This document shows positions 1 to 64,000 of a DNA stretch of 64,000 bases, one piece after another. The position numbers and the translations under genes are program-made. Source of the stretch: Heptranchias perlo (taxonomy: Eukaryota); the NCBI RefSeq assembly GCF_035084215.1, contig NC_090347.1, positions 7,192,001-7,256,000 on the forward strand, in the 5' to 3' direction. Position 1 is the first letter of the stretch; every line of letters begins with the position of its first letter. Under the pieces are notes generated by a model. It did no database searches and was not told where the DNA came from. It saw only the letters and a program-made list of their open reading frames with translations.

Positions 1-12423: not shown

Positions 12424-14291
12424 TTGGAGCAGGCCAAAGGCAAGGCTGCTCCAAGGTTCTCTGACTCCTCGCTCCAGGTGCTACTCGATGGGGTGAGGAG
12501 TAGGAGGGAAATTTTTTTCCCATCGGATGGGAGGAAGTGTCCTCCCTCCACCACCAAGAAGGCCTGGCTGGAGGTGGCCGAGGAGGTCACCAACAGTGGC
12601 AATGTGTCCAGAACCTGGGTCCAGTGCAGGAAGAGATTTAATGACCTAACCAGGTCAGCCAAAGTGAGTATACTTACGCATTCTCCCACACTCTGTCTTC
12701 CACATCACCCCAACCACCACACAACCCCTTCTGCACTGCCACCACAACGCTCTCGCATCACTCCTCACATCCACTCAACTATCATCCTCACCTTGCCCGC
12801 ACGTACTCACCGCCCCAGTTCCCATTCGAACACTACCACGCAACCCAATCCTCATACAATCTCATGGCTATGTCTCACACACACCCTCCCATGCATCTCC
12901 CTCACGGTCACCCCCCACCTACACCAATGCATGCAGCGGATCACCATGCAACCATCACTCAATCACGCCTCTTTTTTGCCTTGATAGGAGAAGAGATGCC
13001 AGAATGCCCGGGAGAGGGCAAGGACCAGGTGGCATTAACAGATGCGGAGCACCAGGCACTCGAGATAAGCTGCACGCTGGAGTGCCTGTCCATGACGGAC
13101 GCCGAGACTGGGAGCGCACAAGCGGCTGGTGACAGAAATCTAACACTCAGCATTCATGATAGTGAATGATCTTAGCATCACTTGGCATATACAGCACCTC
13201 AACATCTGTCCACATGCTTAATATTGCTTTCTGTTCTCTTGCAGGGCCATCTGCAACCGCCGTGACTGTGGAGGGCGATTCCTCAGAGGACCTGCCGTCC
13301 TCTGGGGGTCCATCGTCACATCTGAGCCAGCCATCCACCAGCGCAGATACACACACCTTGGTCACTTAGTTGGGCTTGCACATGGTGAGTCACCACGCAC
13401 ATGTGAGCACAAGCAGACCCTGGTGGCACGGGCAGCCGTGGAGAGTCCGCGTCGGTGGGAGCATTCTTCTCCAGGCTCTGCTCAGCTGGACCCAGATGCT
13501 GAACCCTAGGGGCCAGCCGTGAAAAGGAGAGTCATCGAGGGGCAGCAGCACGTTGCTGAGGTACTGGAACAGTTGCCACGCGCACTCTCCACAATCACGC
13601 AGAGGATGGAGGAGTCCAACTCCTGCATGGAGGGCAATTAGGGATGGGCAATAAATGCTGGCCTCGCCAGCGACGCCCGCATCCCGTGAACGAATATAAA
13701 AAGAAAGAATACTGTCACAGGGATGTGAAGGCATCTCTGAGATAGTGTCGCGGGTAGGTGCGGGAATGTCTGCGTGGAGGAAAGGCTAGCCTCCATCGAG
13801 CGTCAAGCACAGCTCAACAATGAGACCATTCAGGCCCTGACAACGGCCGTTCGGATTCAGGGTGAGCAACATTCTGCCGCCTTAAACAGGCTGACAGATA
13901 CCTTACAACTGGCCTTCCAAGGCTTCACGCATGTCCTCCAAACTGTCGTCCAGCAGGGTGGAAGGAGTGATGTGGGCCTGGGCCAGGAGAGGGATGATGG
14001 TGAAAGAGGACATGGAAGTGGGGACGCCACTCAAAGCGCTCCCACGTCTCACCCGTTGCCCCCCTCTCAACCAGTACCTGCAATGCTGCCCCCACTCCAG
14101 GTGGCCATGGTCTGCCCCTGCACAGGTGCAGGTGGAGCAGTCTTTGGAGGGGCCCTCACAGGCACCGAAACCCAGAGGGCGTCCGCGCAAAGCATCTCAT
14201 CGGTCAGGGCATGGACAAGAGCAACCTGCCACTACCTCTGCTGAAGCCACCACCTAAGGGTTCCCGTAAACGTAAGGCGAAGGATTTGTGA
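12424..14291 (+). pseudogene. Harbinger Myb/SANT-like (NAIF1/MSANTD-type) DNA-binding protein, disrupted
   Basis: Exon 1 12424-12663 (PRFSDSSLQVLLDGV...KKAWLEVAEEV...RTWVQCRKRFNDL|gtgagt), exon 2 12988-13128, exon 3 from 13245 to a basic C-terminus RKRKAKDL*. Start codon is TTG; frameshifts and a LINE-tail insertion at ~13632-13706. TATTTAAA at 12367. Confidence 0.8.
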
Positions 14292-14482
14292 GCACAAAGG
14301 GGATGCACAGGGGTGAAAGACGACATGTCATGTTTTTCATTTATTTTCCTTTGTTTTGCAAAAAATCATAAAAATTGTTATCACCACTACTGCCACGTCT
14401 TTGAAAATCTTATCTGGTTTGTGCAATAATGCCCTTTCCTGAGGATCACCATGAAGACCCACACCTGATGCCACCCATTGTG

Positions 14483-14968
14483 TCACTGCAGAGTGGGTGT
14501 AGGTGTATTTGCAGGGCTCTTTTGTGCAGACGGCTGAGAGACGCCGGCCATGTCCCCGGTGGCACACTGAAAGGATGCGGAGGAGAAGTTGTTGAGGGCA
14601 GTGGTGACTTTGACAGCGACAGGTAAGAAGATGGTGAAGATGGTGCTCGGGCCAGCCGGGAGCAGCTCGGCATGAAGGAGGCTGCAGATGTCCACGACTA
14701 CATGTCGAGTGACTCTGAGTCTCCGTGTGCACTGCTGCTCAGAGAGGTCCAGGAAGTTGAGCCTCGGTCTGTAGACCCTGTGGTGAGGGTAGTGCCTTCT
14801 GCGACGCATCTCTTTCTGCCGTTGCCCTCCCTCCTGCTGTGCAGGTGGATGTGTCACAACACTGTGTTGTGGAGCTCCACGTGTCAGAGGTGGACGCCGT
14901 GGCCAGCGAGGCTGGTGATACTGTTCGTCCTCCGAGGAGGTCATGACTGCAGCTATGGCGGCCCCCAC
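14483..14968 (-). pseudogene. Harbinger (HARBI1-like) transposase, N-terminal/HTH part only
   Basis: RVYRPRLNFLDLSEQQCTRRLR...ICSLL...LPVAVKVTTALNNFSSASFQCATGDMAGVSQ is typical of PIF/Harbinger transposase N-termini. No DDE domain follows before the Myb gene end. Confidence 0.8.
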
Positions 14969-17042
14969 CCGGAAGATGTACGTTTGAGGGGGTCCGCAAG
15001 GTAGGTAAATGTGTCTGCACACCAGGGTTGAGGTTGCAAGGTTGTGAATTTTATTGTTAGGAGGAGGGTGGTGGAGGCCAAACTTTTACCAAGGTGACAG
15101 ATTGGCCTCCTGCAATGAGTGAGGGTCTCCCCCCACCTCCTGTCAAATGGACCTTTACAGCTGCCTCAGGCTGATGGCTGCAACACGTCCATTTCAACTG
15201 GGAGTGTTTCCCCCAGTACGGGAAACAGTCTCAGTTTAGTTGAAAATCCCACCCCTCCTAAAATATCATTTCAATCAGGTCTGCAAACGACCTGAAGTAT
15301 CTACTTAATTGGTTTAAGTGGGATCCTGTCAGCTCACAGGTGGGGGCTGCGCGCGCATCACTGGGGAACCCGGAAGTGGGCGGGTTGGAACCGGGCTCCG
15401 GCCCCGCCTCGGGAATCCCTGATTTTCGGAGCACCCCCCCACCCCGCCATGAACCCGCTGGCTCGGACGTCCGAAAATCGAGCCCATTGTAACAGTTTCA
15501 GGCAGGAAATGATCTTTGGTCCATCTAGCCCACCTATCCACAGTATTCCCTTGGTGCATTTTTAATAATGGGAGAGCATACAGTAAACAGCAAATACAGA
15601 GTATATGTGTATTTGGGAGACACAGTGCTATAACAATAGCTACCCTAACATTTATATAGTACCATTCACAAAAGAAAATGTCCCAATGCGCTTTGCAGGA
15701 GCTACAGTTGACACTAAGCAGGACACAGAGGAGGAGTTAGAGGAGATAATCAAAAGCACAGTCAAAGAGATATTTTGAGGAGGATATTGAAGAAGTAACT
15801 GTACCCTTTCACCCCAGGTAGCATCATAGTGAATTCTGGCTGCACCTTTCCATTGATTTTGTAACCTTTCTATAACAGGTACCCAAAACTGCTCAACATT
15901 ACCACTTTGGTTTTGTAGTCTCTGTTTCTAATCCTTTGCCTTTTTTCTGACTGTATCTTCTTGCGGTGCTACCTTTAATGACCTGTGTATCTGGACACCA
16001 GGATTTGTCTACTCCATTTAAAATCTTACCGATTTTATATATATCTTTTGTTTTCTACCCTCCAACCAACTCTTTACATCCCTTTATCTATTTGGCCACA
16101 TTCCCTGTAATTCAGTGTGCCATCATCTTTGCTATAAGTTTCTTACATGGTAGTTTATCAAATATTTTTTTAAAAATCCATGTAAATCACATCCACTGGA
16201 TTTATTTTATCTGACCTCTGTTATTTTTTCAAATAAGGATGGTCAAGCCTGTCCTGTAGAACGCCATGCCAACTGGCCCTGATTATTTCATGTTTCTCCA
16301 AGTGCTTAGCTATCTTATCTTATATTATTGTAGTTTAACAACTGAAGTAAGACTAATTGGTCTGCAGTTTCCTGGCTTATCCCTGTCTCCTTCGCCACAT
16401 TTAGCAGCCTTTCCATCCTCAGGCACAATTATATTTTCCACAGAGTTTTAGGAGAATTATAGTCAGAGCCTCTGCTAATTCTTCCCTAGCTTCAGTCAGG
16501 ATCCTTGGATTAGACTATCAGGTCCCGGTGGTTTATCTATCTTAAGTTTGAGTAACTACTTTAGTACCATTTCTCTTTGAAGTATAACCTCCACTATCAA
16601 TTCTATACCCACCTCTGATTCTACTATCCCAATATCCTTAGTGAAAAATGAGCCAAAGTACAAAGTCTAAAATCTCTTCTATTCCCCCTACCATTAGCTT
16701 GCCTCCTTCATCTTTTAACTAGTGTCCTCCTACCTTGATCATGCTCTCACTACTGATGTGCTTATGGAAGGCCTTTTATTGCCCTATATGCTTTTTGCTA
16801 CCTTGCTGTCATACTTTCTAATCTTTTTGTAGCTTTCCTGTAAACTTCACACTTGTTCTCGCTTTCATTTTTATTATCTGTCCTGTAAGCATTAAATTTT
16901 TCTTTTTTTTTTACTTTCAAATTCGATCTAATCTCTGTAGGCGTCCATGTAACCCCAGCCTTCAATGCACTCCCATTTTTCCCTATTGGAATGTACTTGA
17001 TTTTTACCCTTTCCATCTCCTGTTTATTACTAATATAATATC

Positions 17043-17411
17043 AAACGCAAAATACAGCTGATGCTGAAAATCTGAAATAAGAACAGAAAATGCTGGAAAT
17101 ACTCAGCAAGTCAGGCAACATCTGTGGAGAAAGAAACAGAGTTAATGGGGGTGATTTTAAACCCCAAGAACGGGTGGGTTGGGGGCGAGTGGGAGTTGAA
17201 AATAGTTGTTTTTTGGGCCGTGACCACAACCCGGCTTTATTTCCGGGTTTAACGTCGGCGTGTAAAAGTACAGGCTTCCCACTGGGAATACAAAGTCAGA
17301 ACATTTTGCAGTTGCGACGCAAAAAAACAACTGTTTTCAACTCCCACCCGCCCCCAACCCCACCCCCGTTCTTGGGGTTTAGAATTACCCCCAATGTTTC
17401 AGATCGATGAC
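17043..17411 (-). mobile_element. Penelope-like family B terminal fragment interrupted by a MITE
   Basis: aacagaaaatgctggaaatactcagcaagtcaggcaacatctgtggaga...gttAAT[MITE]AATgtttcagatcgatgac, same family as 18506 and 25281. Confidence 0.7.
17147..17392. mobile_element. Harbinger/Tourist-type MITE, 246 bp
   Basis: ~85-bp imperfect TIRs starting GGGGGTGATTTTAAACCCCAAGAACGGG. Exact 3-bp TSD AAT at 17144-17146 and 17393-17395. Confidence 0.9.
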
Positions 17412-17912
17412 TGTTTGCCATTACTGAACTATAAATCCATTTGGTATTTTTCTGGCCGTTTGATCTGGGCAAGGTCCTTTTATTTCTCACAAAATGTTAT
17501 TTTTTTTTACAGTCAAGTACTCTTTTTCTTTTTCTATTCTTACACTGAACCTAATTATATTCTGGTCAGGATTTCCCAACTTTTAGGTTTCCTGCTTGCT
17601 CTGCTTCATTATCCATAACAAGGTCAAGTTATGCTGCCTTGTTGTAGTAATAGCATTGTAACCAAGAAAACAGTTCGAAACACATAGCAAAAAAAACCTT
17701 CCTCTTTTTCACCACAAATACTTCTCCTATTCAAGCCTATTTTGGATAATTAAAATCTCCTACAATTAAAACTATATTGTTAACACTCTAATTTGTCTGC
17801 AAATACCATTACCTTTTCCTCTATCCCTGTGCCTCCTGAAAGTTTTATACCTAGGAATATTTAATTGATAATTCTGACCCAGCTGGAGCCACATTTCAGT
17901 TGTTACTATTTC

Positions 17913-18100
17913 ATGATGTGGAGATGCCGGTGATGGACTGGGGTGGACAATTGTAAGGACTTGCACAGGCATTGTTCTCTAACGATATATGCTATGCATT
18001 TTCAGACCCCTTCACTCACCTGACGAAGGAGGTAAGCTCCGAAAGCTTGCGATTTAAAATAAAACTGTTGGACTATAACCTGGTGTTGTGCAAGTCCTTA
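17913..18100. mobile_element. Short Penelope-like family A insertion, partly inverted, with hammerhead on + (18016-18052)
   Basis: 15-bp direct repeat TTACTATTTCATGAT at 17903-17917 and 18098-18112. Motif tcacCTGACGAaGGAGgtaagCTCCGAAAgcttgcga. Confidence 0.8.
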
Positions 18101-18505
18101 CTATTTCATGATTTTCTATTTTAATCAATGACTTTAGTTCCTCAATTTTGTTTCTTGTACTCTGTGCATTAATAAACATAGGTTTTTAATGAATTCCTTT
18201 GGCTTGGCAAATTTTCCTTTTTGCCATCTCCCATCCTGATTTCTTTTTACTATTGTCTCCTGTTTAACCACTTTCAACCTTTCAGCATCTAAAGATTACT
18301 TTCCCTTCCAAGTTGCATATTCTACTCTCTTGCTTTTCCTTTCACCCGCCATATTAGTTCAAATACTATGGCACAACTCTGGTTTACACTGAGTTTTGTT
18401 CTGGGGGAGGCTGCCCTTCAGTATATCTCACTCCTGCCCCACAATTGTAATTATGCAAATGAAAATACAGTAACTCTCATGAAAAAAAATCCTAAACCGA
18501 TAGTA

Positions 18506-19331
18506 CAAAAGCAAAATATTGTGGATGCTGGAAATCTGAAATAAAAACAGAAAATTCTGGAAAACGCTCAGCTGGTCAGGCAGCATCTGTTAAGAGAGAA
18601 ACAGAGTTAACGTTTCAGGTCGATGACCATTCATCAGAACTGGAAGATGTTAGAGATTAACAGTTTTTAAGCAATTACAGAGCCAGGGAAAAGTGGGAGT
18701 GCAGGTGGGGGGGTGGGGAGAACAAAGGGGAAAATGTCTGTGATAGGATGGAGGGCAGGAGTGATTAAATGATAAAAGGAATGGTGGTGTAAGGCAAAAG
18801 GGGGTGGTAATGGGACAAGTATAGAAACAAAAAATGGGTCCAGAGGAGGTGCAAATGGTTACAGCATGGGAAATCTGGCAAAGAGGAGAAGGTTCCCGTG
18901 GCAAGGGAAAGTGACCCAGGGGTGCAGATCACCCAGACGGCCGTGTATTGATAGGGGATCCCCACTCCAAGCATCGGCCCACAACTTCTCCACACTCACA
19001 GACCTTCCCCTTTGTTCTTTCCTCACGATGTGGAGATGCCGGTGATGGACTGGGGTTGACAATTGTAAACAATTTTACAACACCAAGTTATAGTCCAGCA
19101 ATTTTATTTTAAATTCACAAGCTTTCGGAGGCTTCCTCCTTCGTCAGGTGAACGATGTGAAACGATTATAACTTGGTGTTGTAAAATTGATTTCTTTCCT
19201 CACCGCACACCGCACACCCACCTTTCCCTGGCTCTGTACTTGCTTAAAACCTGTTAAACCTGAAACGCGAACTCTTGTTTCTCCCTCCGCAGATGCTGCC
19301 TAACCTGCTGAGTGTTTTCCAGCATTTTCTG
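18506..19331. mobile_element. Penelope-like family B element with inverted partial duplicate
   Basis: 18540-18700 is mirrored imperfectly by 19217-19331. Hammerhead core on the minus strand at 18605-18641. Confidence 0.7.
19027..19191 (-). mobile_element. Short Penelope-like family A insertion with hammerhead on - (19115-19151)
   Basis: 12-bp TSD TTCTTTCCTCAC (19015-19026, 19192-19203). 23-bp inverted segment 19167-19189 mirrors 19070-19092. Confidence 0.8.
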
Positions 19332-19560
19332 GGTTGAGGTAGGGTGGGGTGGGGTGGTGGAATAGTGTTTATTTTAGCTACCGAAACAAAAACAAATATT
19401 TTTATATTGCAAAGTTCCACACGGAAGAACAAGAGGAGAAAGGGGGTAAGTGAGACGATGATGATTTAAATATATAAAAAGACAGCAAAAACCCAAGCCG
19501 CCCCTCCAGGGACGGCGCTGTCAGCAGAGTAGCAATTTTTTTGTTATTAGCCTCCCCAGG

Positions 19561-19680
19561 ATTGGCTGTCCGGTTGTCACGGCAATGCGTCCTCGGCTTC
19601 TTTCAAAACAGCCAATTGAAAAATTGCTTTGAATCGAATGGGCCAATAGGAGCGCAGCAATCCGGGACATTTAAATGGCC
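19561..19680 (+). promoter_or_regulatory. KPNA2: KPNA2 promoter: NF-Y CCAAT boxes, CHR-like elements, X-box-like motif
   Basis: ATTGG 19561; CCAAT 19612 and 19643 (31 bp apart); TTCAAA 19602, TTTGAA 19628, TTTAAA 19670; GTTGTCACGGCAAT 19573-19586; CpG-rich. Confidence 0.75.
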
Positions 19681-19699
19681 GGAGCGGCGCTCCGCGCAC

Positions 19700-19774
19700 A
19701 GTTCTGTTGGAGCGAGTGTGAGCAGAAGGAGTGTGAGCAGAGCGAGTGTGAGCACGGCGCAGATACAGCCTTCC
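19700..19774 (+). other. KPNA2: KPNA2 non-coding exon 1 (start approximate)
   Basis: Lies downstream of the CCAAT/CHR cluster. Donor cc|gtgagt at 19775; next acceptor acatacag| at 20256. Confidence 0.6.
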
Positions 19775-20287
19775 GTGAGTAGCAGCTAATGGTGTTTTTG
19801 TTGCAAAGTATCTCGTGTATTAAATTTATCGAAGTTATTGTTCAGCATTTATCGAAAGTTTTACTAATAATTACAACTCGAGGGGACGACCCCTCCCCTC
19901 CCCCCCACTTCCTCATTCAAACGTGGTGTGCGTCTAAATCTTTGTCCTATTAAAACATCTGCATGGAGCTAAAATCAATTTTCGTTTTTCTTAACTATTT
20001 TACTTAAACCATTCATTGTTTAACCGGACGATTCGCTAAGCTGATTTTTTTTTTTAAAAAACAGCGCTGGTTGCTAATTTAAACTGGATGCAGAAGTTTC
20101 CCTTTTAACAAGAAATATTTTTTTTGTAAAAGTTTTCCTATATTTGCAAACCATTTTTTTTAATTGAAGTTTAACTTTAAGAACAAAATCTGCCCTGACC
20201 GTTGAAGCACCTTGTTCAATGTATCGAGCTCCTGTCTATATTTTTGTTACATACAGTTGATTTGATCGAGTTGCTTGAAGTTGGAAG

Positions 20288-20359
20288 ATGTCAACCACGG
20301 CCAACGAGAACGCTTCTCCCCGCCTGACACAGTTTAAGAACAGGGGTAAAGACGCCAAC
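20288..20359 (+). CDS. KPNA2: KPNA2 coding exon 1
   Basis: [24 protein letters not shown]|gtaagt. Confidence 0.93.
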
Positions 20360-23300
20360 GTAAGTTGCAATTTTGTGACAAGCCTGTAAGTTGCAGCAGT
20401 TCCATGTTTGCAAATGGCCTAATTTGCTCCGATCCTGTTTAAAGGAGTTGAGACGCAGGAGAATCGAAACCAACGTTGAGCTGCGGAAAGCTAAAAAGGA
20501 CGATCAGCTGTTTAAAAGGAGGAATGTGAACAGTTTTCCTGATGAAGCTGTATCTCCCCTTCAGGAGAAGAACAACACTCAGGTACCGTATACTTCAAAA
20601 ATTGTAATGCGGTTCCATTGAATTAATAGCTTTGCTTTCGGTTGCTCAACGTCATTTAACATTTAAAAAAAATCTTTAGGTGCACATGCGTTTGGAAGAA
20701 ATAATCGAAGGGATCCAGTGCAATTATTTGGAAACTCAACTCCAAGCGACTCAGGCTGCTAGGTAAGACCTCTTCCCCCGCTAGCGTTGTTGGGAATTTG
20801 AAGCATTTGAAGAATTCTTGTCCTGTAAAGTTTTTAGTAGCCTTTGTAAACTTAATGCGGAGCCTAGAGTTAGATTTTGGTTACAGGTTTAAGCAGAATG
20901 GTGCTACAAAAGCAGCATTAGATATGATTGGCTATTGGTAAATATATTTCTAGAACACAAATTATCCGACTGTTTTAAATTGGCGAACTTTTTCCTCTCT
21001 GCTACTTTGAGTATTTTTGCTTAATCCGAAAATAGAAAAGTGCCAAATGATGCACAAATACACAATTCCGGCACCAGTTATAGAGCTCACATCAGACTCT
21101 CAACCCTGAGTCCTTCAAAAATAAAACCGAAGAACCTGTGCTAGTGGCTCCAGTCACCATCACAATGATGTAGTAAAGATTGTTGGCTTTTATGGCCTTT
21201 GACTTCAGTGTTGTAACTGCCAGTGTACTGCTGTCCCTGCTTCATGGATAACTGGAATTATTTCTTTGGCATAGAGAATATAATCATAATGGGGCTTGGA
21301 GTTGTCAGCATAGCTACAATGCAGGCTTGTTTGTGGGCTCTCTGGTTGAAGGAAATGGGGGTTTTACCAATTTAGCAGCAGGGAAATGCTTTTCAGTGGA
21401 AATTGGTATTTTGCACTTGTCCAAATGGCCAGTGAGTATAGACAATGAGACTGTCCAGTGATTGTTTTGAGTGACCAAGGAAGTGGTGTAATTGAGCCCT
21501 ACCCTGTCATCACCTGATGTCTACACACACTTGGGATCTAGGTGAAATTGATACAGCTGCATTATTGCCCATCTCTACCTAGATAGTCTCGAACCCATGG
21601 GACCATATCTTGTACCTGCTCCCTAACTGTTTTCTTGCATACTTCAGTTTGCCATACCCACTATTTGCTAGCCATACTTAAATATTTGTGCCCATGTCCA
21701 AATACCTCTAGAAAGCAAGAGGTCCCAGTACAGGTTCCCCAAAACACACCATGACTTCCATTTTTCTAACTAGTCTTGCATGTAAATCTGTAACATCCTT
21801 TATATACTCATTTCCTCAATCCAGTTAAATTTATGTACAACCTACACTTCACAAGTCATGCTGGCTGTTCATAATTAACTCCTGCCTCTAGCATTCCCTA
21901 ATTTTACAAGCTGCACCCCCCCTTACTCTGGCCTGGTCCTTCCATACTGAAAGATACCTCGAGTACACACTCTCTCTCAGAAAGCAGTAGATGCTAGTTC
22001 AGTTAATATTAAATCTGAAGTCAATAGATTTTTGCTAGCCAAGGTGGGTAAATGGAGTTAGGATACATATCAGCCATGATATCATTAAATGGTGGAACAG
22101 GCTTGAGGGGCTGAATGGCCTACTCCAGTACCTATCTAGAACAGGAAGACTGCCCTCTAGCTAGGACAGACTGATTGTAGCTCCCAAAACAAAACATTTC
22201 CAAAATGTTTGTATTGCAGCATGAAGTAACATCAGTGGCTGCTCCAGAATGCACACTCATTTTACATATGGTTCTCTTGAGTGACATTTAGCTGTAGTGT
22301 TGACTGTTAAGTGGCAGCACAGTAATGTAGTCTCGGGTCTTTAGAATTAACTGTTAATTTTTTCTTCTAGGAAGCTACTGTCTAGAGAGAAACATCCTCC
22401 CATCGACAAAATCATTCAGGCTGGGCTCATCCCCAAGTTTGTAGCATTCCTTGGGAACTTTGATTGTAGCCCCATCCAGTTTGAAGCTGCGTGGGCCCTC
22501 ACCAACATAGCTTCTGGAACCTCTGACCAGACCAAGGCAGTAGTTGATGGTGGTGCTATTCCAGCCTTCATCAATTTGCTAGCTTCGCCACATCCCCACA
22601 TCAGTGAACAAGCAGTATGGGCTTTAGGAAACATTGCAGGTAACTATCATGTAGTTATGACTTGACCATTGAAAACCAAGTTGTTTGTAGTTTGTTCATT
22701 TATGAAGTGTGACTTTTAATTTGGTTGTATGTCATAAACTTGGCCTTAAATATTTTTAACCAGTATGAAATAGACTCCTCCTCCCACCTCAGACTATGGA
22801 CTGAGGGGGCAGGACAAAGCCAGGATTTACTCATGGTCCTGCCAGAGGATAGCATGTTTGGCTGCAGCACCCCCTGCCATTAAGTACCAGGTACTGCTGA
22901 CACATGAAAGACCACTTGGAAGGGGTACTGGTACTCATTGTGATATGGTACCAAGTCATATGATTTTTTTTGTATTAGGTTTGTCAGTGGGAGTGGTTTG
23001 ATAAATTGGCCAAATCTCTCCTTCCAGATAATTAGTCACTTCATCTTTCCAGATTCCAAAACTCCCTGCCTTTAGATATTAAACCAACTGGCCTGTAATT
23101 ACCAATCTGTGACTTCCATTTTGGAAATGGCAACTCTAGCCCTCCAGCATGCATACTCAGTAGAACCCCGAGACCACAATTTCTAAGGCTGTGGCTATTT
23201 CTAGCCCCATTTCTCATGATCCTTGTAATTGTTTGTTTATCATGGAATCCCACAAGCTACAAAAGTCCACAAACAGTTGTCCCCATCTTTCCTGAAATTT

Positions 23301-26300
23301 AATTTGACATACACACTTAATTGCAAATGTATACAACTAAATTACAAGTGTTATCTTTAATAGGGGACAAAACTAAATGGACATTAAAACATTACTACTT
23401 AATTAGCTTTGAATACTTACAAGATCAACTTTGTTTCAAATTTGTCTGGAGCATGACCTAGCTATTTGTTTCAGGTGATGGATCACACTACAGAGACTTG
23501 GTTATCAAGTGTGGAGCTATTGACCCATTACTGGCATTATTGGCTGTTCCTGAATTATCAGCATTATCGGTGAGTTTTGTCTTTGTCATAGTGGGCTTGC
23601 TATTTAAACTTAATGCTAACAATTAAATGGCTAAGCTGTCTCTGGTGTCATGGTAACATTGTTATTTGCTGCTCCTAAATTTGGAGCATAACTTAATGTA
23701 ATAAACTGGACACTTTTGTAAATTTAGCCTATTTTGCAATCAGAAGGTTTGCTTGGCCCATAAAATGGGTTCACTAATGTCTTGCATTTGTTGCTAGATG
23801 TAGTAGTAACCTAGTGTTACATTTTAAATATGAACAAGTTTTCACAAAAGGTAGCATTGAGTTGGTGCTTTGTCCAACATTTTTTATTTCTCATTCCAGT
23901 CCAGCTATCTGAGAAACGTAACTTGGACATTGTCAAATCTCTGCCGTAACAAGAGCCCATCTCCACCAATAGAAGCAATAAAGCAGATTCTGCCAACCCT
24001 TGTACGCCTTCTGCACCATGATGACAAAGAAGTTCTTGCAGATGCATGCTGGGCTATCTCTTATCTAACAGATGGTTCCAATGACCGCATTGATGTGGTG
24101 GTGTATACTGGGGTTGTGCCACGCTTGGTGCAGCTGCTGGCATCATGTGAAATCACTATACTGGTAAGTGCAATTTTAAAGGAGAATCTTAACTGTACAG
24201 TGCTGTGCCAACCATCACTTAATGACAAAATTCATAGCAAATGGATATTCAGAGGTGTTGATAAAATGTAATCAGTATGCTGGATGGTTGCAGTGAATTG
24301 TTGGGTGAATCAGTGGAGATCTGTGCTTATTGAAGGGCTACAATTCTAAGTGCTTTATTTGAGAACAGACCACTTGAGCAGCACTTGCATCATTTCTTTA
24401 ACCTGTTTCAATTGTGGAAGTTGCTGAGTGTTGCTTGGACTTGGATACAGCCAAAGTTCAACCTCAAACATTACCTTTTTTGCTGGAGTGCAATTGACAA
24501 GAGCATGAACTGAGTTTCAGCATTCCTCAGCCAAATGAGATATGAACAGGCCAGTGGCAAGTAACTCTTGGGCTGTATTGAGTACCAGTAGCTTGTCGCG
24601 GTGTTGCATAGCTGCTTGTGGTAATTCAGTGGGCATCTCTCCCAGATGACCTTGCTGCTAATTTGCCAAGTTTAAAGGATGCCTTACTGATGGTGACAAC
24701 ATTTCCAAAGTCTATACTTTCCTACTTGGAAATTGGCAGTCATTGTAAAAGCCAGTCTAGCTGAATATAAAACTGCACCAGGTGACTTGCATCAATGAAC
24801 TGCCAAATCAAAAGTGTCAATGTTGATGTTTTAATTGTAAACTTGTTAACTAACAATTGTGCAGTCAAGTTAAGTCATGGACTCTCCAGCAATCTTATGA
24901 ATGCAGACAGGAAAAAACCTTCTGGTCTATCCACCCTGTCTCCCCCAATGTGATGTCATCAATATCCACTCCCCGCCCATAAGCCATGTAATTTCCTGGG
25001 AGGCTAAAAACCCAGGCCAATTTGGGGAGAGGAAGGAAATTCCCCTCCAACCCCTTGGGAGATCACTCTGGCCCTGATTTCTATGCATTACCTACCCTTT
25101 TCTTGTAAGAGCTGATCTCTGCCCCAGCCAGAAACAGGTCCAGCTCCTGCTTGAAGGAAATTCAGCAAATCAGCATCCACTGGATGAGCTGGCGGCCTGT
25201 TCCAGGCATCCACTATTCTCTGGGAAAAGAACCACCTCCTGAAATCTAACCTAGATCTGGCTTTATAAAACTTAAATTATAAAATAAAAACAGAAAATGC
25301 TGGAGAAGCTCAGCAAGTCAGGCAGCACCTGTGGAGAAAGGAAGTTAACATTTCAGGTCAAAGACCTTTCATCAGAATTGGAAGATATTACAGGGATTGT
25401 TAAAATTGTGACCCCATGTCCTCACTAACTTATTGGAACAAATTGTCAACTAGAACACAATCTGTCCCTGAATCTTAAACTTTGATCAGATCACCCCATA
25501 TTCTACACTTTAAAGTGTAAAGTCCCAGCTTGTTTAGCCTATCTTGATAACTTAAGATGCTTTAAATTGGAAATTTGTCTAGTGGCCCTCCTCTGCACAC
25601 ATTCCAAAACCTCTATCACCCACCATGAGACCACCAAAACTGGACAGTGTTCCAACTGAGGCCTGACCAAGTCTTGTACAAGGACAAAGTATTTTGTCTT
25701 TGTCAGTTGCCATATAAATGCATCACAACACCCTATTTTCTTTAGCTATTGCTTCACTACACTAATCAAACCTTTGGAGATCTGTGCACTACACCAGATC
25801 TTTATTTCTCCACCTGCTTTAATGTTTTTCCTGAAGGTTGTCTGTTAAGCATTTGCCTTGCCCACATGGATAACACTGCACTGCTTCAAATTAAACATTT
25901 GCCAGCCATGAACCCAATTCACCTGAAGCAGATTAACATTATCTACAGTCCTAACATGCACACAGATCTTGGTATCATTTGCCGATTGTCCCCAAACACC
26001 TACACTTAGATCATTAATAAAAATAGTGAAGAGCAACAGTCCTGACACTGATCCCTGTGGGACACTGCTGGTGACCAGTCACCAAACTGATCCAATCTAT
26101 CTAACTACTTTCTGCCTACAGCCTTCCAGCCAGTTCACAATTCAGCTCAATACAGTACCACTTGTACCAGAGGCTTAAATCTTGTAGCGAAGCCTCTTGT
26201 GTGGTACCCTGTCAAGCTTTTGGGAAGTCCAAGTGGACATTGTCTACTGGGCTTCCCTCATCCATCATCTTGGTGACTTCTTCAAAAAAATAATCAAATG

Positions 26301-29300
26301 TGCCCATTAAATGGAAACTCTTCTACTGAATGGGTCTTGGGACTGCAGACATATGTATAATTGGTAGTTAGATATCTATTGATTCTTTGTCCTGGAGGTA
26401 AATGAATAATTTGGTGTTGGGAGAGGCTGGTGCTTGGATATATTTAGCCAGTTCTTGGGCTGCAGCCTTCATAAGAGAATTGTTGAGTCAGGATAGTCAT
26501 GTACTGATTCACTTATTCGTGCAAATGTTTTTCCAGATCTCTAAACCAATCCTCTGTTTCAGACTCCTGGGCTCAGGGCAGTGGGCAATATAGTGACTGG
26601 TACCGATGACCAGACACAGATAGTCATTGACTCAGGTGTGCTGAACTATTTTAGTGCTCTGCTTGTCCACCCAAAGACCAATATCCAAAAGGAAGCTGCC
26701 TGGACAATCTCAAACATTACAGCTGGGAAGCCAGAACAAATCCAAGCAGTTATTGACAATGGACTAGTTCCACACCTTGTTCAATTGCTTAGAAAGGTGA
26801 GTAATGTAAATTATCTGTAGTCTTGGCTAATGTAGTCAGTCTAAAATTAACTGGGCTGGAAACTAATCTCCAGCATTACAGAAGTGATTGCTTAAATCAA
26901 TATAGTAAACATCCTGACATAGTAACAATTATTTCAGGCAGGAGAGGGTCCCTCCAGCTGCCCAACCCTTGCATCATTAAACTTGAATAGCAAGGAATTT
27001 TCAGATTTTTCCACAAAATATTCTTCATTAGTGACATCAGTTACTCCCTTAAATGGACATTGTGATCCCTAGGATCCAAAGTGCACATTTTCTCCTGAAT
27101 TTAGTTGACTCAGGGATTGAGAATGCTTACTTACTGAAATAATGTATCATATGAATTGTTCTCTACAGGAGACAAAAGCACTTTACTGAAATGCAGCAGT
27201 GTCAGAATAATTACAACAATACAGGAATGAACAGTATACAGCTCTGGTACAACCAATTTCCCTATGCCCCTGGTTATGAAAACTATTTTCTCAACATGGG
27301 ATCACCTTTTCTAGATAAGCCCCTGAAACAAACTAGTTCAGATTTTGAACATGTACAGTTTCTTGTAAAATCAGATTGCTCTGCCTCTCTGAATTTCCAT
27401 CTAAAGTCTGTGTGGACAAATGATTTAATAACCATCAGCCTTGATCCAGACATTTTGGCAAGAACTGAATGCTAGGAGTAGTGTTTAGTGAGTATTCCAT
27501 TATGCTCCTCATTTGAACCTTGAAGGGTCAAGAACCTGGTTGTCAGGCCAGTCTTTGCTGTTCCAGGACATCACTGCATCCTCAACAGTAGCCTTGTCCC
27601 AAGCATCTTTAGCTGCTTTCATCAATGATCTTCCCTCTGTCATATTAGGTGCAGGGCTGTTTGACAATTCTACAGCTCATTCAGAAAGCCTTGAATGAAG
27701 ACAGGGTGGTTGGGGCTGTGCATGTCAGCCTATAGCAGGACCTAGATGTCATCCAGGCTTGGTCTGACAAATGGCAGGTAATGTGCTTAAGTGTTGAGCA
27801 GCCCAACCCCCAGTGGCACCAATGAACTCTCCCACCATCAACATCCTGGGTTACCACTGATGAGCTGCTTAACTGGACCAGCTATTGTCAGCAGTGGATC
27901 AATGGGAGTGCCCTCTTCTCTACAAGGTTGAGTTCCAGCCTCGCTCCAGAGACTTGGGCATGTAATCTAGGCTGACACTTCAGTGCCTTATGAGATGTTG
28001 AGTCCCTGTCGCCAAACTGTTCCCCCCCACCACCCCTGCTTAACCAGGACTCTTGTGTATCTACAAGATGCACTGCCTTACTGTATTATACAGCATTTCT
28101 ATTAACTTGTGTAACTTATTCACAACTTTTATTTCACAGGGTGACTTTAAATCCCAGAAAGAGGCTGTCTGGGCTGTGACTAACTACACCAGTGGTGGAA
28201 CAATTCCACAAATCATCTATCTTGTTCAGACTGGAGTTGTTGAGCCATTAGTGGCCCTGTTAGCAGTCAAAGACTGCAAGACCATCCAAGTCATTCTAGA
28301 TGCTATTACTAATATCTTCCTGGTAAGGGCAACTGTTTAATACAATAGCATGTTAATACTATAACACAGCCACTAGGTGGGACTGTATGAGTGGAGTCCA
28401 ATGTGCCTAACCACAGGCAATTTTTCATCTGTAATTCTCAATGAATTCCCTGTGCTTTACATTATCTTGGGTACCTCAGTCAGATGTGGAGTAGTATGGA
28501 GACCCAGGAACTGGCCTCTTGTAACTCCCTAGCAGGTGAAATTGAGAAGCTACAATACCAAATGTAAAGCTGGAATTGGTGATCTTAGAGCACTGGTTGT
28601 TGTGATCATGTAAAATTCCTATGGTACTTTTTAAGTTGCTGTTTTTGGATAAGGACTTTGTTGAATAGCATATTAGCTAGTGTGCTAAAAGGGCTTAATG
28701 GATCTCAATTTGTACAAATTTAATTGATTTAGTACATTTAAACATCAGTGCTGTGCAAGCTGGCTGCATCCTAGTTATTGAACTAATAACTTAAGATGTA
28801 ATTTCAAACTAACGCACAAGTTTTTTCCTGATGTGCAAGATGGTTACAAGTGTAAGGAAAACTTTAGTCTGCTGCAGTGACATGAATACTGTAAATCAGC
28901 TTGATCTTATCAATACACTGCATGGGAAGTCTTGCAAACTAATGAAGTAGTAAGCTTCACTGGTATCTTTAAATTGTAGTTATAACTGGTTAGTGGTGCT
29001 TTTAAGAGGCTAAAATTTCAGATGTGAAATTTAGTTGGAATATATGCTCCATTACATAACTAAGCAATAGGGGGCAATGAACTAGAGAACTGCTCATCTA
29101 GTTGGACCAGGTGGCAAAATTGGATTCAAATTCAGCAATTTGAAGAATGAGCACCCCCCAAAAACTAGAAGGAATGATCAGCCAACCTCATAATTTGCAA
29201 CCTTTTGGAAAGGCTGCAGTGCTAAAGCTGAGCCAGTGTTCATACTGGACAGGCAGTCAGTTTGTACCTCAACCTAATTTTCAGATTGCTGTATTTGTTT

Positions 29301-30244
29301 ACTCCAGACTGCAGAAAAAGTTGATGAAACAGATAAGCTTTGTCTAATGATAGAAGAATGTGGTGGGCTTGACAAGATTGAAGCTCTGCAGTCCCATGAA
29401 AATGAATCTGTGTACAAAGCTTCCCTGAACCTGATTGAGAAATACTTCTCAGAAGAGGTAAGTTAAAGTACTTGAGATGTGGGGGCTGGTTTTAATGCAC
29501 TGTCTATTGGCCTTATTGGTGAATTGCAATCCTAATTTAACCTATTGAAAATTCAGCTTGAGTGGTGAAGGAATTAAACTAATTTACCAAATGTGACGGT
29601 GTTGCTGCTGATACTGAGCATGGGACACAGTGTTGGTTTTCTTCCTGTTCTGAGCTGCACCAAGCTGGGAATCAGGACACTAGTGGCCATACATGATAAA
29701 GGACAACTACATTAGTCCTACTTGAATGGTAACTTTCCTCAGCAGCTGACTAATGCAGGTATTGGAGATATGGCACAAACCATCCACAATCACAGCAGAA
29801 GCATAAATCTGAGTGGAATGAGGTTGGAACAAATTAGCAATGAAAACTAATCCAGATCAAGTGGGCCTTTCACTTGAGGTTTGACCAGCTTGCAATGTCT
29901 GTTGCCATTGCATGCATCAGTGGCTCGTGAAATGCAGTATTTGTAACTTGGCCTGTTCCTGGATACCAGAACAAGTATTTGTTTCACATGCTGGATTTTG
30001 ATTTAAGCTGCAATAAGATGTGAAGAGGCAGCTTCAATATAAAATTGGGCTCTTGCATGTAACTGTAGTGGTGTCTCAATCAAGCTTTCTATAAAAGTTA
30101 AACTTGGCTTCAAGTTAATCCATTGCATGAGCTCTAAATTTATTTCTCTCATAGGTGGAGGAAGACCAGAATGTTGTACCAGATGCCACAGAAGATGCTT
30201 TTACATTTCAGACTGAGAGCCCTGCTGTAACCTTTGACTTTTGA
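20288..30244 (+). CDS. KPNA2: Importin subunit alpha-1 (karyopherin alpha 2), complete spliced CDS, 525 aa
   Basis: join(20288-20359,20445-20582,20680-20762,22371-22639,23475-23569,23900-24163,26563-26796,28140-28322,29308-29457,30155-30244) = 1578 nt, all GT-AG and in frame. IBB domain [31 protein letters not shown] repeats, C-terminus VTFDF*. Confidence 0.97.
20445..20582 (+). CDS. KPNA2: KPNA2 coding exon 2 (IBB domain)
   Basis: aaag|[18 protein letters not shown]...EKNNTQ|gtaccg. Confidence 0.95.
20680..20762 (+). CDS. KPNA2: KPNA2 coding exon 3
   Basis: tttag|[27 protein letters not shown](R)|gtaag. Confidence 0.92.
22371..22639 (+). CDS. KPNA2: KPNA2 coding exon 4
   Basis: [12 protein letters not shown]...[18 protein letters not shown]...[11 protein letters not shown]|gtaac. 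Confidence 0.95.
23475..23569 (+). CDS. KPNA2: KPNA2 coding exon 5
   Basis: [32 protein letters not shown]|gtgagt. Confidence 0.95.
23900..24163 (+). CDS. KPNA2: KPNA2 coding exon 6
   Basis: [18 protein letters not shown]...[13 protein letters not shown]...CEITIL|gtaagt. Confidence 0.95.
24890..26290 (-). mobile_element. Degenerate CR1 in KPNA2 intron, with a Penelope-like family B fragment at ~25281-25390
   Basis: Remnants [19 protein letters not shown]. The family B fragment carries a hammerhead-like core on - at 25343-25379. Confidence 0.7.
26563..26796 (+). CDS. KPNA2: KPNA2 coding exon 7
   Basis: [19 protein letters not shown]...[13 protein letters not shown]...LLRK|gtgagt. Confidence 0.95.
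28140..28322 (+). CDS. KPNA2: KPNA2 coding exon 8
   Basis: [20 protein letters not shown]...[10 protein letters not shown]|gtaagg. Confidence 0.95.
29308..29457 (+). CDS. KPNA2: KPNA2 coding exon 9
   Basis: [50 protein letters not shown]|gtaagt. Confidence 0.95.
30155..30244 (+). CDS. KPNA2: KPNA2 coding exon 10 (terminal)
   Basis: atag|[29 protein letters not shown]. Confidence 0.93.
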   Translation: MEEDQNVVPDATEDAFTFQTESPAVTFDF

Positions 30245-30527
30245 ATGACCATTTCCTAACATCAGTGTTGGCCATGTTTTTGTTTCCTGTTTAGTGACTT
30301 TTCCTATCTTCTGGCTGTCAAACTTAGTCTAGCACCTGGCACTTAAAACATCTGACTCTTCCATGTACATTTGTATAAAACTTATTCACTGCCTGTCTGT
30401 AAACTTTTGTAATTACATTTTGATAGAATGTAAATACTTTTAAGAACAGTCTTAATATCTAACTATTTTGCCATCTTTGGTTTGGGTGTATTAGGACACC
30501 TTGTTGAAACATTTGCCTTTGGTTTCA

Positions 30528-30560
30528 AATAAAACTTTAATAAAGTCCTGAAGAAATAAA
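30528..30560 (+). promoter_or_regulatory. KPNA2: KPNA2 polyadenylation signals (three AATAAA)
   Basis: AATAAA at 30528, 30539 and 30555, ~290-310 nt after the stop codon. Confidence 0.7.
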
Positions 30561-33059
30561 TGAAATCTTATTTCAAATTGCCTCATGAAATTCCATGTTA
30601 ATGTGCAAAATGCAACCAAGAATTGAGGGGCAACTGTAGTTTGTATTTCAGAGGCTACTTTCATTGGCCTAATATTGATTTTTGTGACTGGTTCAAGGGG
30701 GAACTGAGCTTGTACTTTCCACCAATGTTGAGTAATGGATTTTGAATCACTGTCTTCAAAGAGTTTCAAAGTCTCCAATATGATTCAGCAGGAAATTGTT
30801 CCAGCTACAATTACATACCATCCCAATCTCTTCCTCCAGGCAATAGCCTGTAGGCTCATGGTTCTGCAGATGCTACCAGACTTGCAACCTTTAGTTATCA
30901 TTTGTAAATGAGTTGGCAAGCTGCTGATGAGCCTTCATTTCCTTACTGCCCTTTGGTAATTTCTTCCTCCCCTTCTCTAAGGTTGGTGAAGTTATTTGAG
31001 CAGACACTGAATCTATTATCAAAAAACAAGCAGAAAAAAGCTGGAAATCCTCAGTCAAACAGCATCTGTGGTGTGGGGGTGGTGGTAAAGTCAGTCAATG
31101 GACATTTCAACTTGATGTGAATAGGTGATTTGACAAATAAGTGGATCTTGAGACTTGGGTTAGCAGAATGGGCAGACAAGTGGCTGATGCAATTTAATGC
31201 AGAGAAGTATGAATACATTTTGGGAGAGGAAATGAGGACTAGTCAAGGGCCAATAGCATTTTGGTTTTGTACAAGAGCAGAGATTTGTAGTCTAAGAGCA
31301 ATCATTAAGTATTTTTAAGCCAGATGGTGTGGAACTAGTTCCATTGGAACAGAAATGGCTGAGGTAATTTAAGTTTCTAAATTATGAAAAATTTTGATGG
31401 GGTGAAGAGATATTGTGGTTGGAGTAGGGATGGTTAATAACTAAATGAGGTTTGGAGAAATTTCTGTATAGTTGAAATATGAAATACTTTGCCACGGAAT
31501 AGTTGAAGACTGTTAAGGAAAATTAAATATTTGAAGCAGAGGAAAACAGAGCATTGTGATCAGTCTCTGCCAATTTCCTTGTGGAATCAAAGGGTCAATA
31601 ACCATCCCCTGGTTCTAGGGTTAAGATTTCAAATAGCAGCATAGAGTACATTCATTTTTTGCAAAAATGAAAACATGTCTACATTTTGAGCAAAGTTGTA
31701 GTTTGGTGGTGGGGGAAATGCTTTGATACCACAGCAAGATAAATGATCCCTACAAAATTCAAAATCAGTCTGCAAATATATCCTGGAAATTGCACTGGTA
31801 CTATATTATCTTTAATCAATGATTGATCCTGCAATCAGATTTTGTAACAATTAGATGCATTGTTCCCATACAAAACTAGTTTTTTGTCCTATTTCTGGGC
31901 ATCCAGTGCACAATGCCACATGGGCCAGTGAATTTTAATTTGACCTCCACTGAGTGGATTGTTCTCAACTGGTAGGGGAAAATTTAACTGATGACCTGTG
32001 TAAGTGTGATCCTGATCTTCCCTTTCATTCTGCTCCACACTGTTTAAAACCAGCTCAATGCAAATTGCAGTATAAGTATTTCATCTTTCTCCTGGGAACT
32101 CTGCAGCCCTCTGATCTAAACATTGACTTAGTGACATCACTTTTTTAGAAGCCAGGTACTGGGGCTGTGCAAGGGTCTGAGGAAGGTGGGCTTACATCAC
32201 AAACTCAGCACTGGTAGTGTTCACCTGCCTTTCCTTTCTCTAGCTACTGATCACCTGTTTTGTATTCCCAATATTGCCTTTTAAAATTTATTTTCCTGTG
32301 TTCAGTTTTTCCCTATAGCTATTTTCCTGCTCTTAAGTTTATCATGCTTTTCTGAGAATTACTTTTGACCTCTTTCCTGCTTTTGAATGGAACCCATTTG
32401 AGTATTCAACCATTATCTTGCTTCCTTTTTGATTCCCATTGTTTTGTTTAGTTCCATTTAGTGTTTTGCTTTATTGATCCAGTTCTGATGTAGGATCCAT
32501 GTCCAAAACTGCATTTTTGCTTTACAACTGCTGATAGATCTGTTTTATATTTCCAGCCTATTCGGTTTTATTTTTATATTCTGTGGATGTGATTTGCCTT
32601 GTATGATATTTGGGGATTGTGTGGGCTGATGTCCTGTGATAAATAAGTTAGAGAAGTTTTCCTGTGATTTTTTTTCTTCTCCCCCCACCCCCTGCACGTG
32701 TTCAATTCTGGCACTGGTCTGCTCTATTATGTGGATGATGTTAGTGCGAAGAGTCGAGACCAATCTACAACGTAGGAAATCTTTTTGTCCTCTCCTACTT
32801 CAAGATGAGCCTGGGTCACTAGGCAGATTTCTTAAGTTCTAGAACTCAAAAAACCAGTGCTTTAACTGGAAAATCTCCAAGGCAAGTGATGCTTTTTGGT
32901 GTTCTCAAAGAATATAATAAAGATTAGGGGTTACTTGGTTGAAGTTACCTTAAGGCCACTATAATAACCTTGATATTTTTGTCTGTTCTGGAGTTTTCCT
33001 ACCAGATGGATTGGACTTAGTGGCCCAGAGCTAAGAAACCACTTGAGTTTCTAAATTAC

Positions 33060-33960
33060 CTACAAAATACATCAGAATGCTTTGAGACATTAGACAAAAA
33101 AGTGCAGTCGTTGAACAGAACAGGAGGGGGGAGAAAAGGGATGGGAGTGGAAACGTCTTGTTTAGCAGGTCCTTTGAAAGCAGATGATGAGGTGGTGTTG
33201 AAGGAGGGGGATCCAGTGATTGGGGGGGTGTAATGGCTACTAAAGGTGCAGAAGAGGGAGCAGAGAAAGTGAAGCAAAGCTTAGATACAGGGATGTATAG
33301 GTAGAGGAGATTGCTGAGGTAGGGTGGAGTGAAACCCTGGGGGGATTTGAAAGGACAGTACCAGGCTCTGAAAGTCAATTTGCTGAAGCTTGGGAAGCCA
33401 GGGCGGTTGGTGAGGATAGGATGAAGGGGGGAGCAGGCTTTTGCGTGTGATACAATGCATACAATAACATTCTAGATGAATTGCAATTTGTGAAGGGTAG
33501 AAGCCAGGAGGCCAGCCCAGGTTTCATTGGAGAAATTGAATGTGGAGGTTATAAGGCATGGATTAGGGTTTTAGTAGGAGCAGAGTTGATGTCTCATAGG
33601 CAACCTTGGTAATAGACTGGGTGTGGTGGAAGGAGTGGAACTCTGGACCAAGCAGTACACAAGTTGCACATTTCATAAGCCTAATGAATGGCAACCAAGG
33701 AGGTTAATGGAGTCTACGGCCAAGGTGTGTAGATACCTATGGGAGCTGAATACGCAATTGGAGAGAATGGTAATGGCCTTCAGGTTGATGGAACAAGCTG
33801 AGAGGTAAAGTTGAGTGTTGTCAGTATGTGGAAGCTGACCTCATATTTTGGATGATATTGCCAAGGGGAGGCACATAAATGATAAAAACGAGGGGACTAA
33901 GGAAGGTGACAAAGTGAGCACTGGAGGAGAGCTATTGCAGGGAATGTAAAGGCTACAATG
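33060..33960 (-). mobile_element. Degenerate L2-type LINE
   Basis: Purine-rich + strand with gtagaggagattgctgaggtaggg and ttgagtgttgtcag..tgtggaagctg (YADDTQL region reversed). Similar fragments at ~54660-55130 and ~62130-62450. Confidence 0.6.
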
Positions 33961-35261
33961 TGACATACACCTCTAGGCGAGAGAGGGGAAATAAATCAGA
34001 CAATGATCATGATTGTTATCCAGGGACCTTCGCTGGAAAATTAATGTATTTGGATGTTGGGCGATGGCCATCAGCCTCCGATTGCTGGTCAGATTTCTAA
34101 AGTTAGAGCTGATGGGGTAGTCAGCTGTTTTCATTTTTAAAATGAAAAGCAGTGAAGTCGGATGCTTGAGGTTTTTATTATTCTCAGGAATGTAACCATA
34201 AAAGATCAGAGCTGATAGGAGTGAACTATAAGGGAACAATGTTCAGGGAGAACACGTTTAGCCTAGGCTTTTGTTAGTTTCCAGCATTCCCAAAGTCTGT
34301 TCCTTTTATTTCAACACAAAGCTTGGGCTGCTTGATACTGGTGGCAAGTTGGAAAAGCTGAAATCTTGTGATTTTCTTTCTGTGAACCTGATGTAAACGA
34401 TTTGCCTTTAGGTACAATGGTCATGACTTTGAAACTGTGTTGTGTGAACCAGGGTTCCTATTATCTTTAGAGTTTAAACTCAATTGCATTACGATTTAAT
34501 CTAGAAATAAGGCTGTTCAGTCAATCTAATATTGCAACTGTCAAATTACAATTTTTTTCTTCCTCTTTGAATGCTTCAACTGAATTCACATTCAGTGGCA
34601 GCCTATTCCCTAAATTAGCTTAATTTTAAGTTGTTGACCATTGTTTAGCTTGGTGTTCTCCAGTCCTTCTCCCTTGGTTCAAAATAAAGGACCTCTCAAT
34701 TTGCTTCAATTTCACAGTTTTAAAAATAATATTCACTGTCCATAGCATTTTCATGGCTCATGATCTGGTCATTTTGTTTACACTTTCAGGCTATTGCTGC
34801 TACTACGTATTTAAAGCTATTGTCACTAATGGAAAATGATTTTACAATCTTTGATTTCACTGAGGAGGGTTATTAAGAAGCGAGGTACCACACTGGCATT
34901 TGGCATGAGTATATGGCGCACGTTATCAAATTATTGTCTAAGCTGTTCTTATAATTTCACCAAATTAAGAGGTGTCTCTGCATTCAAAACCTCATGTCAC
35001 TTAGATGCCAAATGGATCCCAAGAAAAGTCAACTCTATGGGATTGAGATGTTGAATTCCTCATAGTCAAACCGCATTGTTTGTTCTCTTCCTATCAATTG
35101 AGAGACCATCATCCCCAGTAGAATCAGAACATGCTTCATGGTGTTCTGGCCAACACTGATCCCTCAACCAACACTTCCAAAAACTGATTAACTGGCCATT
35201 TATCTCATTGCTGTTTGTGGAACTTGCTGTGTGCAAATTGGGAGCTATGTTTGTTTACATT

Positions 35262-35499
35262 ATTGTAAACAATTTTACAACACCAAGTTATAGTCCAGCA
35301 ATTTTATTTTAGATTCACAAGCTTTCGGAGGCTACCTCCTTCCTCAGGTGAACGATGTGGAAATCCACATCGTTCACCTGAGGAAGGAGGTAGCCTCCGA
35401 AAGCTTGTGAATCTAAAATAAAATTGCTGGACTATAACTTGGTGTTGTAAAATTGTTTACAATTGTCAACCCCAGTCCATCACCGGCATCTCCACATCA
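35262..35499 (+). mobile_element. Penelope-like family A fold-back insertion: perfect palindrome 35262-35463 plus 3' tail
   Basis: Two 100-bp perfectly complementary arms around a 2-nt spacer (35362-35363). 12-bp direct repeat TGTTTACATTAT at 35252-35263 and 35500-35511. Inserted in a DeuSINE (~35140-35600). Confidence 0.9.
35374..35410 (+). ncRNA. Minimal type-I hammerhead ribozyme motif (mirror copy on - at 35315-35351)
   Basis: UCAC-CUGAGGA-A-GGAGG uag CCUCC-GAA-AGCU-U-GUGA: helix I UCAC/GUGA, intact core, 5-bp helix II, palindromic AGCU helix III, CUU cleavage triplet. Confidence 0.75.
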
Positions 35500-35686
35500 T
35501 GTTTACATTATAACAGTGACAATACTCCCAAAAGTATTTCATTGATGGTGAAGCACCTTGGGACAACCTGAGGACACAAAAGGCACTGTGTAAATGGGAG
35601 TCCTCACCTTTACTGGAGGAGTGGGCATAAGGTAAGTTACCTTTCATTAAGATAGGGGATATCTAATGACTGTTCTATTTTCAGTT

Positions 35687-35901
35687 ATGATGTGGAGATG
35701 CCAGTGATGGACTGGGGTTGACAAATGTAAGGAATCTTACGACACCAGGTTATAGTCCAACTGTTTTATTTGAAAATCACAAGCTTTCGGAGGCTTTCTC
35801 CTTCGTCACACTCACCTGACGAAGGAGAAAGCCTCCGAAAGCTTGTGATTTTCAAATAAAACAGTTGGACTATAACCTGATGTCGTAAGATTCCTTACAT
35901 T
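35687..35901 (-). mobile_element. Penelope-like family A fold-back insertion
   Basis: 86-bp arms 35723-35808 / 35817-35902 with one mismatch and an 8-nt spacer. 11-bp TSD TATTTTCAGTT (35676-35686, 35902-35912). Confidence 0.9.
35812..35848 (+). ncRNA. Minimal type-I hammerhead ribozyme motif
   Basis: UCAC-CUGACGA-A-GGAG aaagc CUCC-GAA-AGCU-U-GUGA. Confidence 0.75.
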
Positions 35902-37338
35902 TATTTTCAGTTGATCAAGTGTTTTTGTTTTGATCTTGATGCTAAGGTGTATATATAGAATTTAGTAGAATCCTTATTCTGTACATCTCCTGTCATGGGC
36001 ACCAATGTTATGTAGTATATTGTCTGTTATTTCATTTCCCTCTTTGTAATGTGGGGCTGGGGATGTTTTTTCCCTCGTTAATTATTTTTTTCGTCACTCT
36101 TTTCTCTACCATTACCATTCTTCTACTTCGAGCAGCATATTGAGCCAAAACATGTCTGTGATTCTGTAACAAAAGCTACTCAGCTAACATATTAAAAATT
36201 ACTTTTTTTAGTGAAATATAAATTTCCTTTACAGGACACCTCATGTACATGCACACGCACACTCGAAGGCATTTCCTTGAAAGATAAATAAGGTACCTAC
36301 CAGATTTGGTTTGAAAAGGCTGAAGAAATAGTGCAAAAGATGAACTTCAAGAGCAGCTGGTTGGCATCATGCATGATTGGGTATAAAATCCATCAGTAAT
36401 GTTCACATTTCTTACAATGGATGGAAATTTGCACTTACCAATGTTTGATTCCATCATTTGCTAATAGATTGTCAGATTTCATTGCCAATCCTGTCACATA
36501 ACTGGCTTTTAAAAAGCTACTCTGCTTACTTTTTTCAACAGACCCTCTTCTAAGCTTTTTCAAACCTGAATCCTTGGAAGTAATTGCAGATATAGAATGC
36601 TCCCATCATTTGATCCTGTCACATTACAAAAATGAAGATGAAATGCAGTAATGTTTCTTGCACCTTCCTATTATAACTTTCCCACTTGCCCCAGTTTTCT
36701 CCCCTCTTCTCCTCAAGGCATTTATTCCTGATAAATGACATTTTTAAAGATGCATTTATATTCATTTTTAACATTGTGTCCTGCGTGTTTCATTTCTGTA
36801 AATGAATAGAGTTACTTAATTCGGAATCTGACGCTAGCTCGAGTGTGGCATATTGATACTGTCCTCAAAAGTGGCTTGGAGAGACATTAAAGTGCAGTGG
36901 GCGCCAGCAATCTAGAGGGTGAGGTCTCTGTAGGCGTATAAAACCACAAGGCTGCAGCCCCTGGTTCATAGTAGAACACGAGAGCTACTTGCAGGAGGTG
37001 TGAGCGGACTGTTCCACAGGAGAAGGGGTCTAAAACCCTAAGATTACATTGTATTGATGGCAGCAAATTGTAAGAGACACTGTACTTTCACTCATTTTAA
37101 AGTGGTGCTATCAACAATTCCTCTCTGGTCAGCTCTACGGAGCTTGCCTTCAGCTCCATCAGGTACTATTTAGATTCAGTGTGTTCTGAAATGGCTGGGT
37201 CCTTCAGCCATTACGTTCCCCAAATGTAGTCTGATACTGCAAGCCAAATGTCTTGCGAAGATCAGTTGACTGTTTTTAGAGAGTCTTCCAGGGTGTATAT
37301 ATACATTCAGGTAAATTTACTAATTCATTCCCTACAGC

Positions 37339-37396
37339 CCAGCAGAGGGCACTAGTTCTCCAAATGTTGTTATTTCTGTAGGCCAGCAGAGGGCAC
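37339..37396 (+). promoter_or_regulatory. Tandem CTCF-motif pair
   Basis: CCAGCAGAGGGCAC occurs twice (37339 and 37383, 44 bp apart) and matches CCASYAGRKGGCRS fully. Confidence 0.65.
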
Positions 37397-39218
37397 ATGT
37401 GTATCTCCCAAAGTAATGTGGAAAATAAATCTCAAGCATTTCAAGGACGCAGAAGTTTCAAAATGTCTCTCGTTGTTTTCAGCTGAAGGCGCAGCGATTA
37501 ACATTTCAGTTGTATTACATGGGGCAAACTATTTTTTCATTTCAAAATTTTTGATATTTTCTCTCCTCTCCTGAAGGATTGTCTCCTGCTGGGATATGGT
37601 GCCATCGGCACCTTCTGATACCCGTCCCAATTGACTATTCTTTGAGTTACCTAAACCCAAGTAACGGTAGACTGTTTGAACCTAAAAGTGAAAACCAATC
37701 CTGTCTTTGCCTGTTGTCCATATGTGAGTATTTTCCAGCAGGAGTTACTGGATAGTGATCAGGACCCAGGATCCTGACCGATTTTCCCTTTCATAACCCA
37801 GGTTTCACAACCCAGGCAGTCAATTGCAGTACACCAACTGTTGCTTCAGCAGGCTCAGCACAGACCTGGGACCTTCTGCTTTGTATGACTCAGTTACTCG
37901 TTGCCTTAGCTAGCAGAGTCATCAGAGATGGTAGCAAATTAATGCCACTAACAGAAGACACAATTTTGTTTTCTCCACAATTTGCTCTTCCACTCGCTTG
38001 AAGGTGCTGACTGATATGTACAGTTCAATGAGTGCCAGCAAACCTCCAGTACCTTGCTCAAGTGCCCATTCTCCACACTTGGGCCCTTAGAGTCGGTGTC
38101 AACAGGCCTATTCAACTGTGGGAGGCACAACAGCCAAACCCCCAGCCTATCTTTACCCGATACCCATACACCCACAAGAGACACTGGATAACAATCAGGA
38201 GCTGGCTGATATTAACTCTTTCTAAGCCAGGGAAACTAAAGTAAGATCTGGTGACCTAGTCCACCTCTTTAATATTTTTCTTCAAGTGTTTATCTAATTC
38301 TCTCTCAAATGTTGTGGTTGACTCATTTCCAACAGCCACTTGTGGTAAGGCATTTCATATCCTAATAGCTCTTTGTATAACAAAAATTCTTTCCCATTAT
38401 GCTTCTCAAACTCATCCTGAGTTTACACCCCCTGTTATCAGTTGGCCAATGGAAATAACCTTTCACTCATATTAGATCCCCCTTAAACTTCTCTGCTTCA
38501 ATGACTGCATTCCTAGTTTTTTTTTAAGTCTCTCATCATAACTATATGAGGAGGGAAGGTAGGCAATTAGAAAAAAATAGAGGAAAGAAAGGAATTATAT
38601 CTATAATTGAAACATATGGAATTGTAGAATCTCAGGTTCTATGAAATTTTCATTAATGTTGTGAAAAGATAAAAATTTGATCTACATAATTTCAGCGTTT
38701 GTAAATGAAATTTTCTTCTATTTCCAAAGAAAATAAATTATTTTTATTTCTATGGACATTATAGGCACCCCACTCTTGATAATACAATGCATGCAAACAA
38801 TGACTTTTTAGTGAGGGTTGAAATCGTGTCCTTTCTCCTCTTGTTAACCACCTCTATGCCTCCACCAGCAATTATGGAGAAGTGCCTATTCCTTCCTCAC
38901 AGAAGCAGGTCTGAATTTAGGAACATGGTGGCATGTGGAGGATTTAAATTGCGTTCTTTACTGCCACAGTGGCAGACACTGTGATCCAATATGCTCAGGC
39001 AAGGAACGCTGACATTTTGGATCAATGGCTGGATTTGTCTGAGAACTAGGTGGTTGGCCGTATATGATTAATTCTGCCTGCCTCAAAAGCAATTTAATCA
39101 CCTCATCCAACTCCCAGCCTATTTACATTCCATGGAGCATGCAATTTTCATCACGTAAGGGGAGCAGTAAAATATTTTGGTGCATTAATTATGTAGAAAT
39201 ACACTTGTCTTTGGCAAC

Positions 39219-40250
39219 CATAGAATCATAGAAGGTTACAGCACGGAAGGAAGCCATTCGGCCCATCGAGTCCGCGCCGGCTCTATGCAAGAGCGATCCA
39301 GCTAGTCCCACTGCCCCGCCCTATCCCCGTAGCCCTGCACATTTTTTCGTTTCAAGTATTTATCCAGTTCCCCTTTGAAGGCCATGATTGAATCTGCCTC
39401 CACCACTCCCTAGAATCATTCTAATAAATCTCTTCTGCGCTCTAGGAAGGATGTGAAGACCTTAGACAAAGTGCGGTGCCCAGAACTGGACACAATACTC
39501 CAGTTGTGGCCGAACCAATGTTTTATAAAGGTTCATCATAACTTCCTTGCTTTTGTACTTTCTGCCTCTATTTATAAAGCCCAGGATCCCGTATGCTTTT
39601 TTTTAAACTGCTTTCTCAACCTGCCCTGCCACCTTCAACGATTTATGCACATACACCCCCAGATCCCACCCCTTTTAGAATTGTGCCCTCTAGTTTATTT
39701 TGCCTCTCCTCATTTTTCCTACCAAATTGCATCACCTCGCATTTTTCCGCATTAAACTTCATCTACCACATGTCCGCCCATGTCACCAGCCTGTCTATAT
39801 CCTCTTGAAGTCTATCGCTATCCTCCTCACTGTTCACTACCCTTCCAAGTTTTATGTCATCTGCAAATTTTGAAATCATGCCCTGTACTCCCAAGTACAA
39901 GTCATTAATATATATCAAGAAAAGCAGTGGTCCCAGCACTGACCCCTGGGGAAAACCACTGCACACCCCCTCCAGTCCGAAAAACAACCGCTCACCACTA
40001 CTCTCTGTTTCCTGTCATTTAGTTAATTCTGTATCCATGTTGCTATTGTCCCCTTTATTCCATGGGCCGCAATCTTAATAGCAAGCCTATCATGTGGCAC
40101 TTTATCAAACACTTTTTGAAAATCCATATACACCACATCAACTGCATTGCCCTCATCTACCTCATCAAAAAACTCTATCAAGTTGGTTAAACATGATTTG
40201 CCTTTAACAATCCACACTCGTCCAAGTGACTGTTAATTCTGTCCCAGATT
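39219..40250 (-). mobile_element. CR1 LINE with internal deletion and micro-inversion
   Basis: [25 protein letters not shown]; [24 protein letters not shown]. 3' UTR shared with the 48780 copy. Confidence 0.9.
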
Positions 40251-41707
40251 AACGTTTCCAAAATGCTGAAGGATTTGGTAATACTAGGGGCCGTGGCAGT
40301 GCTGAGGGAATTGGCAATGCTGAGGGATTTGGCGAAACTTGCTACCCAAAAATCACTGACTGAAAGGGTTAATAATTTGCCACCCACTTAAATAAATATT
40401 GGTCTCTGTAAGTTGGTGCAGTGGAGCCTTAATGTGTTGGACCACAGATTAATAGTGCATGGGCTCGTGCCCATTATTTCCCTACATGGTGAGTCACAGA
40501 GCGCAACCATTCCATTGGGGGGAGGCATCAAATGAAGGTCAGGGCTCCACAGAAAGAGTCACTGGGCTCTCTCTTGCATACTTCCTAGTGATCATTTTTA
40601 GAGCAGTATTGACAGAAGTCTGAGCCCAGGTCATCTGCTCACTCTCAGTTGAGGATGGTGCATGGCACAAGGATATTGGAGAATGGGGGAAAAATACCTT
40701 AAAAGATGGTGAAATTTCCCTCGAAACAAAACCAAATGGACAATATTGCTAAAAGTACCGTGCTAATCTCTGGGATGATTGTAAACCATTTGAATGTGCA
40801 AAGAAATTCATATTTTTGCAGAATAAACAATCTTCCAAGTGTCCAAATTGCTGCACAGCAAGAGAGACAGCAACAGACAGGGACTGCTGTCAACATGGAT
40901 TGAAATGCAGAGCATGAATTGGACAAAAAATTAACTATTAAACAGCAAAATGAACTGGTACTAAAAGCAGTCACCAGAACAAGATCAAAACATTGCAGAA
41001 TGCCTGTATTACAAAAAGGTCGTCGATGTGTGACTCACAGTAACAGGGAATCTGAGTAGAAAAGAGGATTGAAAATTTATCATAGCAAATTGAAAAGAAT
41101 AAGAATAATGGGCTATTAATGATACTGGGAGAGACAATTCATGAGAGACTCAGAGTCTCCGTCTCAGAGTGGGAGTTAGAATGGACTGATTGAGAGAAAA
41201 GGGAGATGCAGTGAGGCATGGCGATTATTGTGGGAGAGCACTAGAGGAGGGCAGATTGTGAGATCAGAAAGAGACTGAGCTGGGGAATTTGCTGCATGGA
41301 GACAAGCAGATTGTTTGTAAGACTTGTCACTTGTAAACAAATTTTAAAAGAGAGTCCAGGGTGGCTTGATAGTTCTTGGTTTTATTGACATGAGAGTATT
41401 AGGACAGAGATTTATATTAATGATTCCCCACGTGATTAGTTGTCTTTCTTTGCCAGGTCGGAAAGAAGATGCTGAATGAACATTCTATTTCCCCATAGAG
41501 AAGAAGGGAATATAGTTGCACAAGCAACCTTGATCCACACTTATTCTTGCCCTTCTAGCAGGCAGCATAGCATAGATAGAGGACCAGGAGCAGCTCTCCA
41601 CCCTGCCCTCTTGGCCACAGCAAAGAGGGGAACCCTAAAACAGGAGCAAAATCATTTTTTAAAAAGGCAAGAATATTCTGTTTGCTAATTTTAACACTGG
41701 TATGACA

Positions 41708-41723
41708 CCAGTAGGAGGCACTA
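41708..41723 (+). promoter_or_regulatory. Candidate CTCF motif
   Basis: CCAGTAGGAGGCACTA, one mismatch to the core consensus. Confidence 0.45.
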
Positions 41724-42884
41724 ATGGACTATTTGTCCATGCTGAACACTGCTCTGAGGATTGCTCCTATTCAAAAAAGGAAATTAGCAAAAAATAAAAA
41801 CAAAATGATTTTTGCTTGTTAAGGCCTTTTTAAAGGTCAATAATGAGAAAGTTGTGCAGCACTGGGCAAGGAGCGATTTAAAGGAAAAGTGAGCATTGAA
41901 CTCCAGGTCACACCTGGTGGCAGCTAAATAAAGAGAAAGATTTCAAAGTAAAGTTACCAAGTCCTGACAGAAGTACAGAGGAGTTTTCTGGCATAGTATT
42001 TATCAGATGTTTTTTAGTGCGACTGGAGGTGAGGGTGGTCAGGAATGCAGAGGGTTCAGGAGGTGCATGATTCAGAAAACAAACCACCCCAAGGTTTGGA
42101 TCTGAGCATGATGGAGGAACAGTGCACGTTGAACCCAAAGCTCACTGGGGAGGCCGTGACTTGGATGTGATTGATAATCAACCATCCACACTGCACTATC
42201 CTCAACCATTATGCCACGCAATCCTTCTAGGCACCTACAGGAGATGTCACAAAAATCTGTTATACCCAGAGGGGTGAATTGGATGGATTGAATGGCCTTT
42301 TCTCATTCCTATTTTCTTATGTTCAAAAGAGTTCATTGTGAACAATATTTTTTCCAGCAACATTGTTAGTGCGCTATGTGTGAGCTGTTTTAAAGTTTTC
42401 TGTTAGTCTAAATCGAAAGAGTTACAACAATAGATAAAAGTTGGTTAGGACATGTGACTTTTAAAAAAGAAATAAACTCTGGTGTCCCTCAATCTGCATG
42501 GACAATTAGTGCCACTGAAAGTTATTATAGGTCAGATCCCCTGGAAAGTTGTTCGGCTATCTTTTGAATTTTCTTCCAAGAGTTATGTGATAAGATGATG
42601 TCATCTGCTTATGTCAACATCTGCCTGTGAACATATCATAACGAGAAAATAAGACTCAGCTTTTCCAGCAGTATGTCAGAAAGAAGTGACTCAAATTCAC
42701 TTCCCTAAAATGCTGATATTTCTCCTTTAAATCATAATTTTAGTAAACAAGTTTTGTTGCTTTGAACAGTAATTTTGTGTTTTTAATACACATTATGTTA
42801 TGACTCACTTTATTGTCAATTAAAAAGAAATATACAGCATTGAGTTTAGCATAACTTTCTTGCTTTTGTACTCTGTGCCTCTAT

Positions 42885-43163
42885 CCTCGATTTTCATCGC
42901 ACCCCCATTGGTGGCCATGCCTTCAGCTGCCTAGGTCCTAAGCTCTGGATTTCCATCCCTAAACCTCTCCACCTCTCTACCTCTCTCTCCTCCTTTAAGA
43001 CGCTCCTTAAAACATACCTCTTTGCCCAGGCTTTTGATCTCCTGTCCTAATATCTCCTTATGTGGCTTGGTGTCAAATTTTGTTTGATGACGCTCCTGTG
43101 AAGCACCTTGGGATATTTTACTACATTAAAGGAAATATATAAATGCAAGTTGTTGTTGTTGTT
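42885..43163 (+). mobile_element. L2 LINE 3' end with (GTT)n tail
   Basis: cctttaagacgctccttaaaac...tatataaatgcaagttgttgttgttgtt. Confidence 0.75.
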
Positions 43164-43830
43164 ATAAAGCCAAGGATCCCAAATCCTGAGGACAAATAAA
43201 AATGGAAACATATACAGTAACATTAAAACAAAGATTTCAGAATAAGATATTAATCCAGGTCAATCTATGTTATTATTTGCCTTTAAACAAGATCTTTGGC
43301 TGCTGCACATCACCATCAGGGAAAAAGGAGAGAAATCTGTCTCGCTTTTTTGATTATTCATGGTGATGCCTTACTGGAAAAATGTGCCTAGTCTTTTTTT
43401 GCAGTTTAAAGGCTTTCTGCTGTCATACATAGTTTAAAACGTTAACAAAACTAATTGTATCAGTCATAACATCATTTTTTTGTGCATAACACATTTTTGC
43501 TGGTTTAGATATTCTGCCCATCCCCCAAAGGCAAGAAGAGAATTGTTCCAATGATTGTATTGCTGTTCTCACCCTCTATCTCCAGTGGCTGTGGATCTCA
43601 ACATATGGAAATTATTATTTATTTGTCGTATATATTTTTATATAACATATAAATGATTGTCATGATTGAAACATACTGTTACACACAGAGTTTGCCATTT
43701 TCTAAAAAGGCAAAAACATTTTTAAGACTGTCAAAATTTATAAACCTTGATGACAACCTAACTATATCTAGTGTTACTAAAGCAAGTAGGTAAATAATAC
43801 AATTAATTGGTGTAATGCTACAAGTTATAT

Positions 43831-44245
43831 GGTCAGCTTGGCTCAGTGGTAGCACTCTTGTCTCTAAGTTAGAAGATCATGAGTTCAAGACCCACTTCAG
43901 AACTTAAGCATAAAATTTAGACTGACACATCAATGTGGAACCAAGGGGGTGCTGCTGCATTGTTGGAGATGCTGTCTTTCAGATGAGATGTTAAATTGAG
44001 GCCCTGTCTGCTTGCTTTAATTGATATAAAAATTCCATGGCACTAATGGAAGAAAAGGGGATTTTCTCCTGGTGTCCAGGACAATAGAACTGAATCGGAG
44101 TAACTGCATTTTCTCTCATTGCTGTTCGAGGGAATTGGCTGTTGAGTTTGCCTATATCACAGTGCCTACATTTCAAAAGGGAATCCATTGGTCGTAAAGT
44201 GCTTTGAGATGTGAACGGTGCTATATAAATGCAAATTCTTTCTTT
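43831..44245 (+). mobile_element. Full-length DeuSINE (SacSINE1-like)
   Basis: tRNA-like head ggctcagtggtagcactc...gagttcaagaccc, central Deu-like body, L2-type tail gtgctatataaatgcaaattctttcttt. Confidence 0.8.
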
Positions 44246-44800
44246 ACAATACTGCTACCAAATATATAGCATTTAAAATATTGAAAGCACTACCTGCGTG
44301 GTGAGTTTAATTTCACTCCAATTTTTTCCACATATCCTACTTTCTGGAAAGTGGCAACTCATACTGGAGTACGGTTCCGTGGGTGCTGTTGGCTTGCTAG
44401 TATCTTGCCCAAATGGCTATTCTTCATGCGTAAACCTGGAATAGTGAGTTTTGGTAGCCCATATGATGCTGTGGCAATCACAGCATTGCCTGATTCTGTC
44501 CTCACCTAAGATCCATGCACCAACACACACTGTCCAACAAGGATTTCTGGAAAGTAAACGAGCAGAAACCGTAGACAATTTTTCCTTATGCTAGTTTAAA
44601 CACTGTAGCCAAACATAGCATTCCCACTGCTACTTGGCTGAAATTGGTTAGCTTACCACAAACCAGGGAATTAATCTGTATCCTTCCTGGTGTTTATGAC
44701 TTAGCACCCCACCATATGTTCTATTTACGCACTGAGCCATTGAGGATTCTAATTTGACAAGATTCTGAGAAGGCCGGTTTGTTCGTTCTAAATTTTAAGG

Positions 44801-45103
44801 CTGTGGTTTTCTGCGTGGTGGCACCCCTGCAAATATTAACACACTTTTGGGGACGCCCTGCAAACAACGACATGCTTCTGAGAAGCCCCTGTCCTAGTTT
44901 TAGAAAGATCGTATCAGCTACACAACGAAAACATGTTTTATTGGTTTTTAACAACAGAAATAATTTACAAATAAGGTGGCAACTACAGAAAAATTCAAAA
45001 ATCTAATGACAGATGGGCATAAATCTGATAACCTTGAGGACTCCTGAGACCCTCTTACAAAACCCCTCCCAGGGGGCCAGGGACCCCAGTTTAAAAACCT
45101 ATA
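44801..45103. mobile_element. Degenerate hAT-Charlie-like MITE
   Basis: Ends ctgtggttttc / cagtttaaaaacctata. 8-bp flanks ttttaagg/ttttaaga (7/8). Confidence 0.5.
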
Positions 45104-46434
45104 TTTTAAGAAATGACTGCAGTTTGACTAAGTTGAGGCAGTGTGCAATCAACTTTACCTAACTAAAACCTTTTGTTTGTGTAGCTTGCCCTAAATTAAT
45201 AACTTTAAACTGCCACCAGCCTTTAAAAGCTAAACATATCTATACGATTACTTTAATTTTTACAGTAAATTATCGGTGAGTAAATATATACCAATATGAA
45301 TAATCCAGTATATATGTATTTTACTTAATTGCTTTACCCAGCATATATTTTCCAATATATTTTAATTTATTTTATAACAACCTTCAATACAGTAAACTAT
45401 ATATATTTAATTTGCTTTACTCATAAAAATAATGTCATTGTAAAAAATTGCTTTACTTATACTGATAATATACAAAAACTTGTCATTTATTTCATTTCAT
45501 TGTAATATTTTATATCCACAGATTACCTTTTTTAGTTAATTGTCAGTGTTAATTGACTGTAAAATAAGTTTTATTTCTTTTTAATAATATTACTTTGCAT
45601 CTATAGATTATATATGTACATTTTGTAGTAATATTCGCGCCATATAAATGCTAGTTGTTATATCAATGATGGTAATTTAGTATAAATCTAGATTATTAGT
45701 CTATTTCATTTTCAATCACCTATTTTATATCGATAGATCATTTGCATTTTTTAAACTGAATAATCGATATAATAAAGTATTGGTAATTTAACAGATATTG
45801 CTGGGTCACGTTTTGATGCTCGGAAATTGCCTGTGAAGGAGTTTGGTGTTGGGTGAAGTTTTTTTTCTGTGTGTGTGTTTAGACCCCCTTTTATAAGAAG
45901 GGGGGGGTGTTAGGGTGTGTTTTATTTTTTAAAAAACAAAATCAAAATCAAATAATAAACAAGGTCAAATAATAATTTTATTATATTGATCGAGGATATG
46001 CTCCAGTTCCTGCGGTGCCCAACGGTCGCGGAGAGCTGGGTGAAGTTTTGGTGCTGGTTTGCAGAGTGCCTTGTCCCTGTGATCCAAGCAGGAGGAGCTG
46101 TAGACTGTGAAGAGGGTGGGAGCTCTGGGATGATGTCAGCAAGTGCGCTGCTGTGCTCTTCAGTCAAGTAGCCCTGAGATCAGGACTTAAGACCAAGGAA
46201 GGGAGAGGAGAGAGGAAAGCGGTGGCTTCAAGCCTAAAAAATACCGTCAACGACTTATTTTTTTGTTGAAAAATAATCTTCAATCCCTCATCATTTATTA
46301 TTTTTTTTTTGTGTGAGGATTTACTGTGGGTGGAAATACGCTTGGCACAAGGAAGAAACAAGAACAACAATTAATCGACTTACTGTTGATTTGAATATAG
46401 CCTTCAGTAATTATTTAATCTATATACCTCGACA

Positions 46435-46700
46435 AGAGAGAGAGAGGGAAAAGGAGACCAACCCTGAGATGTGAAGAGAGAGAGAGAGAGAGGGGGAAAA
46501 GAAAAAGTCTGGTTCTACTGACTGGGAGTTTGAGGCAGACGGAAAAAAAAACCCATAAGAAAAGTAAAAAGTTTTTTTAAAAAAATATTTTTTTGGCCAA
46601 TTCGAAAAGAAAAGTTGTTTTTTAAAAAATTTCATGAGGTAAATGGTATTTATTTTTTTATTTTGATTGAGTTTTTTCCCTCTCTCTCTCTCTCTCTCTG
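46435..46700. repeat. (GA)n and (TC)n microsatellites in SMURF2 5' region
   Basis: GA runs at ~46435-46492 and a TC run at 46680-46699. Confidence 0.8.
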
Positions 46701-46846
46701 GTTGTCGAGTGTGTGCTATGCACATCCGGGCCATCGGGCTCGAGGAGGCCATCATTGTTCGCTCGGGGAAAGGGGGGAAAAGCGGCCGCTCGCAGGGAGA
46801 CGTTAGCAGCGGGAATTAAAACTTTACACAATAAAACACTCGGAAC

Positions 46847-46898
46847 ATGTCTAACCAAGGGGCCAGGAGGAACGGGCCAGTCAAGTTACGTCTAACAG
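46847..46898 (+). CDS. SMURF2: E3 ubiquitin ligase SMURF2, first coding exon
   Basis: MSNQGARRNGPVKLRLT G|gtaaga, 52 bp, phase 1. Matches the SMURF2 N-terminus MSNPGGRRNGPVKLRLTV (SMURF1 has RRNGSSIKIRLTV). Exon 2 not found in the window. Confidence 0.92.
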
Positions 46899-47793
46899 GT
46901 AAGAGGCTATGTGAATTACACACACACACATGTATTATAAGATCTGGTGTTTCTTTAAATGGATCCTTCCTTTCCCTTCCTTTTTTTTTACCCCTTTTTA
47001 TTATTTGTGAATGGAGAGCTTGTTTGTAGGAGTTTTTCCTTACCTGAGCGGCAAAATAACAAGCCAGGTTATTTTTGCACTTTTTCTTTTATAACCAAAA
47101 GTGGTTAAACTTGAATGAGTTTTTATTGATCATTTCTCATTTTCTGTCTGTGTGCCTTTGAAATTATTGATCATTTTGATTTTTTTTTGGTGAGGGAGGA
47201 AGGAAGGTTGGGGTGGGTGAAGAAAGGTTGTGTCTTTAAGAAATTCGGAAATTCCTGTTTGTGTTGTAGATTTCGGTGCTAGTAATACGTCTTAGGCCCG
47301 GCAAAGTAAACTCTTGGTGTTCAGGCTATTTCTGCGACATGGCTTTCAAACAACCTTCCTGTTTTTTCCCCTTGATTATGGAATGTGTATAATTGGAAAA
47401 GAGTGTGCGTTTAAGAGTTCACTGGATTTTGTTAATCCAGTCGTATTTATATTCCCACCCTTCGAAAGAAGTACAACAGCAAACTTGGCAACAATTCAAA
47501 GTTTATTTTTGTTGCCTTGTGTTATTACTGCACCATGTTTATATTTTTGTTTGATGTCCATGGGACTTCCACAATCAAAATGTGATTGCATTATTTTAGA
47601 CTGGTACTTAGTTTCTGGAAAATTTGTGGCAAAATAGCCACCTCTCAATTTGTGTTTTTTCAGTAAGAACAGTGGGTCAGATAATGTTTCAAAATTGGAA
47701 ATTAAAGCTGAAATATATTCAATTTTTAAAAGCTTATTGAAAGTATAGTAGCACGCTTATGCTTTTGAGAGCATTTTCATTATCTGATGCTGT

Positions 47794-48402
47794 GTGCCAG
47801 CTTGGCTCAGTGATAGCACTCTCACCTCTGAGTAAGAAGGTTGTGGCCTCAAGCTCCATTACAGACTTGTGCATGTAATTGCAGATTGTCTGGTCTTTCA
47901 TTTTCTATTTGTGGGGCCCTGCTGCACTAACAGTAATTGCACTTCAAAAAAAACTTGCATTTATATAGTGCCTTTTTTGTCCTTAGGACATTCCAAAGTG
48001 CTTCACAGCCAACAAAGTACTTTTGAAATGTAGTCACTGTTATAATGTAGGGAAACCCAGCAGCCAATTTGTGCACACCAAGGTCTCAGAAACAGCAATG
48101 AGATAAATGATCAGATAATCTGTTTTTGGTGGTGTTGGTTGAAGGGTAAATGGTGGTCAGGACACAGGGAGAACTCACCTGCTCTTCTTCAACTATGGGA
48201 TCTTTTATGTCCACCTGAGAGGCCACGCAGGACCTTGATTTAACTTCTTTTCCAAAAGATTGTACCTCTGACAGTGCAGCACTCCCCCAGTTCTGCACTG
48301 AAATGTTGGCCAAGATTATGTGCTCACGTCTCCAAATTGGGGCTTGAACCCATGACCTTCTGACTCGGGCAAGAATGCTACTACTGAGCCAAGGCTGACG
48401 CC
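47794..48402. mobile_element. Two DeuSINEs tail-to-tail (deleted + copy ~47794-47950, full - copy ~47950-48402)
   Basis: Head gccagcttggctcagtgatagcact on +; ctactgagccaaggctgac (reverse head) at ~48380-48400. Confidence 0.75.
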
Positions 48403-48779
48403 TAAGAGTAATACTTTAGTTGTAAATTGCTTTGGGGCATCCTGATGATGAATGAGTTTTTTTTCTTGAATTCTTTTTAAAAAAAGTGAACATTTTAAAA
48501 GAAGTACGGAGTGGTAGGATGTTAAGTCTCTCTTTTGTGTTCCTGATCTCAGTCAGCTTGTTCAGAAATGGCATTGGCAGAAGCATGGGAAGGTTTTTCT
48601 GAACCACACTTTCTATCTAAGAATGATGTGTGTTAATGGGAGGGACTGTAGAAGGAATATTGAAGGGAAATGAAAGTGGGAGGAGAAGCTGAAAATTTAC
48701 GACTGATTGTCCAGTTAGATTTACAGTATGATTTCTAGGCATGTATCATTACACTTTAGGCTAAATAAGGAGACCTTAA

Positions 48780-50177
48780 GGGTGTAAGGATAAACCCAGC
48801 AACTATAGGCCAGTCAGTTTAACCTCAGTGGTAAGGAAACTTTTAGAAACGATAATCCAGGTCAGAATTAAGTTACTTGGACGAGTATGGATTGATTAAC
48901 AAATCCGTGCTGGCTTTCCCTGAAGGCAAATCGTGTTTAACTAACCTAATAGAGTTTTTTGATGAAGTAACAGAGAGGATAGATGAGGGCAATGCAGTTG
49001 ATGTGGTGTAAATGGACTTTCAAAAGGTGTTTGATAAAGTGCCGCACGGTAGGCTTATCATCAGGATTGTGGGCCATGGAATAAAGGGGCCAGTAGCAAC
49101 ATGGATACAGAATTGACTAAGGGACAGGAAACAGAGAGTAGTGGTGAACGGTTGTTTTTTGAACTGGAGGGAGGTGTACAGTGGTGTTCCCCAGGGGTCA
49201 GTGCTGGGACCACTGCTTTTCTTGATATATATTAATGACTTCGACTTGGGTGTATAGGCCACGGTTTCAAAATTTGCAGATGACACAAAACTTGGAAGGG
49301 TAGTAAACAGTGAGGAGGATAGTGATAGACTTCAAGAGGATATAGACAGGCTGATGGCATGGGCGGACATGTAGCAGATGAAATTTAACGCAGAAAAATG
49401 CGAAGTGATATATTTCGGTAGGAAGAATGAGGAGAGGCAATATAAACTAGAGGGCACAACTCTAAAAGGGGTACAGGAACAGAGAGATCTGGGGGTATAT
49501 GTGCACAAATCATTGAAGGTGGCAGGGCAGGTTGAGAAAGTGGTTAAAAAAGCAAACGGGATCTTGGGCTTTATAAATAGTGGCATAGGGTACAAAAGCA
49601 AGGAAGTCATGATTAACCTTTATAAAACACTGGTTCGGCCAAAACTGGAGTATTGTGTCCAGTTCTGGGCTCCGCACTTTAGGAAAGATGTGAAGGTCTT
49701 AGAGAGGGTGCAGAAGAGATTTACTAGAATGATTCCAGGGATGAGGGACTTTAATTACGTGGATAGACTGGAGAAGCTGGGGTTGTTCTCCTTGGAACAG
49801 AGACAGTTGCGAGGAGATTTGATAGAGGTATTCAAAATCATGGAGGGCCTAGATAGAGAGAAACTGTTCCCATTGGTGGAAGGGCCAAGAACCAGAGGAC
49901 ATAGATTTAAGGTGATTGGCAAAAGAACCAAAGGTGAGATGAGAAACCTTTTTGCACAGCGAGTGGTTAGGATGTGGAATGCACTGCCCAAGGGGGTGGT
50001 GGAGGCAGATTCAATCATGGGCTTCAAAAGGGAACTGGATAAGTACTTGAAAGGAAAAAATGTGCAGGGCTACGGGGATGGGCGGGGGAGTGGGACTAGC
50101 TGGATTGCTCTTGCATAGAGCCGACGCAGACTCGATGGGCCGAATGGCCTCCTTCCGTGCTGTAACCTTTCTATGAT
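48780..50177 (+). mobile_element. CR1 LINE, 5'-truncated, relatively young
   Basis: 246-aa open ORF2 C-terminus (MKFNAEKCEV...RPKLEYCVQFWAP...RMWNALP). Stops upstream. 3' end ttctatgatt. Confidence 0.95.
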
Positions 50178-51866
50178 TGTGGAGGCAGTAGGTATTGCTG
50201 AGGTAATAAATGAATACTTTGCATCGGTCTTCACTAGAGATGAGGATGCTGCCAAGGTAGCAGTAAAGGAGGAGGCAGTAGCGATATTGGCGACGATAAA
50301 GAGGAGGTTTTTAAAAAGGTTGGCAGTACTCAAAGTAGAAGAGTCACTGGTTCAGGTGGCATGCATCCTAGGTTACTGAGGGAAGTAAGGATGCAAATTG
50401 CAAAGGCTTTGGCCACAATCTTCCTTTAGATATGGGAGTGGTGCCAATACGAGAGGATTGCAAATGTTACACCCCTGTTCAAAAAAGGGGAGAGGGATAA
50501 ACCTGGCAATTTTAGGCCAGTCAGCCTAACGCAGTGGTGGGGAAACTTTTAGAGACAATAATCTGGGACAAAATTAATTGGCACCTGGAAAAGTATGGGC
50601 TAATAAATGAAAGCCAGCATGGATTTGTTAAAGGGAAATCGTGTTTGACTAACTTGATTGAGTTGTTTGATGTAACGGAGAGGGTTGATGAGGGTAGCAC
50701 AGTTGATGTTGTGCATATGGACTTTCAAAAGGCATTTGATAAAGTACCACATAATAGACTTGTTAGCAAAATTAAAGCCCATGGGATTAAAGGGACAGCA
50801 GCAGCGTGGATACAAAATTGGCTAGGGGACAGAAAGCAGAGAGTAGTAGTGAGAGGTTGTTATTCAGACTGGAGGGAAGTAAACAGTGGTGTTCCCCAGG
50901 GGTCATTATTAAGATCACTGTTGTTTTTGATGTAGATTAATGCCCTGCACTTGGCTATACAGGGTATAATTTAAAAGTTTGCAGATGACCTGAAACTTGT
51001 AAATGTATTAAAACATGTGGATGATTGTAACATACTTCAGGAGGACATGGACTGTGAAATGGGCAGACACGTGGCAGATGAAATTTAATGCAGAGAATTG
51101 TGAAGTGATACATTTTGGTAGGAAGAATGAGGAGAAGCAATATAAACTAAATGGTACAATTTTAAAGGGAGTGCAAGATAGGAGAGACCTGGGGATGTAT
51201 ATACACAAATCTTTGAAGGCGACAGGACAAGTTGAGAAGGCTGTTTTTTTTTTTAAAAAAGCATATGGGATCCTTGGCTTTATAAATAGAGGCATAAAGT
51301 ACAAAAGCAAGAAAGTTATGCTCAACCTTTATAAACCACTGGATAGGCCTCAGCTGGAGTATTGCATTCAATTCTGCACACCACACTTTAGAGAGGATGT
51401 GAAGGCCTTAAACAGTGCAGAAGAGATTTATTAGAATGGTACCAGGGGTGAGGGACCCCAGTTATGTGGAGAAGTTGGGGCTGTTCTCCTTCGAGCAGTG
51501 CAGGTTAAAAGGAGATTTGATAGAGGTGTTCAAAATCATGAACGGTTTTGATAAGGGAAAACTGTTTCCAGTAGCAGAAGGGTCGGTAACCAGCGGATGT
51601 GGATTGGTAAAAGAACCAGAGGCGACATGAGGAACCATTTTTTTATGGAGCGAGTTGTCATGATCTGGAATGCACTGCCTGAAAGGTGGTGGAAGTAGAT
51701 CCAATAGTAACTTTCAAAAAGGAATTGGATGTACACTTAAAAGGAAAAACTTACAGGGCTGTGGGGAAAGAGCATGGAGCGGGACTAATTGGATAGCTCT
51801 TTCAAAGAGCCGGCACAGGCACGATGGGCCAAATGGTTGCCTCCTGTGTGGTACTACTACTATGAT
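50178..51866 (+). mobile_element. CR1 LINE, 5'-truncated, directly behind the previous copy
   Basis: [44 protein letters not shown]; multiple frameshifts. Confidence 0.95.
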
Positions 51867-52544
51867 AAATTGGTAGTAATTTTTGGATTCCTTGAATCTA
51901 AACTTGCCCCATTTTAATGAGATGATAACTAATAATAAACTCTATCTATTTTTTGTGGTAGGCTTAAAACTTTTATTTAAAATTTATTTTCCTTACAGCT
52001 TCCTTCTATTTCAAGCTGTATCTTCTAGGTTGGGTGTCATGTAAAATAATTGGATCCATATAATATCCTATGTAACTGGTTTATTTTTATATTTCATTTG
52101 AAAAAGTGTCTCATATATTTGGCAAATATATTTACAGACCTTCATTTAATTTGGGCAGCTGCCCATCTCAGTACAAACTTGTGGTGTCTTCAACTTTGAG
52201 TCAGTCTGAGAGAAGTTGAGTACCAATTGTTCCAGTATTATTTGAAAAAACTTTTTTTTGTTTGTTTTAAACTGTTGTCTGTTAGAAATAACTTATTTTG
52301 TGGGAAAAAAACATTGTTTTGACTTGCTTGGAAGACGTTATTTGAGTCTTAAAATGCAGATACAGTTTCCATCGTGCTGAGCTAGAGCGAAAGTGCAACT
52401 TTTGGATGAAGGTGACCGAGCCAGTGAAAATATTTAGCCTTGGTTCTGATTCTGAAGTTTAAATAACAAGAATAAATGTACTGTGACAATGCATGACACT
52501 GATTGCATTTTGCTTGAGTTTTAACCAATAAAATGACTGACGGC

Positions 52545-52950
52545 TGATTTCTCAGATGGCTCAGTAAGTTTTTCCCAGTGAGTCATACAGATTAGGAAGG
52601 TCCCAGGTTCAATATCTAGCCTTTGCTTAGTTAACTGATCTCAACCAGGAAAGAAATACGGACACTGCAGTTAGCCTTTGCGCCCTTGGGTTAGGGAGAG
52701 GGAATTCATCCAGGCTTCCTGCTTCTAATCACCATTCAGTTATCCTTGCTGGAAGTGTGTATGTGCATGTTGGGTGATTACAAGATGGTCCTGGTAGTTG
52801 AATAGCCTGTTGACACTTGATGTCCAAACTCACAAATGTAAAATGGACACTTGAGCAATGTACTGGAGGGTGCCCAGTGCCCATGGAACTGTATCCCAGT
52901 AAAGAATAAATCCTACAGGAGAGGAGGAAAGTAGAGAAAATCAGCGAGAG
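52545..52950 (+). mobile_element. tRNA-derived SINE (second family), near full length
   Basis: ggctcagtaag...cccaggttcaatatc A/B-box-like head; body shared with the 58345-58730 copy. Confidence 0.65.
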
Positions 52951-54117
52951 AAGAAAGAATTTTTAAAAGGTGTTAATAAAAAAAAAGCCTGAGTTTAGCA
53001 GGTGCAGCAATTGAGCACTACAGTTGGTCTTGCACCCCTTGGTTTGAGAGGATTAAAATTAGCATGGTTCCCATCCTGATTGTTCTCTAGTAATCCATCC
53101 AAAAGGTTCATGTTGGTTGAGGCCAGGGTTGACTTAATTGTAATGTCCTCCACAGTCAAATATGTTGTTGAAGATTGGTCATTTGGGCATGGTATTGGAG
53201 GGCTGGTAGAATGCACAGGACCACACAGGTGTGTGACTTAAGGGATGAAAGTTAGAGGAAGAACATCAGTACTGTTTCAGTGCCACTGCCCTACTTTTTG
53301 AATATTTTTAATAGTGAGTTCAGATTTATTAGAACGCCCTCCAGTAACTAACAAGGTTTAAATATTATAAAGACTGCAAAATAATTATACAGTGTGTGCA
53401 GGATAAAGTACAGTCTGCAGTGTTATTACAGAATTGTATTGAAGGATCAAGATGACATCATAAATTGCAAGACCTTGTGCAATTTGTCAACATTGTGTCA
53501 TCACTGAGATTGTGTCACTGTCTTGGGAAATACTCCCCCAGTGTCTGGTGCTTAATTAGGGCAGTGATTTGTAATTACTTAAAACTACCATTTTCTCTGC
53601 TTTTAGAGCAGTTTGTGTAAATGTGTAATATTTGGGCAGCAGATTGCACAACAGGTTGTAAGTGCAGAATTTTGCAGAACGTCACATCATTTGCCCTATT
53701 TATAATGTATACAAACTTATGGGAGATGGGACGTTTAGGTGGTGTACTTTTTGTTCAAAGTTGCGGCGCGGACACGATGGGCCAAAGGGCCTCTATCCGT
53801 GCTGTATAACTCTACTTCCACCTTTTATAGAAGAATATGTCTTGCCGTCAATTTCCTTGAAATTAATAATAAAAAAAATAATTTAATTGCTGATCATTTA
53901 TAGAGTCCCTGAAGTAAGTCCTCCATATCTGCTCGACAAATATCCTAGCATGGCCCCGTTACAATCAGCAGGGCTGAAGGAGACTTTAGAGTGGCTCTTA
54001 AGCTTGTTTGAAGTTGCCTGACCCCAGGAAATGATGAGTTATACTTGCATAGTACATTTTAATGTAGCAAAAGTTTGGCCTGTTTCTCAGGGGTTTCTGC
54101 CAATCTTCTGCTGAGGT

Positions 54118-54632
54118 TCATAGAATCATAGAAGTTACAACATGGAAACAGGCCCTTCGGCCCAACATGTCCATGTCGCCCAGTTTATACCACTAAGCTA
54201 GTCCCAATTTCCTGCACTTGGCCCATATCCCTCTATACCCATCTTATCCATGTAACTGTCCAAATGCTTTTTAAAAGGTTGAGGTGGGGGATCGAAGAAC
54301 GCCCACAGAAATTTCAGGTGAGACTGTTTCCAGTGATTGACTGGTCTAGAACGAGGGGACATAAAAATAAGATTAAACATAAGGGATTAAAGACAGAGAG
54401 CAGGAGAACCTTTTTTTACACAGAGGGTTATCAGGCTGTGATATACACTACCAGAGTTAGTGATTGAAACAGAGACTATGTCAACTTTTAAGAGTAGGTA
54501 GTTGAACAAAGTAGGGATAAAGCGATATGGTAACTCGGCAGGCACATGGGATGGGGACAACTGCTCATGTGGATAAACATCAACACAGACTGGTCGGGCT
54601 GAACCACCTGTTTCCATGTTGTATTTTCTATG
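54118..54632. mobile_element. Two CR1 3' fragments in opposite orientation (- 54118-54275, + ~54280-54632)
   Basis: catagaatcatagaag reverse tail; LFPVIDWSRTRGHK on +. Confidence 0.7.
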
Positions 54633-56519
54633 TAATGCTGTGTAAAGACACTTCATGGGAGAGGGGATGATCATAAACTTGGGAGAAGAATTGAGGGGGT
54701 GATTGAAAGCAAAGTCAAAGATGTAGGTTTTGAGGAGGCTTTTGAAGCTCGGGGAAAAATATAGCAAGGTGGGTGGGTATAGGAAGAGAATTCCAGACAG
54801 CAGGGCCAAGATGGCTGAAGGCTCTGCCACTGATGGTGGAGTGGGGACAATGGCGCACAATAGTCCAGATTCTCAAGCAGAGCCTGAGAGCTGGCATTTA
54901 GGGTAAGAAAAGTTTGCAAATGTTGGTTGGAGTAAGGCCATATAAGGAATTGTAATCAAGGGCAAGGATTGAAGTTGGGAGCCAATGGTAGTTGGTGAGG
55001 ATAGGGGTGATGGGCTCAATTTAAGTAGGCTGGTGGAGCAGGATGTGGGCAATTTCTGGAGGAATTGCAGCTTGTGTTGGGAAGCCAGTGAGCCAGGTGT
55101 TGGAAAGTTAAGTCTGGAGGTGACTGAAGTGTGGATTGGATTCCAGCTTTTAATGTGGTTTCCTGGTGTCGGGTGGCTTCAGAACGACTCAGGCTGGTTT
55201 GAAGTTATGTCCTCTGTTGTTGGCAATGGGACTGGGCAGGGAGTTCCCTGTAATTGATGTCACCAGAGTGGGTGATCCTACATGAGGGTCTCCCTGCTAC
55301 CAACAGAATTGAGTTTTTGTTTTTTAAAAAAGTGATTTTTTTTTTTGTCTCTTACTATGAAAGGGGGAATACTTTGAACAAAAGTGCTCCTACACTTTCC
55401 TTCCTTTTAAATGGTTTCTTGCTGGTGGGGATGTCAGGGTGGAAGGTGACAGGCAGCAGGCTGCTAAGTTCTTATTAAATGATTTGACAAGCTGTGATTT
55501 TGGGATTTATTGACTTGCACAAGAGACAGTCAGAGGCATGGGGCATATTTGTCTTATTGAAGTTTCTTTCCCATTGGAATACATGGGGACTTTAAGATCA
55601 GCAAACTGTGTGTTAGTGCAATTATTTTTTGAAGATGAAGTCTCTCCATCAAATCCTCCTTTTTTAAAAAAGATAATAAACATGATTAAAAGAAACATGT
55701 TTAACTTCCATGTTCTCATTGTTTTCATGTTGAGCAGTGTTGTTCAAATGCTGAATGGTGATAGCCGTGAGGGAACTGTCTTGGAGGTATTTCTCCGCCT
55801 GGTAGTGTGAGGGAGCTGAATTAACATGCACAGAGCTAAAATGACTGTGTGCCATTTCAGTTACTCCAGCAAACCAATTTCTTGATTGCTTGGATAACTC
55901 ATTCTTTTAAATATCCAGAGAATCAGCAGAAATAAAATAAAGTTAAAGGCTAATAAAGTTAATTCATAATTCTTTGTGATGGCAAGCCTCCCTCTTTAAT
56001 AACATTTGGCTATTTACAGATGCACACTGTACAAAATCAAGTGTATTTGCACAGCAAGATGTTTCCCCTTACATTTATGATAAGGTAAACTGCATTATGA
56101 TGGGGGATCAAATTGCTCTGTGAATAGAGAAAGTTCTTTATAAAGTGTAATGGATACTACACATGAAGCGGTGGAATTCCCTCCTTTATTTCAAGTGAAG
56201 GAGAACACATAAATCATCAGTAGCAAGTTATGACCAAGTTATATGGGCTTCCCTTGAGTGAAATAAACAATTTGAAATGCAGTATTCTATTTCTACTATA
56301 TATATATTTGCAACTTCTGTTTGGTATACAATGATTAAAGGAACTTGAGTATTAAGTGAACTTTTGGTCCAGTATGGTTTTTGCTTACGTATTGGAATAG
56401 TGCATAACACCTCAAGTTGCTAGGAGCAGTCGTTATGAAGTTGCTGTTTGGTCTTTGGAGATGGAGAGTGTGCGCGCTTGTTATAAAAACATGATGTTGG
56501 CTGGGAGGTTTAACAAGAA

Positions 56520-56975
56520 AAAGAAAGAACTTTCATTTGTATAGTATCTTTCACAACCTCCAGATGTCTCAAAGCACTTTACAGTTAATGAAGTACTTTT
56601 GAAGTGAAGTCGCTGTTATAATGTAGGAAACATGCCAGCCAATTTGCACACAAGAAGGTATCACAAATAGCAATGAAATAAATGACTAGGTCATCGGTTT
56701 TTAGGTGTTAGTTGAGGGATAAATGTTGGCCATGAGACTGGGAGAACACCCCTGCTCTTCGAATAGTGCCATGAGATCTTTTACGTCTACCTGAGAGGGC
56801 AGACAGGGCCTTGGTTTAAAGTTTCATCCGCAAAACAGCACCTCTGACAGTGCACCATTCCCACTGCACTGAAGTGCCAGCATAGATTACGTGCTCAAGT
56901 CTCGAGTGGGGCTTGAACCCATGACCTTCTGACTCGTAGGTGAGAGTGCTGCCACTGAGCCAAGGCTGATGCCTA
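56520..56975 (-). mobile_element. Full-length DeuSINE (SacSINE1-like)
   Basis: Reverse complement of the 43831 family from tail to tRNA head (gccactgagccaaggctga). Confidence 0.85.
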
Positions 56976-59900
56976 AATAGCTTTGGTTCTATTTTAGTTA
57001 GGTGGGATTTATTCTGAGTTGTACAATTTTTTTTGTGTGGTTCAAAGGTGCAGTGAGCAGAAACTTGTTTTGCACTTTTTTTGTACAGTTATCAGTTCAG
57101 AATGCAATAGCAATAATGGAGTGGCTATGTTTACAACTAGTACTTGTTTATGGTTAGTGTGAGTGTACAGCTGTTTGATTTATTTTTAAACCATGAGCAG
57201 CTCATGGGTGAGTAGTTTTGATTTGTTTATCACCTTGTGCATTGAATAAATTTTCCGTTTCTTATAAATGTGATAGATGTACATATGTAGAATATGTAAA
57301 ATATTTTGCCCAATATGTTTTAAAATCATGGGCACTTCTATTTTGTTGACTGGATGAAGGGTTCGGAAGAAGCAATTGGCAGATAGATTGCCCGTGTTGT
57401 GTTATTGTGGTGACCTGGAGATCTGGGAGAAGATAGTTTTTGTTGATTTTAATGCCCATTTTTCTGTGCAAGTACAGCCACCATATTTTTTGATAGAGTA
57501 ATCTATTAGTTCTTCACTGAATTTATTTCATTGATACAAATTTACGTTTAAACAGTGAAAAAACAGAATTTTTTTTTGAGTAGAAACCCTGTAGTATCGG
57601 CACCATAGTGTCCACTTCCCTCAATAAGGGTCAGGTTGAGTGAGTTAGTGGTGGTGTCACCTCTGGGTCATAAGTTTGGGGATTCCAGCCCCGTACTAAA
57701 ATAATCTAGGCTGACGTTCTAGCCTGCTGCCATGGGATTGCTGCACTATTATCTGTGCTGTCCTTCTGATAAGACGTTAAACTGAGCTCATCTTTGTCTT
57801 TCAGGTGGATGTTAAGGATGTAAAGGAAAGATGGTAGGGTTGATATTCTGGAAGAATGAGACCAAAAGGGCCTTTTCATTTAGATCAATCTAATTCTAAT
57901 TCATAAACATTGAAGCCCTTTTTTTTTGTGTCTGAAACAAGTCAGTTTAAAAAAAATTACAATTATTAGGCGATTGGCAGCATGATACAAGACAGTAATT
58001 CAGTTGAGTGGTTCTGATGATTCCTTGTTACTGCATTTTATGTTGAGCAGCAGGATCAAGGTTACTTGCTTAAGCTTGCTGACAGCTTGTTCTATATATA
58101 GTCTAGTTGTTGTAAAATCTTAATGTTCAATTTTTATTTTTCTTGCTACTTTACTTGGCTGCTGTGGTGAATGATAAAGCAGTGTGATGTAGGAGGAATA
58201 ATGAACAGTAGGAAAGTGGGATCTGAAGGCATATGGCATGCATGATTAGCAATACACCAACATATTGCTAATATGAATTGCAGAGAAATATATCACTGAC
58301 AGTGTAATACCAATTATTTACATGACTTCAAAAGTTACCCTTTAGCTCTGCTGATGGTTCAGCGGGTTTATCAAGTGAGTAATGGAGCCATTCAGACCAG
58401 GTGTCGCATGTTCAGTCGCTAGTTTGTGATGGGTTAGCTGATCTCAGCCAGAACAGTTGTAGGGATTCTACAATTCACCTCGATACAGGCAAAAATCATC
58501 AAAGGTACCCGCTTCTGATTACTATCCAGTGACTCTGCTGGAAATTGCCAATGTGTGGATGTTGGATATGGACAGGATTGGGTTTGACTGTCATACCTCT
58601 ATGATTGACTAGCCTGCCAACAGTCACTGCCACTTTGGGTGGGGTAACAGATGGTGCCCAGCGTCTGTGCATCCGTACCCCACCAAGGAATCAATGCCTT
58701 GGGAAAGGAGAAAATTGGTGAGGAGAAATGTTGTTTAAAAACCATGTGCTGTGTTTGCATTTTTATTTTTAATAATTTAGGAGGTGACCAATGCAAGGAA
58801 TGTAGTGATCTAATGTAAAGTATTTTCACTTGAGTTTTTAAATCTTTTTGTTTCGGGGAATTTTTGTCCCCAAGGTACGAAATATAGAACTTGGAATTTT
58901 CCAGGTTTTGCATTCAGCGGCTGTGGATTTCTGTTGTGTTCTCCGCAGCGTTAAGATGAACGGGAGGAAAATCACCAGCTGGTGAGCGAACAAGCGGAAA
59001 ACCCAGGCCAGTAATATTTGAAGAACTCCTGGGTCATACATAGCATGGAACTAGGGTAATGTTTCCTTCTTGACTTGTTCCTGACCTGTGCTTAAATCCA
59101 AACCTGAGCCACACATCTGTGTGGCCTTTCCAATTGGCTCACAGGTGCTGGAACTGGCTTCTCTGTTATGAGACTACAAATTTAATGCCAAATTATGGGT
59201 AGTTTTGCAACATGTGCTTGTATCCGAGTCACTGAGTTGAGACTGTCTAAGTTTATTTCTACCTTGCGACTGGTAAAGGAGACTTTGGGGGCAGATAAGC
59301 AAGTAACAAAGGAAGGATGAAATTGTGTATTTTGATGGTTTGCGCCATTGGATTGATATCCTAGTTAGTGTTTCCATCTTCTAATATGGATGTAAATGGA
59401 AATAGACACACATCATACAATTGTTTTTGTGTTATTCAGGCTTGGAGTAGGGGCTGTTAATTTCAAAACCCAGCCGGTCAGGGTTGAACAGTGGAAATGT
59501 AGGACTGGATAAACAGTCTGGATAATTGCTAACATTTGAGTTAAGCGTAAAGATGAGTGTAAGAAATTTTTGCATGGCCACACTGCAGGCATTTGTTTCC
59601 ATGGGGTTTTTGCGAATTGTAATTATGGGCATGTAAAGTAGTCCACTTGAACTTTGAAAAGCACCCAGCAGTTTGTCTGGAGAGAGCTATTTCAGCTATA
59701 TAATACTGGGATAAAGATTATTGCTTGCAGGCCTGTCACTGGTGGTGGATGTGGTGGGAGCAATTTGAGGTGATGAATTAAGATTATTATACAAGAAAGA
59801 TAGCACACAGCATTAAAGCATATTGGCTTAAGTACTTTTTTTTTTCTCCCTGTAGCATATTGGTACCAATATGCCAAACAAGCTTAGTGGCAACACTGAT

Positions 59901-60649
59901 GGAATTTTGCTTGATTGCCTTTGCCTTTGGGGATCAGGGAGTATTTATGTAGAACTTTCTCCCAGAAGGTTACAGGTTAAGTAGGATTCACATTTGAACG
60001 ATTTATGGAAGGACTATGATCTTTTTTTCATTCCATGTTTTCTTATTTTAATACATCTTGGAATTTAGGATACTCACTAAATAATGAAAAGCAGACTGAG
60101 AATTAAGTGTAGTAAGTCAGAAGATGTGCTGCATTTTCAAATGAACAATAAAGCCTTTTTTTAAACCATATCTTTAATTGGTTAGTTTCAGTCTGTTGTT
60201 CATTGGTTGCTGGGGCATTGGCTGTTTTGTGTTGGATGTTCAGTAATGGACAGATGAAAAATAGTTGGTGTTTTAAACACTTGGCATGTTCATGTGAACA
60301 CTTGCCTGCCCTGCCACCACCACCCCCCCAACCCCCATAAAATTTTGTGGTTAATATAATTCAGATCTCTCCAGATCCACCTTCCTTTTAGACCATTGCT
60401 GTTTGTCTTGGAAACCTTTTTAGTTGCAAAGAAATGCATTTTGTGTCATTGGATAAATGAGGTATACACCCCTGTATTTGGAAGTTCCAGCTTAAATCGC
60501 AGAATTTGAAGCATTGATCCAACATTGGATGGGCACTCCTGTGTGGGTAAGGAAGGCAGGGAGAAAATGGGGCACATTATCATAATGTTATGTGAGGAGC
60601 ACTATTCAAATACCTTGTTGCCTGGTCTCTTTTGAAGAATGGCCATTTT

Positions 60650-61040
60650 GATAGAATCATAGAATGGTTACATCGCAGGAGGCCATTCAGCCTGTTGAGC
60701 CCGTGCAAGAACCTCTGCAAGAGCAATCCAGTTAGTCCCAATCCCCCACCCTTTCCCCATAGCCCTGCAAATTTTTTCCCTTCAAGTACTTAACCAATTC
60801 CCTTTTGAAAGCCACGATTGAATCTGCCTCCACCACCCTTTCAGGCAGTGCGTTCCAGATAGTAACCTTTTACTGCGTTAAAAAAAAATGTTTTTCCTCA
60901 TGTCTCCTTCGGTTCTTTTGCCAAACACCTTAAATCTGTGTCCTCTGGTTCTTGACCCTGCCACCAATAGGAACAGTTTTTCTCTATCTACTCTGTCTAG
61001 ACCCCTCATGATTTTGAACACCTCTATCAAATCTCCTTTC
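60650..61040 (-). mobile_element. CR1 3' fragment
   Basis: KGDLIEVFKIMRGLDRVDREKLF...SRTRGHRFK plus 3' UTR. Confidence 0.85.
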
Positions 61041-63659
61041 ATGGACATCAAATTCACCATTAGCTCATGAAAGTGCACCTGGCATGAGTCATTACCTTCA
61101 GGAAAGTGAGGAAGGAAAAATAAATACTTCAGAAATGAAGAGTGAGTGTGAAAAATACTGTAATTTTGTTTTATAAACAAACCATAGTACATTATAGTTA
61201 ATCAGAACTCCTTCCTTGTTAACCAAATGCTCAGGTAAACATTTTTTTAGTTGAATGTATAGAACTGTAGGGTATCAAAGTACACATGGTATGTATCATG
61301 ATTCCTTGGTCTCATCTAGACCAGCAGGGAAGAGGATGTGAGCAGCTGGTAACAGAATAACATTGACTCAGGTCAAGGAGCAGGCAGCTGCTGACTTTCT
61401 TGGATGAGGAATGGTGTGAGAGATCTAAAAAAGATTGTGCATTTCATTATTTTATTCAGTTTCACCTCTTAAAAAGTGATGTTCATTCTTTTGAAGCTGG
61501 GGGTCAGAAACTTATCAAAACCAATGAGTGGCCACATGATTATACAGAAATATGAGCCCAGGTACACACAATTCAAACATCCCCATCGAAAAAAGTTGAA
61601 CTCCCCCCTCCATACACAAAAATTATGAGATCTCTCAGCAAGATCCCCATGTAAACATTGCAAGTCACAATACACAAAAAAAAAATCCCTCCCTCCTCTT
61701 CCCATCATTCTCATCCACATCCTCTCCTCCAGCTTCACTCCTATCCTTTCACCCCCACCTTGTTATTAGTCTCACCCTTGAAGTCATGTGCGGGGCTGAC
61801 CAGGTTGGGGGTGGGGGTGGGGGGAACGGGTAATAGTTTCCCTTTCCTGAAGGACATTAGTTAGCAACAGTCTGTCAGCTTTCATAATTTTTTCTCTCAT
61901 TCCCCCCCCAAATGACCTGATTTATTGAATTCAATTTGATAACTTGCTGTGGTGGAATTTGAACTCCGACCTTTGGTTTGCTAGCTCATTGTCATGACTA
62001 CGAGGCTACCATGCTCACTTGACATTTCTCTTTCTACACTTCGAATTCGCCAATCTAAGTTTTTACCCTTTTTAGACCTCTATTTATCATGGAAGCTAAT
62101 GGAACAAAAATATTTGGAAGTTGTACCTATAACAGCAATTCGTATAGTGCCCTTTAATGTAGAAAAACGTCTTGAGGTGCTTCACATGTGAAAGGGGAAA
62201 AAAAATCGTTCTGAGTCAAAGGAAGGGGTTATTGGGGGTGATCAAAAACTTGGTCAGAGGTGGTTTTAAGGAGGGTCTTAAAAGAGGAGAGGGAGGTGGA
62301 GAGGCAGAGGGGTTTAGGGAGGGAGGAATGCACAAGCGGCTGGAGATAGAAGAATGGAGAATTGGGGACGAGGAGTGCTGGAGAAGATTGCAAAGATAGG
62401 GGGGGGCAAGGCCATGATGCAATGATTAGACATTGTGAGCAGTACCGAGGGCAGAAACCAGATTGACAAGGAATGGTGGTAAAGGTGGGAGTGTGGTTAC
62501 AAGGACTTTGGAAAGAAAGGGAAGGGTGATATTTGGAAAATGGATGGCTTGAGAGAGGTTTCTTGAGAGAGGATGTAATAATGGTGGTCTTGAAGGAGGG
62601 AACAAGTAGGCAAGCATAGGTCTGACGAGGTGAAGTTGGGACGTCAGAAGCGGGGATGGAAAGGAATTAAGGGAACTGGTGATAAGCTTCTGAGAACTAT
62701 GGGGGTATTGAGGGAGGAATGGCAGAAAATGGGTTAGGTAGGGGCCAGTTGAAGGGAGAGATGAGGGTCAGGAGAGGAAGGGAAATTGGGGGTAATTAGA
62801 GGAAACTGAACAGGACTGTGCTTCCAGTATATTTCTGTACTGTTAATAGTTAAGCTATAAGCAGCAGCCCAGAGAAACCCACTAGTCAAAACACTGCACA
62901 TTGTAGCGTGACAGTGGGTATTCCTAGGAAGTGATGTTTTGAACATGAGATAACTTAGAGGAAGCTATGTGTGCATACAATTAGGGGTAAGTATTTGATA
63001 ATGCAGTGAGATTATTTTGTGATGAAGAAGTGATAGCCATAGCAAGCAAATGCCAGATTTCCTGAAAATTCCAAAGTGTTTGTAGTGAAGTCTCAAATTT
63101 TTATTTTCTCTGGCATCTTGAGAAGGTTTATTTACTAGTAACGCAGACATTTGTATTTGGAATTTGTATAGAAGAATGCCGCTTGGTCTATTCCACTTCT
63201 TGTAAATCACTGTTTGTGTTTATTGTTTTGTATTTTGTGCCAACTGGGGTCTTTGCATTAGCCTTGTGGCTAGTTCCACATCACTGAATCTAGTCTCAAT
63301 ACTTTTTGAATCTTCTTAATTTTAGGCAAAATTTTTGTGCCACTGGTTCTGTCTTTTAAAATTATTTTAGTTGTGGGGTATTTAACAAATATCTCACTTG
63401 TTTATTTGCTAGTCCTCTGCACTTTGCTCAAGTAGGTATTCTTTGTGTAAGCCTTGAGTGTTGGCAGGCTTTCAATGTTGGTGGGGGGGGGGAGGCAACA
63501 AAGTCAGGCCTGATGTAGTCCTCACCGGACAGTCTCACAAGTGTATTTGCCAGCAGGAGTTGTTGGATAATGATCAGGAGCAGCAATCCTGATTTATTCT
63601 ATTAATCTTCCTAGTTCAGGGGCAAAACATGGTGTAGCTACTGGCTAAGGCTATGTTAT

Positions 63660-63843
63660 ATGAACATACGAATTAAGAGCAGGAGTAGGCCATTCGGCCC
63701 CTTGAGCCTGCACTGCCATTTGATTAGATCATGGCTGATCTGATTGTGACTTCAACCCTACTTTCCCGTATATGTACTATTACCTTTGACCCCCTTGTTA
63801 ATCAGGAATCTATCTAACTCAGCCTTAAAAAAATCAATGAATG
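63660..63843 (-). mobile_element. CR1 3' UTR fragment
   Basis: gagcaggagtaggccattcggcccc...gatcatggctgatctg. Confidence 0.75.
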
Positions 63844-64000
63844 TAATGCATAATTTTATTTTTCAACACCAAAGGGCTTAAGTAGACTAGAATTGTGCTG
63901 TTATTGTGCATTTCCAAATATCAGATTTGTTCTTCAGGGTAATGTGTATTACCAGGAAAGCTGTGATAAGTTCACAACAAATTGTGGCAAAATTGCACAT

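Follow-up and report, generated by a model that had tools for sequence, protein, structure and literature searches.

Introduction

Insertions of Penelope-like elements (PLEs) are known to carry short tails and inverted copies of their own ends. The Penelope tail measures 30-40 bp (PMC8557442), a 34-bp repeat has been described in D. virilis Penelope (PMC2377424), and in rotifers a 31-bp tail occurs together with an inverted pLTR and target-site duplications of 8-10 bp (PMC3846280). For the formation of the inverted ends, self-priming has been proposed (PMC3846280), and priming of both strands from two sites has been shown in vitro (PMC11167929). In the latter study the Poseidon protein PAc cleaves and extends both DNA strands from two RNA sites that bound the tail, favours AT-rich DNA, and does not require ribozyme cleavage; that article does not address how inverted copies form.

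PLEs also contribute a class of small ribozymes. The published consensus of metazoan minimal hammerheads includes a bulged base and a G-C palindrome, and motif pairs lying 100-700 bp from each other on opposite strands have already been ascribed to truncated PLEs (PMC4209133). Cleavage of minimal hammerheads as dimers was reported by Lunse et al. 2017 (via the review PMC6765202). Non-LTR retrozymes are present in the one chondrichthyan sampled in a recent preprint (10.64898/2026.07.22.740005), and we found no shark entry in the searchable part of the PMC4209133 supplement. Our literature search, in which subscription journals were thinly covered, found no demonstration that two PLE cDNAs are joined, and nothing on shark PLE mini-palindromes or on PLE twin priming.

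Here we examine a 64,000-nt stretch of the shark Heptranchias perlo (the window), in which a sequence-only reading had picked out two neighbouring palindromic insertions with hammerhead motifs. We conclude that a very abundant Penelope-like retrotransposon most likely left these mini-hairpins as stumps, in the already described pattern of an inverted copy plus a tail. The insertions are real but largely ordinary, and the structures as such are already known.

Two adjacent insertions with one-sided tails

Insertion 1 (35264-35499, 236 nt) lies between identical 12-mers at 35252-35263 and 35500-35511, and insertion 2 (35687-35901, 215 nt), whose tail is on the minus strand, lies between identical 11-mers at 35676-35686 and 35902-35912, which bears out the target duplications of 12 and 11 bp that had been read from the sequence. 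The arm pairings also hold as first described: 35262-35361 pairs with 35364-35463 with 0 mismatches in 100 around a 2-nt spacer (the left arm's outermost 2 bp belong to the target duplication), and 35723-35808 pairs with 35817-35902 with 1 mismatch in 86 around an 8-nt spacer that is itself part of the inverted arm. Because the two insertions are separated by a gap of 187 nt and are only 87% identical, we agree that they were separate events.

The tail-bearing arm of insertion 1 occupies 35364-35499 on the plus strand (136 nt), and its last 36 nt (35464-35499) form a tail that has no counterpart in the inverted arm, which, with the 2-nt centre, spans 35264-35363 on the minus strand. In insertion 2 the tail-bearing arm is on the minus strand (35687-35808, 122 nt), again with a 36-nt tail (35687-35722), and the inverted, tail-less arm, including the 8-nt spacer, is on the plus strand (35809-35901). 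The description of the insertions as almost pure hairpins must therefore be amended, since each has 36 unpaired nucleotides at one end. This tail on one arm only, which had been overlooked, is the most diagnostic feature of the family. A fold point within about 11 nt upstream of the ribozyme does not hold for insertion 2, which folds inside the ribozyme, its tail-bearing arm beginning at U4. In insertion 1 the distances from the arm starts down to C3 of the hammerhead core are 14 and 16 nt.

Two further copies and the features shared by all four

A third family copy (17903-18112, minus strand) is flanked by a 15-nt duplication (17903-17917 and 18098-18112) that is partly shared with the element ends. 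Its tail arm (17913-17967) measures just 55 nt, of which 40 nt are tail, and lacks the ribozyme; its inverted arm (17968-18101) is 134 nt long and contains a hammerhead with C3 at 18020 and one helix-I mismatch. This inverted arm also carries branch-point-like (17979) and acceptor-like (18005) motifs, located 41 and 15 nt before C3, that might point to the intron retained upstream of the hammerhead in endonuclease-positive (EN+) PLEs; they were seen in this copy only, in a stretch that is single-copy in the window. The fourth copy (19015-19203, minus strand), between 12-bp duplications at 19015-19026 and 19192-19203, is built the other way: its tail arm (19027-19159) is identical to insertion 1 at 130 of 133 positions and ends in a 43-nt tail, and its inverted arm (19164-19191) amounts to only about 26-28 nt.

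All four window copies consist of what is most likely a 5'-truncated pLTR with a head-to-head inverted copy, flanked by duplications of 12, 11, 15 and 12 bp. The A+T fraction of the duplications is 0.83, 0.82 and 0.80 in three copies and 0.58 in the remaining one, against about 0.58 for the window. The tail is restricted to one arm in every case (36 nt in insertions 1 and 2, 43 nt at 19.0 kb and 40 nt at 17.9 kb), so that the inverted arm always ends 36-43 nt before the 3' end. The pattern is common to at least three diverged lineages, and within a copy both arms carry the same subfamily variants throughout and are 99-100% identical.

The 5' ends of the arms are much less uniform. The eight arms begin anywhere from -52 to +67 relative to C3, with five of the eight between -16 and +1. 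None of the eight begins at the predicted ribozyme cut (+29), which gives no support to a role for ribozyme cleavage. The inverted arm extends upstream beyond the tail arm by about 120 nt at 17.9 kb and by 8 nt in insertion 2; thus in two copies, and probably in a third, the tail-less arm holds element sequence that is absent from the tail-bearing arm.

A conserved minimal hammerhead motif

In insertion 1 a minimal type-I hammerhead motif occupies 35372-35412 on the plus strand, as judged by a descriptor match and by the consensus in Fig. S3 of PMC4209133. It comprises a 6-bp helix I, a core starting from C3 at 35378, a bulged A, a helix II of 4-5 bp and a palindromic AGCU, and the ribozyme is predicted to cut after 35406. 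The motif is indeed present on both strands of this insertion (C3 at 35378, plus, and 35347, minus). The claim of a hammerhead in each insertion stands in part: the motif occurs in both, but in insertion 2 the whole core is found only on the inverted arm (35812-35848, plus, C3 at 35816), the tail-bearing arm starting at U4 and lacking C3 and the 5' strand of helix I.

The full minimal-hammerhead descriptor has four matches in the window, all within this family, whereas 30 shuffles gave 0.1 on average; the motif core is present in all four insertions and the full descriptor is satisfied by three. None of the 11 core positions varies among the four motifs. Across three lineages, the expected conservation was apparent: no column of the core, helix II and helix III is variable (0/21), compared with 23 of 68 other columns (Fisher p=0.0007), and the core taken alone gives 0/11 versus 23/78 (p=0.03). 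Among only four sequences, none of the 10 pairs of helices I and II has changed on both sides, and 94.9% of cells are paired.

A search against Rfam found no hammerhead family that reached its gathering score anywhere in the window, and none at E<=10 in 35200-35960, where there were only hairpin look-alikes; our ribozyme call therefore rests on the descriptor and the published consensus. Rfam matches to miRNA precursors were rejected, being below gathering scores and reflecting the palindrome. By computed folding the whole hairpin is more stable than the ribozyme fold by 68 and 54 kcal/mol in the two insertions, and the model predicts that a read-through transcript would bury the ribozyme, whose own complement comes before it, so that these copies would be passengers rather than working ribozymes. 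Cofolding of two ribozyme copies yielded no model of an active dimer.

Origin of the insertions

We consider it likely that the insertions are 5'-truncated ends of a Penelope-like retrotransposon, and that they arose when the element's protein primed reverse transcription on each strand of the target, using two positions on the RNA some 36-43 nt from each other. The sequence-only reading had already taken them for pseudo-LTR ends of Penelope-like elements, with inverted copies and a minimal hammerhead of the dimer type; the published tail and consensus support this, and of the two origins first offered, extreme truncation is the better. The observations to be explained are an AT-rich target in three of four copies, duplications of 11-15 bp, and one arm with a tail while the other ends 36-43 nt earlier. 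By analogy with the anole Poseidon, a GIY-YIG/RT protein, predicted to be a dimer in that element, would make staggered nicks on both strands. Uncleaved element RNA would then serve as template for extending both target 3' ends, starting at the far edge of the tail for one and at the near edge for the other. Neither cDNA would be completed: each would stop at a position of its own, in many cases near the ribozyme's 5' half, and joining and filling in of the two 3' ends would give a palindrome whose centre belongs to the longer cDNA. Fold junctions also vary among many other loci of the sample (best 15 of 346 joints).

Two-strand priming is transferred here from a lizard element studied in vitro. 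Five of the eight arm starts crowd into -16 to +1 and one junction reaches about 50 times single-copy depth, a concentration beyond what wholly random truncation would lead one to expect. The 43-nt tail of one copy slightly exceeds the published range of 30-40 bp, and the duplications of 11-15 bp are longer than the 8-10 bp of rotifers (PMC3846280). No parent element carrying RT and GIY-YIG emerged from the searches made here: 13 chosen window ORFs contain no GIY-YIG domain, and remnants may lie elsewhere in the window. A protein search with an open frame of 46 aa that crosses the 17.9-kb arm returned 21 candidates, none at E<=0.01; because this frame has stops in insertions 1 and 2, we take it as chance. 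Patterns with long flanks recovered no relatives in metagenome contigs, viral contigs or prokaryote genomes, as expected for an animal repeat.

A more specific form of this origin is possible, but we hold it tentatively: the mini-elements may, instead of being randomly truncated, be programmed run-off products, in which the PLE protein would start at the tail sites, the RNA 5' end would lie just upstream of the ribozyme, 100-150 nt would be copied on both target strands, and the cDNAs would be joined. The template of such a run-off might, with similar hesitancy, be either a transcript 5' end or a dedicated short non-autonomous RNA. If the run-off reading is true, the thousands of junctions in the genome would directly document two-strand priming in vivo and decide how the inverted repeats of Penelope arise.

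The second arm could instead have arisen by self-priming fold-back (or from an antisense template) in an element of the same Penelope origin, with asymmetric centres due to later deletions. We regard this as unlikely. It accounts for the shared subfamily variants and near-identity of the arms; palindromes at inverted junctions were argued as its basis in rotifer Penelopes (PMC3846280); and the 19.0-kb copy, with its long tail arm and short inverted arm, suits snap-back equally well. However, a self-folded cDNA cannot yield a second arm with sequence absent from the first, so snap-back next to the ribozyme, as first proposed, fits poorly as a general mechanism where the tail-less arm is the longer (134 versus 55 nt at 17.9 kb; the 8-nt spacer of insertion 2). 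A tail arm could be shortened by later deletion at the palindrome centre, but some 120 nt would have to be lost at 17.9 kb and at least 8 nt in insertion 2. Self-priming alone also leaves the stop 36-43 nt before the tail end, seen in all four copies, unexplained, whereas two start sites explain it.

A dedicated non-autonomous family, retrozyme-like or based on a run-off RNA of about 130-150 nt and mobilised in trans by a PLE protein, seems to us quite improbable. Consistent with it are the very high summed depth of the family (overcounted), the start of three arms from two independent insertions at -12 to -16, and the position of 22 of 30 listed joint ends at -18 to +8, a hand count biased by the window's own arms. 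In the -12 to -16 subfamily, moreover, the tail end recurs in the 6-8 nt that precede helix I, as it would at a head-to-tail junction. Yet retrozymes are defined by tandem units (preprint 10.64898/2026.07.22.740005), and none of the four window copies is a head-to-tail tandem; the spread of arm starts from -52 to +67 and the recurrence of the pattern in at least three diverged lineages also count against the retrozyme-like option. The best 15 of 346 joints include no tail-to-head joint, a weak argument in the same direction.

That the palindromes are artefacts of assembly or of library fold-back is very improbable. We checked the junctions against contigs assembled from a single sample's DNA run, which may be that of the source sample, considering 32 listed pieces of 76036. 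One contig matches 35479-35710 with 0 differences and spans both tail junctions, and another (35864-36100) spans the outer junction of the inverted arm of insertion 2, so that three of four outer junctions are bridged, at single-copy depth. Neither fold centre appears among these 32 pieces, nor does insertion 1's left junction, and all runs come from one sample, which leaves some room for an artefact. On the other side, exact duplications flank all four copies (among 20000 random position pairs, 11 have a repeat of at least 11 nt at both ends), one mismatch separates the two arms of insertion 2, and excision of insertion 1 restores an older repeat that aligns over about 210 nt with four other window copies. 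The summed contig depth of the family is about 1-2.8 million versus about 15 in unique flanks, an overcounted figure that is not a copy number. Two runs guessed to be RNA contain family contigs that are uninformative on these loci; one joint there starts at 35845, the predicted cut, and as one of 30 listed ends it was not taken as evidence.

A MITE or DNA fold-back transposon was rejected, as one terminus is an unpaired tail of 36-43 nt and arm lengths vary between copies.

Tiny, young, high-copy insertions with both junctions readable amount to a natural experiment on where arms stop and which arm owns the centre, and the four window copies favour two independent primings. If transcribed, the hairpins are predicted sources of long double-stranded RNA, and short-read assemblies would be expected to mishandle them.

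Comparison with known systems

The copies resemble EN+ PLE insertions (Arkhipova et al. 2013, PMC3846280; Craig et al. 2021, PMC8557442; D. virilis Penelope, PMC2377424) in the head-to-head inverted copy at the 5' end, the 30-40-nt extension on one arm, the short target duplication, the strong 5' truncation and, in one copy here, a splice-acceptor-like sequence just upstream of the hammerhead. They differ in that the whole insertion measures 190-240 nt and holds no ORF sequence, and in duplications of 11-15 rather than 8-10 bp. The predicted ribozyme matches the minimal type-I hammerheads of metazoan PLEs (Cervera and de la Pena 2014, PMC4209133) in its CUGAnGA core, the bulged base before G10.1, the G10.1-C11.1 pair, GAAA-N-N-U-H, the palindromic 15.2/16.2, the U-rich and AU-rich flanks and the lack of a stable helix III; its helix II is short, at 4-5 bp.

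Non-LTR retrozymes (Li et al., preprint 10.64898/2026.07.22.740005) are likewise non-coding, PLE-derived and equipped with a type-I hammerhead. They form head-to-tail tandems with a ribozyme per unit, whereas the elements here are scattered insertions, each single and head-to-head, and their 5' ends vary. In Poseidon PAc of Anolis carolinensis (Frangieh et al. 2024, PMC11167929), as here, the tail is bounded by two inferred start sites with the hammerhead upstream of both, targets are AT-rich, and insertion proceeds (in our case presumably) from uncleaved RNA. The PAc ORF starts at stem II. Here an ATG stands at the tail end, and the frame that runs up to it is broken in both insertions 1 and 2.

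Structure of the insertions and further family members

Identical 12-mers flank insertion 1 (35264-35499) and identical 11-mers flank insertion 2 (35687-35901), which has the opposite orientation; this confirms the target-site duplications claimed in the sequence-only reading. The claimed arms were likewise recovered: 100 bp with no mismatches around a 2-nt centre in insertion 1, and 86 bp with one mismatch around an 8-nt centre in insertion 2. The two hairpins are 87% alike. As a chance control, 20000 random position pairs were examined, and 11 of them had a repeat of at least 11 nt at both ends. In-silico removal of insertion 1 restored an older repeat, with an alignment of about 180-215 nt to four other loci in the window. 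For the assembly check, four of seven listed runs were used. Among the 32 of 76036 contig pieces listed, contigs from one sample's DNA run, which may be that of the source sample, spanned the tail junction of each insertion and insertion 2's outer junction with 0 differences; those 32 pieces included neither fold centre, nor insertion 1's left junction.

The surroundings are those of a spliced, repeat-rich animal genome. The insertions lie downstream of an importin-alpha gene, identified by Arm repeats and importin-alpha matches, whose exons span 23861-30250; the distance from its last exon, near 30.2 kb, is about 5 kb. The window also holds a tRNA gene (8248-8320) and, on the minus strand, a 315-aa ORF (3737-4684) that has no Pfam match and may be an exon of the neighbouring gene.

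We found two additional family members. The 19.0-kb copy (19015-19203) has a tail arm (the arm ending in an unpaired tail) of 133 nt, 130 of them identical to insertion 1, and an inverted arm of only about 28 nt; the 17.9-kb copy (17903-18112) has a tail arm of 55 nt without the ribozyme and an inverted arm of 134 nt with the ribozyme motif, 15 nt being common to the two arms. In all four copies the inverted arm ends before the element's 3' end, by 36 nt in insertions 1 and 2, 43 nt at 19.0 kb and 40 nt at 17.9 kb. The family is highly abundant in the sample reads: its summed depth was about 1-2.8 million over the arms, compared with about 15 in unique flanks, an overcounted figure that is not a copy number. 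The four insertions form two close pairs, separated by 903 nt (17903-19203) and 187 nt (35252-35912). Uniform placement would give such pairing with a probability of about 0.0009, calculated post hoc; the pairing agrees with a preference for sites close to existing copies (PMC6765202, in part) or with local hot spots.

A second repeat family occupies 17064-17410, 18539-18760, 19258-19331 and 25282-25393, and two or more of its copies (25375 and about 18637, minus strand) carry a hammerhead-like core in which CUGAUGA...GAAA precedes a self-complementary stretch; the family is probably another Penelope-like element (PLE) end. The 19.0-kb copy is inserted within a copy of this family, the empty site matching 18548-18743, and the locus would be one PLE-type element nested in another. 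A further second-family copy is interrupted at 17147-17394 by a MITE-like element of about 248 bp whose inverted ends are G5/C5, flanked on each side by AAT; it is possibly tied to a Myb/SANT-domain ORF at 12274-12984 that we take to be Harbinger-type.

The hammerhead motif

A minimal type-I hammerhead descriptor matched four times in the window, always in this family, with a mean of 0.1 in 30 shuffles; Rfam returned no hammerhead match for the window at gathering score or for 35200-35960 at E<=10. Across three diverged lineages, none of the 21 columns in the core and helices II/III varies, versus 23 of the 68 others (p=0.0007), and this column conservation points to selection on the motif in the source elements. 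No compensatory changes occur among the four motif sequences. Insertion 1 does carry the motif on both strands, as had been noted. In insertion 2 the whole motif is present only on the inverted arm and the tail arm begins at U4, so the fold point placed about 11 nt upstream of the ribozyme in both insertions is wrong for that arm. Insertions 1 and 2 are predicted not to cleave in place, for two reasons: transcription through insertion 1, whichever way it runs, makes the antisense copy ahead of the ribozyme, and imposing the ribozyme fold carries a penalty of 68 kcal/mol for insertion 1 and 54 for insertion 2, compared with 1.6 and 6.6 for the two asymmetric copies.

Formation of the inverted insertions

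The anole Poseidon protein, working from uncleaved RNA, cleaves and extends both target strands; it favours AT-rich DNA and initiates at two RNA sites bounding the tail (PMC11167929, in part; Frangieh et al. 2024). By analogy, we infer that one target strand would be primed at the far tail edge and the other at the near edge, each cDNA halting at its own position before the two ends are joined. This two-strand priming is the most likely route by which these insertions formed: it would account for the constant tail and variable centre, and for a centre owned by the tail-less arm in both the 17.9-kb copy and insertion 2; the 2-nt centre of insertion 1 probably also belongs to that arm. In the literature covered, no paper dealt with shark mini-palindromes and none traced PLE inversions to two-strand priming; both may be described in subscription papers and in some supplements outside that coverage.

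Self-priming, in which the first cDNA folds back and copies itself and asymmetric centres arise by later deletion, is favoured by PMC3846280 (in part) and fits the 19.0-kb copy. However, a folded-back cDNA's second arm cannot hold what the first lacks, and in both insertion 2 and the 17.9-kb copy the tail-less arm does hold sequence absent from the tail arm; unless deletions followed, this contradicts the snap-back synthesis proposed earlier, and we regard self-priming as unlikely.

Relative to C3 of the hammerhead core, arms start at -14 and -16 (insertion 1), +1 and -7 (insertion 2), -12 to -16 and +52 (19.0-kb copy), and +67 and -52 (17.9-kb copy); five of the eight fall within -16 to +1, and none at the predicted cut (+29). 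Fold junctions in the sample reads are numerous and varied (15 of 346 joints listed, depths 21-800), one at about 50 times single-copy depth. By hand count, 22 of 30 listed joint ends fall in the interval from -18 to +8, a count biased because the window's own arms end there and only best-supported joints are listed. One fold-back joint (35845), from a run guessed to be RNA, starts at the predicted cut, which as one of 30 listed ends could be chance. The clustered arm starts, deep junction and joint ends speak against plain random truncation; stalling at the ribozyme, or RNA that begins shortly before it, would account for the clustering. In D. virilis Penelope a start site and intron lie a short way upstream of the equivalent region (PMC2377424, in part). 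That the mini-elements are programmed run-off products of an RNA whose 5' end lies shortly before the ribozyme is a tentative reading, to which we give a limited chance.

Still less probable, and in our view quite doubtful, is a tandem-derived non-autonomous unit (retrozyme-like or a short run-off RNA family). Its best remaining hint is that, within the insertion-1 subfamily, the end of the tail recurs in the 6-8 nt preceding helix I (35364-35371, 19152-19163), as if at an old tail-to-head junction. Retrozymes as defined in preprint 10.64898/2026.07.22.740005 consist of tandem units, whereas none of the four copies is tandem, so the earlier suggestion of a retrozyme-like family falls outside that definition.

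Relation to Penelope-like elements

Pattern scans of metagenome contigs, viral contigs and prokaryote genomes gave no match to relatives or a parent, and a protein search for a parent ORF, the remaining defining feature of such insertions, with the 46-aa frame of the 17.9-kb arm gave none at E<=0.01. At 17968-18005, directly upstream of its ribozyme motif, the 17.9-kb copy has branch-point-like and splice-acceptor-like motifs, which at most suggest a possible retained intron end, by analogy with D. virilis Penelope, whose intron ends at the corresponding place (PMC4209133, in part). In the same source, opposite-strand minimal hammerhead pairs 100-700 bp apart were ascribed to truncated PLEs, and its metazoan PLE consensus agrees with the family motif in the core, the bulged base before helix II, G10.1-C11.1 and the palindromic pair after GAAA, without a stable helix III. 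Endonuclease-bearing PLE insertions usually consist of an inverted, 5'-truncated pseudo-LTR with a 30-40-bp tail at one end and a short duplication (PMC8557442, PMC3846280 and PMC2377424, each in part). The inverted arm, one-end tail and short duplication are shared by the insertions here, and by their sequence the four copies would represent this already known, textbook form.
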